A DNA stretch of 64,000 nucleotides from Dehalococcoidia bacterium (GTDB taxonomy: Bacteria; Chloroflexota; Dehalococcoidia; Bin125): NCBI GenBank assembly GCA_963662615.2, contig CAXXSR010000001.1, positions 1,536,001-1,600,000 on the forward strand. Direction: 5' to 3'. A program made the position numbers and the translations under genes. Within the stretch, counting starts at the first letter, position 1; every line of letters begins with the position of its first letter. Shown here in pieces: positions 1 to 64,000 of this stretch. The notes below the pieces were generated by a model. That model was not told the DNA's origin. It was given only the letters and a program-made list of their open reading frames with translations, and made no database searches.

Positions 1-145
1 AGTCGGCGGCGGGGAGGAAGCCGTCAATGACAGCGTCGCCCTCCGCGAGGGCATTGAGGATCAGCGCGCGATGGGAGATGGACTTGTCGCCGGGGACCGT
101 CACGGTCCCCCGCAAGCGACGGACGGGTCGCAGTTGGACGGTCAT
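1..145 (-). CDS. aroA: 3-phosphoshikimate 1-carboxyvinyltransferase (EPSP synthase), N-terminal part; runs off the window
   Basis: Manual translation [36 protein letters not shown] contains the Aro[10 protein letters not shown] motif; lies downstream of tyrA. Confidence 0.93.
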
Positions 146-169
146 GGGCTCCCCCGCGACGACGCCGGA

Positions 170-1174
170 CTAGGGCCGCTCTCGCGCTGCACGAGCGCCC
201 GGCGCAGCCCGTTTCGTGACCCCACGAAGACGCGCATAGATCTTAGGTCCCAGCAGCATCGCGGCCATGGATGGCCGCGAGTCCGGCACGGCGCCGCGGC
301 GCGGTTGGTCCTCGAGGTCCTCGCCCGCAAGGAAGCGGGCGCGATCGCTCTGCGCATTGGCGAACTCGGCCAAGATCTCCTCGTTGGGCCCGTCCAGCAG
401 ATCGCGGAACCGCTTCAGCTCCAAGATGTAGCGGTCGAGCCAGTACTGGATCTCCTCGCGGTTCATGGAGGCGATGTCGGCGGCCAGATCAGGGTCGCCT
501 GAGGCCAGGCGGGTGAGGTCGTGATAGGCGGGACCGGCGATCTTGCCGAAGTCGGCCCAGCTCTGGCTCCGGCGCAGCAGTGTGAAAAGAGCCGTGGACG
601 CCGCCAGGGGCAGGTGGCTGACGGCCGCCACGAAGTGGTCGTGCTCGTCGGCGGTCATGAAGCGCTCCTGCGCGCCAACGGCGTGAATCAAGCCGACTAC
701 CGAGCGTATCGCCGTCTCGCCTGCGCCCTCGCTGGGCACGACGGCGTAGGGCCGGCCTTGGAAGAGGCCCGCCTCCGCGTGCTCAACGCCGGCTTCCGTC
801 TTGCCGGCCAGGGGATGGCCGCCTACGAAGGAGACATGCTGCGGCAGGTGCTGCGCGGCCCACTCCAGAATGCGCCCTTTGGTTGAAGCGACATCCGTCA
901 CCACGGCGTCCGGCGCCAGCGCCGGCGCGATGGCTTCGAACACGTCCGCGATGCGCGCCGCGGGCGTCGCGACGACAACGAGGCCGGCGTCCGCTACGGC
1001 GGCGCGAGGGCTCTCAACGGCCCGATCCACGGCGCCGATCAGGCGCGCGCGCTCGCGGGCGCGGCCGTCCTCGTCGTAGCCCCAGATGGCCAGATCCTCA
1101 CGTGGGGTCGCCTTGAGAGCGAGGCCCAACGAGCCGCCGATCAGCCCGAGCCCAATGATGGCGATGCGCGCCAT
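170..1174 (-). CDS. tyrA: Prephenate dehydrogenase
   Basis: IAIIGLGLIGGSLG Rossmann motif, DVASTK, FVGGHPLAG, HDHFVAAVSHLP; start moved to ATG 1174. Confidence 0.92.
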   Translation of the reverse strand: MARIAIIGLGLIGGSLGLALKATPREDLAIWGYDEDGRARERARLIGAVDRAVESPRAAVADAGLVVVATPAARIADVFEAIAPALAPDAVVTDVASTKGRILEWAAQHLPQHVSFVGGHPLAGKTEAGVEHAEAGLFQGRPYAVVPSEGAGETAIRSVVGLIHAVGAQERFMTADEHDHFVAAVSHLPLAASTALFTLLRRSQSWADFGKIAGPAYHDLTRLASGDPDLAADIASMNREEIQYWLDRYILELKRFRDLLDGPNEEILAEFANAQSDRARFLAGEDLEDQPRRGAVPDSRPSMAAMLLGPKIYARLRGVTKRAAPGARAARERP

Positions 1175-1440
1175 GGAGTCTCCGGGAGGCGCGCAGGGGA
1201 GCGGGATCAGCGAATGCTCTACACGGGATGATCGAGCGCCTCGAGAGTACCGGGAGTATACCACCGGCTCGGGCATGCTCCGCGCGCCTCAGAGCGCGTC
1301 AGCGCACGTCCCTTGGACCCAATCGGTCGCGATGGTAGAGTCCAGCGGTACCACCGGCGCGCTCTGTCAGCCGGCGGCGGCGGCGCGCCGCCGGGAGAGT
1401 GTCCGTTGGCACGGCGGGGTCCGGCTGAAACGTGCCGCGC

Positions 1441-2589
1441 ATGCACATCGCGATCACGCGCGGGCGGCTGCTGGCCGCCGGCGCTCTCTTCCTGGCGCTC
1501 ATTGCGCTGATCCTCGGCATCCTTGTCCCGCCGCGCGCCTCCGACGCCGGCGCCGCGCGCGACGGTGACGGGCCCCGCCTGCTGATCAGCGAGTTCGGCC
1601 ACGTGGAGAGCACGATCTGGCTCGTCAACCCGGACGACCCGGCGCGCCGGCGGCGCTTTCTGCGCGTGGAGCACGCGCCCGGTTGGGAGTTGGCAGGCGC
1701 GCCGGCGCCCCACGGCGACGGGCTCGCCTACCTGGTCCTCCCGCCGGGGCACTACGACGCTCGGACCCAAGCGACGCTGCGCTTCACGACCGGCAACGGC
1801 GTACGCAGCCTGGCGACGGGCCTCGACCTCAAGGGCGGAGTTGCCTGGAGCGCCGACGGCGAGGCGCTCTACGTGCGGCGCTGGCGAGGCGGACCCAGCG
1901 GCCGCGAGACGTTCGAGCTCGTCGCGGTCGATCTCGCTGGGGGCGAAGAGCACACGCTGCTGGTCCGCAACGACGTCGCGGGCCTCTACCCCCTGGGCCG
2001 GCCTCGGAACGGCCCCGTGTACGCGGTCGTGATCGGTCGGCGGGGGAGTGAACTGTTGGCGATCGGCGACGGCGCCGCGCGGCCCCTGCAGCTCTCATCC
2101 GGCCTGACCCGCGATTGGCGCCTTTCGCCGGACGGCGAGCACCTGGCCTTTACCCGACAGCACGGCCTCCGACTCGAAGTTCGGATCGCGCCACTCACCA
2201 GCGGCGCCGCCGCCGACGCGGTACCGGCGGCGGTGCCTGCTGTGATCGCTCCGGCGGACGGAGTGCCACACGACGGAACCGCCTCCCCAGCGTGGCGCCC
2301 CGACGGCTCCCTCAGCGTGGGCGTCTTCGGCGAGCCGGACGGGTCGCCGACGCTGCGGGTGCCAGCGAGCGGCGACGGTGCGACGCTGGAGACGGTGCGC
2401 GACCGCGGCTTCGCCTTGCCGGTCGCCTGGTCTCCGGCGGGCACGTACCTCGCGGTGCGATCGTTCAGCGGCGTCGGCCCAAGTGACCCCGGCGAGGAAA
2501 CCGCCGCCGTCATCGCGCCCGACGGCGCGACTCTCATGATTCCAGGGAACTTCGTTTGCGTGCTGGGATGGTGGCATGGGGACGGCTAG
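1441..2589 (+). CDS. Secreted or membrane-anchored beta-propeller (TolB/PD40-like) protein
   Basis: N-terminal hydrophobic helix; repeated WSADG/LSPDG/WRPDG/WSPAG motifs. Confidence 0.65.
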   Translation: MHIAITRGRLLAAGALFLALIALILGILVPPRASDAGAARDGDGPRLLISEFGHVESTIWLVNPDDPARRRRFLRVEHAPGWELAGAPAPHGDGLAYLVLPPGHYDARTQATLRFTTGNGVRSLATGLDLKGGVAWSADGEALYVRRWRGGPSGRETFELVAVDLAGGEEHTLLVRNDVAGLYPLGRPRNGPVYAVVIGRRGSELLAIGDGAARPLQLSSGLTRDWRLSPDGEHLAFTRQHGLRLEVRIAPLTSGAAADAVPAAVPAVIAPADGVPHDGTASPAWRPDGSLSVGVFGEPDGSPTLRVPASGDGATLETVRDRGFALPVAWSPAGTYLAVRSFSGVGPSDPGEETAAVIAPDGATLMIPGNFVCVLGWWHGDG

Positions 2590-3988
2590 CCGGCGCCCGA
2601 CGGCGGGGGGCCGTGCTCGCTTGCCGGCGCTGCTGGCGGCGATCGCGGTCGGCGCGGTGGCGCTGCTGGCGCTGTACTCGCCCGCCCGCGGCGACGAGCT
2701 GATCTGCTCCGCGTTCGGCGGAGGCCCTCCCTACCCATTCGAGACGTACGAGGTGACTCGTGACCGTCAGCCCTATCTCCTCGCACAGCAGCTCGCGGCG
2801 CAGAACCTACTGCTCCCCCACGACCCGGCTTTCGCCCTGCCGGAGGTCCTGGTGGGAACGCCGTCTCAGCGAGAGCCCGACGAGGCCGCTCTGATCGCGC
2901 CGCAACTGCTTCACGCGATCGGCTGGATCGAGAGCGGGCTCAACCAGGCCGCCATTCAGGTGCCGTACGAGAGCGTCGGCGACGTGCTCCTCTCCTCGTC
3001 CTGCGCCTACGGGCTGATGCAGGTCGCGTCGTTCTTCAGCAACCAGGGCGACGTGCCCAGCCGCAGCGAGACGCTCGCTGGGACGCACTACGCCTACAAC
3101 GTCGCCGCCGGGGCGCGAATCCTTGTCGAAAAGTGGAACGCGGACTTCTTCCCCGCGGTCGGGAGGAGCGACCCGCGCTTTGTGGAGTCGTGGTACTACG
3201 CGATCTGGGCGTACAACGGCTGGGCGCTTGCCAACCACCCGGTGGGGCCGGAGGTGGACCCGTTTCGCCGCCTCCCCTACGGATGCGAGGGCCCCTACAA
3301 CGGCTACGCCTACCAAGAGCTGGTGCTTGGCTGCGTGGTCAATCCGCCCACCCTGGACGGCAACCGCCTCTGGACGCCGCTTCCCGTGCGCCTTCCCGAT
3401 CTCGCCAAACTGGGCACTATCGCCGGGCCGCTGAGCACAGAGGCGTTCTTCGACGGCTGGGCCACCGTCCTCAGCGCCTCCTTCGCGGACGAGGAGGTCG
3501 CGCGGCCGTTCTCGGCGATGGACATGATCTTGCCGCCCACCGCGGCGATCGTCGCAGCGCGGATGCTCGACCCCGCCACCGCCGCAGCGATCCAAGCCGA
3601 GATCCTGGGACCGCCCTTGCTCACCTTGGACACGACGACGTTCGAGCTCAAGGTCACGGACGATGCCGTGGAAGCGGGTGCGCTCACCATTGGCAACGCC
3701 GGCCGCGGAATCCTGGTCTACCGGCTTGTTCCCCAGCAGGACTGGCTGCAGGTCAGCCGGCCCGCCGGCGTGGCGATCGGCTCCGACGTGCCCCTGAAGA
3801 GCGACACATCCCGCAGCGCCACCGTGCTCGTGCTTCCCAACGCCGAGGGCCTCGCGGAGGGGCTCCACCAGGGGACTATCATGGTGGAAGTGCTGCTTCC
3901 GGACGGCAGCGTGCAAACTGAGACGGTCGCCGTCTTGGTGGACAAGCAGGGCGTGCCGCGCTACGAAGCCGGGACGCCGCGGAGCTAG
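2576..3988 (+). CDS. Secreted lysozyme/lytic-transglycosylase-like protein with C-terminal Ig-like (BACON-type) domain
   Basis: Signal peptide; AIGWIESG, YGLMQV, YNVAAGA, AIWAYNG motifs; C-terminal WLQVSRPAG...GLAEGLHQGTI. Confidence 0.6.
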   Translation: MGTASRRPTAGGRARLPALLAAIAVGAVALLALYSPARGDELICSAFGGGPPYPFETYEVTRDRQPYLLAQQLAAQNLLLPHDPAFALPEVLVGTPSQREPDEAALIAPQLLHAIGWIESGLNQAAIQVPYESVGDVLLSSSCAYGLMQVASFFSNQGDVPSRSETLAGTHYAYNVAAGARILVEKWNADFFPAVGRSDPRFVESWYYAIWAYNGWALANHPVGPEVDPFRRLPYGCEGPYNGYAYQELVLGCVVNPPTLDGNRLWTPLPVRLPDLAKLGTIAGPLSTEAFFDGWATVLSASFADEEVARPFSAMDMILPPTAAIVAARMLDPATAAAIQAEILGPPLLTLDTTTFELKVTDDAVEAGALTIGNAGRGILVYRLVPQQDWLQVSRPAGVAIGSDVPLKSDTSRSATVLVLPNAEGLAEGLHQGTIMVEVLLPDGSVQTETVAVLVDKQGVPRYEAGTPRS

Positions 3989-4037
3989 GCCGCAGCGAAG
4001 CGCCGTGCAGCGTGAGAGGCCCCCAGTGCTCAACCGC

Positions 4038-4514
4038 ATGATCGGCTCCATGCGTCGGAACCATGCCCTGGAGCACGCAACCGTGTCCGTGTTGCTGAGC
4101 CGACTGGGTCCCAACATCCGGCTGGTGGGCCGGGCCGTCAGCAGCGGCTTCTACATCTACGGCAATGTGCCGGCGCAAGAGTTGGAGGCGGCGGCGGCAG
4201 AGGCGCTGGTGCGGATGCAGCGGGGCGAGAAACAGCTGGCCGTCTCTCCCCTCTGCGGGACGAATCTGGCGGTGGCGGGCACCTTGGCCGGCGTTGCCGC
4301 CCTGCTGACGGTGGGCAGCGGCAACCGCTGGGAGCGGATGCCCAATGTGCTCATGAGCGCCATGCTGGCGGTGCTGGCCGGCCAGCCGCTCGGCCGGCTG
4401 GCGCAGAAGCATCTCACCACCGACGCCGACCTCGCCGACACGCGCATCGTGGGCTTCCGGCACGGCGGGCGGGGTGGGCGGCGCTACACCAAAGTGGAGA
4501 CGGCGCGATCGTAA
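4038..4514 (+). CDS. DUF6391-family protein
   Basis: RRNHALEHAT and LAVSPLCGTN motifs; two hydrophobic segments. Confidence 0.7.
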   Translation: MIGSMRRNHALEHATVSVLLSRLGPNIRLVGRAVSSGFYIYGNVPAQELEAAAAEALVRMQRGEKQLAVSPLCGTNLAVAGTLAGVAALLTVGSGNRWERMPNVLMSAMLAVLAGQPLGRLAQKHLTTDADLADTRIVGFRHGGRGGRRYTKVETARS

Positions 4515-4603
4515 GGTGGCGACGCGCTGCGACGCAGCCGTGGGACAGTGAAGTAAGACAGCGCCGACGCTGGGCGCAACGGCCGCGCCGCGATTCCCAT
4601 GCC

Positions 4604-4680
4604 GCCCCCGTAGCTCAACTGGATAGAGCAGCGGCGTTCTAATCCGCAGGTTGCAGGTTCGAGTCCTGCCGGGGGCGCCA
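4604..4680 (+). tRNA. tRNA-Arg (anticodon TCT)
   Basis: 77-nt cloverleaf: acceptor GCCCCCG/CGGGGGC, D arm GCTC/GAGC, anticodon TCT, GGTTCGAGTCC T arm, encoded CCA. Confidence 0.95.
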
Positions 4681-4973
4681 GGTTTCGCCAAACGAGAATG
4701 CTGGACACGCGCGTGGTGCACCACGCGCGCAGGCGGCGGCGCGGCCCCTTCGGGAATCTTGCACCCTCCCGTCACCCATCGGTGGTGGACCCATAGACGT
4801 GTCAGGAGTTGCTGCCGCCCGCGCAGCGCTATCGGAGCGAAGGTGACTACCGGCCCCATGTGCCCCTACAGTCCCAAGGAGCAGCCGCCCCCACCCGAGC
4901 GCTGGCATCGCCAGGGCATCCCCGGTACGAGTGCGGGGGCGGTCGCGGACAGCACGGACGGAAGGAGCTTCCC

Positions 4974-5414
4974 ATGGCCGAATTGAAGCTCGCCTACCAG
5001 GTGAGGAGCTACAGCTCCGGTACCCTGGGACGCGCCATTTGTAACGCCCGCAACCACCACTTTGTCGCCGACGGCCCGGACGGGGACGAACTGGGCGCCT
5101 CAGAGTTGTTCCTCTCCGGCATCGGCGCCTGCGCGGTGAACATGGTGGAGCGGGTGGCCAAGGATGAAGAGATCCCCGTGGACTGGATGGACGTCAGCGT
5201 GGCGGCCTACCGGGACCCCGACAAGGTTCCGGCGAAAATAAGCGTCTACGACGACGTGCGGGTCCACCTCCAGATATGGGGTGTTGACGACACCCAAGGT
5301 CAGCACCTCGTGGACGTGTGGAAGCAGCGTTGACCCCTCTACGGTTCGGTCGCCGTGGCGACCCCCAGCACCAGCGTCACCTCAGAGATTTACGCCGGTC
5401 CGCACCAGCGGTAG
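4974..5414 (+). CDS. OsmC/Ohr-family protein, predicted selenoprotein (Sec at TGA 5331-5333)
   Basis: RBS AAGGAG; ELFLSGIGAC first Cys; WKQR-TGA-PLYGSV matches the second conserved C-P; frame continues 26 codons to TAG 5412-5414; SECIS-like hairpin follows. Confidence 0.85.
5348..5363 (+). promoter_or_regulatory. Bacterial SECIS-like hairpin
   Basis: GGTCGC-CGTG-GCGACC; loop begins 20 nt after the TGA and has G (followed by U) at loop position 2. Confidence 0.75.
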
Positions 5415-5562
5415 TGGACAGGCGCCACCGCACAAGCCAATCGCCTGCTCCGCATTCCAACCCTCCTCCTCCGCCCTCCTGAAGCGGCTTGGCGAGGTTC
5501 CATCATGGTCGGATTGCGCGCCGTCGACGGGGCTCGAACCTAGAGCCTTCCGGACCCCCGGT

Positions 5563-5746
5563 GACATTCAACCCGACATCCAACCCGCTGGACAACCACG
5601 GCGCGCGGCGGCACGCGATGGACGGCGCGCGCGTCTGAGCCCGTGGCGACGCGGCCTCTACGGCCACGTGTGGACGTCCACGGACACATGACAGTCGGCC
5701 CTCTAATCCGCAGGTTGCAGGTTCGAGTCCTGCGCCGGGGGCGCCA
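5563..5746 (+). repeat. att repeat copy A: arm-type 12-bp repeats, conserved spacer and tRNA-Arg 3' half
   Basis: GACATTCAACCC-GACATCCAACCC at 5563-5586; TCTAATCCGCAGG...GGGGGCGCCA at 5702-5746 with a 2-nt insertion. Confidence 0.9.
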
Positions 5747-5877
5747 GAATTTCCAATCCGGTAGCCGGCCGCTCGCATGTCCCTACGCAACGGTCACGGC
5801 TCGTTTGACAGCCAATCGCCGGGCCACATGGAAGCCGACGGGGCCCGCTACAATATCCCTTTCCTAGGAGTGAAGCG

Positions 5878-7020
5878 ATGGATCTCGGGTATTTCATGAT
5901 GCCGGCCCATCCGCCGGAGCGAAAACCGTACGACTGGCACCAAACGGACCTGCAGGCGCTTCGCTGGGGCGATGAGCTGGGGGTCACCGAGGCCTGGATC
6001 GGCGAGCATTTCACGGTCGCCTGGGAGCCGAACCCGGCCCCGGATCTGACGATCGCGCAGGCCTTGCTGCAGACCAAGCGGATCAAGCTCGCGGCCGGCG
6101 CGCACTTGCTGCCGTATCACAATCCGGTGGAGCTGGCGCATCGGGTCGCCTTCCTCGATCACCTGGCGCAGGGGCGCCTCCAGCTTGGCGTCGGCGCCGG
6201 CGGCCACGTCGGCGATTTCCTGGCGTTTGATGTGGACGGCCAAAACGGCGAGAACCGCACCATGATGTTCGAGGCGCTCCAGATCATGATGGGCATCTGG
6301 GCGGCGGAAGGCGCGTATCAGTACAAAGGCAAGTACTGGAGCGTAAACATTCCGGAGTCGATGGTCGCGGGCAACTATACCCATCACATGCACACGTTCA
6401 CCAAACCGCATCCGCCGATCGGCATCGCCGTGGTGACACCGCGATCCGACACGATCAAGTTCTGCGGGGCGAACGGGTTCATGCCCTTGAGCATTCATCT
6501 CAACGACACCTACACGGTTGGTCACTGGGAGACCTACGTCGAATCCGCGGAAGCGAACGGCATCACGCCCGATCGCAACAAGTGGCGGATTTACGCCGAG
6601 ATTCTGGTCGCCGAGACGGATGCCGAAGCGGAGAAGCTGGCCTTTGAAGGGCCGCTGGGCCGCGCTTGCCGCGAATATGCTTGGCAGATCTTCAACACGT
6701 TCGGGTTCCTCAAGCATATGAAGCTCGACCCCTCGATTCCGGATTCGGAGGTGACGCCGGAGTACATCATGCGGAATTGCTGGATCATCGGCTCAGTCGA
6801 AACCGTCACCGATCGGCTCGTCGAGCTCTACAACAAGACCGGCGGCTTCGGCACCTTGCTGTGGAGCCCGACCGACTATGGCGAACATCCCGAGCGGATG
6901 CGCCATACGTTGGAACTGCTGTTGAACGAGGTGCTGCCGCGGGTGAACAAGAACGTTCAGCCGCTCCCAGCGGCCACAGATTCGACGCAGGCGAGTAACC
7001 GCGTACTCCACGTCCGTTGA
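5878..7020 (+). CDS. LLM-class (luciferase-like) flavin-dependent oxidoreductase
   Basis: GYFMMPAHPP, AWIGEHF, LLPYHNPVELAHRVAFLDHL, KPHPPI, GGFGTLL. Confidence 0.92.
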   Translation: MDLGYFMMPAHPPERKPYDWHQTDLQALRWGDELGVTEAWIGEHFTVAWEPNPAPDLTIAQALLQTKRIKLAAGAHLLPYHNPVELAHRVAFLDHLAQGRLQLGVGAGGHVGDFLAFDVDGQNGENRTMMFEALQIMMGIWAAEGAYQYKGKYWSVNIPESMVAGNYTHHMHTFTKPHPPIGIAVVTPRSDTIKFCGANGFMPLSIHLNDTYTVGHWETYVESAEANGITPDRNKWRIYAEILVAETDAEAEKLAFEGPLGRACREYAWQIFNTFGFLKHMKLDPSIPDSEVTPEYIMRNCWIIGSVETVTDRLVELYNKTGGFGTLLWSPTDYGEHPERMRHTLELLLNEVLPRVNKNVQPLPAATDSTQASNRVLHVR

Positions 7021-7200
7021 CATCCAATCTGACAGTTGCGCGTGTGGACAACGACGGCACGCGGTGGCACCCGGGGGACGAAGGGCGCGTCTCTACCCCT
7101 TGAACCATGGCCTCCACGGCCACGTGCGGACGCCCAGGGACGCCCGACGGTCGGCCTTCTCATCCGCAGGTTGCAGGTTCGAGTCCTGCCGGGGGCGCCA
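7019..7200 (+). repeat. att repeat copy B: arm, conserved spacer and tRNA-Arg 3' half
   Basis: 7157-7200 matches tRNA 4637-4680 except one base; the upstream ~140 bp aligns with 5563-5701. Confidence 0.9.
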
Positions 7201-7855
7201 AGTTTCTCGCCGAGAGTGAAGCGCGGTCGCCGTGACCAACCGGACCGCGGCAATGTAATCTCCGCCGAACATCCAGCGTCCAACAGCGTTGGGTCCGGCC
7301 GGGAGGGCCGGACGGGCCAGGCGCGAAGATGCATCTCTTCGCCGTCGAGAGAGGCCTCACGCTCATCGAGCCCCGCGAAAATGCGCCCTCAGGCCGCGGG
7401 TAGGTACGCGACGATCTGACGGTTGCCGGCATCGGACGGCCGCCGGATCGGGCGCCGGCGCGCGGATTTACCTTGGCTTTACCTCACTCTGGAACCAGCG
7501 AGCTGGGCCGCGCGTCTTGCCGATCAGGAACCGTTCCGTGGGCAAGCAACGCGCTGCGTGTGAGTCTCGTGTTGAGGGCGTGACAGACCGACGCACCTGG
7601 CATGGGCGATAGTGGAGATGCGTTGCTCGGACGGCGCCCGCGAACGGGCCAACAGGCCGGAACGTGGGCGGTCGAGAAGCGCCGCAGACCCAACGAGAGC
7701 CCAGGCGCAGGGCAGATCCGGATCTACTCGTGTGGGGACGGGCCGCCGTTCAGTCCTCCGGCGAATCTTCACCCTTCCTGAGACGGGGAGAGAGTTCCGC
7801 CGCCCGTCCTGTCTGAATACGACCGTGCTGTCTGAATACGAAAGGTGACCATCGA

Positions 7856-8380
7856 ATGCAACAACTCGTCACATCCGTTCTTCGGCCCCTCCGCCGATCC
7901 TCTCTGCGCTCTCACCCTCAGGTCGGCGCGCTCCGAGATATCCCTCTGTTCGATCACCTCGACGACGCGGCGCTGGCGAGACTCGCCCGGCACGTCGATC
8001 GGGTGACCGTTGGCGCGGGTACAGTCCTGGTTCGCCAGGGGGCGCGTCCGTCCCGCGATCTCCTGCTCATTCTCGACGGGGCAGTTCGCATCGAACGAGA
8101 CGGCGGGGAGCTGGCGCGGCTCGGCAGCGGGGATTTCCTCGGCGAGCTGTCCCTCCTGGACGGCATGCCGACCACCGCAACGGCGATCGTCGAGACGCGA
8201 ACAGATCTCTTGATCCTTCACCGCGATGGGTTCATGCAGTTGCTCGACACGGATCCGCTCTTCCTGCGCAAGCTCACGCTCGCGCTTGGGCGGCGGCTTC
8301 GCGCCACCAACGAGGCGGTAGCCGGCTTAGGACGCGCGCAGCGGTCCCTCAGTCGGGGAGATTCCGGATCACCTCCGTGA
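7856..8380 (+). CDS. Cyclic nucleotide-binding domain protein
   Basis: LRDIPLF, LVRQG, GDFLGELSLLDGMPTTATA. Confidence 0.85.
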   Translation: MQQLVTSVLRPLRRSSLRSHPQVGALRDIPLFDHLDDAALARLARHVDRVTVGAGTVLVRQGARPSRDLLLILDGAVRIERDGGELARLGSGDFLGELSLLDGMPTTATAIVETRTDLLILHRDGFMQLLDTDPLFLRKLTLALGRRLRATNEAVAGLGRAQRSLSRGDSGSPP

Positions 8381-8581
8381 CGAAGGTTCGCTCCGACACG
8401 GCTCCGCACCACGCTACCTGCGCCAAGGCTCCGCGGAGCCGCTCTCCGATGGTGCCTCACGACGCGCGACCTTCCTCGCGGCTGCATGAACGCACGCACG
8501 CACCCGGCAAGATCTGCTTGACAGCACCGACTAGCCTTTGCTGTGTCCGCGATCCAGCGGCACCGCAGGAGGTCAGGACGG

Positions 8582-9493
8582 ATGGCGCTGCCGCAGCACG
8601 TCACGATTACCGAGGTGGACCCGCGCGACGGCCTCCAGAACGAGGAGCGGATCGTTGACACCGACCGCAAGGTCGCCTTCATCGACGCCCTGGCCGCCGC
8701 CGGCCTGCGCCGCATTGAGGCGGTCTCCTTCGTCAATCCCAAGTGGGTCCCGCAAATGCACGACGCCGCGGCGCTGATGGCCGCCCTGCCCCGACGCCCT
8801 GGGGTGACGTACATCGCGCTGGTGCCGAACGAGACCGGAGCGTGCAACGCGCTCAGCGCCGGCGTCGATGAGCTGGGCACGGTGCTCTCCGCCACGGAGA
8901 CGCACAACCGCAAGAACGTCAACCGCTCGATCGACGAGTCGCTGGCGGGCGTTGAGGTCGTGGCGCGGCTGGCCGCCGCCGCAAATACGCCCTGGGACGG
9001 CTACATCTCCTGCGCCTTCGGCTGCCCCTATGAGGGTCCCGTCCCTCTCGACGCCGTGCTCAGCATCGCCGAGCGCCTCCGCGGGCTGGGCACCGCCGGC
9101 ATCTCCCTGGGCGACACCGTCGGCAGCGGCAACCCCCGTCAGGTCAAAGAGACCGTGCGCGCCTTCCGCCGGGCCCTCCCGGGCACGCCGCTGCGCCTCC
9201 ACTTCCACGACACGCGCGGCACGGGCCTGCCCAACGTACTGGCCGCCCTGGAAGAGGGCGTGGACCGCTTCGACGGCTCCGTGGGCGGGCTGGGCGGCTG
9301 CCCCTACGCACCCGGCGCCGCCGGCAACGTGGCCACGGAGGACCTGGTCTACATGCTTGAGGAGATGGGCATATCGAGCGGCGTCAACCTGGAGAAGCTG
9401 ATCGCCGTCGCCCGCGAGTCCGAAGAGATGGTCGGCCGCGCCCTTCCCGGCCGCGTCAAGCAAGCCACGCTCATCGCCCGTCCGTCCGCATAG
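8582..9493 (+). CDS. Hydroxymethylglutaryl-CoA lyase family protein
   Basis: EVDPRDGLQNE, SFVNPKWVPQM, LHFHDTRG, GLGGCPYAPGAAGNVATED. Confidence 0.92.
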   Translation: MALPQHVTITEVDPRDGLQNEERIVDTDRKVAFIDALAAAGLRRIEAVSFVNPKWVPQMHDAAALMAALPRRPGVTYIALVPNETGACNALSAGVDELGTVLSATETHNRKNVNRSIDESLAGVEVVARLAAAANTPWDGYISCAFGCPYEGPVPLDAVLSIAERLRGLGTAGISLGDTVGSGNPRQVKETVRAFRRALPGTPLRLHFHDTRGTGLPNVLAALEEGVDRFDGSVGGLGGCPYAPGAAGNVATEDLVYMLEEMGISSGVNLEKLIAVARESEEMVGRALPGRVKQATLIARPSA

Positions 9494-9527
9494 TCCGTCC
9501 ACATAGTCCGGCCGAATAGTCCAGCCC
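9480..9527 (+). repeat. Imperfect 13-bp tandem repeat (about 3.5 copies) across the stop codon
   Basis: GTCCGTCCGCATA GTCCGTCCACATA GTCCGGCCGAATA GTCCAGCCC. Confidence 0.7.
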
Positions 9528-9646
9528 ATCGCGCGGGCCACGCGATGCGCCGAGGGCAGCGCATCGCGACGCGCGGGGCGCGCTTCCCACCGGCTCCCGG
9601 CGGGTTAGACTCCCCAGCGACCTGAGAGCAGGAAGGGAGGACGCCC

Positions 9647-10798
9647 ATGCCGCGTGATCTGGAAGGCCTCCTCGTCGTCTCGTTGGAGCAGGCCGTCGCC
9701 GCTCCCTACGCCTCATGCCGGCTCGCCGACGCCGGCGCCCGCGTGATCAAACTGGAACGCCCCGACGGGGATTTTGCCCGCCGCTATGACGCCGACGTGC
9801 TGGGACTCAGCGCCTATTTCGTCTGGCTCAACCGCGGCAAAGAGTCGTGCCGGGTTGACCTGAAAACCCCGCAGGACCTCGCGGTCGTCCGCGGCATGCT
9901 GGCGCAGGCCGACGTTTTCATCCAGAACCTCGCCCCTGGAGCAGCCGAGCGGTTGGGCATCGGCAGCGACGCGCTCCGGCAACAGCATCCATCTCTCATC
10001 ACCTGCGATATCAGCGGCTACGGGCAGGACGGCCCCTATCGGGAGTTGAAGGCGTACGACCTCCTGGTCCAGGCCGAATCCGGCCTCGCCTACCTGACCG
10101 GCACGCCGGATTCACCGGCGCGGGTCGGCGTGTCGGTGTGTGACATTGGCGCCGGCATGTACGCCTATCAGGCGATCCTGCAGGCGCTCTATGCCCGGCA
10201 GCGCGGCGGCCAGGGCCGGGGCATTCAGATCTCTCTCTTCCACAGTGTCGCCGATTGGATGAACGTTCCCTACCTGCAGCATCGCTACGGCGGCCGTGCG
10301 GTGTCGCGGCTGGGCCTGCAGCATCCCACCGTTGCGCCCTACGGCATGTATCCGTGCCGCGATGGCGAAGGCGTGCTCATCTCCGCCCAGAACGAGAGGG
10401 AGTGGCGGCGGCTGTGCGAGACGGTGCTGCAGCAGCCGAAGCTGGCCGACGATCCACGCTTCGCCACCAACCCCGACCGCGCGGAGCACCGCGCGGCGCT
10501 GGACGCGGTCATTGCTGCGGTGTTCGCGGCGCTGCCACGAGAGGAAATCGTGGCGCGGCTGGACGCCGCCAAGATCGCCTATGGGCGGCTGTCCTCGCTG
10601 GACGATCTGGACCAGCATCCGCAGAACCGCTTCATCACGGTAGCGACCAGCGGCGGGGAAGTGGAACTGCTCGCACCGCCGGCCGTCGTGCCCGGTGTGC
10701 ATGAGCGTTACGGGCCGGTTCCCGCGCTGGGCCAGCATGACGCGGCCATCCGGCGCGAATTCGCGCCGCGCGGTGACGCGGTGGATGCGGGCGCGTAG
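9647..10798 (+). CDS. CaiB/BaiF family III CoA-transferase
   Basis: EQAVAAPY, LADAGARVIKLERPDGDFAR, LNRGKES, KAYDLLVQAESG. Confidence 0.93.
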   Translation: MPRDLEGLLVVSLEQAVAAPYASCRLADAGARVIKLERPDGDFARRYDADVLGLSAYFVWLNRGKESCRVDLKTPQDLAVVRGMLAQADVFIQNLAPGAAERLGIGSDALRQQHPSLITCDISGYGQDGPYRELKAYDLLVQAESGLAYLTGTPDSPARVGVSVCDIGAGMYAYQAILQALYARQRGGQGRGIQISLFHSVADWMNVPYLQHRYGGRAVSRLGLQHPTVAPYGMYPCRDGEGVLISAQNEREWRRLCETVLQQPKLADDPRFATNPDRAEHRAALDAVIAAVFAALPREEIVARLDAAKIAYGRLSSLDDLDQHPQNRFITVATSGGEVELLAPPAVVPGVHERYGPVPALGQHDAAIRREFAPRGDAVDAGA

Positions 10799-11348
10799 CC
10801 GGCACGGAGCGGCCGGCCGGAGCGTTGGGCCGGGTCCGCCGGCAGGCGCCGGGGCCCCGACTACGTCGATGCGCCGGGCCGGCTCCTGCTCTCTGCGCAA
10901 CACTCCGTCCTCTGTGCGAATTTCTTTGGGACGACCCCTAAAGATCGCCGCCGCACTCACCGACACTCTCTTGGTATGCCCCAGACAGCGCCGGACACGA
11001 GGCGGAAAACGAGGGGCCGGCACCATGAGGCGAAGGGAACAACGAGGGTGACGCAGGCAACGATCGCATCGGACGGCCGCGGGGCGCAGCAAGACACGCG
11101 GGCGAGGGGCGGACCCGGCGCGGTGGTCGGCGCTTGCAACCGGTCAAGCGGCCCCTTCCTCGAATCCCAGCGAGAAGGAGATCGCAATCGACCTTCGGGG
11201 TGGTTTCTGGTCGCTGTCAGCGGAGATGGGCCCCAGCCCGATGCGCCCGGCGCGGTGCGCGCCGGGCGCGTGGCTTGAAAGGAGAAGCGTGGCGCCGCCG
11301 TGGTCCCGGGCCTGTGACAAAGGCCGCTCGGTCCGGGACCCGCCGCGG

Positions 11349-12233
11349 CTACGCGGCTTGGCGACGTTTGCGGGACTTGTCCTCGTACATCCGCGCGTCG
11401 GCGGCAGCAAGGGCATCTTCGACCGCCGTACCAGGGCGCAGCACCGCCCAGCCGACGCTCAGGGCGAGGGTGAAGCGCTCAGCAGTCAGCGCGTTGGACG
11501 CCACTACCTGTCCCCAAATGCGCTCAAGGATGAAGGGGGCGCTCTGCTCCGTTGCCCCAATGGCGCAACAGACGAACTCGTCGCCGCCGAGACGGGCGAC
11601 GATGTCCGAACCTCGGAATGATTGGCGGAGGACTTGGGCAACTGCCACGAGCGCGCGGTCGCCCTCGGCATGACCCAGCGAGTCATTGATCTCCTTGAAG
11701 TGATCGACGTCGGCGAGGAAGAGCAGCCATGCCAGGTTCGTGCGTTCGGAAAGCTTGAGCTGCTGCTCGGCCAGCGTGAGGAAGCCGCGTCGGTTGAACA
11801 GCCCGGTCAGCTCATCGAAGAGGGTCGAGTCTCGCAGCTGCTGCTGCAAGCGATGGCGCTCTAACGCGTAGCGAACGATCCGAGGGAGCAAGACGGCCGC
11901 CGTCTCTCCTTTGACCACGTAGTCCTGTGCCCCGGCCGTCACCGCCTCTACAGCCACCGCGTCATCCCCCAGGCCGGACAGCACCACGATCGGAATCGCT
12001 TGGGCCACGGCCGCGAGCCGCTGAAAGGTGGCGATGCCGCCGCTGTCGGGCAGGCCGAGGTCGAGCAGGATGAGGTCAACGCCGCCGCCATCGAGCCGAG
12101 TGAGAGCCGCCGCCAGCCGGTCGACCGCCTCCAATGTGAAGGCGCCGGCAAGCTCTTCTTGAAGACTGAGCTCCACCAGGCGGCGATCGCCGAGATTGTC
12201 CTCAACGAGCAGAATGTGGATCTGGCTGGGCAC
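11349..12233 (-). CDS. Response-regulator diguanylate cyclase (REC-GGDEF)
   Basis: LLVEDN, LLDLGLPD, DELTGLFNRRG, ARLGGDEF. Confidence 0.93.
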   Translation of the reverse strand: MPSQIHILLVEDNLGDRRLVELSLQEELAGAFTLEAVDRLAAALTRLDGGGVDLILLDLGLPDSGGIATFQRLAAVAQAIPIVVLSGLGDDAVAVEAVTAGAQDYVVKGETAAVLLPRIVRYALERHRLQQQLRDSTLFDELTGLFNRRGFLTLAEQQLKLSERTNLAWLLFLADVDHFKEINDSLGHAEGDRALVAVAQVLRQSFRGSDIVARLGGDEFVCCAIGATEQSAPFILERIWGQVVASNALTAERFTLALSVGWAVLRPGTAVEDALAAADARMYEDKSRKRRQAA

Positions 12234-12242
12234 CGATAGATC

Positions 12243-12677
12243 CTAGGTCCGCAGCAGGGTCACGATGCTCAGCCAGAAATCGTCCACGGAACGCACGACC
12301 CGCACGAACTGGTCGAAGTCCACGGGCTTGGTGATGTAGCAATTGACGTGGTGGTCATAGGCCCGCAGGACGTCCCGGTCATCGCTCGATGTGGTCATGA
12401 CGACCACGGGGATCTGCCGCAGCGTCGGGTCTCCCTTGATTTCGGTCAGCACCTCCCGTCCGTCCTTCTTCGGCAGGTTGAGGTCCAGGATGATCAGGTC
12501 AGGACGTGGGGCCTCGCCGTAGGGCTGTTCCCGTCGCAGAAACGACATGGCCTCAACGCCATCCTGCGTGACGTGCAATGCGTTCGTCATGCGGGCTTCC
12601 TTGAGCGCCTCCACGGTCAGGCGGACATCGCCGGGATTGTCCTCCACCAACATGATCTCGATCGGTCGTAGGTGCAT
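12243..12677 (-). CDS. Single-domain response regulator (Rcp1-like)
   Basis: [32 protein letters not shown]. Confidence 0.93.
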
Positions 12678-12679
12678 GG

Positions 12680-14495
12680 CTACGCGGCCTCCTTCCCAGC
12701 GGGAATGGTGAAATGAAACGTCGCGCCGTGGCCGTCCTGGGATTCAACCCAGATGCGACCGCGGTGCCGTTGGACGATCTTCTTGCAGAGGGCGAGGCCC
12801 ACGCCGGTCCCGGGATACTCCTCCCGCGAATGCAACCGTTGAAACATCTCGAAGATCCGCCGGTGGTAGGCCGGATCAATGCCGATCCCGTTGTCGCGCA
12901 CGGAGAAGGACCAGCCGGTCGCCAGGTAGCTGTAGCTGGCGGAGACGTGAATGCGTGGCGCATCGCTGCTGCGGTACCGGATGGCATTGAGGATGAGGTT
13001 CTGCAGGAGCGTGCGGAATTGCAGGGGATCGACGTCGATGGTGGGTAGGGCGTCGCTGGAGATCTCGGCGCCGCTCTCGGCGATGGCCTCGGTGATGTCG
13101 TGGCAGACGTCCCGCAGGACTTCGGCCGAATCCGTCGGCTGCGGCTCGGATGCCTGCCGGGTAATTCGCGAGAACTGCAGCAGCCCTTGGATCAACGCCT
13201 GCATCCGATTGGCGCCGTCTACCGCGAAGGCAATGTACTCGTCCGCTTCGTCGTCCAGCCGGCCTTGATAGCGCCGCGCCAACAGTTGCGTGTAGCTGGC
13301 CACCATACGGAGCGGTTCCTGGAGATCGTGCGAGGCGACGTAGGCGAACCGCTCCAGGTCCGAATTCGAGCGCCGCAGCTCCTCGGTTTGGACTTCGAGC
13401 TCGCGCTGGGCCCGGCCAATGGCGACCGCGTGCCTGGAGCGCAGCGCCAGGTAGAGGGCGAGCGCCGCGGTGGCGACAATGCCGGCGGTCAGCAGCAGCC
13501 AGCTTGGCGCGGCGGAGCCGAGGGGTAAGCTGTCGTCCGCCGAGGCCACGACGAGGCGCCAGGGGCGGGAGCCAACGACGATGGGACCGACGAGCCGCGT
13601 GTCGGTCGTTTCCAGATGCGCGGCAAGCAGGGTGAGATCTGGCGAGCGTGACGCGTGTGCCGTGGTGTAAAGCAGCCGCTCATCCTCCGCGGCCGCCTCG
13701 TCGATCACGATGGCGTCGAAATCATCCATAGGGAAGTTGGCGAGCGCGCTCTCGACGATGTCGGCGACCCGGTAGACGCCGAGGATGAAGCCCTCAAGCT
13801 CGGCAAGCGGCCCCGTCGCGTTGTCGGCGTACACCGGGACGTAGGCAAGGAAGCTGGCCTGCGGCTCGGCGTCCTGAACGAGCTGGATCGGCGCGGTGAT
13901 GGCCAAGGCGCTCGATTCCCGCGCGCGTGTGAGGGCGCTGCGGCGGTTCGCCTCCGAGCCGAGATCGAATCCGAGCGCGCCGCGATTGGGCTGGATGGGC
14001 TCGACGAAGTAGACGGGGAAGTACTCGTCGCGCTCCGCGGCGCGGACGAGCGCCCCATCGGGCCCGCGTTCAGTGATCTCGTATCCCGCGACGTCCTCAC
14101 CCGCCTGTCGTTCGTGTACCGTCCGCTCGCTCGCCCTGACGTATGGGATCCACTCCAGCGCGAGGATCTCACCCTGCGACGGGAAAACGACTGTGTCCGC
14201 CAACCCGGTTCGCTGTCCCAGGGTGATGTGGACCAAGTCGTGGAAGGTATCCCGGTCGATGATCGACGAGGCCTCGTAGAGCTTCGCCAACGACTGGACC
14301 GCACCCAACGAGTGGTCGATCTCGTTTTCGATCGCTGCGAGCCGTTCCTCAAGGTCGACCCGGAAGCTACTGACGGCCGAATCGTGGCGCGCCGAGCGCA
14401 AGGCGAAAAAGACGACGACGGTCGGGGTGAGGCCGAAAAGCACAACGGCCCCAGGGAAGGCAGCGAAGGAGTCTCGTGGGGAAACGGGTTGTCAT
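12680..14495 (-). CDS. CHASE-domain sensor histidine kinase (probable +1 indel near the N-terminus, about 14450)
   Basis: [18 protein letters not shown]; [15 protein letters not shown]-box; DNGIGI, GTGVGLA; ATG 14495 is one base out of frame with ORF 12680-14443. Confidence 0.88.
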
Positions 14496-14778
14496 GGAGT
14501 TGCTCCGGCCGGGGCCGTGCGGGGTGCGGGGACAGCAGTGCGCGAGAAGCGCGCGGTGGCCTTGGGAAACGCCCGACTCAGCGCCGAGATCGTTCTTGAC
14601 TCTAGTAACGGGCGCGCCGGTGTGCGTCCTCCCGAATCCCTACAAGCGCAGCGGAATTCGCCTCGACCGCTTCTCCGAGCCGACCGACGTCATTCGGCAT
14701 TTCCAATCGGAGCGCACCGGTCGGTGCGCCATCCGCTGGCGTCCTCATGGCCGGGAGAGCAGAGGGGGAAGGCAGAGC

Positions 14779-14904
14779 GCGCCGCCCGCAATCGTGCCCG
14801 GTGTGCACGAGCGTTACGGGCCGGTTCCGGCGCTGGGCGAGCACGATGTGGCGATCCGGCGCGAATTCGCGCCTCGCGGGGAGTCGGTCATTGCGGGCGG
14901 CTAG
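14779..14904 (+). pseudogene. Displaced 3' end (41 codons) of the CaiB/BaiF gene; direct repeat of 10673-10798
   Basis: APPAIVPGVHERYGPVPALGEHDVAIRREFAPRGESVIAGG* versus APPAVVPGVHERYGPVPALGQHDAAIRREFAPRGDAVDAGA* (34/41 identical). Confidence 0.9.
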
Positions 14905-15011
14905 GCGGCGCCAAAAGGCAGCTAGTGGTTCGAGCGTCTGCCGGTTCTCAGGGTCTCGCAGGACCTCGCGGTGCAGCCGCGCGTTAGGCGAGTCAGAGTA
15001 GACTGTCCCCC

Positions 15012-16103
15012 ATGTCAGACCTTACCGACCTCGTCGCGCGACTCGCCACGAGTGAAAACCTCGATCAAGGTGGAGAAACGGGGACTCGACAGGCGGCCGT
15101 CCTGCCAGTCCTCGAGGCACTGGGGTGGAATTGGCGCGATCTGGAAGAGGTCGAACCCGAGTTCGCCGTCTCTGGCGGGAGGGTGGATTACTGCTTGCGA
15201 TCTGGGACCCGCGAGCTCGTCTTCATAGAAGTGAAGCGAGCCGGCACGGATCTGACATCGCATCAGGAGCAGCTTCTGGAGTACGCGTTCCGAGATGGCG
15301 TGCCCCTGGCGGCGCTAACCGAAGGCAGAACATGGTGGCTCTACCTGCCGACGGAGGAGGGGAGCTGGGAGCAGCGCAAGTTTTTTAGCATCGACTTTCG
15401 TCGGCAACAGCCAGAGAGCGCCGCTGAATCGTTGAAGCGCTTTCTGGCTAAGGAAGCTGTGGTCGCAGGCGACGCAGTACAGCGGGCAAAGGTGGAGTTT
15501 CGAGGGCAGGCTCGCGAAAGGAGGACCCGAGAGGCACTACCGAGAGCATGGCAGGAATTGCTTACCGGGCCCGATGAACTCCTAGCAGAGCTGCTAGCCG
15601 AGGCGGTCGAGGGCATCTCTGGACATCGACCGGATGCGGAGCCCGTCGCGCGTTTTCTCCTACAATGTGCGCCCGCGTCGCAGGGTGTCGCAATTGCGAA
15701 GCGCAAGGCGGCCCCGGACGTAGCACCGGAGCCACATGCCTCCAGATCGCCCGTGGCTCAATACACTGGGTGACAGCCTCGAGCTCTCCTTCTCAATGAT
15801 GCGAGGTACGAGGTGACAAGCTGGCGCAAGCTCCTGGTCAAAACCTGCGAAGTGCTTGCCGCGGAGCGCGGCGCAAGATTCACAGAAGCCGTGCTGCAAG
15901 TTCGCGGCCGAAAGCGCGCCTACTTCAGCAAACGAGCAGAGACTCTCGTCGATCCGCTTTCGCTTTCCTCGGCGGACTTGTACGTCGAGGGAAACCTCAG
16001 CGCGAACCGCTGCGCGAATCTCGCACGGCGTGTGGTTCGCGTCGTGCTGGGCTCAGACGAGCGCTTCGCTATCGATCTGGCCGACGAGCCTGAGCGACAG
16101 TAG
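15012..16103 (+). pseudogene. Restriction-endonuclease-like protein (HsdR N-terminal PD-(D/E)xK domain) interrupted by in-frame TGA 15771-15773
   Basis: ETGTRQAAVLPVLEALGW, PEF, RVDY, FIEVK, QLLEYAF; ORF 15813-16103 is in the same frame after the stop. Confidence 0.75.
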
Positions 16104-16373
16104 ACGCAATCACGAGCGTTTCCTGTGCCGACGGCGCTCACGACCACTTTTTACGATTCGTGCTTGTTGATCACGTCCTGAAGGGCGGCGGACTGTTCAA
16201 CGCTTGGGCGCGACCCGCATGGCCGCCCTGTTCCCGAACGATCCCGAGCCGTCGAAGAGAGTGCGCGCCGCCGCCTTGTGCAGTCGCGCCCGGCGGCTTC
16301 AGCGGTCAGGTGACGAGCGCGCCGCCCGCACGTGCGGGGCGGCGCGAGGGTGCGGAGATCGCCGGGGACGGCG

Positions 16374-16808
16374 TTAAACGTCGGGGTTGCGGCGGCGGCC
16401 CGTTCGCCGCTGGACCGCGTCAATCAAGGGCGCCAGCTCCAGCATGGCCAGCACGAGCACGGTCACGAGGAGGGCGACGAGCCGCAGCTCCTGTGCCACC
16501 AGCAAGCCCACGCCGGCCATGGCCCAGAGGGTGGCAGCCGTCGTCAGCCCCACGAGCCCTTGGCCGCGCTGAAAGATGAGCCCCGCCCCAATGAAGCCGA
16601 TGCCCTGCACGACGCCGGCGGCCACGCGCGAATCGTCGCTGAACGTCAAGCTGACGGCGCCGAAGATGGCGGCCCCCATGGTCACGAGGGCGTTGGTGCG
16701 GAGGCCGGCCTCGTGGTGCCGCAGCTCGCGCTCGATGCCGACGGCGGCGCCCAAGCCCAAGGCGAGCAAGATGTCGAGGAAGAGTTCAAGTTGGTCGGCC
16801 GTGCCCAT
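16374..16808 (-). CDS. MgtC/SapB family membrane protein
   Basis: GIERE, AGLRT, RVAAGVVQGIGFIGAGLI, GLTTAATLW. Confidence 0.92.
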   Translation of the reverse strand: MGTADQLELFLDILLALGLGAAVGIERELRHHEAGLRTNALVTMGAAIFGAVSLTFSDDSRVAAGVVQGIGFIGAGLIFQRGQGLVGLTTAATLWAMAGVGLLVAQELRLVALLVTVLVLAMLELAPLIDAVQRRTGRRRNPDV

Positions 16809-16889
16809 TGCTCCAGCCCTCCTAGCGGCACGGTAGCCCAAGGAGCTGCTAGTGCGGGACGCGACCGTGGGGCCGGGCGGCAGCCGTGC

Positions 16890-17327
16890 CTACAGCTTGA
16901 GCGGCCTACTCTCGGCGACGCGCTGGGGGTCGCTTTTCCAGACAGCGGAGCCGTCGACGTACAGCTCGACGCCGTTGCCGTCGGGGTCGCGAAGGTAGAG
17001 CGCCTGCGAGACGGTGTGGTCGGTGACGGCGTCGATACGCACGCCCGCCGCCTCCAGCTCCGCCTTCACTTGCCGCAGCTCCTCCAGCGAGTCGCCCACC
17101 TTGAAGGCCAAGTGATACAAGCCGGGCGAGTTGGCGGGGGCGTCGGGCGCATCTTCGCCCACCGCCAGGAGAGCGAGGTCGTGGTGATTGCCCAGAGTGA
17201 AGAACGTCATGGGCGCGGTGGCGTGCCTGGCCGCAATGGGAATGCCAAGAACGCCGTGGTAAAAGGCCTCTCCCCGCTCCAGGTTGCGCACCCTGAGCAC
17301 GGCATGCCCGAGTCGTTGGACTTTCAC
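16890..17327 (-). CDS. VOC (glyoxalase/dioxygenase) family protein
   Basis: LGHAVLRVRNLE, HHDLAL, GLYHLAF, YLRDPDGNGVELY. Confidence 0.9.
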   Translation of the reverse strand: MKVQRLGHAVLRVRNLERGEAFYHGVLGIPIAARHATAPMTFFTLGNHHDLALLAVGEDAPDAPANSPGLYHLAFKVGDSLEELRQVKAELEAAGVRIDAVTDHTVSQALYLRDPDGNGVELYVDGSAVWKSDPQRVAESRPLKL

Positions 17328-17600
17328 GCCGACCGAATCCTCTCTTGCTGCGACGGGCGCGCTCTGACGTGGACGCCGGCGTCGCCGGGAGCAGTCTAGC
17401 AGCGGCGCGAGAGCGTGGGCGAGATGGGGGGCGTTAGCTTCGGGCCACCGTCGACGGCGCCGCGCCGCGACGGATCAGGCGGACGTAGGCCCAACTGAGC
17501 GCGGCCGGCCAGACGCCGCCGAGCAACACTGCCGCGATCGGCTGAGGGACGCGGCCGCTCGGGAGTACGCTCGAGCCGCTACCGGGGGTAGACTCAGCGC

Positions 17601-17900
17601 GTGGACGACATCCGGGACATTGTCCTGATCGCCGCGCTGATTGGGCTGTCGCTGGTAATGCTCGTCGGCGCGCTCGTGATGGCGTTCGCGGCGAGCCGCA
17701 GCCTGCGCGGCCTGCGCGCGGTGCAGCGGCTGCACGACCGCCGAGTTCCCAGCGGCCTCGACCAACTCCAGACCCGCATGACGGCCTTGAATGAGCGGCA
17801 GGCATGGGAGCCGGGCGGCTTGGGAAGCCTGATCTGGGCCGTGTACCGCCGCCTGCGAGCCTGGAGGCGGCGGCGGCGCTTCGCCTTCCTGCGACGCTGA
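17601..17900 (+). CDS. Small membrane protein, unknown function
   Basis: N-terminal TM helix (IRDIVLIAALIGLSLVMLVGALVMAF), basic C-terminus, fills an intergenic gap. Confidence 0.55.
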   Translation: MDDIRDIVLIAALIGLSLVMLVGALVMAFAASRSLRGLRAVQRLHDRRVPSGLDQLQTRMTALNERQAWEPGGLGSLIWAVYRRLRAWRRRRRFAFLRR

Positions 17901-17978
17901 CGCGGGGCCTTCCTGCGACGCTGACGCGGGGCCTTCCTGCGACGCTGACGCAGGGCCTTCCTGCGACGCTGACGCGGG
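17883..17978 (+). repeat. 24-bp tandem repeat x4
   Basis: GCCTTCCTGCGACGCTGACGCGGG four times with one substitution; no spacers. Confidence 0.95.
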
Positions 17979-17983
17979 CGCGC

Positions 17984-19510
17984 CTAAACGGGGCTCACCG
18001 GGCGCTTCTTCTCGAATGGAGCGGCGCGCTTGGGCTCCGCGTTGCGGAAGCGCTCAATCAGGGCCTCGCGGAGATCGTCGGGGGGCACGATGTCATCGAC
18101 CACGAGCTCCGCGGCGAGGCGGTAGATGTCGATGTCGGCTTCGAAGGCACGCTGCTGCTGCGCCACCCACTGCGACCGCTGCGGCTCCTCCATCTGCTGG
18201 ATGCGGTTGTAGTAGACGGCGTTGATGGCGGCCTCCGGACCCATCACGGCGATCTGGGCGGTGGGCAGCGCCAGGGCGGCGTCGGGCTCGAAGGCGGGAC
18301 CGCACATGGCGTAGAGCCCGGCGCCGTAGCACTTGCGGATGATGACGCTGATTTTGGGTACCGTCGCCTCACTGACCGCGGCGATCATTTTGGCGCCGGC
18401 GCGGATGATCCCCTGGCGCTCCACGGCCGTGCCGATCATGAATCCGGGCACGTCCGCCAAGAACAGGAGGGGGACGTTGAAGGCGTCGCAGAGCCAGATG
18501 AAGCGGGCCGCCTTGTCTGCCGAGTCGACGAAGAGGACGCCGCCCTTGACCGCGGGCTGGTTCGCCAAGACGCCGACAACTTTGCCGTTGAGGCGCGCGA
18601 AGGCGGTGATCAACTCGCCGGCGAAAAGCTCCTTGATCTCGAAGATCGAGTCGGCGTCGACGATGGCCTCAATGAGGTTGCGCATGTTGAAGGCGCGGTT
18701 CTGGTCCGCGGGAATGATCTCGCTGGGGGAGCGGCCGGACGCCGCCGCGACCGGCGCCATCTCCGGGGGCGCTTCCGTGTAGTTGGAGGGGACGTAGGAG
18801 AGGTAGCGTTTCACCACCGCAATGCCCTCCTCCTCGCTCTGCACCAGCACGTCGCCGCAACCGGAGACGGAGCAGTGCATGCGCGCCCCGCCCATCTCCT
18901 CCAGCGTCACGTCCTCACCGATCACCATCTGGGCCATGCGCGGTGAGCCGAGGTACATGGAGGCGTTGCCGTCGACCATGATGACGACATCGCAGAAGGC
19001 GGGGATGTACGCGCCCCCGGCCGCGCTGGGGCCCAAGAGGAGACAGACTTGCGGGACCAGCCCGGAGAGCTTGCTCTGCATCCAGAAGATGCGTCCGGCC
19101 CCGCGCCGGCCGGGAAACATCTCTACCTGATCCGTGATCCGCGCGCCGGCGCTGTCAACGAGATAGATCATGGGAAAGCGCAGCCGCGCCGCCTTTTCTT
19201 GAATCCGGATGATCTTCTCGACGGTCCGCCAGCCCCACGACCCCGCCTTCACGGTGGAGTCATTGGCCATGTAGCAAACGGGCCGATCGCCAACGCGGCC
19301 TACGCCGGTGACGACTCCGTCGGCAGGGAGGTCCTCCGCCAGGTTGTTGGCAAAGAGGCCGTCCTCGGACGCGGGAGCGCCGTCAAAGAGGAGCTGAAGC
19401 CGTTCGCGCACGAACAGCTTGCCGCGTGTCTTCGCCTGCTCGTGGTAGCGGGGCGCGCCTCCGCGCTGAATGCGGGCAATGGCCTCTCGCACGTCCGGAT
19501 CGTTCTCCAC
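17984..19510 (-). CDS. Acyl-CoA carboxylase carboxyltransferase (beta) subunit
   Basis: GKLFVRERL, DSTVKAGSWG, DSAGARI, SAAGGAY, FLADVPGFMIG. Confidence 0.92.
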   Translation of the reverse strand: MENDPDVREAIARIQRGGAPRYHEQAKTRGKLFVRERLQLLFDGAPASEDGLFANNLAEDLPADGVVTGVGRVGDRPVCYMANDSTVKAGSWGWRTVEKIIRIQEKAARLRFPMIYLVDSAGARITDQVEMFPGRRGAGRIFWMQSKLSGLVPQVCLLLGPSAAGGAYIPAFCDVVIMVDGNASMYLGSPRMAQMVIGEDVTLEEMGGARMHCSVSGCGDVLVQSEEEGIAVVKRYLSYVPSNYTEAPPEMAPVAAASGRSPSEIIPADQNRAFNMRNLIEAIVDADSIFEIKELFAGELITAFARLNGKVVGVLANQPAVKGGVLFVDSADKAARFIWLCDAFNVPLLFLADVPGFMIGTAVERQGIIRAGAKMIAAVSEATVPKISVIIRKCYGAGLYAMCGPAFEPDAALALPTAQIAVMGPEAAINAVYYNRIQQMEEPQRSQWVAQQQRAFEADIDIYRLAAELVVDDIVPPDDLREALIERFRNAEPKRAAPFEKKRPVSPV

Positions 19511-19795
19511 GCTGTTCTCCTTCGTACGAACGGCCGCTCAGAGCCCGCAGGCCCAACGGGATCATGATCGTGGACAGGCTCAAGGCAGCGCTTCCGGGCT
19601 TGGTATCGTGACCGTCGTGGAGCGGCTGCCCCGGCCGGCCCCTGATCCATCGCTAGCCTAGCGCGTCCGCTGTACGGCCCGGCACAGCGGGGCTGGACGT
19701 CGCGGGCGCCGCGCCGCTGCCGCTGCCCTGACGCGCTGCGCTGGACCGATCCACAAGGGCGGCGTGGAACGGGCGTGCGGAGGGATCGCTATCGT

Positions 19796-21106
19796 GTGCC
19801 CGTGGCGGATCCGAACGCTTTCGAAGCCTATCTCGCGCCCTGGCGCGGCCCCCGCGCCGGTCGCACCGTCGACGCCGCCACCGCCCTCGCCGCGATCCCC
19901 GACGGGGCCCGACTCCTCATCCCCCCACTCTGCGGCACGCCGCTGCAGTTCCTGGCCGCGCTGGACGACAGCCGTGCGCGGTGGAGAGCGCTGGAAATCG
20001 TCGCAGGGCCGCTGCTGCATCCGATCGCGCCGTTGCGGCACGCGGGAGCGCCGTTTCGATTCACCACCGTGCATCCCACCCCCGCCTATGCCGCCGCGGC
20101 CGAGGCCGGGGCGCTGCGGATCATCCCGGCGCGCTACTCCGACACTGCGACACTGTTCCGGCCCGACGGTCGTTATCCGGTCGATGCGGTCGTCGTGGGC
20201 GTCAGTCCGCCCGGTGCGGCGGGCCGCTTCAGCTTGGGCGTGTCGGTGGGCAGCGTGATTGACGCGGTACGCAGCGCCCCTCTCGTCATTGCGCAGGTCA
20301 ACCCGGCGATGCCGTACACGCTGGGCGCCGGCGAGCTGGAGCGTGAGGCGTTCGACTTTCTCGTGGAGATGGAGGGGCCGCTGCCCGAGTTGCGACGGGC
20401 GCCGGCCGGGCCGGTGGAGGAGGCCATTGCCGGGCACGTGGCAGCCATCGTCCGGGATGGGGCGACGCTCCAATTCGGCATCGGTGCGGTGCCGGAGGCG
20501 ATCATGGGCCGGCTGGGGCAGCGCAGGGACTTGGGCGTTCACTCCGGCATGATCAGCGACGGCTTGATCGACCTGGCCGAATGCGGCGCCTTGACCAACG
20601 CGCGCAAGTCGCTCCAGCCCGGCGTGATGGTGACGGCGGAGGTCGCCGGCACGCGCCGCCTGTTCGACTGGGTGCATCGCAACCCCGGCGTGCGGATGGC
20701 GCCGGCCGGCTACAGCCACGGCGCCCAAGTGCTCGCCGGCTGCCGGCGCCTGACGGCGATCAATTCCGCGGTGCAGGTGGCGCTGGACGGGACGGTCAAC
20801 GCCGAGGAGATTGACGCGCGCACGGTGAGCGGCCCGGGCGGCCAGCCGGACTTTGTCGCCGGGGCGCTGGCGGCGCCGGAGGGCACGAGCATCGTGGCCA
20901 TGCCGTCCACGGCGGCGGCGGGCACGGTGTCGCGCGTCGTGCCGCGGCTGGCGGCGGGAGCCGTGGTGACAGTCGCGCGGTCTCTGGCGGACCGCGTCGT
21001 GACGGAATACGGCGTGGCGGAGCTGCGCGGCCGAACGCTGGAGCAGCGGGCCGCCGCGCTGCGGGCGATCGCCCATCCCGACTTCCGCACGGGCCTCACT
21101 CGTTGA
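19796..21106 (+). CDS. Acetyl-CoA hydrolase / 4-hydroxybutyrate CoA-transferase family protein
   Basis: DGATLQFGIGAVP, DLGVHS, AINSAVQVALDG, SGPGGQPDF, VVTEYGVAELRG. Confidence 0.88.
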   Translation: MPVADPNAFEAYLAPWRGPRAGRTVDAATALAAIPDGARLLIPPLCGTPLQFLAALDDSRARWRALEIVAGPLLHPIAPLRHAGAPFRFTTVHPTPAYAAAAEAGALRIIPARYSDTATLFRPDGRYPVDAVVVGVSPPGAAGRFSLGVSVGSVIDAVRSAPLVIAQVNPAMPYTLGAGELEREAFDFLVEMEGPLPELRRAPAGPVEEAIAGHVAAIVRDGATLQFGIGAVPEAIMGRLGQRRDLGVHSGMISDGLIDLAECGALTNARKSLQPGVMVTAEVAGTRRLFDWVHRNPGVRMAPAGYSHGAQVLAGCRRLTAINSAVQVALDGTVNAEEIDARTVSGPGGQPDFVAGALAAPEGTSIVAMPSTAAAGTVSRVVPRLAAGAVVTVARSLADRVVTEYGVAELRGRTLEQRAAALRAIAHPDFRTGLTR

Positions 21107-21344
21107 GACGGCGTCCGCGTTGAAGTGCGGACGGGGCGGGGGAAGCGCCGCCCAATGTCGCGCGCAGGCGCCATTGCGAGAGGAGCGGGAGCGAGCGCAG
21201 CGGAGGGGCGGCGACGCCGGGCAGCGTTCGCCCCGACGCACTGGGGACGGACGGGCTGCATTGCGGGCGTCCGCCCGCGCTCGTATACTGCCCGCCACGT
21301 TGGAGCCGCGGACGCCCAGGTCCGCTCACTGAGGGGACGTGATT

Positions 21345-22235
21345 ATGCCCACTCTACTTCTTCCCCTGGATGGAACTCCTGCTGCGGAAGTGGCCTTCGT
21401 GTGCGTGCAGGCGCTCACGGGGAACCAACCCCATCAACTGCGGTTGCTCTATGTGGGAGACGACAGGGACGGGTCGCATCGGGCCTATCTGGAGCGCGTG
21501 GCCGGCATGTTCAAGGACTTGGAGCATGAGCCGTCGGTGGAGGTGCAATCGGGCGACCCCGCCCAGGTGATTGTCAGCGCGGCGGAGGAGCCGCCGGTGG
21601 ACGCCGTCATCCTGAAGCGCGACGAGCGGGAGGGCGTCCGCGGCTGGATCCTGGGTTCCATCACCGACAAGGTCGCACGGAGCCTGCAGCGCCCCTTGCT
21701 GTTGATGAACCCGCTTCCCGGCGAGGGCCGCTGGCTGGACTACGCCATCCGCAACATCATGGTGCCGCTGGACGGCTCCGGGAACGCGGAGCGCGGCGTT
21801 GACGCCGCCTTGCCGCTCGCCGAGCGACTGGGCGCGCAGGTCACGGCCATATATTCCTTGCCCTGGCTGCCCCGGGAGCCCGCCCAGCAGACACAGGACC
21901 GGCGCTCAGAGGTCACCCAGGACTCAGCCGGGCCTGAGCTGGCCGGGCTGGCGAAGGTGAGTACCGCCTCCGACGAATTGGAGGCGGCCGAGATGAAGGC
22001 CTACCTGGAGGATCTGGTGCATCGCTTCCGCGACCGAACGCGGCTTCGCACCATCGCCATGCGGGGGGACGCGGTGGCGGCGATTGAAGAGGCAGCGCAG
22101 AAGAATGAGATCGACCTCATTGTCATGACTACGCAGGGCGCGGGAGGTGTGGTTCATCGAGGGTTGGGCAGCGTGGCGGAGGCCGTGTCCAAGGATTGCA
22201 CGGTCCCCGTGATGCTGGTCCGACCCCTCAGCTGA
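21345..22235 (+). CDS. Tandem universal stress protein
   Basis: Two USP domains: LLPLDG...LGSITDKV and IMVPLDGS...DLIVMTT...LGSVAE. Confidence 0.9.
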   Translation: MPTLLLPLDGTPAAEVAFVCVQALTGNQPHQLRLLYVGDDRDGSHRAYLERVAGMFKDLEHEPSVEVQSGDPAQVIVSAAEEPPVDAVILKRDEREGVRGWILGSITDKVARSLQRPLLLMNPLPGEGRWLDYAIRNIMVPLDGSGNAERGVDAALPLAERLGAQVTAIYSLPWLPREPAQQTQDRRSEVTQDSAGPELAGLAKVSTASDELEAAEMKAYLEDLVHRFRDRTRLRTIAMRGDAVAAIEEAAQKNEIDLIVMTTQGAGGVVHRGLGSVAEAVSKDCTVPVMLVRPLS

Positions 22236-22261
22236 TCGCGTTCGTTGGGAAAGCTACCGCT

Positions 22262-22711
22262 ATGCCGACATCACCGACCTCTTTCGAACCGCTCCTGGCC
22301 AAGGCAAGCCTGTTTCAGGGGCTCAAGCCCGAGGAGCTCCGCAAGTTCGCCGGCCGCGTGCAACTGCACCGCTACGAGCCTGGCCAGACAATCACGAGGC
22401 AAGGGGAGCTGGGGACCGGCCTGTACGTGATTAGTCAGGGCTCGGTGAACGTGATCCACGACCAGGGCGAGCCGAGCGAAACGCAGATCGCGACGCTGGG
22501 CGAGGGTGACTTCTTTGGCGATATGGCGCTGCTGCGTGAGCGGACGCGGAGCGCGACCATTGTCGCGCGCGAGGCCACTGAATGCGTCACGCTGGTGCGC
22601 TGGGACTTCAAGGAACTGGCCCTGGAGAGTCCGGACCTGCTCTGGAACATGCTGGAAACCCTGGCGGATCGGCTGGCGGATGCGGACGACAGCGTGGCGC
22701 ACCACCTCTAG
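22262..22711 (+). CDS. Cyclic nucleotide-binding domain protein
   Basis: ITRQGE, GDFFGDMALL, RSATI. Confidence 0.88.
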   Translation: MPTSPTSFEPLLAKASLFQGLKPEELRKFAGRVQLHRYEPGQTITRQGELGTGLYVISQGSVNVIHDQGEPSETQIATLGEGDFFGDMALLRERTRSATIVAREATECVTLVRWDFKELALESPDLLWNMLETLADRLADADDSVAHHL

Positions 22712-22810
22712 CGAGCGCGTCGCACCCGCAGACGGACCGCCACGCCGGGCCCTCCGGGCCCCGCGTGGCGGTCGCTGATGCCGAGAGCGAGCCGGTGCAG
22801 CTAGACGCCG

Positions 22811-23704
22811 CTAGGCGCCGCGATGCACCTCCGCACCGCCCAGGGCTTCCAGGACGCGGACCAACGCCTGGGTGCCGCGGTCGCCGCCGCCCGCCGCCTC
22901 AAGATGGTGATAGAGCTGATGGACGAGGGCGGTAACGGCGAGCGGCTGTTGGACGTCCGCGGCCGCGCCCAAGGCGAGGCGAAGGTCCTTCTGCAGCAGC
23001 TTCACCATGAACCCCGGGGCGAAGTCGCGGTCAATGATGCGGGGCCCCAGGTTGGTCATTTGCCAGGAGCCGGCGGCGCCGGCGCTGATCGCCTCCAGCA
23101 TCTTGGCCGGGTCCACGCCAGACTTCTGACTGAGAGTGAGCGCCTCGCAGACACCGGTGAGCGCGCCGGCGATGGCCACCTGGTTGCAGAGCTTGACCGT
23201 CTGCCCCGCGCCCACCGGGCCAACGTGCGTGATCGTCTTGCCGAGGGCCTCGAAGATGGGCCGGCAGCGCTGTACGACGGCCGCATCGCCGCCCACCATG
23301 ATTGAGAGGGTGCCGGCGATGGCGCCCGTATCGCCGCCGGAGACCGGCGCATCCAGCATGGCGACGTTCTTCTCCGCCAGCTTCGCGCTGATGGCGCGCG
23401 TCACGGCGGGGCTGATCGTGCTCATGTCAACGAGGACCGCTTCAGACCGCAGGCCGGCGATCGCGCCGTCGTCGCCCAGCACCACCTGCTCCACGTCCGG
23501 GCTGTCGGTCACCATGCTGATGAAGACGTCGGCGCTCTCGGCGACCGCTCGGGCAGTGGCGGCTTCCTGCGCACCCGCTGCCACGCATTCGTCGATGCCG
23601 GGGCGGCTGCGATTCCAAACCGTCACGGCGAAGCCCGCCTTGAGAAGGTTCTTCACCATGGGGCGCCCCATGATGCCCAGTCCGACAAAGCCGATGTGAT
23701 CCAT
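22811..23704 (-). CDS. Beta-hydroxyacid dehydrogenase (2-hydroxy-3-oxopropionate reductase / 3-hydroxyisobutyrate dehydrogenase family)
   Basis: IGFVGLGIMG, DMSTISP, LDAPVSGG, GQTVKLCNQ. Confidence 0.92.
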   Translation of the reverse strand: MDHIGFVGLGIMGRPMVKNLLKAGFAVTVWNRSRPGIDECVAAGAQEAATARAVAESADVFISMVTDSPDVEQVVLGDDGAIAGLRSEAVLVDMSTISPAVTRAISAKLAEKNVAMLDAPVSGGDTGAIAGTLSIMVGGDAAVVQRCRPIFEALGKTITHVGPVGAGQTVKLCNQVAIAGALTGVCEALTLSQKSGVDPAKMLEAISAGAAGSWQMTNLGPRIIDRDFAPGFMVKLLQKDLRLALGAAADVQQPLAVTALVHQLYHHLEAAGGGDRGTQALVRVLEALGGAEVHRGA

Positions 23705-24189
23705 CTTTTTCTCCCTTGCACTCGCCCGCCCGCGAGGGCGGACTGCCGCGCGCGCGCAACGCCGAGACTATTGCCACGCCGCAGCCCTCTGCGTAGGCGA
23801 GGAGCGCCGCCGGCTGACGACCGGCGTGTTGCCTGGAGGCACGATGGCGACCTTCCCCCTGCTTGGCAAGAGTGCGGAGGCAGGAGGCCGCCGGCGTTTG
23901 CCATATCTGGCATGCTGGGGGCAGGGCTCGCCCCTTGCGGGGGGCCGGCATGGCCCGGCCGATCCGCTGGACGGAGCAGGGACGGCCGCCTGCACCAGCG
24001 GCGCCGTCGCGCGACGATGAACTTGTGGAGACGGCGCGCGCGAGGGACGGTCGCTAGGGAAGGCGGACAGCAGGTCCAGCATTTATGTAATCGCCATGTA
24101 AATTAGGAAACAGAGGGGGCGCGACGAGCTTTTCTGCCATCGCAAACTGGAAAGCGATGCGGTATGCTTACAGCCACAACTGAATAGGG

Positions 24190-24315
24190 TGCTGGGCCTA
24201 ATCCCTCCTGGAGGGAACGGGGGACCCGATATTTGGGGTGAATAGAGCATAACGCTCTTAGGCGCACTCCTTCGCGCCGAACCCGACAGCTAACCCCGTA
24301 GGCGACCGAGGGAGG
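24190..24315 (+). promoter_or_regulatory. c-di-AMP (ydaO/yuaA) riboswitch aptamer
   Basis: Conserved blocks in order: AATCCC..GGGAACGGGGGACCC..TTTGGGGTGAAT..CCGAACCCGACAGCTAACCCCGTAGGC; upstream -10 TATGCT. Confidence 0.9.
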
Positions 24316-24328
24316 TTTGACTGCTCAG

Positions 24329-24360
24329 GAGTCGATCCTGTCTTGAGGATCGGCTCTTTT
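24329..24360 (+). terminator. Intrinsic terminator (riboswitch expression platform)
   Basis: 11-bp stem GAGTCGATCCT/AGGATCGGCTC followed by TTTT. Confidence 0.85.
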
Positions 24361-24376
24361 GTGTAGAGTCACCCAA

Positions 24377-24712
24377 GTCGCCATTCACGGCTCGGTACCG
24401 TAATCATGCAGGGAACCGTTGGCCGCTCGCCCGGTCGACGGACCTGGAATTGGACAGGGTTTTCTCGCTCACCCTGTCCGCCTCCTGACCAGCCCGGGGC
24501 CTTAGGGCCCCGGGCTGTGCTTAACGCGAAAATCCGACTCCCTGCGTGAGGCCACGCTGCCCCGCCGCTGAGGGGGCGCCGCGCCTCACAGGGATCCAAG
24601 GGCACACCGTCCCGCAGGCAAGCGCGACCGCGAGGGCGGCCGGCGTGTCGATGCAGCCCGCGCCGGGGCCGGGCGCTCACTGTCGTTGCAACAGCGGTAT
24701 CGCGGCGGGGAC
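24377..24712 (+). ncRNA. Candidate structured non-coding RNA of unassigned family
   Basis: Nested 9-12 bp helices forming a multiway junction, with G-U pairs favouring the + strand; no credible ORF; boundaries approximate. Confidence 0.55.
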
Positions 24713-24753
24713 CATCAGTGGACGCCGTACCCGGACGCGGACATACTCGTCGC

Positions 24754-25560
24754 ATGGATCGCGATGCACTGAGCCTCTTCTCCGTTCGTGCTGCCACGGA
24801 CGTGCCGGCGGTGAGCGCAGAGCAGATGCGCGAAGTGGACCGGCTGGCTGTTGAGGACGCCAGCCTGGACCTTCTGCAGATGATGGAAAACGCCGGCCGC
24901 GCACTGGCGCTCGTGGCGCGCGACTATCTGTCTTCGGGCGTGACGGGCAAGGGACCGGCGAAACCGTCGTCGATTCTGGTAGTGGCGGGCAAGGGCAATA
25001 ACGGCGGGGGGACGTTGGCCGCCGCGCGGCATCTGCGCAACTGGGGATTCGATCCGCAGGTGGTGTTGAGCGCTCCGCCCACGAGTCTGGGCGAGGCGAC
25101 CGCCCGCCAGCACCACATCCTCCACAAGGACGGGGTGCGACCGCTGTGGCCGGGCGGGCGCCAGTTCGATCAGCGCTTCCCGGAGCAGCTCGAGGCTGCC
25201 ACGGTCGTGGTTGAAGGGCTGGTGGGCTACGGCCTCCACGGCCCCCTGCAAGGCGATCCCGCCCTGCTTGTGGATGCGATCCTGGATCGGGCGGCGCCGA
25301 CGGTGATCTCGCTGGACCTGCCGGCGGGCTTCGACGCGACGTCCGGCGCCGTGTACTCCACCGGCGTCGTGGCAACCACCACACTGACCTTGGCGCTGCC
25401 GAAGACCGGCTTGCTCCAGGGCGACGCCACGGCGGCCGTGGGAGACCTCCTGCTCGCGGATATCGGAATCCCGCACTACATCTACGAGCGGCTCGGCCTC
25501 CAGGTCCCGCCCGACCTCTTCGCGGAGGGGTTGATCGTTCGGCTGCTGCCGGAAGGCTAG
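24754..25560 (+). CDS. nnrE: NAD(P)H-hydrate epimerase (YjeF N-terminal domain)
   Basis: QMREVD, MMENAG, GKGNNGG, SLDLPAG, TLTLALPK, LADIGIP. Confidence 0.88.
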   Translation: MDRDALSLFSVRAATDVPAVSAEQMREVDRLAVEDASLDLLQMMENAGRALALVARDYLSSGVTGKGPAKPSSILVVAGKGNNGGGTLAAARHLRNWGFDPQVVLSAPPTSLGEATARQHHILHKDGVRPLWPGGRQFDQRFPEQLEAATVVVEGLVGYGLHGPLQGDPALLVDAILDRAAPTVISLDLPAGFDATSGAVYSTGVVATTTLTLALPKTGLLQGDATAAVGDLLLADIGIPHYIYERLGLQVPPDLFAEGLIVRLLPEG

Positions 25561-26290
25561 CCGCTGCCGGGGGGTAGCCACTGGACGATGTGCGCCTCGC
25601 CGGCGGCGCGGTCAGGGCCGGCGAAGTGACAGCGGCGTTGCATGGGGCATTCCGGGCAGCGCGGATTCCGAGCGACGCACAGTTGCGCGCCCAGATCCAT
25701 GAGCGCCTGGTTGATGGTCCAGCCGTCGCGGCGGGGCAACACGGCTTCGGCTAGGGCCCAGAGGCGGCGTAGGCGGAGCCCGGCCGTGTCCTCGGCGGGG
25801 AGGGCGCCGTGGAACCAGCGGCCCAGGACACGCGCGACGTTGGTGTCAAGGATGGGGGTGGGGACGTCGTAGGCGAAGGTCATCACCGCGCCCGCGGTAT
25901 AGCGGCCTACACCGGGCAACTCCATCAACTCCGGCGTCGTGGCGGGCAGTCGCCCGGCGTTGTAGGTCACGGCATGATCGGCGATCTGCTTGATCCATTG
26001 GCCACGGATCTTGTAGCCAAGCGGGTCGGTGATCCGCTTGACGTCGCGGAGGGGCGCCGCCGCGACATCCTCAATTGGGGGAAGCGCTCGAGGAAGTCGG
26101 AGTACACCTCAGCGACGCGCGGCACCTGCGTCTGCTGCAGCATGATCTCCGCCACCAGGATCGCATAGGGGTCGCGTGTGCGACGCCAGGGCAGGTCACG
26201 CCCGTGCTCAGAGAACCAGCGGCGAAGGTTGCGGCGCAGGTAGCGCCGGCGGGCAGGATCGATTCGGGCCCGCAGGCGAGCGTGTCCCAT
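25557..26290 (-). pseudogene. mutY: A/G-specific adenine glycosylase (short MutY-like), frameshifted at about 26077
   Basis: RDLPWRRTRDPYAILVAEIMLQQTQV in one frame; LPGVGRYTA, DTNVARV, ALMDLGAQLC..PRCPECP in another; shift at a G5 run. Confidence 0.82.
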
Positions 26291-26437
26291 CTGACGTGGC
26301 GATTCCCAAGCCCCAGGCCGGCCGGACGCCGGCGGGCTGGGGCGATCGTATGATGCGGCGGGCCCCCGCGCCATCGATCGGTAGGGGCGAGAGTTGCGGA
26401 TATCCTCTCACCGTCGCGCCCATCGTGACGGAGGCCA

Positions 26438-27067
26438 ATGCCGAATCCGCTTCCGACTCGCTTCTATGACCGGGACACGCGGGAGGTCGCCCGCGATCTC
26501 CTGGGCTGCGAACTGTGGCTGCGCGCCGCGGGGATCGTGCGGCGGGGCCGCATTGTGGAAACGGAGGCCTACCGCGGCCTCGATGACCGGGCCTGTCTGG
26601 GCTGGCGGGGCGAGACGCCGCGCCTGCAGTCGCTGTTCGGGCCGGCGGGGCGGGCGTTCGTGTATATCACCTACGGCGTGCACTTCATGTTCAATGCCGT
26701 GACGGAGCGAAATCGATTCCCTGCAGGCGTGCTCATCCGGGCGCTGGAGCCCGTGGCCAACCTTGAGGCCGACGCTCGCGGCCCCGGCCGGCTCACGAAG
26801 GCGATGGGCATTGACCGCCGCCTCAACGGGAGCCATCTGCGGACCGGGCCCGTTCGCATCCTGACCGGCGGTCTTCGAAGCGGAGAGTCAACGGGCGTCA
26901 GCACCCGCGTGGGCGTGGACTATGCCGGTGCGGAGGCGGCGGCGCGCCCCTGGCGCTTCTTCATTGCCGGCAATCCCCATGTCTCACGGGGGCGGCCCAC
27001 GGACTCCACGCGGGCCGCGCGGGCGGTCGCTGAGCGTGAGGCCCGACGCGGCCGCGCGCTGCCTTGA
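26438..27067 (+). CDS. DNA-3-methyladenine glycosylase (MPG/AAG family)
   Basis: VARDLLG, GRIVETEAY, YITYG, GVLIRALEP, GPGRL, PWRF. Confidence 0.92.
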   Translation: MPNPLPTRFYDRDTREVARDLLGCELWLRAAGIVRRGRIVETEAYRGLDDRACLGWRGETPRLQSLFGPAGRAFVYITYGVHFMFNAVTERNRFPAGVLIRALEPVANLEADARGPGRLTKAMGIDRRLNGSHLRTGPVRILTGGLRSGESTGVSTRVGVDYAGAEAAARPWRFFIAGNPHVSRGRPTDSTRAARAVAEREARRGRALP

Positions 27068-27122
27068 CGGCCGTACCAGGAACGGCGCTCGCCGATCGCA
27101 ATGGTGGGGGCGCCGGCTCGGT

Positions 27123-28336
27123 CTAGGAGCCCAAGCTGACCCGCATGACTTTGCCCCGTCGGGGCAGCACGACGGGCCGAAACTCCCGCAGCTCCCGCAG
27201 GGCGGCGGCGAGCGGCTCAGCGCCCTCGTACTCGACGATGACGTCCAGCCGGCCCCCCTGAAAGCGGAGTGGGCGAACCTCGCGCACGCCCTGCAGTGTC
27301 GCCACGGCTTCCATAAATTGCGTCAGTCGGGCGAGGGCGGGAGGCGGGTGGACGGCAAGGTGGATGGTCTGCACGGGGGCACCGCGCGGATCGGGGATGG
27401 GGGCGCCTCCATAGACGCCGCGGGTTGCGGCTTCGGCTGCGGTCCGGCCTGCGGGCGCGGCTCCAGGGGCGGCGGCCAGAGATCGGCCTGCCCGCTCTGC
27501 GCTGGAGTCGCAGAGGCCGCCGCGCCGGGCGCGCCGCGATCTTCGCCCGTTGCGCCGCCGGCGAAGGCTTGGAGAAGCTCCACCATCGCCTGCCGCGCGG
27601 CGGCCATGCCAGAGTTGGCGGCGGCCTCCTGATCGCGATCGGTGGGCCTTCCTGGGGAAGGCAGCATGGATTCAAGCCGTTCGGCGGCCCGGTCGAGGGC
27701 GCCGGCGGCGCTGCGAATCTGCCGCAGCAGCGTGGGGTTTCGGCCCGCCCTCGGCGGCGCCGGTGTCTGCGACGGGGTTTTCTGCGGCGGCGTTATCTGC
27801 GACGGTGGCCGCTCGTCTCCCGATCGAGAGGCCGCCGCGGCCGCCACAGGCCGGATCCCGCCGCGCTCGGTCAGGCGCTGCGGCCGGGCGATGCGCCCTC
27901 CCCGTGCGCCGGGCCGCGCGGCAGTCGGGGACGGCTGCGCCGCCGCCGGGCCGGCCGCCACGACGCCGCGTATCGTGCGGATCAGGGTGTCGATGGGCGT
28001 GTCCTTGAGCAGGAAGGCGTCCGCCCCCAGGGCCAGCGCCTGCGAGCGCCAGGTCGTTTCAGCGACGAAGTAGATGATCCGAGTGTCCGGGAGGCGGCGT
28101 TTGATCTGCTCGCCGGCCTCAATGCCGTTCATGACCGGCATCTCGATATCCAGCAGGACGACGTCCGGGCGCAGGGTCGCGGCGAGTTCGACCCCGGCAC
28201 GCCCGTCGCCGGCGTCAGCGACCAGCTCAATGCCCTCTTCCTGAGCGAAGAGCGTGCGGAGGGAGGCGCGCAGCGGGGCGTTGTCGTCCACGCTGAGCAC
28301 CCGGATAGGACGCGGCGGCTGGTTGACTCGCGCCAT
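27123..28336 (-). CDS. REC-domain protein with Pro/Ala-rich linker and small C-terminal domain (probable indel at G5 run 27375-27379)
   Basis: VLSVDD, PDVVLLDIEMP, FLLKD; ORF 27123-27374 continues in an adjacent frame and could alternatively be a separate gene. Confidence 0.7.
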
Positions 28337-28495
28337 GGTTTCGGCTTGATCGTCGCCCGTTGCCGCGGGCGCCACAGGACCAAAGGACCGAAAGATCCTG
28401 GCCCTATGGTCCAGCTTAGCTATTGAACGCGAGCAGCGGCCCTAGGACTTGGGTCAGAGGCGGCTGAGAGTTGGGTGGGGATCGCTGCCGCGAGG

Positions 28496-29164
28496 TCAGG
28501 AGGCGTCCCGCTTGGCGGCGCTCACCAGGTTCTCTTGGAGGGCCGTGACGATGGCCTGGCTGCGGTCCCGCACGTTGAGCTTGCGATAGATGCTGGTGAG
28601 GTGGCTCTTCACGGTCTTCTCACTCACGACCAGGAGTTCGGCGATCTCCTGGTTGCTGCGGCCTTCGGCCAGCCGCTGCAAGACCTCAAGCTCGCGCGCA
28701 GTCAGCCGCTCCGGTGGCGGGCTCTGGCCCTGGCGCCCCATCTGCTGAAACTCACTCACCACCCGGTCCATCACGGAGCGGTCGAGCATGGACTCGCCGC
28801 GCATGACGGCGCGGATCGCCTCGGCCAGCTGGTCTGCGGAGACGTCCTTGAGGAGGTAGCCTCGCGCGCCGGCATGCAAGGCATCGAAGATGTAGCGGTC
28901 GTCGTCATAGTTGGAGAGGACGATCACCTCCGTGCTGGACTGCCGGGTACGGATTCGCTGCGTGGCCTCCACGCCGTCCATGCCGGGCATGCGCACGTCC
29001 ATCAGCACCACGTCCGGCGAGAGTGCCCGCGCTTGCTCCACGGCCTCCGCCCCGTCGCCGGCCTGGCCTACGATCTTCAGGTCGTCATAGAGGGCGATCA
29101 TCTGGGCGAGCCCTTCCCGCACGACGGGGTGGTCGTCCGCGATGAGGACGGTGATCGGAGTCAC
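28496..29164 (-). CDS. NarL/LuxR-family response regulator
   Basis: IADDHPVVREG, DVRMP, GYLLKD, LTARELEVL, TVKSH. Confidence 0.95.
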   Translation of the reverse strand: MTPITVLIADDHPVVREGLAQMIALYDDLKIVGQAGDGAEAVEQARALSPDVVLMDVRMPGMDGVEATQRIRTRQSSTEVIVLSNYDDDRYIFDALHAGARGYLLKDVSADQLAEAIRAVMRGESMLDRSVMDRVVSEFQQMGRQGQSPPPERLTARELEVLQRLAEGRSNQEIAELLVVSEKTVKSHLTSIYRKLNVRDRSQAIVTALQENLVSAAKRDAS

Positions 29165-30723
29165 GGCGCGCCCTCCGTTCGGGGAATGGTGGCCTCTACG
29201 AGGGCGCCCGCACCTGGTCGGCTGACGATGGAGACAGTTCCGCGAAGGCGCTCGACCCGCTCCTGCATGCCGAGCAGGCCGAAGTGGCGGTCGCGAGCCG
29301 CGGCAGCGAGGGCTGCACCCGTGGCGAATCCCACGCCGTCATCCTGGATACGGAGGGTTATCTGATCCGCGCTGTATTCCAGGCCAAGGCGGACCGTGGC
29401 GGCGCGGGCGTGCTTCTGGACGTTGCTCAGCGCTTCACGGGCAATCAGAAAGAGCGCCTGCGCCGCCGGCTCCGGCAAGCGCTCTTGCCTGGCGGGGAGG
29501 TGGAGCTCCAGGGCGACGCCGGCCCGCCGGGCAAACTCTTGCGCGTACGCCTTGAGGGCGCCCACGAGGCCCAGCTCGCTCACATTGGCCAGGCGTAGGT
29601 CGAAGGTGAGACTGCGGAGCTGTCCGATCACGCGGCGCACCTCATCACGACTGCGCTGGATGGAGAGGGCGGCGCGCTGGGGCTCCCGCTGCAGGAGCTT
29701 CAGCGCCACTTCCGCTTCCATAGCCGCGGCAGTGAGTTGCTGCATGGGTCCGTCATGGAGTTCGCCGGCCAAGCGGCGGGACTCCGCCGCTCGCAGTGAC
29801 TCGAGATCGAAGGTTCGGTCTGCGGCGGTGGCGTCGGCTTGCCCCATTTCGAGAAGCACGGCGGCCGCCTCCAGGTCCGCCACGTCGAAGGGCGGCGGCT
29901 CGTGCCGCAGCAGGAGGAGGGCGCCCGACTGCCCGCCAGCGTGGGAAAAGGGGACGCCAACGACGTCAGTGGCGTCGGCGTCGCGCAGGCTGGTACCGGG
30001 GGGGAGAGCGGCGCGGGTCACAGGGGCCTCACGGGAGGCCGCCGCTTCGGCGAGCGCGCGCCGGACGGCCGCTGGAGCGGGCGCGGCGGCGGCGGGCCAC
30101 TCGCTGTAGGTCTCAGTGTGGTCGCCGTCCGCTACGAGCAGCGCGACCGTGGAGGCGTTCAGGAGACGTCCCGTGAGACTCAACGTCCAGGCGCCGACCG
30201 GCTCCGCCGTCGCCGTCCGGAAGGGGGCGGGGCCGGCGGGCGGCGCTGTGATGAGGAGGCCGGCCTGCAGTGCGGAGAGCGCGCTCTGAGGAGGCGCCTC
30301 CCAGAAGCCGCGCCCATCCGACGCGTGAAGGAGAAAGTCGGCGAGCGCAGCGGCGAAGCCCGCCAGGAGCCGGGCCCGGCCCCGTAGCAGGTGATCGGGC
30401 CGGCCAACAAGGATCAGCTGGCCGCGGGTCACTCCGTCCACAATGAGGGCCTGTCGCAGCACGGCCTGCAGGGGGCTCTGGGGATGCGGCCACGAGCGCA
30501 TAGTCGCGCTGGCCGGCCCCGACTCGTCCCCCAGCCGCTCGAGCGCCTCGTGCCAATCCTGCGGGACGGGCCTGACGGGGTCGTCGTACAGCTCGTCGTC
30601 CAGGATGACCGGGGCGGTCTCGGAGCCAATGAGGGTGAGGGCGCCGGCGGCGACGGCGGACATGAACGCCGGTCCGTCCGGCACGGTAAGGAGTTGCAGC
30701 GGCGCGATGCCTCGCTCTACCAT
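29161..30723 (-). CDS. HisKA_3-type sensor histidine kinase
   Basis: RLAGELHD, EALSNVQKHA, DDGVGF, GLLGMQER; overlaps the RR gene. Confidence 0.9.
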   Translation of the reverse strand: MVERGIAPLQLLTVPDGPAFMSAVAAGALTLIGSETAPVILDDELYDDPVRPVPQDWHEALERLGDESGPASATMRSWPHPQSPLQAVLRQALIVDGVTRGQLILVGRPDHLLRGRARLLAGFAAALADFLLHASDGRGFWEAPPQSALSALQAGLLITAPPAGPAPFRTATAEPVGAWTLSLTGRLLNASTVALLVADGDHTETYSEWPAAAAPAPAAVRRALAEAAASREAPVTRAALPPGTSLRDADATDVVGVPFSHAGGQSGALLLLRHEPPPFDVADLEAAAVLLEMGQADATAADRTFDLESLRAAESRRLAGELHDGPMQQLTAAAMEAEVALKLLQREPQRAALSIQRSRDEVRRVIGQLRSLTFDLRLANVSELGLVGALKAYAQEFARRAGVALELHLPARQERLPEPAAQALFLIAREALSNVQKHARAATVRLGLEYSADQITLRIQDDGVGFATGAALAAAARDRHFGLLGMQERVERLRGTVSIVSRPGAGALVEATIPRTEGAP

Positions 30724-31308
30724 CTCCACTTCCGACGAAAGTCTGACAGACGTTGATACGATGAAGCAGTTTAGCAATAAGGTCAAATCCGGGGATGAAT
30801 GAACGACCGCGCGCCGCAGGCGTGCCCTGGCTCTCTGGGTCGACGTGCCTCTCCCTGGCGACGCCGGCGCCACCCCTCCACAGCGAGTCCGGCGCTGCAA
30901 GGCGAGGCTGAGGTCGTATCGGGAAGCCATGGCGAAGGCGGGCCGAGAATCCGCCCGCGACGTTGGCCTTCCCGCCCCGTTCGTGGCAATAGCCAGGCGC
31001 CCGCATGACGATGACGCGACCAGATTGGGCATCGTTCGGACGCGAGCGGGCGGTTCAAGCCCGAAGTTGTGGTGCGGAAGCCTCGTTCGCGCTTGGCGCC
31101 GTCTGGTATTATCTCGTCTCGGTGCGGCGTACCGGGGCGAGCGTGACGTCCCTCTCGCCGGGACGACGGGGAGGGTGAGGCGGCCGGGGCGCGGTTCGCC
31201 TGCGCTGCCGCACCCGAGCGCGAGCCGCTCTGGGGCCGGCGGCGCGAGCTTGGTGCGCGGCAGCGTCTACAGCGGGGCGGGTGACCGTCCGCCGGGAAGG
31301 AAACGGCA

Positions 31309-31773
31309 ATGCCCAGAGGACGTGCGCAAGCCTCAGTCCGGACCCGAGCCGCGTACACGCAGCTGTACCGGACCTTTGCCTCGGTCGATCGGGCGCATGA
31401 GCGCTGGCTTGCCGGCGTAGGCAGCAACGGCGCTCGCTATGCCGTGCTGCATGCGCTCGCCAGCAGCGGCCGGGCCATGACGCCCTCGGAGGTGTCGGAT
31501 GAAACGGGCCGGAGCCCCAACGCCATCTCTCCCCTCCTGCGGGCGCTGCACGACGAGGGGCTGATCAAGCGCAGCCCAAACTCGAACGACCGCCGCTCGC
31601 ACTTCCTGGCGCTGACGGCGGCCGGGCGTCGCATGGCGCAGCGGCTGGCACGCGAGGAGAGCGCCTTCATTGAGGCCGCACTGGGCCGACGCTCATCGCG
31701 CGATCTGAGCGCGCTAGAGAAGAGCCTGCTCTCCATTGAGGAGCGTGCCGGCGCGATCCAGCGGTTGCGGTGA
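31309..31773 (+). CDS. MarR-family transcriptional regulator
   Basis: GLIKR..DRRS..LTAAG winged-helix motif. Confidence 0.88.
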   Translation: MPRGRAQASVRTRAAYTQLYRTFASVDRAHERWLAGVGSNGARYAVLHALASSGRAMTPSEVSDETGRSPNAISPLLRALHDEGLIKRSPNSNDRRSHFLALTAAGRRMAQRLAREESAFIEAALGRRSSRDLSALEKSLLSIEERAGAIQRLR

Positions 31774-31798
31774 GCGCGCGCGTTCGCCCCGGCTGCGC

Positions 31799-33022
31799 CT
31801 ATTCCGGCGGCGCCCCGATCCGATAGATTACGCCCCGACTAAAATCCGCAACGTAGAGGTTCGCGCCCGGCCCCACGGTGACGTCCAGCGGATTGCCAAA
31901 TCCGGTGGCGAACTCGCGCAAGGTGAGCGACCCGTCCGCCTCCAGCTTGGCGAACTGCACGCGCTTGCCAATTTCGGGATCCCCCGAGTTGGCGCCGAAG
32001 AGCGCAATGTAGAAGCCCCCGCTGAGTTCAGGCGGCAAGAGCGGGGAATCGACCCAGACCAGTCCGTCGGCGCTCGTATGCAAACCGAGTTCAAGCGCCG
32101 GCTCCTGGACGTTTTCGAACGGGGGGACCTCCTCCTCGCAGTACGGCCAGCCGTAGTGCGTGGCGCTGGTGATGCGGTTGAGTTCGTCCGGCGTTGCGCA
32201 GGGCGGGTCGGAGCCGTTGTCGGTGGCCCAGAGCGAGCCGTCGGGCGTAAAGACCAGGTCATAGGAATTGCGCAAGCCGGAGGCGTAGACCTCCAACTGG
32301 AGTGAGTCGAGATTGAGCGCGAGGATCGACGCGGATACGCCGTTGTCTTCGACGCACTCATTGCAGGTGGATCCCAGGGTGAGATAGAGGCGTCCGTCGG
32401 GCCCCAGCGCGATGCCGTTGTTCTGGTGGCGGCCGCTGGGCAGGGCGCGGATGAGCGGTGTGACGATGTCAGCCGTGCCGTCGCCGTCGAGATCCTCGGC
32501 GAGGGAGATGCGCCCGCGATCGCTCACATAGACGCGCGCGTCGTCAAGGATGGCGAAGCCGAGCAGCTCCGTGAGCCCGTCCGCGAAGAGGACGCGTTCA
32601 TCGGCCGCGCCGTTGCCGTCGAGGTCGCGAAAGCTCCACAGCTTGCCCCCCCGTTCGGCGACGAAGAGGCGGCCGTCCGGACTGAAGGCGAGCGCCGTTG
32701 GCTGGCTCAGCTCTTCCTGCCATCGAAACGCGGCGAAGCCGGGCGGCAGCTCGATCTCGTTCGCTATCGGCGGCGGCTCGGCGGGGACAGCGACAGCGTC
32801 CTCCGGAGCGTCCGCTGCGGGCAACGAGGACTCCGCTTCCGTTTCCGCCTGCGGATCGGTGTCGAGAGCGCCGGGCACGTCGTTTTCGGCGGGGACGGGC
32901 TCCGCGACGGCCGGAGCTTCGACGGTGGCGTCCTCAGGCTCGGATTCGGAGGAGGTCATGCAGCCGGCGAGCGCGATGCTCAACAGCAGCGCCAAGGGGA
33001 TGGCGATCGCCCGCGTCAGCAT
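31799..33022 (-). CDS. PQQ-dependent sugar/sorbosone dehydrogenase family lipoprotein
   Basis: Lipobox LAGC; GPDGRLY, GSTCN, ASGLRN, ATDNG, YGWPYC. Confidence 0.85.
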   Translation of the reverse strand: MLTRAIAIPLALLLSIALAGCMTSSESEPEDATVEAPAVAEPVPAENDVPGALDTDPQAETEAESSLPAADAPEDAVAVPAEPPPIANEIELPPGFAAFRWQEELSQPTALAFSPDGRLFVAERGGKLWSFRDLDGNGAADERVLFADGLTELLGFAILDDARVYVSDRGRISLAEDLDGDGTADIVTPLIRALPSGRHQNNGIALGPDGRLYLTLGSTCNECVEDNGVSASILALNLDSLQLEVYASGLRNSYDLVFTPDGSLWATDNGSDPPCATPDELNRITSATHYGWPYCEEEVPPFENVQEPALELGLHTSADGLVWVDSPLLPPELSGGFYIALFGANSGDPEIGKRVQFAKLEADGSLTLREFATGFGNPLDVTVGPGANLYVADFSRGVIYRIGAPPE

Positions 33023-33300
33023 CGCCGTCCCTCGCTCCGTTGGCGCCAATGCCGCTGCCGCGTCCGAGCACAACCCGTCAGCCGCCGCGCGCGCGGCCGT
33101 CACAGCCTTCATTGTTCGTAGGGCTCCTCCTCCACGTTCAATGATGACGGGGGTCCCTGCCCGGTGAAAGTGACGGCGCGGTACCTTTTACCGAGAGCCG
33201 GGAGCGGGTATAAACTGGTAGGGGTGGCGGTCGGTCTCCTTTTCCCGCGGGCGGCGCCGGACTGAGACCGACTCTCGTAGAGGACTAGGGCCGGATCGTC

Positions 33301-34266
33301 GTGAGCAAGATCGGGCGCTGGCTATCCGAACACCGGGGAAGCGACGGGATTAAGTCCGCGCTGACGGACTGCGGCCAGTGGCTGCGCCGGCATGCCTGGT
33401 TCGCAGGGACGGCCGGGACGGCGGCCCTCGCCTTCATCATCACATTCTTCGCCGTCGCTGCCGCCACCGGCGACGACGACGCGCCGGCACCTGCCGCGGG
33501 GGCCGTCACTCGTTCCTCACCCATCCCGCCCGGGCTCAGCGCGAGCGATGACGCGGCGCTGCCGCCCGAGCAACCCCGCACGACCGATACCCCGACCTCC
33601 ACGGACGAAGCCCGCAGTGCCGACCTCACGGTCGAGCCAGGTGACCCCGACGGCCAGACCCAGGCGCCGCGGCCACCGCGCCCGCTCCCCGAATTCGACG
33701 AGGACGCGCTCATCCACGGGGGATCGGGCGACGAGGGCGCCATATTGGGTGGACCTGGGATCGTGGCGAGCAGCGCTGCAGACTCCCGCACCGACTGGGA
33801 GCTGATCATCCCCTCCGCGCAGCTGCGAGCCGACATTGTCAAGGTAGGGCTGACGCGGGGCGGGGCCATGGGGGCGCCGGATAATCCGCACGTGATCGGC
33901 TGGTGGAGCGACGGGCCGGCGCCGGGCAAGCCCGGCAACGTTCTGCTGGACGGCCATCGCGATTTCAATGACAAGGAAAGGAACGTAGGAACCGGGGTGT
34001 GCTGGGAGCTGCCCAATACGCAGTTGGGCGACTTCATCCTCGTGCGGGACAACGCCACTCGGGTGAACCACCTCTACCTGGTGATCGAGACCACGTCCGT
34101 GGGCTGGGAGTCGGCCGACGGTGTGGAGTACCTCCAACCCAGCCGGTACCCCCTCCTTACGCTGATCACCTGCGAAGGCTCCTTTGATCGCGACGAGCTC
34201 AACTACTCCAACCGCCGTATTGTTGTGGCGCAGATGACCGATACGATCCCCTTCCCGTCTTCCTGA
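33301..34266 (+). CDS. Class F sortase
   Basis: N-terminal TM; GW..GPAPGKPGNVLLDGHRD, LTLITC, catalytic R in NRRIVVA. Confidence 0.9.
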   Translation: MSKIGRWLSEHRGSDGIKSALTDCGQWLRRHAWFAGTAGTAALAFIITFFAVAAATGDDDAPAPAAGAVTRSSPIPPGLSASDDAALPPEQPRTTDTPTSTDEARSADLTVEPGDPDGQTQAPRPPRPLPEFDEDALIHGGSGDEGAILGGPGIVASSAADSRTDWELIIPSAQLRADIVKVGLTRGGAMGAPDNPHVIGWWSDGPAPGKPGNVLLDGHRDFNDKERNVGTGVCWELPNTQLGDFILVRDNATRVNHLYLVIETTSVGWESADGVEYLQPSRYPLLTLITCEGSFDRDELNYSNRRIVVAQMTDTIPFPSS

Positions 34267-34512
34267 GCCGCCGAGCTGCGCGCCGCCGGAGGACTAGCGC
34301 CAGCCGGCGCAGCTTTCATTGCGCGGGCCCGAGCCAGGCCGTCGATCGGGCGCGGGACGTACCGAGAAGCTGGGCGGGCCGTAGCGCCTGGCTAGCGTCG
34401 CCATCATGATGGCTTCACGTGCAGCGGGCCCAGGCGAATGGCGGCTTCGGGTGCGTCTTAAATTGGTCTCGCTCGTGGGCCGCCGAATCCAGCACGCAGG
34501 GATTGGACCAAC

Positions 34513-36755
34513 CATGCGGCGACTTCGGCGGCGGCGCTTCGGTTTCGTTGCGACGACCATCACTACTTTGTACGCCTCCTTGTGGGCGACGGCGCTCGCG
34601 CTGGCTATCGGCCTGATAATCGCGCTGACGATCGCCGGACCGGCGTCCGCGCCCGTGGCCGGAAGCGCCGGCGCTGCGGACGGCAGCCGCGCACTCCCAG
34701 CGAGCCAGGTCAGCGCCGCGCCGTGGGCTCCCGCCCTGGCTGCATCGCACCGAGTGCTGACAGCGGGGTCGATTGGTGACCCCACCTGGCTCCCTGCGAT
34801 CATCTTCAACGACGGGCCCGAGAACGCGTCCTTCGCCGTCCTGATTACCGGTGGCTCCTTCGACGCCGTCTATCTGACCACCGAGGGCGTCCTCACAGCC
34901 GATGCGGATCTGTCAGAAGGAGTGAGGCTCCTCTCCGAGGATCTGATCCGGCTCTACGACGACGGCACGCACGGGGACGCCGCCGCCGGCGACGGTGTCC
35001 ACAGCCGCGCCGGTATCACCGCCCCCGGCGCCCTCAGCCACGACGGCGGCACGCACCAGCGGCTCGCGAACAAGCTCCTCTTCTTTGCGGAGCATACGAA
35101 CGGAACGGTGTAGTCTTCGATGGTGTCGCTGGAGACGGGGCTGTCGATCGTTGATGTCTCGCAGCGGGGAACGGTGGCGGTGACAACGCTGGCGCCGAAC
35201 CTGACGGCAACCTCGCACGCGCTGTTCCTAGTCGATGACGGCACGGTGTTCCCAAATTACCCGCAGGTGGATGCGGGGAGCGCCCTGGCTCTGTGCCGGG
35301 GCTGCGAGATCCTCATCACCGAGTTCGGCGATGTGTTCGACTTCATCGTCCTGCAAGTGCGTGAAGTGGTGGACGAACCGTTACGAGGGGTTCGCCAGGC
35401 CGTCTTCTCCAACATCTTCAACGATGTGCTCGGGATCGGGATCGAGCAGCGCGACCTCAACGTCGGGCCCGACACGTTCGTGGACGGGACGCCGTTCAAC
35501 ACCTACTCGCAGGGGCGGCTGCAGGGCATCATTTTCGACAACCGCGTCGACGGGGCGCCGCTGAGCCACGAGGTCATGCATCGCTGGTCGGCACACGCGG
35601 CCGCTGCGTTGGGCTGGCTGGACGGCGAAGGGCACTTCGTAGCCAACTCCGATATCAACGGCATGATGGACCTGCAGCTGCAAGAGAGCGGCGGCTCCTT
35701 GGTCAAGCGAGAAGATGCGCCCTTCCTTCCGGTCGATCTCGTCGCCAACGGAGACGGAACGTACCGTCTGGAAGCGCGGCCGGGCGAGTTCCTGGGAACG
35801 TTCGCTCCCATCTCGCTCTATGTGGCCGGATTCATCCCGGCGTCCCAAGTGCCGCGCATGCGGATCCTGGGCGGCACCATTGACCTATCGAATCCGGATC
35901 GCGTCACCGCCACGAGTGTGACCGAGATCACAGTCGAGGACGTCATCGGTCTGGAGGGGCCGCGGGTGCCTGCCAGCGCGACGGCGCCGTGCGACTTCAC
36001 GGTCGGCACAATCGTCATCAGCGATCGCCCCTATGCGGAGGCGGACTACACATTCATCACCCTGGCGCTCCGCTACTGGGAATCCGACAAGCCCTACGAC
36101 GGCTTCGGCGCACCGCCCTGGAAGACGGCCACGCTGGGGCAGAGCGAGGTCCGCGTAGCGCTGCCGGCTTCGATGGTCCCGGACGCGGGCGGGCGAACCG
36201 GAACCGATGCTGCCCGGCGCCGCAGAGAGCCGGAGCGTGCGCTTGCGGTCGGGCTGGAACTTCGTCGCGTGGTCAGGGGAGAGCACGCCGGTGGAGGACG
36301 CGATCGGGGCGATCACGCCCACAGGCGCGGCGCGACTCACCTTCTTCACATGGGATGCCGGGCAGGGGCGCTTTCGACGCTTTGACCCGGATGCGCCCGC
36401 GTTCCTCAACGAGATCACCGATTTGACCCCGGGCGAAGCCATCTGGGTCAACGTGGTTGGAGGCGGGACCGCGATCTGGGAGCAGCCGCTCGTGCGTGCC
36501 GATCGCGTCGTTCCCCTGATAGCCGGCTTCAACATGGTGTCCTGGATGGGGCCCGACAACACGCCTGTGCAGACAGTGACGGACATCCAGACCGCCACTG
36601 TGCGCCTGTTCGCCTGAGACGCCGTGGCCCAGCGCTTCCTCCAGTTCGACCCGAGCCTCCCGCCCTTCTTGAACGATCTGGCGGAGCTGGACTTCGGCAT
36701 GGCGATCTGGATTGAAGTGTTCAACGCGGCGGTGTGGGATCAGCCGTCGCCGTAG
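34513..36755 (+). pseudogene. Secreted putative zinc metallopeptidase with two C-terminal Trp-rich repeats; broken by TAG 35111, a frameshift near 36191 and TGA 36615
   Basis: LYDDGTHGD..AGDG motif, HEVMHRW (HExxH), GWNFVAW/GFNMVSW repeats; ORFs 34406-35113 and 35120-36385 share a frame; the frame after TGA 36615 continues to TAG 36755. Confidence 0.72.
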
Positions 36756-36958
36756 CCGGCAACCAGCGCGATCCCCGCACAGGAGGCGATCTTGGCTCAA
36801 TCGCGCCTGGGTGAGGCGCGCCTTGCGCGTCTGGTCCGCGCCTTGCTCCGTCGTGGATCAGGTGCTGACGGATCGGGTACCCTCGGCGATGCGCGCCTGA
36901 GGGCGGCGAGGTTGGGCGGGGCTGGCGTTCGCGCGCGAGAACCCCGGGGGAAGGCACA

Positions 36959-39547
36959 ATGCGACGACGGATACACCTGGCGGCGCGAGGCACTGCCGCC
37001 GCGGCGGCCCTGGGTCTGATCGTCGCCATCGCCGCGCTGGCATTGCCCCCGCCTCCGGCTCAGGCGCAAGAGCGCGAGCTCCAATACGAGGATGCGTCCT
37101 TGCTGATCTTCGGCGAGTCCTCGCGGCACCTGCTGGGGCCCTCCGCCGTGGGGGATGTGAACGGCGACGGCGTTCCGGACCTGGTTATTGGGGCGCGGGG
37201 GATTCGCTGGGTCGGTTCCTCTGACATGGGCGGCGTCAGCGTTGTCCGCGGTCCGATTCAAGCGGGCCGGTTTGAGGAGCCGGAATTGGACCGCTTCCGC
37301 TATCAACGGCCTGGAACCGTGGGCTTCGGCGGGTTTGTGACGACGGCGGACATCGATGGCGACGGGTTCGACGACGTCATCACAACGGCCGCACTCCCGA
37401 ACAACATCTACGTAAGGTTCGGCGCGGAGGGCCTCTTTGAGGGAGAGGGCCGTACCGGGACGATCGAGGCGCTTCCCAGGACACTGGTGAGGCACCTAGC
37501 CGTGGGCGATCTGAACGGGGACGGGGCCGTCGACATCGCGGCCGGCTCCCCGATCATCTCGGACGAGGTGATCATCTACTTTGGGCCCTTCGCGGCTGGG
37601 GACGACGAAACGCTGCGTCCGGCCAAGGTCGCCCGGATCCGTGAACCAACCGACGCGCAGTTTTTCGGCTGGACGATCGCCGTGGGCGACGTGACGGAGG
37701 ACGGTCAGGCCGATCTCGCGATCAATTATGTCGATGACGCCGGCTTCGACTCCGTGGCGATCGTGGAGGGGCCCTTCGCAGCGCGCACCGCGACGTTCGG
37801 GGATGGCAGCCTGGAGCCGATCGTGATCTTTCGGGGTACGCGCTTCGTGGACGTTGAGTCGCTGGCGATCGGCGATGTGGACCTGGACAGCAGAAACGAT
37901 CTGGTCATTGGGCTGGGTACGAGCCAGCGGGTCGCCGTGGTGCCAGGCGGCGTGATCGGGCCGGCGCGATTCCCCCTGCTCTTCCTTTACACCAACGAGA
38001 CCATCACAGGATTCCGGTCCTTTCTCGCGCCCGTGTTGGTCTCCGTGGGTGACTACGACGGCGACCAGCTTGCCGATCTCCTGGTGGGCTCGCCGGGGGA
38101 TTCGGACGAACTGCGGCAGGACGCGTTCCGCGCGGGGTCGCTGTTGGGATTCGCGGGCGTCGACCGGCAGGCCGTCATCCATGGCGTGAGGCCGACCCAG
38201 GCGGCCGCCGGCAGCGAAGTGGAGATCCGCGGGCAAGGACTGGTGGACGCCACGATCCTCTTCCGTGGGCAGAACGGGATGGAGCTGGAGGCCGAGCCAT
38301 CTGGAGACGCGGCGGAGGCCGGGGCGCCGTCCGCATTGAATTCGATCGGGGCGGTGCGCGTGGTGGTGCCGGAATCGCTGCCGCTGGGCATGGTCGACGT
38401 CGTGGTCCGGACGGATCTCGGGGAAGCCACGTTGGAGGACGCCCTCACGGTGCGGCCCAGCACGAACACGCTGACCATCGCTGCCGGCTGGAACCTGGTG
38501 GGCTGGACCGACACGAGTTCCGTTGAAGAGGCCACCGCGTCGTTGAGTGGATCCTTCACCCAACTCTACAAGTGGGACGCGGGGCGGCAGACGTTCATCC
38601 GCTATCGCCCCGAGAGCCCGGCGTTCCTCAGTACCGTGGCCGGACTTGCCGCGGGCGACGGCATCTGGCTCCACACTCCCGATTCAGGAACCTGGAAACA
38701 ACCAGCGTTGGTGGCGGAGCGATCCGTTGAACTGCTGCCGGGATTCAACCTAGTGATGTGGACCGGCCCGGACGGCACGTCCGTTGCCGAGGCGATTGAC
38801 GGGCTTGGCGATAACTTGGTGGCGCTGTTCACGTGGGACGGCGCGCGGCAAGAGTTCCTTCGCTTCGCGCCCGGCGGGCCGCCTTCACTCAATACGGCGA
38901 CGACGCTCAACTTCGGCGATGGCGTCTGGATCAGGACGAAGCGCTCGACCGTCTGGGAACAGCCAGCGAATCTGCCGCCGGGTCCGCCCGCTGCCACGAA
39001 CGTCCAGGGGGCGCAGGCGGCGGTGGTCGTGATTGACGAGGTCGGGTCGGGGTTCATCGTGAATCGCAGTCAGGTGATCACGGCCGGGCATGTGGTCGGC
39101 GGTAGGTCGTCAGTCACCGTGCGCTTCATCGACGGCGAAGAGCGGCAGGGCTTCGTGTCCGCGGTGGATGGGGAGCTGGATATCGCGGTGATCGAGCTGG
39201 CCTCGCTGCCCGATGGCGTGCGACGCCTGAAGTTGCTGTCGGAGGAGAGTCCTGCGCCGGCCACGGCCGTCTGGGCATGGGCCTGGCGGACGGCAGAGAC
39301 GTCCGCGAGCGTGACGGTCGGCATTGTCTCGGCGATTCAGACGGACCAGAACGGCCTCTCGCTGATTGAGACCGACGCCGCGCTGAATCCGGGGCACAGC
39401 GGCGGCCCCCTCATCTTGGAGGACGGGCGGGTGGCCGGCATCAATGACTTCATTGACGTGAGTTTCGGCGAGGACCTGGAGGGTCAGAACTTCGCCATCG
39501 ACGTCGCGGCGAACGGCGACAGGATTCGGGAGTTGCTGGCGCAATAG
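36959..39547 (+). CDS. Secreted FG-GAP repeat + IPT/TIG + Trp-rich repeat pair + trypsin-like (S1C) serine protease
   Basis: Signal peptide; about six GDxnGDGxxD repeats; triad TAGHVV / DIAV / NPGHSGGP. Confidence 0.85.
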   Translation: MRRRIHLAARGTAAAAALGLIVAIAALALPPPPAQAQERELQYEDASLLIFGESSRHLLGPSAVGDVNGDGVPDLVIGARGIRWVGSSDMGGVSVVRGPIQAGRFEEPELDRFRYQRPGTVGFGGFVTTADIDGDGFDDVITTAALPNNIYVRFGAEGLFEGEGRTGTIEALPRTLVRHLAVGDLNGDGAVDIAAGSPIISDEVIIYFGPFAAGDDETLRPAKVARIREPTDAQFFGWTIAVGDVTEDGQADLAINYVDDAGFDSVAIVEGPFAARTATFGDGSLEPIVIFRGTRFVDVESLAIGDVDLDSRNDLVIGLGTSQRVAVVPGGVIGPARFPLLFLYTNETITGFRSFLAPVLVSVGDYDGDQLADLLVGSPGDSDELRQDAFRAGSLLGFAGVDRQAVIHGVRPTQAAAGSEVEIRGQGLVDATILFRGQNGMELEAEPSGDAAEAGAPSALNSIGAVRVVVPESLPLGMVDVVVRTDLGEATLEDALTVRPSTNTLTIAAGWNLVGWTDTSSVEEATASLSGSFTQLYKWDAGRQTFIRYRPESPAFLSTVAGLAAGDGIWLHTPDSGTWKQPALVAERSVELLPGFNLVMWTGPDGTSVAEAIDGLGDNLVALFTWDGARQEFLRFAPGGPPSLNTATTLNFGDGVWIRTKRSTVWEQPANLPPGPPAATNVQGAQAAVVVIDEVGSGFIVNRSQVITAGHVVGGRSSVTVRFIDGEERQGFVSAVDGELDIAVIELASLPDGVRRLKLLSEESPAPATAVWAWAWRTAETSASVTVGIVSAIQTDQNGLSLIETDAALNPGHSGGPLILEDGRVAGINDFIDVSFGEDLEGQNFAIDVAANGDRIRELLAQ

Positions 39548-40811
39548 AAGACGACGCGGCCGACGCCCGCAGCTGCACCGACAGTCTCCGGCATTTAGGC
39601 GGCGGGGTAACGCATCAGATCCAAGGGGACGCAATCGTCCCGCCGCATCCTTTTGCATCTGTTATTTGACATCCAAGTTATTCTTGCCCCCTCTGCGCGG
39701 GGGCTGCGGTTTCGACGTATGCGCCGAGCGCTGCGGTCCCCGCGTCGCGGTGAGGGGTCGTGAGCACCGCGCATCAATTCGCGCGACCGGCCCGCACTGA
39801 AATGGGTCATTCAACCCACGGCGGATGGTGCATTCGCACCTCCGAGTCCGCGGTCGAAGTCGCGACGGTGAGGCGAACGTCCCTCTGCTCGTGTGCCAGT
39901 GGGAGCACCGGGGGCTGAAGTTTCGCCACGACTGTCAGGGGAGGATCCAGATGACCGCATCAATTTTCGCAAGCAAGCGGCGGACGGCGTCGCTCATCGC
40001 GCTGGCGCTTATCGCGCTTGTGGGAGCGATCGCCCTGTCGGGGCGGTCCACATCGGCGCAGGCGCCCATTCAAGACTACGCGGATGCGTCGTTGCAGATC
40101 TACGGCGACAGCGCGGGCGACGGTCTAGGGGGCGTGGCGGTGGGCGACTTCAATGCTGACGGCACGCCCGACCTGCTCCTGGGCGCTCAGTTCGTCGACG
40201 AGCAACAGAATGAAGACAGCGGGCAGGTGTATTTGCTCTCCGGCCCGATTGGGCCGGGCGCAGCTCCGGTTGGTAATGTCGCCACGAAGAGCATTGTGGG
40301 TGACGCCTTCCGGCGCGCCGGGTTCGATGTCGCCGCTGGGGATATCGACGGCGACAGCATCCAGGACGCGCTCTGGCTAGAGGGCTCAGTTGGGGGCCGG
40401 CGTACGCCCATTAACTACGTTCCCGGCAGGGTGGACTTCTTCGATGCGGCAACCGATCTGGCACGGGAAGCTCGACAGGTTCACACGCGGTTGGGCACGA
40501 TTCCGAATGATATCGCCGTCGCGGATCTCGACGGTGACGGAGCCAACGACATCGTCTACGGATCCCCGGACCTCCGGCTCTTCGACGTCGAGCTCGGCTC
40601 GGATGAGGTCGTCATCTACTTTGGCCCCTTCGAGGCCCCGCGCGGGGGCATCGCCCCGGTAGACCGTAGCGCGGTGATCCGCGGGCCCGCGAATTCGTTG
40701 TTCGGTTGGTCGCTGGCGGCCGGCGATCTCACCGGCGACGGGCAGGCGGACCTGGCGATTAATTCGTAACTATCCCTTGACAGCACGTAGATAATCTGGC
40801 ATGCTGTCGCC

Positions 40812-41749
40812 ATGGAACGCTACACGATTCACCAGTTCAACGAGGACTTCCCGGACGAACGGGCCTGCCTCGACTTACTGGCGGGCCTCATCTACGAGGA
40901 ATGGCCGGAGGGGCTCCCCTGCCGGGCGTGTGGCGTCGTGCGCAAGCATCACGCGCTAACGAGCCGCCCCAAGGCGTACTCCTGCGACCACTGCGGCACG
41001 CACGTCTACCCGCTGGCCGGGACGATCTTCGAGAAATCCCGTACGCCCCTCAAGTCGTGGTTCTACGCGATGTACCTCATGGCGCAGACGCGATGCGGGA
41101 TCAGCGCCAAACAACTCGAGCGCGAGCTGGGCGTCACCTACAAGACGGCGTGGCGCATGTTCCGCCAGATTCGGGCGCTGTTCGCAGAGGGAGGCATCGG
41201 GCCGCTGCGCGGCACCGTCGAGATCGATGAGACTTTAGTTGGTGGGAAGCCCCGATACCGGCAGCCTCGCAAGGGGCCACGTCTCAAGGACGACCCCAGC
41301 GCCAAGAAACCCGTGTTCGGCATGGTGGAGCGCGGGGGCCGGGTGCGGGCGTTAGTGACTGGGGACGTCAAAACACGAACACTCCTCCCGCTGATCGACG
41401 GCAACATCGATCGGCGGAGCCGCGTCGTGTCCGATGACGCTCGGCAATACCGGCCGCTCTCGCGCCACGGTTATCGGCACCACGACGTGATCAACCACTC
41501 CGCCCGTATTTACGTGGACGGCGACGTGCACACGAACACGATCGAAGGGTTCTGGAGCTTGCTCAAGAACGGCATCCGGGGCGTCCACCACATGGTCGGC
41601 ACGCCCTACCTCCAGAGCTACGTCGATGAGTACGTGTTCCGCTACAACCACCGGGAGACGATACGCGGCCCATGTTCCGGACGCTGGTGGAGCGAGCACG
41701 TGAGACGAGGACAGGGAGGTACGGGGCGTACTCCCCAGTTGGGGGGTAG
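40812..41749 (+). CDS. IS1595-family DDE transposase (frameshift near 41656 in the C-terminal tail)
   Basis: Zn ribbon CRAC..CDHC, GISAKQLERELG, VEIDET, SDD, HTNTIEGFW, YVDEYVFRYN. Confidence 0.92.
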
Positions 41750-41855
41750 CAAAGGAGCCGCCCGCGACGTGTGGGGCGTTGCAGGCCACCCATGGCTGGA
41801 CCTAGTGTATCAGCCCTGGTGCCTACGTGCGCCGGGAGAGATGCGGTGTGCAACT

Positions 41856-42545
41856 ATGGTCACTACCCCAATCGATCCTAGCTCTCGTTTGTTTGCGCCC
41901 CGGTACTCGCATGCAGAGGCTGACCGGATTGCCGGTGTCACTCGCGGCACCACGAAGCGCTGGCTCAAGGGATATCTCTACCACGACGCAGGCGGAGCCC
42001 AGCAGTTCAGCGGGCCGGTCACCGAACAGGAGCGCTCCGAGGACGACGTTTCGTTCGCGGACCTGGTCGAGACCGCGGCGATCAACCGCTGGAAAGAACT
42101 CGGACATTCGCTCCACAACATCCGCGAGATCGTCCGTGAGTGCCAGAAGATTTTCGGTGTTCCGCATCCCCTGATCACCATGCGCTTCAAGGGGGACGGC
42201 AAGCATGCGTTTGTGGAGGAGGAAGGGAACTTAGTCGGCCTCCTGGGCGCACAGCGCCAACACGCATGGGAGGAAATGTTTAACTTTCTCGAGACAATCG
42301 AGTATGCGGGGGACCTCGCCGTAAGGTGGTGGCCGCTCGGAAAACGTACGCCGGTACTCGTCGATCCCGACTACGGATTCGGACTACCAGTTATCGCTGG
42401 CCTCGGCCTTCGCACCGAGATCGTCCTAGAGCGAATGAAGGCTGGGGAGACCGAGACAGACATCGCCGCTGACTTCGACGTGTCAGTCGAGTTGATCGCC
42501 GGCGCCATACAGTTCGAGGTGTCTCGAGTCCCTGAGCCGCGATGA
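41856..42545 (+). CDS. HTH + DUF433 antitoxin (VapB45-like)
   Basis: YSHAEADRIAGVTRGTTKRW HTH, SFADLVE, VDPDYGFGLPVI..GE..DIAADF. Confidence 0.85.
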   Translation: MVTTPIDPSSRLFAPRYSHAEADRIAGVTRGTTKRWLKGYLYHDAGGAQQFSGPVTEQERSEDDVSFADLVETAAINRWKELGHSLHNIREIVRECQKIFGVPHPLITMRFKGDGKHAFVEEEGNLVGLLGAQRQHAWEEMFNFLETIEYAGDLAVRWWPLGKRTPVLVDPDYGFGLPVIAGLGLRTEIVLERMKAGETETDIAADFDVSVELIAGAIQFEVSRVPEPR

Positions 42546-42916
42546 TCTTGATCGACAAGTCGATCTCGCCAGCCGTGGCGCGAGCGATCTGTCGTATCCG
42601 CGATGATGTTCGATCGGGCGCTGACATCTATCCGATCTTCACAGAGGACACCACCTGGCTCTTGGAAGCTGGTGAGAGTGAGTGGCTTGTGATCCTGCGC
42701 GACAAGAAAGTTACGACGCGCCCTGCGGAACGACAGGTCATCATGGATCACCGTGTCGGAGCGTTCCTCGTCGGACAGAAGAGTAACCCGACGAAGTGGG
42801 ACTATCTCAATATCATCGTGAGCAAGCTGGAGGAGATGGAAGAACTCTTCCGGAACACGCGGCGGCCGTTCGTATTCAAGATCGACGGGCATCTCGCTTT
42901 CAAGCGGATCGTCTAG
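42542..42916 (+). CDS. PIN-like toxin (VapC45-like)
   Basis: MILIDKSI, EDTTWL, WLVILRDKK; ATGA overlap with the DUF433 gene. Confidence 0.8.
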   Translation: MILIDKSISPAVARAICRIRDDVRSGADIYPIFTEDTTWLLEAGESEWLVILRDKKVTTRPAERQVIMDHRVGAFLVGQKSNPTKWDYLNIIVSKLEEMEELFRNTRRPFVFKIDGHLAFKRIV

Positions 42917-43061
42917 CCGAACGCCGAATCAGGTCGCGGAGCGCTACCCACCCCTGCTTCCTCTCCGGCGCCTGTTCTTTGATCATCCGCGCTAAGTCCG
43001 GGTTTCGGACCTTGCCATCCTCGTAGGACGGCCGGGGCTGCCGTGACGGTGTCCCACCCAT
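42900..43061 (-). CDS. Putative 53-aa protein at the right end of the IS
   Basis: Manual translation MGGTPSRQPRPSYEDGKVRNPDLARMIKEQAPERKQGWVALRDLIRRSARRSA. Confidence 0.35.
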   Translation of the reverse strand: MGGTPSRQPRPSYEDGKVRNPDLARMIKEQAPERKQGWVALRDLIRRSARRSA

Positions 43062-45340
43062 GCTCGAAGAATATCACGCCCCCACCGTCGCCAGGACTCT
43101 AGTAAGGTACGTGCTATGCGGGGATAGTCACGGATTAATTATTTCGATGAAAGATCCGGCGAAGATTTCGTGACCGTGCTGCCCGGCCCGTTCACGGCCG
43201 GCAAAGTCGACTTCGAGGATCTCGCGTCGCAAGTCACCATCAGCAGCCCTCTTGAGATATCCGATCTCGCTATCGGCGACGCGAATCTAGACGGCGTCAA
43301 CGACCTCCTGGCGGGGTTGCCAGGCTTTGGCCTGGTCTCTTTGATCCCGGGTCAGGTCATCGGCCCCACCTGTTGTGCGGACATCTTTCTCCTCAATGAG
43401 CGGTGGTTCGCAGGCTTCGCCGACATCTCCTTCGGCGTCTCCGTGGCGGTCGCCGACTACGATGGGGACGGACTCTCCGATGTCCTGATTGGCTCATTCG
43501 GAGACTCCGACAGCCAGCGAGCGGACACGGACGGGGCCGGATCCGCCATCGGGTTCGCGGCGGCGGACCAGGGTCCCCAGGTCAACGGCGTGCGGCCGTC
43601 GATCGGGGAGGCGGGCGCCGGCACGGAGGTCGAGATCTGGGGATACGGCTTCGCCAATCCGACCGTTTCCTTCCGCGCTGGCGGTACTGAAGTGGAGGTA
43701 GAGACCACACCGGTCTCGCTGGGAAGGATACGCGCCACCGTTCCCGATTCCTTTGAGCCGGGGCTGGTGGACGTGATCGTGCGCACCGACATCGGCGACG
43801 CGATCCTGGAGGACGCCTTCACCGTCCAGCCGGCGCCGCCGCAGCCGCCGGCGACCCGCACGGTTGCGTTGGCGCGCGGCTGGAACCTGGTGGGCTGGAC
43901 CGGCGCCACCGCCGCGCAAGACGCCACAGCGACGATCTCGGGGAGCTTCACAACCCTCTATACATGGGACGCCGCGCAGCAATCGTTCCAGAGCTTGAGC
44001 AGCACCGGCCCCGAGTTCCTCAACACATTGACGGACCTGCAAACCGGTGACGGCGTCTGGATCAACACGCCCAACGGCGGGAGCTGGGAGCAGCCGGCCT
44101 ATCGCGAGCCGCGATCGGCGCCGCTGGCGCCGGGCTTCAACCTGGCGATGTGGACCGGTCCTGACGGCACGGCGGTGGTGGACGCGGTGGCGGGCATCAG
44201 CGGCCAGCTCGAGGTCCTCTTTACCTGGGACGGCGGGCAGCAACGGTTCCTGCGCTACAGCACCACGGGGCCTGACTTCCTCAACGATGCCCTTGTGCTG
44301 AACTTCGGCGACGGCGTCTGGCTGCAGGTGAGCCGCTCCGTGAGCTGGGCGCAGCCGCCGTCTGAAGTGCTTGAGCTTGCACCGGTCGATACCGGGCCTG
44401 AGCCGGCGACGAGCTTCCAGGAGGCGGAGAGTGCCATCGTCCTGGTGGACCAGGGCCTGGGCATCGGCTCAGGGTTCGTCATCAGCGAGACGCAGATCCT
44501 GACGAACACCCACGTGGTAGCGGGAGCGTCATCCGTGACGGTCCGTTTCTTCAACGGCGAGGAACGTCGGGGGCTAGTGACCGCGCGTGATCAAATGCTG
44601 GACGTGGCCGTGATTGAGGTCTCAAACCTGCCCGACGGCGTCCGCCGCCTGGACTGGGAGTCGGCGGAGACGCCGGCGCCCGGCGACGGGGTCTGGGTGT
44701 GGGGCTTCCCGCTCGCATTCGATGTTGGGGCGATTCTCGACATCGACATCTCGTCGCTGAATGCAACCCTCACCACCGGCATCGTCTCGGCCATCCAGAC
44801 GAGCGGGGAGGGGCTCTCGTTCGTCCAGACCGACGCGGCCCTTGAGCGGGGGAACAGCGGCGGTCCAATGATCACCGAGGACGGCCGCGTGATAGGAATC
44901 TCGGCGTTCGAAGTTCGCTTTGCGGAAGGGCAGAACTTCGGCATCAATGTGACCGCCCACCGGGACCGCATCGGAGCCCTTCTCGCCCCCGTCGTTCTGG
45001 AGCCGATTACGCCGGCGCCGATGGTGGACGAGGAGCCAGCGCCGGTGCACCAGTTCTTTGGCAGCACTCAGACAAACTCGGGCGCCTTGCTGGACGGGGT
45101 CCTGGCCCCGGACGGCTCTGTGGTCACCGCCTGGAACGAACAAGGTGAGGCGGTGGGCAGCGCGACCATTGCAGACGGCACCTGGCTGATCGTGGTCGAT
45201 TCCGCGGACGCAGCGACGGTGACCTTCTCGATTGACGGGTCCAGCATGAGCGATCCCATCGAGGTGGCGAGCGGCGCGCTGACGGAGGTCACGCTCGATC
45301 TGGCGAGCGCCGCATTGGTTGGGGCATCGGCGCCGCCGGG

Positions 45341-45583
45341 TTAGCCCTCGACGACGTCGCCGGTGACGGGATCGACGCGGACGCCCTGCTCCGCCGCCCA
45401 GTGCAGGCCGCGCTCGATCTCGTCGGCGGCGCCCTCCAACTCCAAGACCACCCAGCCGAAGCCCGGCTCCACATCCGCCATGCGGATGTTCGTGACCAGG
45501 TTAAACTCTTGGCCCAAGCGGTAGATGATCGGCTCCTCCACGCTCTGCCCCTCAAAGGTGAAGCGAACGCGCTTGGTCGCCAT
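45341..45583 (-). CDS. NIL-domain protein
   Basis: EPIIYRLGQEFNLVTNIRMADV..GWVVLELEG. Confidence 0.88.
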   Translation of the reverse strand: MATKRVRFTFEGQSVEEPIIYRLGQEFNLVTNIRMADVEPGFGWVVLELEGAADEIERGLHWAAEQGVRVDPVTGDVVEG

Positions 45584-45672
45584 CAGTTGCGCCCTCCCAT
45601 CTCCATCGCGCGGACGGCGCCGGCGGTGCGGGGGAGATTCGGCACGGCGTTTCGTCGCACATGAGTCTCCAC

Positions 45673-46908
45673 CTAGATGCGCTCCGCGCCGGCGAACGCC
45701 TGCTCGAACGACGCCATTGTTCCTTCCACCGGAATCGGCTCCGGCAACCGCCCCGCCAGGGCGTCGGTGGTCTTCAGTCCCCCCCCGGTGAGGAAGACCA
45801 CCGTGGTTCGCTCGCGGTCGATGAGGCCGCTCTCCAGGCCGTTCTGGAGGCCGGCGATCGTCACGCCCCCGGCGGTCTCGGCGAATAAGCCTTCCGTCTC
45901 GCCCAGGAGCTTCATGCCCGCAACAATCTCGTCGTCCGAGGCGACGGTCGCCCCGCCCTGCGTCTCCTGCATGAGTTTGAGCGCGTAGTAGCCGTCGGCG
46001 GGGTTGCCGATGGCGAGGCTTTTGGCGATCGTCTGTGGCTTCACCGGCCGGATATTCATGCTGTCATTGGCCCACGCCTGAGCGATGGGCGAGCAGCCGG
46101 CGGCCTGCGCCCCGAACATGCGCACCGGCGTGTCCTCCACCAGGCCCAGATCCGCCAGCTCCTGCATGCCTTTGTGAATCTTGGTGAAGAGCGAGCCGCT
46201 GGCCATGGGCGCGATGCACTGCTCCGGCTTGCGCCATCCCAGCTGCTCAACGATTTCGAAGCCGAGCGTGCGGCTGCCCTCCGCGTAGTAGGGGCGGACG
46301 TTGATGTTGACGAAGGCCCACTGCCGGCTGTCGGCGAGTTCGGAGCAGAGCCGGTTGACGTCGTCGTAGGAGCCGTTCACGGTGACGATGGTGGGGTCGT
46401 AGATCGCCGACCCCACGACCTTGCTGTGTTCAAGGTCGTGGGGGATGAAGACGACGGCGCGCATGCCGGCCCGGGCGGCGTGCGCGGACACGGCGTTGGC
46501 CAAGTTGCCGGTGGAGGCGCAGGCAAGGGTGCGGAAGCCGAACTGGCGGGCGCGGCTGCTGGCGACGGCGACCACGCGGTCCTTGAACGACCAAGTGGGG
46601 TTCATGGTGTCGTTTTTGATCCAGAGTTCGCGCATCTCCAGCCGCTGGGCCAGGTTGTGCGCGCGGATCAGCGGCGTGAAGCCCACGCCCAGGTCCACAA
46701 TGGAGTCGGCCTCCACCGGGAGTAGGTCAATGTAGCGCCAGATTGAGTGGGGCCCGGCAGCGATCGATTCGCGTGTCAGCCGTCCGCGCATGCGGCTGTA
46801 GTCATAGCGCACCTGTAACGGCCCAAAGCAGCGGTCACAGATGTTGAGGGGGTCGAGCGGGACCTCGTTGCCGCATTCGCGGCAGGCGAGGGAAGTGGCG
46901 TAGGGCAT
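45673..46908 (-). CDS. thrC: Threonine synthase (PLP-dependent)
   Basis: CRECG..CDRCFGPL, NPTWSFKDR, CASTGNLA, PMASG; start ATG 46908. Confidence 0.88.
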   Translation of the reverse strand: MPYATSLACRECGNEVPLDPLNICDRCFGPLQVRYDYSRMRGRLTRESIAAGPHSIWRYIDLLPVEADSIVDLGVGFTPLIRAHNLAQRLEMRELWIKNDTMNPTWSFKDRVVAVASSRARQFGFRTLACASTGNLANAVSAHAARAGMRAVVFIPHDLEHSKVVGSAIYDPTIVTVNGSYDDVNRLCSELADSRQWAFVNINVRPYYAEGSRTLGFEIVEQLGWRKPEQCIAPMASGSLFTKIHKGMQELADLGLVEDTPVRMFGAQAAGCSPIAQAWANDSMNIRPVKPQTIAKSLAIGNPADGYYALKLMQETQGGATVASDDEIVAGMKLLGETEGLFAETAGGVTIAGLQNGLESGLIDRERTTVVFLTGGGLKTTDALAGRLPEPIPVEGTMASFEQAFAGAERI

Positions 46909-47264
46909 GGCAGGATGGCCTTCAGGGACTACCTGGCCAGAGCCAGGGAGGGACGGTCCGCAGCGGGTCCTTCCAGGCTGGAAGGACCCTGGGGCATCGC
47001 CATGGTCAGCGCCATAGTCAGCGCGCTGCAAGTGCTGTGCGGACAGCGGACCAGTCGCATCGTGCGTTGAAGAATCCCACGCAGCCCACGGTCGTGTCAA
47101 TTGAACCGTGCGACGAGCGGGCGCACGAGAGAGGGGGCCTGCGGCGCCCGCGACCGTCGCCACGGCGAGAGGGATCATCCGCGGGAACGGCGGCAGGGGA
47201 TGGGTGCGGTCGGAGCCGCGTCCGGTCAAGGGGGGGACGAAGCGGGCCCGCTCGTGCGAGGCGC

Positions 47265-47558
47265 CTAGATGATGATCGTTTCCTGGGCCAGGCCGTCCAT
47301 GGCCATGACGGCGCCCACGCCCATGCATTGAAAGCCGAAGTCCAGCGCTGCGCGCAGCACCATGTCTGACGTGTCCCCATCCGCGTCAAAGCTCTGCACG
47401 GACTGCAGGAACATCTGCTGGAGGAGAACTTCCCAGACGTCGGCATCCACTTCGGCGTACTGGCGCAGGGTGTCGATCTGAAAGCGGTATTTGCTGGCCA
47501 GGTCGTTGTGCTGGCGCACCCGCTCCTGCAAGGCCGCATAGTCCAGATGCTTGTCCAT
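47265..47558 (-). CDS. Hypothetical protein (97 aa)
   Basis: GGAGG RBS before the ATG; normal codon usage. Confidence 0.65.
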   Translation of the reverse strand: MDKHLDYAALQERVRQHNDLASKYRFQIDTLRQYAEVDADVWEVLLQQMFLQSVQSFDADGDTSDMVLRAALDFGFQCMGVGAVMAMDGLAQETIII

Positions 47559-47853
47559 GGGGCGCCTCCCGTCTTGCCATCGCGGTCCGGCCGGCGCTGG
47601 GATCGTGCCGCCAACCAGAGCGGGGAATCGTCGTATTAGCAGGATCGAAAGCCAGGAGGGCTGGACGCATAGGGAAAGCCCTCGGCGCCGGCTCAATTGA
47701 CGACGATCTACTCGCGGCAGCCGCCCGCGGACGTGGATCGAGGGGCGTGGGGACTTGTTGAGGCTGCGACGTCGAGCGGGGTGTGACTGGGCCCGGTGAC
47801 GAAGCGGGCCGGCCAAGCGAGGGCAGTCCAGCCCCGACTACCATGCAGACACA

Positions 47854-50800
47854 ATGACGTTCGTCGTAGAGACCGTCGCCAGGCTCGAAGCCGCCGAGGA
47901 GCGGTTGACGGCGCTGCTGGGCGCGCTGCAGCGAGACCCGCTCCAACGCGTCAACGTGCTGACGGGCTCGAACCTGCAGCGAATTGCGTTCCGCCGCCGG
48001 CTGGCGGAAGCGCTGGGGGCGACGGCCAACGTGCGCTTTTTCACGCCCATTGACTTGGCCGTTGCGATCCGACGCTTCAGCGCGAGCCCGTCACGCCAGC
48101 CCCTGCCGGACGGGGCGGAGGCGATCCTGCTGGACGGCATCCTGGCCGACCTCCATCGCGAGGGCCGTCTGCGCCGGCTCGATCCGGGCGTGCACGGCGT
48201 AGATGAAGCGGTGGCGGGGTCGCTGACCGACCTGCGCGAAGGCGCCGTCGGGGCCAGGGAGTATGCGCGTGCCCTGCGAAGGGAAGACGACCCCAAGCTG
48301 CACGATCTGGCGGCCATCTACGGCGAGTTCGACACCGCCATGGCCACGCTCAGCGATCGGTCGAGCCTGTACGAAGACGCGCTGGACCCTCGTGTGCCGG
48401 ACGCCGCCGTGCGGGAGGCGCTGGGCGACGCCCCCCTGGTCGTGATCGGGCTTTACGATGCGCCGGCGGTTCAGGTGAGGCTGCTGGCGCGGTGCGCGGA
48501 CGTCGCCGATGTCCGGGTAGTGCTGGTCGCGCCACCGGATCCCGAATTCGATTTCGCACGCGGGTTCGGCCGCGCCCTGGCGAGGGCCGGCGCGACGGTC
48601 ACTGAAGCCACAGTCGAAGCGAATGCATTCACGGAGAATCCTGCCTACAGCTATTTCAGTGCACCCTCCCGCCAGGCCGAAGCGGAGGAGATCGTGCGGC
48701 GGATCCTGGCGCTGGCGCGAGAGCACAGCCTGCCCTTCAACCAGGTCGCGATTCTGCACCGGCTTGATCGCAGCGAGGACGACTTGCTCTGCGCGGCGCT
48801 GCGGCGCGCGGGCGTGCCCGCCTTCCGCGCGGCCGGGCTGCCGGTCCGACACAGTGCCGCGGGCCAGGCGGCATGGGTCCTGCTGGAGCTGCTGCTGCGC
48901 CCGCCGCAGCGGCACCGGCTGCTGGAGTTCTTCGCCAACCCGGCCCTGGCAGAGACGATTCCGCCCGACGTACGGGCCAAGCCGGTGCTGTGGGAACGGC
49001 ACTCGAAGCAGGCCGGCATGGTGCAGGGGTGGGACCGCTTCCGCGTCCAACTCGATGGCTACGTGAACCGTCTCCGCGACGAAGACCGATCGGCCGTCGC
49101 CATTGAGACGGCGACGGAGTTGCACGACGTTGTGGCGCGCCTGCAGGAGGCGGCGGCACGAGTGGGCGGCTTGACGAGCTGGCGCGAATATTGCGACTGG
49201 TTCCTGGGCATCCTGGACGCCTATCTCGCTCCCGGCTCCGCCGACCGGGACCCGCTCGCGGTGGTGCGCGATCGCGTGGCGGCGCTGGCGCAGCTTGACC
49301 ACGCTGGCATGCAAGTCAACCGGGACCGGTTTCAGCGCGCCGCCACGGGCGCGATCCGGCGAGCGGTGCTGAACGACCCACGACCGCTGGCGGACGGGGT
49401 GTTCGTGGGTAACGTCTCGGCGGCGCGATCGCTGCGCTTCACCGCGGTCTTCCTGGCCGACTGCGGGGAGCGGATCTTCCCCCCGCTGATCCGGCAAGAC
49501 CCGCTGCTGCTGGACGGCGAGCGCGAGCGCCTCAATGCGCGCCTGCGGCGGACGGCGCTGCCGCCCAAGCGCGAACGGCTCCAAGAAGAGCGGATGTTGT
49601 TCCGGCTGGTGGAGCAATCCGCGGGGCGGTTCCTCACGATCTCCTGGGCGCGGCGCTCGAATACGACGGGTGCGCCGAAGTTGCCGTCGCCGCTGCTGCT
49701 GCGGTCGATCCCCCATGAGATCGACGAATTGGCGCGGGTGCAGGAGCTGGAAGCGCAGGGAGTGATCACCAAGTTGCCGGCGCGTCTCGCCGGCGCGGCG
49801 CCGAGCCCCACAGCGGTCGCGGCGGGGGACTGGTCGTCCAGCGCCACGGCGCTGGACGGGTCGGACTTCCGCCTAGCCGTGCTGGAGGCGGCGGGGGGCG
49901 TCCAGGCCGGCCGCTTGCTGCCGCGACTGTGGGACGGCTCCCAGCGCTATGAGCGGGCCCGGAAAGCGCGCAATGACGATCGTTTCAGCGCGTGGGACGG
50001 CGTCCTGCCGCCCGACACTATGGTGGTCGACCCTCTGTCGCAATCGCTCTCGGCGACGGCGCTGGAGACGTACGCAACCTGTCCCTATCGCTACTACCTG
50101 CGACATGTCCTGCGCGTTGGAGCGGTGCCGGAGCCGGGGGAAGCGTTGGAGATGACCCCTCTGGATCGCGGCGCCATGGTGCACCGCATCCTTGAGCGCT
50201 GGGTCCAGGAGGCGCTGGACCGCAAGCAAGAGTGGAAGGCGTTTCTGGCTGATGAGGCGCGTCTGACGCAGATTGCGGAAGAGGAGTTCGAGCGGGAAGG
50301 GCAGGGCGGGCTGGCCGGGCTGCCCACAACGTGGGCCATTGTGCAGGCGGAGGTGCTGGCCGACATGCGCGAGCTGCTGCGTGACGAACGCGAGCGAGCG
50401 GCGCAGGGATACCGTCCACTGGCCACGGAGTTGGAGTTCCAGGGCCTGCCGCTGGCGCTGCCCGATGGCACGAGGCTGACATTCAACGGGCGGATCGATC
50501 GCGTGGATCATCGTGTGGATCAGGGGCGGGACGGGTTCGTCGCCATTGACTACAAGACAGGCCGCGCGCGCAAGGAGGCGACTCAGTACCGCAGCGGCAC
50601 GGCGCTACAGCTGCCCATCTACCTTCAGGCGGTGGCGCGCCACTACGACGCGGATCCGGCATCGGTGGAAGCCGAGTACTGGTACGCGACACGACGCGGG
50701 GAGTTCGCTCGTTCCGCCCTTCGCGGCGCGGACGTCCTGGGCGACGAGCAGTTCTGGGACGCGCTGCGGATCATCACGGAGGGGATCCGGGGGGGGCGGT

Positions 50801-50967
50801 TCTTCCCCTACCCCGGCGAAGGCCGCGGTGCGCGGCGGCGGCCCAACTGCACCTTCTGCGACTACGTCAGCGTCTGCTCCACCGACGTGGACGCGCGCTT
50901 CGACCACAAAAAACGCTTGGACCAGGCGGTCGTGCGCGACTTTCTCAGCATGCAGGCCCGCCAATGA
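47854..50967 (+). CDS. addB: AddB/RexB-like nuclease subunit (PD-(D/E)xK, Fe-S cysteines)
   Basis: SATALETYATCPY, GRIDRVD, IDYKTG, LQLPIY, CTFCDYVSVC. Confidence 0.85.
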   Translation: MTFVVETVARLEAAEERLTALLGALQRDPLQRVNVLTGSNLQRIAFRRRLAEALGATANVRFFTPIDLAVAIRRFSASPSRQPLPDGAEAILLDGILADLHREGRLRRLDPGVHGVDEAVAGSLTDLREGAVGAREYARALRREDDPKLHDLAAIYGEFDTAMATLSDRSSLYEDALDPRVPDAAVREALGDAPLVVIGLYDAPAVQVRLLARCADVADVRVVLVAPPDPEFDFARGFGRALARAGATVTEATVEANAFTENPAYSYFSAPSRQAEAEEIVRRILALAREHSLPFNQVAILHRLDRSEDDLLCAALRRAGVPAFRAAGLPVRHSAAGQAAWVLLELLLRPPQRHRLLEFFANPALAETIPPDVRAKPVLWERHSKQAGMVQGWDRFRVQLDGYVNRLRDEDRSAVAIETATELHDVVARLQEAAARVGGLTSWREYCDWFLGILDAYLAPGSADRDPLAVVRDRVAALAQLDHAGMQVNRDRFQRAATGAIRRAVLNDPRPLADGVFVGNVSAARSLRFTAVFLADCGERIFPPLIRQDPLLLDGERERLNARLRRTALPPKRERLQEERMLFRLVEQSAGRFLTISWARRSNTTGAPKLPSPLLLRSIPHEIDELARVQELEAQGVITKLPARLAGAAPSPTAVAAGDWSSSATALDGSDFRLAVLEAAGGVQAGRLLPRLWDGSQRYERARKARNDDRFSAWDGVLPPDTMVVDPLSQSLSATALETYATCPYRYYLRHVLRVGAVPEPGEALEMTPLDRGAMVHRILERWVQEALDRKQEWKAFLADEARLTQIAEEEFEREGQGGLAGLPTTWAIVQAEVLADMRELLRDERERAAQGYRPLATELEFQGLPLALPDGTRLTFNGRIDRVDHRVDQGRDGFVAIDYKTGRARKEATQYRSGTALQLPIYLQAVARHYDADPASVEAEYWYATRRGEFARSALRGADVLGDEQFWDALRIITEGIRGGRFFPYPGEGRGARRRPNCTFCDYVSVCSTDVDARFDHKKRLDQAVVRDFLSMQARQ

Positions 50968-53900
50968 CAGCGACGCCCATTGACCAGCGCGTGCGCGACG
51001 CCGCCATCCGCGACCTGGACACGTCGATCTTTCTGCGGGCCGGGGCGGGCACGGGCAAGACGTCCGTGCTCGTGTGGCGGCTGGTGGAGGCGGTGCGGAC
51101 CGGTCGGGCGGAGCTGCGCGAGATCGTGGGGATCACGTTCACGGAGAAGGCGGCGGGCGAGCTGCGCGACCGCGTCCGGCGGGCGCTGTACGGCGCGCTG
51201 CAGGGCGCGGACGCCGCGGAAGCGGCGCGGCTGCGGGGGGCGATCGACCAAGTGGATGGGGCGCACGTCGAGACCATTCACGCGTTCGCGTCGGCGCTGC
51301 TGCGGGAGCGACCGCTGGAAGCGGGGCTGGATCCGAATTTCGCAGTGCTCGACGCGGTCAGCGAGCAGCTCGCCTTTGAGCAGGAATGGCAGGACTGGCT
51401 CTGGTTGGAGGAGGAGGGCAGCGCGCGCCCGCGCATTGAACGGTGCCTGCGGCTGGGGTTGCGACTCGATCAGCTGCGCGACCTGGCGCACAGCATCTCC
51501 GAGTTTCGCGACCTGGACCCGCGCCAACGCGCTGATCCCGTGCCGACGCCGCCGAGCGAGCATGCGCGCGCGTTGAGCGATGTCCGCGCCCTCGTGGAGG
51601 TGGCGGCGTCGGTCTCGCCGGCGGTACGGGGGCAGATGGAGCGCCTGCTGGACCGGCTGGAGAGGATGCGGGGGCTGTCGCCGCCGGGTCTGGAAGCCGA
51701 CATCGTGAACCTGGAGATCCCGCCGGCGCGGCTCGGGCGCGGCCAGGGTGAAGCTCGGATCCGGCTGGCCGAGGGTCTCCGCCAGTTCGGGGAGCGGCAC
51801 CAGGCGTACGCCGAGCGTGCCCGCGCGCAGGCGCTGGCGGACTTTATTGAGGTGGCATACGAGTTCGTCCAAGGGGCCGCTGCGCAACGGCGCCGCAGCG
51901 GGACGCTCAACTTCCAAGATCTCCTCATTGAAGCCCGCGACCTGCTGGTGCGCGACCCGCGCGTGCGCCACTACTTCCGCGATCGCTTCAAGTTCCTCTT
52001 CATTGACGAATTTCAGGACACCGACCCGCTGCAGGCCGAGATGGTGCTGTTGCTGGCGGCGCGCAACGATCCGGCCCACTGGCGGCAGGTGGAGCTGGCG
52101 CCGGGCCGACTGTTCATCGTGGGCGACCCGAAGCAGTCGATCTACCGTTTTCGCCGCGCGGACATCGACATCTACGCGGAGGTAGAGGAGCTGTTCCAGG
52201 CCGCCAATGAGCGCGACCCGGGCAGCGCGCGCGTTGACGTCTTGGAAGTGAACTTTCGCTCGCGGCCCGAGCTCCTGGCATGGCACAATCACGTCTTCGC
52301 GACGCTCATTCAGCGCCCGCCGGAGTTCCCCCGCGCCCAACCGAACTATCAGCGCCTCAGCGCCTTCCGCGAAGACGGCGGCGCGGCGGTGATCAATCTG
52401 CTCCCCAACACGGGCGTGGCCTGGCGGCGCGTGGAGGAGGCGCGAACGGCCGAGGCCGCGGCGATCGCCCGATTCATTGAGACCGTTGTCCACACGGACG
52501 AACTCCCGGTGGCAGTGCGCGACAAGGAGGCAGGGGACAAGACTCGCCGGGCGCGCTATCGCGACGTCTGCCTGTTGATTCGCAATCGCACCAACCTGGA
52601 CATCTACACCGCCGCGCTCGACACCGCGGCGATCCCCTACCACCTGGACAGCGGCCGCGGCTTCTTCCTCCAACAGGAGATTCGTGATGCGGCGGCCATC
52701 CTGACCGCCCTGGACGACCCGTCCGATGAGGTGGCGGTGGTAGCGGCGCTCAAGAGCGCGCCGTTCGCGGCATCCGACGCGGAGTTGCTGGAGTACGCGC
52801 AGGGGCGGGATGGCTCGCACGGCCGCTTCCTGCTGGCCGCCGAGGCCATGCCCGCAAGCTACGACGGGCCCCTGCGCGGGCCCATTGAGCTGCTGCGGCA
52901 ACTCGCCGGGGAGAAGGCGTCATTCTCGCTGCCGGCGTATGTGGACCACGTCCTGCGGACGACGCACCTGGTCGAGATTCAACTGGCGCGCGGCAGCCGC
53001 CAGCGCGCCGCCAACCTCCAGATCATCGTGCAGCGCGCCGCGGACTTCGCCGCCAACGACGTGGATTCCCTGCGCCCGTTCGTGCGCTGGCTGAGCACAC
53101 AGGCGCGAACGGATCTGGCGGAGGCGGAATCGCCGGTGACGGAGATCGATGAGGACGTGGTGCGCATCCTGACCATCCATCAGGCCAAGGGCCTGGAGTT
53201 TCCCATCGTGGTGCTGACCAAGATGGCGGCGGCGGTGGCGCCCGACCGCTCGATCGCCGTCGTCGATCGTGAAGAGGGCCGGCTCGATTTCCAAGTGGGG
53301 CCGCGCGCGCGCCGCTTCGCGACGCCCGGCTATGCCGCCGCCAGGCAGCGCCAATCCGTGTATGAGCAGTGTGAGGAGCGGCGGCTGCTCTACGTGGCGG
53401 CGACGCGGGCGCGGGACTGGCTGGTGCTCCCCGTCTACTTCACGGATCGGGCGCGCGGCTACCACGCCGACCTGGAGGAGGCGCTGCCGGGCTGGATGAG
53501 GCCGGACTACGAGGTGGAGGCGCCGGGCTCGCTGAACTACCGCGTTGAGCAGCTTCCGCCCGCTCCCAAGGTCGTGAAGGAGGAACGAGTGCCGGACGTC
53601 GCGGCGCTGCAAAAGAGCTGGGAGGCCAGCCACCGCGCCGCGCTGGCGGCCGGCAGGCCGACCCGGGAGTTCGTGGCGCCGTCGCGGCTGGGGAATGACG
53701 CGGCGAAGCAAGCGCGGGAGGTCGAGCCGAGCGACCGATCGAGCGGGCCGACGGACCGGACCATCGCGGCGGAGGACGGTCGCGCGCTCTCCACCACCGC
53801 GGCGGCCGATAGCCTCCTGCTGGGCCCGCTGCGCGGCGCCGACGAGTTGGACGGTCGCGCGCTCGGCACCGCGCTGCACGACGCGCTCTTCTTGGCGGAC

Positions 53901-54311
53901 TTTGACGATTGGGACGTAAGCGAGTGGCGTGCCCGCAAGCTGTGCACCGAGCGCGGCCTGAGCGGCCTCGTGGCGGACGTGATCTCGGACCTGCGCACGA
54001 CGTTCGGAAGCCCGCTGCTTGACCGAGTCCGCAGCGCCGAGCGTGTGGAGCGCGAGCTGCCGCTCGTTTCGGCGGACCCAGACCGCGTCGTGGAGGGGTA
54101 CGTTGACCTGGCATTCCTCCCGGGGCGGGAGGAGGGCTGGATCCTGGTGGATTACAAGAGCGCCCGCTCCCCCGGCCCCGAGGCCGTGGAGGGATACGAG
54201 CGGCAGGTTCGAGAGTACGTGCGCATGTTTCGGCAGACAGGGGCGCCGGTGGCGGCCGCGTACGTGCTCTTCACCGCCAGCGGCGACGCCCGCCCGGTCC
54301 CCATCGACTAG
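50964..54311 (+). CDS. addA: AddA/RexA-like UvrD helicase-nuclease
   Basis: AGAGTGKT, TFTEKAA, DEFQDT, VGDPKQSIYRFR, TIHQAKGLEF, LLYVAATRA, VDYKS. Confidence 0.9.
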   Translation: MTATPIDQRVRDAAIRDLDTSIFLRAGAGTGKTSVLVWRLVEAVRTGRAELREIVGITFTEKAAGELRDRVRRALYGALQGADAAEAARLRGAIDQVDGAHVETIHAFASALLRERPLEAGLDPNFAVLDAVSEQLAFEQEWQDWLWLEEEGSARPRIERCLRLGLRLDQLRDLAHSISEFRDLDPRQRADPVPTPPSEHARALSDVRALVEVAASVSPAVRGQMERLLDRLERMRGLSPPGLEADIVNLEIPPARLGRGQGEARIRLAEGLRQFGERHQAYAERARAQALADFIEVAYEFVQGAAAQRRRSGTLNFQDLLIEARDLLVRDPRVRHYFRDRFKFLFIDEFQDTDPLQAEMVLLLAARNDPAHWRQVELAPGRLFIVGDPKQSIYRFRRADIDIYAEVEELFQAANERDPGSARVDVLEVNFRSRPELLAWHNHVFATLIQRPPEFPRAQPNYQRLSAFREDGGAAVINLLPNTGVAWRRVEEARTAEAAAIARFIETVVHTDELPVAVRDKEAGDKTRRARYRDVCLLIRNRTNLDIYTAALDTAAIPYHLDSGRGFFLQQEIRDAAAILTALDDPSDEVAVVAALKSAPFAASDAELLEYAQGRDGSHGRFLLAAEAMPASYDGPLRGPIELLRQLAGEKASFSLPAYVDHVLRTTHLVEIQLARGSRQRAANLQIIVQRAADFAANDVDSLRPFVRWLSTQARTDLAEAESPVTEIDEDVVRILTIHQAKGLEFPIVVLTKMAAAVAPDRSIAVVDREEGRLDFQVGPRARRFATPGYAAARQRQSVYEQCEERRLLYVAATRARDWLVLPVYFTDRARGYHADLEEALPGWMRPDYEVEAPGSLNYRVEQLPPAPKVVKEERVPDVAALQKSWEASHRAALAAGRPTREFVAPSRLGNDAAKQAREVEPSDRSSGPTDRTIAAEDGRALSTTAAADSLLLGPLRGADELDGRALGTALHDALFLADFDDWDVSEWRARKLCTERGLSGLVADVISDLRTTFGSPLLDRVRSAERVERELPLVSADPDRVVEGYVDLAFLPGREEGWILVDYKSARSPGPEAVEGYERQVREYVRMFRQTGAPVAAAYVLFTASGDARPVPID

Positions 54312-54434
54312 GGCGGCGCTGGTCGCAGCGCTGGTCTCAGTCGCAGCCGCGTAGAATGGCGCGCGAGACGCACACTGTCGCGTGGGAGCGCAGGGCAGCG
54401 CAGGCGCGTTGGAGCGCAGGGAAGCGGAGGCGGC

Positions 54435-55992
54435 ATGACGGACCGCAGCGAGCAGGATCCTCGCGAGGACTTTCTCGGACGCCGCCGTCGCATTCGCGAG
54501 GAGATGGGAGGCCGCGAGCGGATTGAGCGACAGCACCGTCGCGGTCGGTTGACCGTGCGGGAGCGGATTGAGCGGCTGGCCGACGCGGGCTCCTTCTTGG
54601 AGATCGGCACGTTCGCGCGCTCCGAACGGCCCGAGGCCCGCGAGCGCACGCCCGGCGATGGCAAGGTAGGCGGCTGGGCCCGCGTTGAGGGGCGACCGCT
54701 GGCGGTGTGTGGCGACGACGTCACGGTGCTGCATGGGTCGTCATCCGTGGTGGGGCAGCGGCGGATGCGCCGCATCTACGAGCAGGCGCTGGAACAGGGC
54801 GTGCCGTACGTCTATTTCGGTGAAACCGGGGGCGCCCGCCTGCCCGACGCGCTGGGCTCCGAGGGGTTCAGCAAGATCCCCGCGGCGGTGACGGTTGGGC
54901 GCCGGGCCCGCCGTATCCCGCTGGCCACCGCGATCGTGGGGGAGTCGTTTGGCGCCTCCTCGTTTCACGCCGCCTTCTCCGACTTCGTAGTGCAGGTTCG
55001 GGGCAGCAGTATGGCGGTCTCGAGCCCCCGCGTGATCGAGATCGCGACCGGCGAGCAGGTGAGCTTCGAAGAGCTGGGCGGAGTGGACGTTCACCTGGAT
55101 GTGACGGGGCAGATCGACGCGGCCGCGGAGACGGAGGAGGAGGCGATCGCGCTGATCAAGCGGTTCCTGTCCTACCTGCCGGCGAACGCGTGGTCGTTGC
55201 CGCCGGCGCGGCCGTTCGAGACGACGGTGGCAGCGGACTCCGCGCTGGCGGAGTTGGTGCCCAGGCAGCGGAATCGCGCCTACGACATGCACAAGGTACT
55301 GGCGCGCCTGGTGGACGATGGCGAGCTGCTGGAGCTGAAGCCGCGCTTCGGGCGCAGCCTGATCACGGCGCTGGCTCGGATCGGCGGGAGGAGCGCCGGC
55401 ATCGTCGCCAGCAACCCCATGTACTACGCGGGCGCCCTCACGCCGGAAACGTGCGACAAGGCCACGGCGTTCCTCTGTCTCTGCGACGCGTTCAACATCC
55501 CCATCGTCTTTCTGCAGGACGTGCCCGGCTTCATTGTGGGAAAGGAGCCGGAGCACGCGCGTCTGCTGCACAAGGCGATCATGTTCATGGAAGCGCTGGC
55601 GCAGACAACGGTGCCCCGCATCACCGTGGTGCTGCGCAAGGCCTTCGGGCTAGCGTACTTCAGTCTCTCCGGCAATGGCACGGGAGGCGCCCTGATGACC
55701 GCTTGGCCTGGCGCCGAGATCTCATTCATGGATCCGGCGGTGGGATTGAACGTGGTGCACGCGGAGGAGATCGCACGGGCGGCCGATCCGGCGGGCGAAC
55801 GGGAGCGCCTGGCCGGCGAATGGGCAGCGGATGTGGAGCCCTACGGCGCCGCCGGCATCATGAACCTGGACGAGATCATTGACCCGGCGGACACGCGCGC
55901 GGTGCTGGTGGAGGCGATCCGGCGCTTCGAGGTCCAACCGCCCCCCAAAGGGGCAACTGAAGCCGCTGGCTTCCTGGCCGACCTGCTACTAG
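54435..55992 (+). CDS. Acyl-CoA carboxylase carboxyltransferase subunit (probable +1 indel at about 55941-55953)
   Basis: GRLTVRERI, GGARL, FLQDVPGF; the shifted frame gives LKPLASWPTCY* and removes a 300-bp overlap with tcuA. Confidence 0.85.
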
Positions 55993-57464
55993 GGCCTCGC
56001 CGCCGCTTCCCCCGCGATTCGGCCAAAGACGGCGCCGGACGTGAGGCCGGAGCCGCCGGCGTAGTTTTGATAGAAGAGCCCGCCCACCAGTTCGCCCGCG
56101 GCGTAGAGGCCGGGGATGGGGCGCTCCTCCGTGTCCAGGACCTGCGCGGTATGCTCGTCGATCTTGAGGCCGCCGAAGGTGAAGGTGATGCCGCAGGTGA
56201 CGGCGAAGCCGACGTAGGGCGGCTTGTCGAGCGGGAGCGCCCAGTTCGACTTCGGCGGCGCGATGCCCTCCGTGTGGACGCCGTCAAGAATTGAAGGATT
56301 GAACGGTCCCGGTCGGCAGGCCGCGTTGAAGTCGCTGATCGTGTGCGTGAGGCCCTCCACGTCGACGCCCAACTGGGCGGCCAGCTGCGGGATCGTCGCG
56401 GCCTCCACTTTCGTCACCTGGCGGATGCGATATTCGTCGCGCAGGAGCGGCACGGTCTTTTGGTCGAAGAGCTGAAACGCCACCCGATGCGGCTGCTCCA
56501 TGATGGCCCGCCCGTAGGGGACGTAGGTGTAGTTGCGGTAATCGGCGCCCTCGTCCAGGAAGCGCTCGCCCTCCAGGTTCACGATCAGGCCGTAGGGATA
56601 GGAGTGCTTTTGGTAGAGGTCGGCGATGGTGCGATTGCCGGTGGGAGGCGCGTTGAGGTCCCAGGCGACCGCGTGCGCCCCCGACCAATGCCCGTACGGC
56701 TGCGCACCGGCATCGACCGCGGCGCGAATGGCGTCGCCGGTGTTGAAGCGGCTGCCTCGCACTTTGGCCAGGTCCCAGCCGGGGCCCAAGTAGCGAGCAC
56801 GCATCTCGGCGTTGGCTTCGAAGCCGCCCGCGGCGACGATCACGGCATCGGCCGGCAGCGGCTTGTCGGCGTCGCCGTTGCGGACCATGACGCCAATGAC
56901 GCGGCGTCCGTCTCGCAGCAGGTCGGTCATCTTGCTCTCGTAGCGGATGTCGAGCCCGGCGGCCTCCGTCGCTTCGAAGAGGGCGTCGGCGAGCCCTTTG
57001 CCGGCACCCACCGCCTCCACGATGAGGGCGCCGTAGAAGACCAGCTTGCCATCTACGCTGTGCGCTTGACGCCCGGACATGAGCGCCCAGCGCACGCCCT
57101 GCTCGCGCAGCCAGGCCATCGTGGGGAACGCCTCCCGGACCAGGGTGGTGGCGAGGCCCTCGTCGATCAGGCCGTCGCTGACGCGGGCCAGGTCGTCGTG
57201 CATCGCCGCGGAGGAATACGCGCCCACATCAATGCCGGCCACCTCGGCGTCGCTGAGGTCCGGGATCAGCGCGCGGATCGTTTCAATGTCGTCATAGGGG
57301 AAACGGAAGCCGCCGCCGGTGAAGAACGTGTTGCCGCCACGCTCGTCGCGCGGCGCCTTCTCCAACACAGTGACGTGGGCGCCCCGTTCGCGTGCGGCGA
57401 GAGCGGCGCAGAGTGCTGCGTTGCCCGCCCCCACTACCACGACATGCCGCTGCTCGTCGCCCAC
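55989..57464 (-). CDS. tcuA: FAD-dependent tricarballylate dehydrogenase TcuA family
   Basis: VVVGAGNAA, GGFEAN..RYLGPGWD, GERFLDEGADYRNYTY, GITFTFGGL. Confidence 0.88.
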   Translation of the reverse strand: MGDEQRHVVVVGAGNAALCAALAARERGAHVTVLEKAPRDERGGNTFFTGGGFRFPYDDIETIRALIPDLSDAEVAGIDVGAYSSAAMHDDLARVSDGLIDEGLATTLVREAFPTMAWLREQGVRWALMSGRQAHSVDGKLVFYGALIVEAVGAGKGLADALFEATEAAGLDIRYESKMTDLLRDGRRVIGVMVRNGDADKPLPADAVIVAAGGFEANAEMRARYLGPGWDLAKVRGSRFNTGDAIRAAVDAGAQPYGHWSGAHAVAWDLNAPPTGNRTIADLYQKHSYPYGLIVNLEGERFLDEGADYRNYTYVPYGRAIMEQPHRVAFQLFDQKTVPLLRDEYRIRQVTKVEAATIPQLAAQLGVDVEGLTHTISDFNAACRPGPFNPSILDGVHTEGIAPPKSNWALPLDKPPYVGFAVTCGITFTFGGLKIDEHTAQVLDTEERPIPGLYAAGELVGGLFYQNYAGGSGLTSGAVFGRIAGEAAARP

Positions 57465-57485
57465 GATGTTTGCCTGCGCGGGGGG

Positions 57486-58487
57486 CTATTGGAGGGCGAA
57501 CGCTGGGTCCTTCGCTCGCGGCAGATGGTACCAGGCGTCATCGCACACGGCCAAGTCTTCCGCCGTCAGCGTGACCTCGACAGCCTTGAGTGAATCCTCG
57601 ATCTGTTCGCGACTGCTCGCGCCGACGATCGCGGAGATGATGCCGTCCTGGGCGAGCACCCAAGCGATGGCCGCCTGCGCGAGCGATACCCCACCGTGGT
57701 CGAAGTGCGACTTGAGTCGCTGCATCTGCTGAAACTGGGCCTCGTGCCAGTAGCGCCCCTGGTAGCGCGACGCCACCGTGCCCAGCGTAAAGCGGGTGCC
57801 TTGGCCGAGGTCATCCAGCGATTCGTACTTCCCGGTGAGAAAGCCGCCCGCCAGCGGGTTGAAGGCGATGACGCCCACGCCCTCCTTGCGGCATAGGGGA
57901 AGCAGTTCATCCTCAATCTGGCGGAAGAGGATGTTGTAGCGGGGCTGGTCGCACTGATACCGCACGAGGTCCAGCCGGTCACTGGCGCCCAGAGCGAGGG
58001 CGAGTTCCCAGGCCGCGTAATTTGAAGCGCCGATGTAGCGCACCTTGCCCCAGCGGACGAGGTCGTCGAACGCGCGCAACGTCTCCTCAATGGGCGTGGC
58101 CGGGTCGGGGAAATGCGTCTGATAAAGGTCCAAGTGGTCAGTGCGCAAGCGACGCAGGCTGCCGTCAACGGCGTTGAGAATGTGCGCCCGCGAGAGGCCG
58201 CGATCGTTGGGCGCGGGCCCCATGGCGCCGAAGCACTTTGTGGCCACGACAACCGAATCCCGCGGCCGCCCTTGGAGCCACTCTCCCACGATCTCTTCCG
58301 TGATGCCCACGTCGTGCGAGCCGCCGGGGTAGACGTCGGCGGTGTCCAGGAAGTTGACGCCGGCGTCCGCCGCCGCGTCGAGAATGGCGAACGCCTCGGT
58401 CTTATCGGCCTACAGGCCGAAGGTGATGGTCCCCAAGCAGATCTCGGAGACGCGCAGGCCCGAGCGGCCCATGTGGCGGTACTGCAT
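57486..58487 (-). pseudogene. Aldo/keto reductase with in-frame TAG at codon 26 (58410-58412)
   Basis: MQYRHMGRSGLRVSEICLGTITFGL*ADKTEAFAILDAAADAGVNFLDTADVY continues in frame into ORF 57486-58310. Confidence 0.85.
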
Positions 58488-58662
58488 GCGGCGGCTCCTC
58501 CCCGTCGGCATGGTAGCGCCGGCGCTCCCACGGTCCACCCGCGCGACGCGGGCAGGGGGCGGAGCCCTTCGGCTCAGCGACTCCCAGCGCGGCCGTCTCA
58601 GCGGATTCAGGGCGGCGGTCGCGAGGTCGCGGCCGGAGTCGTCTGCCTGTATTCTCCACGTC

Positions 58663-59631
58663 ATGCATGTCCTCATAGCGACGGGGATGACGCTGCCGTC
58701 GGTTGGGGAGGCGGAACTGCAGCGCATCCGGAGCGCCGCCGGCGACGACGCCGAGGTCAGTGTCGCCGCGAGCCGTGGCGAGGCGCTGGAAGCGATATCC
58801 ACCGCCGAGGTGCTCTTCGGCGCGCTGGACCCGACGCTGTTCGCCGCGGCGAATTCCTTGCGCTGGGTCCAGGCCACGGCGTCCGGCGTGGACAAGTACC
58901 TGTTCCCCGAATTCAAGGCGAGTGACGCCGTCCTCACCGGCGAGAAAGGGCTGGTGGGAGGGCACTTGGCCGATCACGCCTTCGCGCTGCTGTTGGCGTT
59001 GACACGGAAGTTGGCGGAGGCGGTGCGGCTGGGCCCCCAATCCTGGGAGCAACGCTTGGAACTGCGACCGCAGGAGATTGAGCTGGAAGGCCTGACGATG
59101 GGCATCGTGGGGTTCGGCGGGACCGGCCGGGAGGTGGCGCGTCGGGCGACCGCTTTCGGGATGCACGGCCGGGCCGTGGACCGCGATGCGGTGCCGGGGA
59201 CGGCGGAGCTCCCGCTCGTGCAGTCGCTCAACAATCTGCCGCGCCTGCTAGCGCAGTCCGACGTCGTCACGATCTGCTGCCCGCTGACGCCGGCGACGCG
59301 CGGCCTGTTCAATGACGAGACGCTGGCCTTGATGAAGCCCACGGCGATCCTGATCAACGTCACGCGTGGCGAGATCGTGGATGGCGACGCGCTGGTGCGG
59401 GCGCTTCGAGAGGGCCGTCTGGCCGGCGCGGGCCTGGACGTGACGCCGGAGGAGCCGCTTCCGGCGGACCACCCCCTCTGGCAGTTCGACAACGTGGTCA
59501 TCACCCCGCACATCGCGGGAGCGAGCCAGCTGCGGGCGGGGCGGAACATTGAGAGGTTCTGCGAGAACCTGCGCCGCTATCGCCGCGGGCTGCCCCTCAT
59601 CGGCCTGGTGGACAAGGATCTGGGCTACTAA
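58663..59631 (+). CDS. D-2-hydroxyacid dehydrogenase
   Basis: GIVGFGGTG, INVTRG, GAGLDV, TPHIAG. Confidence 0.92.
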   Translation: MHVLIATGMTLPSVGEAELQRIRSAAGDDAEVSVAASRGEALEAISTAEVLFGALDPTLFAAANSLRWVQATASGVDKYLFPEFKASDAVLTGEKGLVGGHLADHAFALLLALTRKLAEAVRLGPQSWEQRLELRPQEIELEGLTMGIVGFGGTGREVARRATAFGMHGRAVDRDAVPGTAELPLVQSLNNLPRLLAQSDVVTICCPLTPATRGLFNDETLALMKPTAILINVTRGEIVDGDALVRALREGRLAGAGLDVTPEEPLPADHPLWQFDNVVITPHIAGASQLRAGRNIERFCENLRRYRRGLPLIGLVDKDLGY

Positions 59632-59982
59632 GGCGGCGTCGGCGCCACGAGCCCCGACCGCTCGTCCTGAGCTTGCTGATCCTCGGCTTGCCGACAGGTC
59701 AAAGGGCCCGGGCCACAACCTTCTTGCCCCGTACCCCGTGACCGTTCCTACAGGCAGCGGCTGCCCCCTTGCCCCGACCGCGCGGCCCTAGCGCTGCTCC
59801 GACGGACGAAGCGATCGCGTGGAGCCGGGCCCGCCCGCGGGGCCCAGGGATGGCGCTCGTGCTCGGCCTCACAACAGGTCCAGGACGAAGGCCCGCTCGT
59901 ATTCCTGGTGAGCGGGGCTGGTGAGGGAGGCCGGCGGCGGCGGCGCTGTCGGCGGTCGAAGAGCGCATCAGGAGGCAGAGGG

Positions 59983-60174
59983 ATGGGCTTGTTTACGGGT
60001 CTACGAAGAGCGATGCGGCGCGGGCCCTGCGACCACGCCAACATTGACCCGCATTGGAACCGGATTGAAGACGAGGGTCAGCAGGACCGGATTGACCACT
60101 ACATCTGCCCGCGCTGCGGAGCCCGGTTCCCAGAGAGGGCAGGAGCGTACCTCCTGGAGGGTCGGAAGCACTGA
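59983..60174 (+). CDS. Small putative zinc-ribbon protein (63 aa)
   Basis: GGAGG upstream; CDH...CPRCG. Confidence 0.55.
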   Translation: MGLFTGLRRAMRRGPCDHANIDPHWNRIEDEGQQDRIDHYICPRCGARFPERAGAYLLEGRKH

Positions 60175-60417
60175 CTCCACTGCGGCGCCGTGCGGCGCAT
60201 CCACTGCCTGCTAGGCCGGCGCGCCCATAGGAGGCGGGCAGTTGAGCGAGCCCCGCAAGGGGCGAGAAGAGCGGGCCGCGGCCCGCTCTTCGGTTGTAGC
60301 GGTCCCTCCTCCTCCCGCGTCAGTTCGATACGCTACCTTCTCCCAGGACTCATTCTCCAGGACTGGGCCCTGCCGGCTTAGCGCCGGCCGGCCTCTTTTC
60401 ACACGCGGGAGCAATGG

Positions 60418-62073
60418 ATGGCGGAGCTGAGCGGGGCACAGATCGTTGCCAAGTCCCTAAAGACGCAAGGCGTTGCGGAGGTGTTCGGGATCGTGGGGCT
60501 GCCGGTGGGGCCGGTCGCCAAGGCCCTGATCGACGAGGACATTCGCTTTGTGGGGACACGGCACGAGCAGGCAGCCGGCTACGCCGCTCAGGCGGCCTCC
60601 TACCTGCGCGGGCGCATCAGTGCGGCGCTGGTGGTCTCCGGTCCGGGCATGATGAACGCCGTGACGACCCTGGGGAATGCGGCGGCGAACTGCTGGCCCA
60701 TGCTGCTGATCGGCGGCTCCTCCAACTTGCGGCTGCTGGGCCGCGGCGACTTCCAGGCGGCGCCCCAGATGGACGCGGCGCGACTGTTCGTGAAGTGGGC
60801 CGAGCAGGCGCAGGACCCGCGTCAGATCCCCTTCCTTGTGTCCAGCGCCGTGCGGCAGGCGATCAGCGGCCGGCCGGGACCGGTCTACCTTGATCTCCCG
60901 GGCGACGTGATCGAGGCGACGGTGGACGAGGCGGACGTGAAGTGGGAGGCGCGGGTCCCGGACCCAACCCGGATTGAGGTGAGCGACGCCGCGGTCGCGG
61001 CAGCGATTGAGGCGCTGCGCAGCGCGGCGAACCCGCTCGTGATCATCGGCAAGGGCGCCGCCTGGGCGCGGGCCGAGGGCGAAATCCGCGAGTTCATTGA
61101 AAGGACGCAGCTGCCCTTCCTGGCGACGCCCATGGGCAAAGGGGTGGCGCCGGATGAGCATCCGCTCAACGCCGCCGCCGCGCGGACCTTCGCGCTGAAG
61201 AATACCGACTTGATCTTTCTCATTGGAGCCCGCCTCAACTGGATCCTGCACTTCGGGCTGCCGCCGCGGTTCCGGGAAGGGCTGCGCGTGATCCAGCTCG
61301 AAATTGAGGCCGAAGAGATCGGCGCCAACGTGCCCACCGAAGTGCCGCTGGTGGGCGACGCCAAGGCGGTCATGGCCCAGCTCAACGCGTATCTGGACGA
61401 GCGGCCCTGGCAGTTCGACGACGCGAGCGAGTGGGGGGCTTCGATCCGCGCCGAGACGGAGCGGAAGCATGACGAGAATGTGCCGCGCTTCGCTTCGGAC
61501 GAGTCGCCCATGAACTACTACCGCCCTCTCAAAGAGATCGAAGAGGCGCTGCCGCGCGATGCCATCGTCATCTCCGAGGGCGAGAACACGATGGCCATAG
61601 CGCGACAGGTGATCATGAGCTCCCACCCGCGGGCGCGCCTGGACGCCGGGACCTGGGGGACCATGGGCGTGGGTCCCGGATTTGCCCTCGCGGCGCAGCT
61701 GGTGCATCCCGATCGGCGGGTCGTGGCGCTGGAGGGCGACTCCGCGTTCGGCTTCGACGCGACCGACGTGGAAACCGCGGTGCGGCACCGGCTGCCGATC
61801 ACGTGGATCGTCTTCAACAACAACGGCATTGGGCGCGGCACGGCGACGCTGGACCCCGGCAGGCCCGTGCCGCCCAACGCGCTCTCGCCGGGCAGCCACT
61901 ACGAGCGAATCATCGAGTCGTTCGGCGGCAAGGGCTACTACTGCGCTTCGCCCGACGCGTTGAAGGCGGCCCTGGCGGACGCCTTCAAGCAGGAGGTTCC
62001 CACGCTGATCCATGTGGAACTGGACCCGAAGGCGGAGCGGCGCCAGCAGGAGTTCGTCTGGTGGAAGCGCTAG
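60418..62073 (+). CDS. TPP-dependent oxalyl-CoA decarboxylase / 2-hydroxyacyl-CoA lyase family enzyme
   Basis: RHEQAAGYAA, NCWP, GARLNWILHFG, RLDAGTWGTMGVG, EGDSAFGF. Confidence 0.9.
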   Translation: MAELSGAQIVAKSLKTQGVAEVFGIVGLPVGPVAKALIDEDIRFVGTRHEQAAGYAAQAASYLRGRISAALVVSGPGMMNAVTTLGNAAANCWPMLLIGGSSNLRLLGRGDFQAAPQMDAARLFVKWAEQAQDPRQIPFLVSSAVRQAISGRPGPVYLDLPGDVIEATVDEADVKWEARVPDPTRIEVSDAAVAAAIEALRSAANPLVIIGKGAAWARAEGEIREFIERTQLPFLATPMGKGVAPDEHPLNAAAARTFALKNTDLIFLIGARLNWILHFGLPPRFREGLRVIQLEIEAEEIGANVPTEVPLVGDAKAVMAQLNAYLDERPWQFDDASEWGASIRAETERKHDENVPRFASDESPMNYYRPLKEIEEALPRDAIVISEGENTMAIARQVIMSSHPRARLDAGTWGTMGVGPGFALAAQLVHPDRRVVALEGDSAFGFDATDVETAVRHRLPITWIVFNNNGIGRGTATLDPGRPVPPNALSPGSHYERIIESFGGKGYYCASPDALKAALADAFKQEVPTLIHVELDPKAERRQQEFVWWKR

Positions 62074-62400
62074 CCCGCCGCTGGGGCCCACGGGAGGCTT
62101 CGCCTGCCTCGCGGGCGATGCTCCGGAGCCGCGGCGCCGGGAGCGCGCGGTAGCGCGCTGCCGGCGCCGCGGCGGGCCACAGCGATGCGGTAGTGGGGCC
62201 CCGCGGCGGTCCAGACGGGCGGCGTCCTTCGCCCGGAGGGCCGAGGACGCTCCAGACCTTTGGCGGTGAAGAGACCGTCCGGTTGCCCCAGGGCAGGATG
62301 GGCGTCACGTCCGTTGTGACGGCTGGCCAGCTAAGCCGACAATAGCCCCGGCCGTCGGCAGGGCAGACGGTTGCGACCGGTTGAACGGAGACGCCAAGCA

Positions 62401-62748
62401 ATGCTTCGCTTCCGCGACCGCGACTGGTGGTGGACGAAGGAGCCGCTCGGCCTCGAGGATCCGGAGCCGGCGTTACTGGTGGCGATGCTCCGTCGACGCG
62501 GGGAGCGCGAGCGAGCGCACGTTTGGCTCGCCCGGCATCTGCACCGCCCCTACTCGCCGGCAACGGGACACGCATTCCTGTTCACCCTGCGCCAGAAGCT
62601 CGAAAGGGCCGGCGCTCCCCCGGACCTCGTCGCGGTGGACGCTGCTCAGAGGGCCATGGTGGCCGTTGACGCCGCCGCCGCGAATGACCCCGAGACGCGG
62701 GCCGAGATGGGGCTGGAGCCCGTCGATGCCCTCCCCGCGAGCGCCTGA
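62401..62748 (+). CDS. Hypothetical protein
   Basis: 115-aa ORF with normal codon usage. Confidence 0.5.
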   Translation: MLRFRDRDWWWTKEPLGLEDPEPALLVAMLRRRGERERAHVWLARHLHRPYSPATGHAFLFTLRQKLERAGAPPDLVAVDAAQRAMVAVDAAAANDPETRAEMGLEPVDALPASA

Positions 62749-62860
62749 GGCATCCGACAGCATCCCCGGGCGCATATTCAAATGCCGCGGCGGACCGATC
62801 CGGCGCGGGCCGCTACCATGGCGTTTCGCGAGAGGGTGGACAGTGACCGCAGGCCGGGCG

Positions 62861-63751
62861 ATGGTCAAATTCTGCCTGGGCGCGGGCTGCGCGGGCGCGG
62901 CCCTGGCGGCGTATGCCTGGCGCGAGTCGAAACGTGTGGAGCTCACCCACACGGTGATCCGCCTCCCTGAGCTCCCCGCCGGTCTGGAGGGGCTGCGCAT
63001 CCTCCATGTGGCGGATACGCATTTCCCCCGTAACCGCGAATCGCTGCCGCGCTTTCTGGACGCCGCCGCGAGTCTCGACTACGACATCGTTTTCGCCACG
63101 GGCGACTACGCGGACACGACGCGGGGCTGGCCGGTGGTCGCGGAGGCGTTCCGCCGGCTGGAGCCCAAGCTCGGCATCTACGCCGTGATCGGTGGCCACG
63201 AGAGGTACGCGCCGGCGCCACCGATCACGGAGGCGCTGCGGCTGCTCCGGCTCTTCCGCCGGGGCCGCAAACGGCGGCTTGTGGACCCAACGCCGCTCGT
63301 GCAGCAGCTGGAAGCCGCGGGCGTGCGGGTCCTCATCAATGCCAGCACGACGCTGGAGATCGGTGGCGAGGCGGTCCGGCTGATCGGGATCGATGACGCC
63401 TACCTCGGCCTCGACGACTTGGAGGCCGCAACAAAACCACGCGGCACGCCGGAGCCTGCGGCCTTCACGATCCTCCTGAGCCACTCACCGGATGGGGTCC
63501 CGCTCGCCACGACGGCAGCGATCCCTCTGGCGCTGAGCGGCCACACGCACGGGGGGCAGATTCGCGTGCCGTTCTACGGGGCGCCCGTTCGGCACGCCCG
63601 GGCCGTGGATCGGCGGCAGGCGGCCGGGCTGATGCGAATCGGCGGGACGCAGGTCTACGTGAGCCGCGGCTTCGGCACGACGGGTCTCCCGTTGCGCTTT
63701 GCCTGCAGACCCGAGCTGGGAGTGGTGGAGCTACGGCGGGAGACTGAATAA
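62861..63751 (+). CDS. Metallophosphoesterase (calcineurin-like, YkuE-type)
   Basis: HVADTH, TGD, GGHE, LLSHSPD, SGHTHGGQ, VSRGFG. Confidence 0.9.
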   Translation: MVKFCLGAGCAGAALAAYAWRESKRVELTHTVIRLPELPAGLEGLRILHVADTHFPRNRESLPRFLDAAASLDYDIVFATGDYADTTRGWPVVAEAFRRLEPKLGIYAVIGGHERYAPAPPITEALRLLRLFRRGRKRRLVDPTPLVQQLEAAGVRVLINASTTLEIGGEAVRLIGIDDAYLGLDDLEAATKPRGTPEPAAFTILLSHSPDGVPLATTAAIPLALSGHTHGGQIRVPFYGAPVRHARAVDRRQAAGLMRIGGTQVYVSRGFGTTGLPLRFACRPELGVVELRRETE

Positions 63752-64000
63752 CTTGCGGACCGGCCGGCATCATTGAAAGTTCGAATACAAGAGATTCACA
63801 TCGATTACGGCCGAGTGTGTGCAATCCAGAGAGGTAATGAGGGAGATTGGTCTCTGTGCGGCCGTCTAGCCTCATGCTTACGCTTGGGCGACGATCCGTT
63901 GCCGGATTTACTGTGGAATTCATTCCGCGCCTGATACGATCGTGGCACGCAGCCGAGCCTCGTCCCAATGGATGAGGGCGGGGGACCCAATCCTCTGGGG

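Follow-up and report, generated by a model that had tools for sequence, protein, structure and literature searches.

We describe a locus in an uncultured Dehalococcoidia bacterium at which a c-di-AMP riboswitch is followed by a structured RNA module instead of a gene; in this bacterial family, what the second messenger controls thus appears to be a regulatory RNA and not a protein. We consider it reasonably likely that the locus gives rise to one non-coding transcript of about 350 nt that is riboswitch-gated (or ligand-sensing), and that the module is its functional output, acting in trans. All positions given below are those of the window, the whole stretch of 64,000 nt of DNA that was analyzed, on its + strand.

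A c-di-AMP aptamer followed by a putative terminator

Riboswitches for c-di-AMP are known to act in cis on genes for transport, osmolytes, and the cell wall. Analysis with cmscan identified a full-length match to this family (RF00379) at 24185-24319 on the + strand, which covers model positions 1-134 of 134 and reaches 96.8 bits, far over the gathering score of 38, placing the element among the c-di-AMP riboswitches by covariance-model score. A ydaO-type aptamer had been recognized at 24190-24315 in a preliminary description of this DNA, and the match agrees with it. Only two matches in the whole window exceeded the gathering score, this one and a tRNA. The genome of the window encodes a DAC-domain c-di-AMP synthase and contains four RF00379 matches, two of which are followed by the conserved module described below. 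The third, cut at the end of the window (63952), is located upstream of a radical-SAM gene, and the fourth, on another contig, upstream of a 69-codon Cys-rich ORF.

Upstream of the aptamer, a conserved leader, ACAACUGAAUAGG (24176-24188, + strand), probably marks the 5' end of the transcript. Its block CACAACTGAATA is kept across the 23 upstream sequences compared, and the leader CACAACUGAAUA is common to relatives, in which it likewise lies upstream of the aptamer and is preceded by -35/-10-like boxes. The putative promoter of the RNA in the window (24140-24168, + strand) consists of TCGCAA (24140-24145), 17 nt, and TATGCT (24163-24168); relatives have similar boxes equally far ahead of the conserved leader. 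A strict sigma-70 consensus scan of 23700-25000 flagged zero promoters.

Downstream of the aptamer, both reading of the DNA and terminator scans predict a terminator (T1; 24328-24360, + strand; -19.9 kcal/mol), the candidate expression platform. Its stem of 11 pairs, including 2 G-U, is formed by 24328-24338 and 24347-24357, encloses an 8-nt loop (24339-24346), and ends in TTTT (24357-24360), in keeping with the terminator previously placed at 24329-24360. A simple consensus terminator scan of 23700-25000 returned 0 terminators, T1 being among the hairpins left unflagged. A predicted fold of the nascent RNA joins the 5' arm of T1 to 24314-24324, which would be a possible antiterminator according to this purely thermodynamic prediction.

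A conserved, structured module downstream of the terminator

The conserved module extends over 24387-24527 (+ strand) as bounded by R1, a covariance model with 135 positions and 23 pairs that was built after aligning 24 copies (alignment A1). It is composed of two hairpins (P1 and P2), a single strand with GCCUCCUG, and a terminal hairpin (T2). P1 (24409-24446, + strand) is predicted to fold as a bipartite hairpin, with P1a formed by 24409-24412/24443-24446 and P1b by 24416-24425/24432-24441 (10 bp, 2 G-U). In 35/35 distinct homologous segments, this place is taken by one hairpin with 10 bp or more, the stem sequences being widely different. P2 (24452-24479, + strand), identified by fold and covariation, has a stem of 9 bp (24452-24460/24471-24479) and the loop UUUCUCGCUC (24461-24470); the length of this loop varies between 9 and 12 nt among homologs, and its UCGCUC is invariant (alignment columns T72 C73 G74 C75 T76 C77). 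The single strand that follows, GCCUCCUGAC (24480-24489, + strand; GCCUCCUGRCC in the conserved alignment columns), is anti-Shine-Dalgarno-like and, save for a weak 3-bp helix, unpaired in the fold centroid. T2 (24490-24527, + strand), again identified by fold and covariation, forms the 3' end of the conserved RNA with a GC-rich hairpin of 12 bp (24490-24501/24506-24517) and the tail UGUGCUUAAC; its loop has a variable sequence of 4-9 nt. The segment 24398-24527 folds with z = -5.06 (0/200 shuffles as good), and the three hairpins read earlier at 24416-24441, 24452-24479, and 24490-24517 reappear in this fold exactly as they had been drawn. As a side observation, pairing between GAGGGAG in the aptamer tail and CCUCCU is often present in RNAfold predictions (4-7 bp, with wobbles), without clear covariation.

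The module is conserved and its stems covary. In an unfitted MAFFT alignment, 88.1% of the P2 and T2 cells are standard-paired; sliding the partners lowers this share to 31-64%. Both sides have changed in 49 cells of P2 and T2, compared with 17.3 in shuffles (0/500 shuffles attained 49), and RNAalifold detected compensatory changes in 5 of 12 pairs. It should be noted that alignment A2, on which some of the counts are based, was fitted to the model. Regarding the strand, the z-score for 24361-24753 is lower on the minus strand (-3.60) than on the + strand (-2.12); despite this, an excess of G-U over A-C in helix cells (25 vs. 9), together with the T-rich tails found 3' of T2 on the + strand, indicates that the RNA is encoded on the riboswitch strand, as had been argued before from the G-U pairs of the window. 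When 24000-24900 was compared with Rfam 15 (cmscan, E <= 10), all matches other than RF00379 stayed at chance level (no more than 24.7 bits, where the cut-offs are 35-112). The module thus matches no Rfam family, in line with the preliminary description, in which the RNA could not be assigned to 6S, SRP, RNase P, or tmRNA.

The conservation does not continue beyond T2. Similarity to relatives ends near 24531, the GC-rich spacer at 24528-24718 (+ strand) is unconserved and outside the RNA family, and 24530-24753 folds at chance level (z = +0.35; 134/200 shuffles equally good). The conserved non-coding part after T1 therefore measures about 130-160 nt and ends at T2. The ncRNA of about 330 nt proposed in the preliminary description has to be shortened accordingly: a conserved structured RNA does follow T1, but it stops short of 24753. 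The further short stems that had been listed 3' of T2 are rejected as a feature, as the sequence there is unconserved and folds no better than shuffles. An 11-bp helix between 24404-24414 and 24539-24549, described as enclosing the three hairpins, can indeed form in the window (with one G-U), but it is not conserved: no counterpart was found in 47 other distinct loci, where the longest helices had 4-10 bp, like shuffled controls. It is longer than shuffled controls solely in the genome of the window, and we rejected it as a feature.

Judged by comparison of the homologous sequences, the module region contains no conserved ORF. We considered whether it could instead encode a small peptide under translational control by the riboswitch, given that the window has a 47-codon ORF at 24406-24549 and that open frames are common at the local G+C content. 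Against this, the most conserved core (P2 through the single strand) tolerates indels of 1-2 nt and varies between 37 and 42 nt with all three classes modulo 3 represented; no frame with a start codon is open in all sequences, the best one being open in 34/48; the second, paralogous copy in the genome shifts the conserved block to a different frame; and the changes within stems are compensatory. A peptide is thus extremely unlikely, and the initial impression of a structured RNA without a credible ORF downstream of the riboswitch is supported.

The module is strictly coupled to the aptamer

In the genome of the window, a second c-di-AMP aptamer is followed, after about 140 nt, by a copy of 24452-24500 with 90% identity. 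A BLAST comparison with 24 genomes of the same family recovered the aptamer in 24/24 and a second block, at about 24441-24531, in most of them, with nothing beyond it. Searches with R1 detected the module in 64/65 genomes of the family, with scores of 80-115 bits; the single genome without it is 94% complete and also lacks the aptamer. Outside the family, 151 genomes (G000 among them) sampled evenly across the class gave one match of 32 bits (L073), without an aptamer motif upstream, and 151 genomes (again with G000) sampled from the phylum gave just two matches of about 24 bits (L165 and L166); these weak matches were not accepted as modules. In addition, a pattern scan of a species-level genome collection returned 90 stretches, with the R1 assessment made among the 80 listed. 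At least 27 are true modules (27/80 among the matches listed, with R1 scores of 80-115 bits), and all 27 of these belong to records titled Dehalococcoidia, Chloroflexota, or Chloroflexi bacterium (MAGs). The other 53/80 listed matches come from other phyla, have no R1 match, and were discarded as chance matches.

Aptamer and module are strictly coupled. The aptamer core motif is located 88-153 nt upstream of the module in 49/49 module matches, and RF00379 was detected above cut-off in 20/20 homologous loci scanned, with 57-102 bits. Of the family's genomes, 64 contain the pair and 1 lacks both (65/65 concordant). In g6, the largest genus, comparison of coordinates revealed exactly one RF00379 match in 37/37 genomes, on the same strand and just upstream of the module, and a single aptamer per genome is found in 48 of the 64 module-bearing genomes. 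In the 37 species of g6, the gene that follows is convergent. These comparative data reach beyond what was open to the preliminary description.

These data bear on the possibility that the module is a separate sRNA gene with its own promoter, situated beside an orphan or decaying riboswitch. The linker between T1 and the module, 35-150 nt long, would have room for a promoter, and g6 has no terminator between the two parts, so that their arrangement alone is no proof of control. However, the joint presence or absence in 65/65 genomes and the spacing held at 88-153 nt speak against two independent elements, and aptamers that score 57-102 bits are not decaying. Furthermore, a loose -35/-10-like motif was present upstream of the aptamer in 39/47 loci and in 0/47 of the T1-module linkers; as this motif was defined after viewing the upstream sequences, only the negative result for the linkers counts as a fair test. 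Taken with these points, an independent sRNA gene seems highly improbable.

Downstream genes vary and are often convergent

The genes downstream of the module are unrelated and often convergent. A convergent gene for enoyl-CoA hydratase (ECH) comes next in 18/27 named loci (the 27 among the matches listed); it ends 9-204 nt past the module in 16/18 and lies about 470 nt and about 1,740 nt away in the other two. In 9/27, the next gene is nnrE-like (YjeF_N), on the same strand and 68-735 nt away. This is the arrangement of the window, where an nnrE-like gene with a YjeF_N domain (Pfam PF03853, E = 1.3e-33) occupies 24754-25560 (+ strand), outside the RNA. It is preceded by a promoter-like motif (24719-24756, + strand) made up of TGGACG (24719-24724), 17 nt, CATACT (24742-24747), 6 nt, and the ATG at 24754, a placement suited to a leaderless start, and no Shine-Dalgarno sequence is present before the gene. 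An equivalent motif, TGGAYS (once TAGACG), 17 nt, SATACT, 6 nt, and ATG, precedes nnrE in 9/9 loci (the window and 8 relatives), which lends support to the separate, leaderless-type promoter already proposed for this gene. Behind the second copy of the module in the same genome, no ORF on the same strand matches a family, and the first clear gene lies about 845-850 nt further on, on the opposite strand.

It is conceivable that aptamer and module together act in cis as a long 5' leader that tunes nnrE in the clade of the window through read-through at T1 and T2. The same-strand position of nnrE in 9/27 named loci and in the window fits this idea, as does the weak U-tail of T2 in the clade with nnrE. 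Nevertheless, the module is equally conserved (>100 bits) in the 18/27 loci whose next gene is convergent, the distance to nnrE varies over 68-735 nt with an unconserved spacer, and one relative has a convergent SRPBCC gene between module and nnrE. The conserved promoter-like motif 6 nt before the ATG, the missing Shine-Dalgarno sequence, and the second copy of the module without nnrE also argue against a leader, and we consider this explanation improbable.

According to PMC7266159, a riboswitch is located before the ORF under its control. The context found here is different, since the downstream element is non-coding, the next gene is often convergent (18/27), and nnrE has a motif of its own; the RNA is therefore an RF00379 member by score that is not co-oriented upstream of a regulated ORF.

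Terminators differ between clades

The terminators were compared under strict criteria, namely a hairpin followed immediately by a run of at least 3 T. A canonical T1 was present in 15/22 non-g6 sequences, including the window, and in 0/26 g6 sequences, such that a platform of this kind 3' of the aptamer, a predicted hairpin with TTTT in the window, was recognized in part of the family. With regard to T2, a hairpin with a T-rich tail was found in 48/48 sequences under loose criteria. The strict scan identified a canonical T2 hairpin with a U-run in 25/26 g6 sequences and returned a match for 6/22 non-g6 sequences, 2 of these matches being only short sub-hairpins; the window gave no strict match at T2, where its U-tail (UGUGCUUAAC) is weak.

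It is plausible, on the model outlined below, that termination at T1 is ligand-controlled in the clade of the window. The weak tail and the few strict matches at T2 outside g6 suggest that some read-through into the same-strand nnrE is possible, that is, T2 may leak towards this gene. The absence of a canonical T1 from g6 (0/26) indicates that simple termination control is not general and cannot be the whole story. Judging from these scans, aptamer and module are probably always one molecule in g6, and control there, if any, would work in another way.

Transcription and possible partners of the module

A run recorded as a metatranscriptome contained two 151-nt contigs with 95-99% identity to the locus, which cover 24211-24361 and 24373-24507. 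Contigs from RNA libraries of this kind are compatible with transcription of aptamer and module; they carry no information on ends or strand and could be of DNA origin. Library X1 had no contig over 24000-24210 and 24510-25000, a result to be read with the caveat that contigs cannot show absence, and libraries X8 and X9 yielded the conserved aptamer core only, through relatives.

Based on the anatomy described above, the transcript would start near 24176 and would end at T2 near 24520. Its 5' half would contain the c-di-AMP aptamer and T1, and its 3' half P1, P2 with the UCGCUC loop, GCCUCCUG, and T2. In this genome, binding of c-di-AMP would favor T1 and limit the transcript to about 190 nt; when c-di-AMP is low, the polymerase would pass T1, and the resulting long form would display the module. 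A sequence-specific partner in trans is suggested by two features, the invariant loop on its covarying stem and the unpaired CCUCCU tract; these invariant, pyrimidine-rich, unpaired elements most likely make the contact. The partner could be the purine-rich ribosome-binding region of mRNAs, in which case the module would be a base-pairing sRNA, or an RNA-binding protein. We favor base pairing to purine-rich ribosome-binding regions and see sequestration of a protein as the main alternative.

Searches for such a partner in the genome of the window were neutral. Sites complementary to the P2 loop (GAGCGAGA) number 222 and are no more frequent than those of permuted 8-mers, for which the mean was 125 and the range 27-418; neither the 19 loop-complement sites at possible gene starts nor the lists of co-occurrence with Shine-Dalgarno-like sequences contained anything outstanding. 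These target scans are uninformative, as they speak neither for nor against mRNA targets. Within the RNA itself, a 6-nt Watson-Crick complement of the P2 loop was found in 34/49 sequences, in g6 mostly as GAGCGA in the P1 loop. Neither the window nor most of its clade has this intramolecular partner, and some g6 sequences have it in broken form, for which reason it was rejected as a general feature; a loop-loop contact is possible in g6.

The alternative of a protein partner would make the long form a sponge or decoy like EutX/Rli55, in which the P2 loop and CCUCCU bind an RNA-binding protein that is titrated at low c-di-AMP. An invariant UCGCUC over the covarying P2 stem suits a sequence-specific contact with a protein as well as with an RNA, the scans of the genome of the window returned no convincing mRNA target, and there is a precedent in a riboswitch-containing sRNA reported to sequester a response regulator (cited in PMC7266159). 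On the other hand, no candidate protein is linked to the module by gene neighborhood, because the flanking genes vary between clades, and the ANTAR-type site with two hexaloops is absent (the P2 loop has 9-12 nt). We therefore regard the decoy as a secondary possibility, and a rather doubtful one.

The most far-reaching reading, which we put forward only tentatively, is that the whole molecule of about 350-400 nt acts as a trans-acting c-di-AMP riboregulator, constitutes the sole c-di-AMP RNA receptor of most species, and is controlled in g6 by ligand-induced remodelling. In g6, which lacks the terminator, the ligand would expose or hide the UCGCUC loop and the CCUCCU tract, and transcription would not be stopped.

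Relation to known systems and biological meaning

The locus resembles other c-di-AMP riboswitches in that the aptamer of the window is full-length, a hairpin and U-run follow directly, as in 'OFF' switches, and a synthase domain is encoded in the genome. It differs from them in the conserved non-coding module downstream, in the frequently convergent next gene, and in g6 by the lack of a canonical terminator.

EutX and Rli55, from Enterococcus and Listeria, reportedly consist of an AdoCbl aptamer, an early terminator, and a later 3' end, and the ligand is said to decide on the functional 3' part. The site bound by ANTAR proteins is made up of two hairpins with hexaloops. The RNA described here is similar to EutX and Rli55 as an ORF-less RNA with a 5' aptamer, an early T1, and a late T2, a likeness that is known at the level of sequence (T1, T2, and no conserved frame). 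In contrast, its ligand is c-di-AMP and not AdoCbl, it belongs to another phylum, and it has no ANTAR-type pair of hexaloops, with loops of 9-12 nt in P2 and 4-9 nt in T2. The EutX/Rli55 entries in Rfam did not match the locus, for which RF00379 was the only match.

A second comparison is offered by RsaE/RoxS and 6C RNA, sRNAs with pyrimidine-rich seeds that mask ribosome-binding sites. Features in common are a short structured RNA, a GC-rich terminal hairpin, and unpaired C/U-rich segments (UCUCGCUC and GCCUCCUG) with complementarity to purine-rich, Shine-Dalgarno-like sequences. Unlike those sRNAs, the module has no match in Rfam, has yielded no targets in scans, and is fused to a ligand-sensing aptamer.

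To our knowledge, the well-studied precedents for riboswitch-gated sRNAs involve vitamin B12 only. The searchable full-text literature, which does not include subscription journals or supplements, gave no example of a c-di-AMP riboswitch whose output is non-coding and nothing of the kind from Dehalococcoidia. By analogy, the locus would thus represent an ncRNA gated by a riboswitch that is new both in its ligand class and in its RNA motif, with EutX and Rli55 as its nearest functional analogues.

Regarding the biology of this lineage, most of its genomes have their sole c-di-AMP riboswitch fused to a dedicated non-coding module. The module is a new RNA motif with clear covariation from uncultured Dehalococcoidia, and its invariant loop and anti-Shine-Dalgarno-like tract provide experimental handles. 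Moreover, some clades have an internal terminator and others do not, which provides a natural test of termination versus conformational control. If the module is the output, second-messenger signalling would be extended to RNA, and if the riboregulator reading is true, c-di-AMP would govern a post-transcriptional regulon through an RNA effector, with no cis-regulated gene.

Loop complementarity between P1 and P2

In most sequences of g6, the largest genus of the window's family, the loop of the bipartite hairpin P1 carries GAGCGA (loci such as L020, L039, and L044), which is perfectly complementary to UCGCUC, the invariant sequence in the P2 loop. Base complementarity of this kind could allow a loop-loop kissing contact between the two hairpins in g6. 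A few members of the genus have a broken match, with GAACGA instead of GAGCGA in the P1 loop, and the match is absent from the window and most of its clade.

Surroundings of the other c-di-AMP aptamers

The ~850 nt that follow the module's second copy (locus L006, contig C1 of the window's own genome, G000) yielded no convincing gene. Within this stretch (L006 1965-2666), a 36-nt repeat (core TGTCCGACATAGAGTTC) occurs four times, along with several inverted arrangements of it that are 24-40 nt long.

The window's end cuts through a third c-di-AMP aptamer (window 63952-64000, running on past the window; L007 1501-1620; 74.8 bits). Approximately 120 nt beyond it lies a strong ribosome-binding site, GGAGGGAGGAGG, followed by a 459-codon ORF whose radical-SAM match is weak, scoring 29.3 bits where the cut-off is 29.5. 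We take this ORF to resemble a lysine 2,3-aminomutase-type enzyme, a product for which a role in osmolyte synthesis would fit. Besides RF00379, the sole Rfam match in the window is a tRNA gene (4604-4677).

The fourth aptamer, on contig C2 of the same genome (L008 1502-1890), is followed by a 69-codon ORF encoding a Cys-rich, zinc-ribbon-like protein that had no match in Pfam. A similar small ORF follows an aptamer in G030, a genome of another family (L035), and the two share the C-terminal ending ...QRRRQPSHGKLRL. The Cys-rich ORF may encode a conserved c-di-AMP-regulated small protein.

Promoter-like motif before nnrE

The motif TGGAYS-17-SATACT-6-ATG (window 24719-24756) is conserved before nnrE in the window and eight related loci, an arrangement that suggests leaderless mRNAs and provides a usable promoter consensus for the window's uncultured family.
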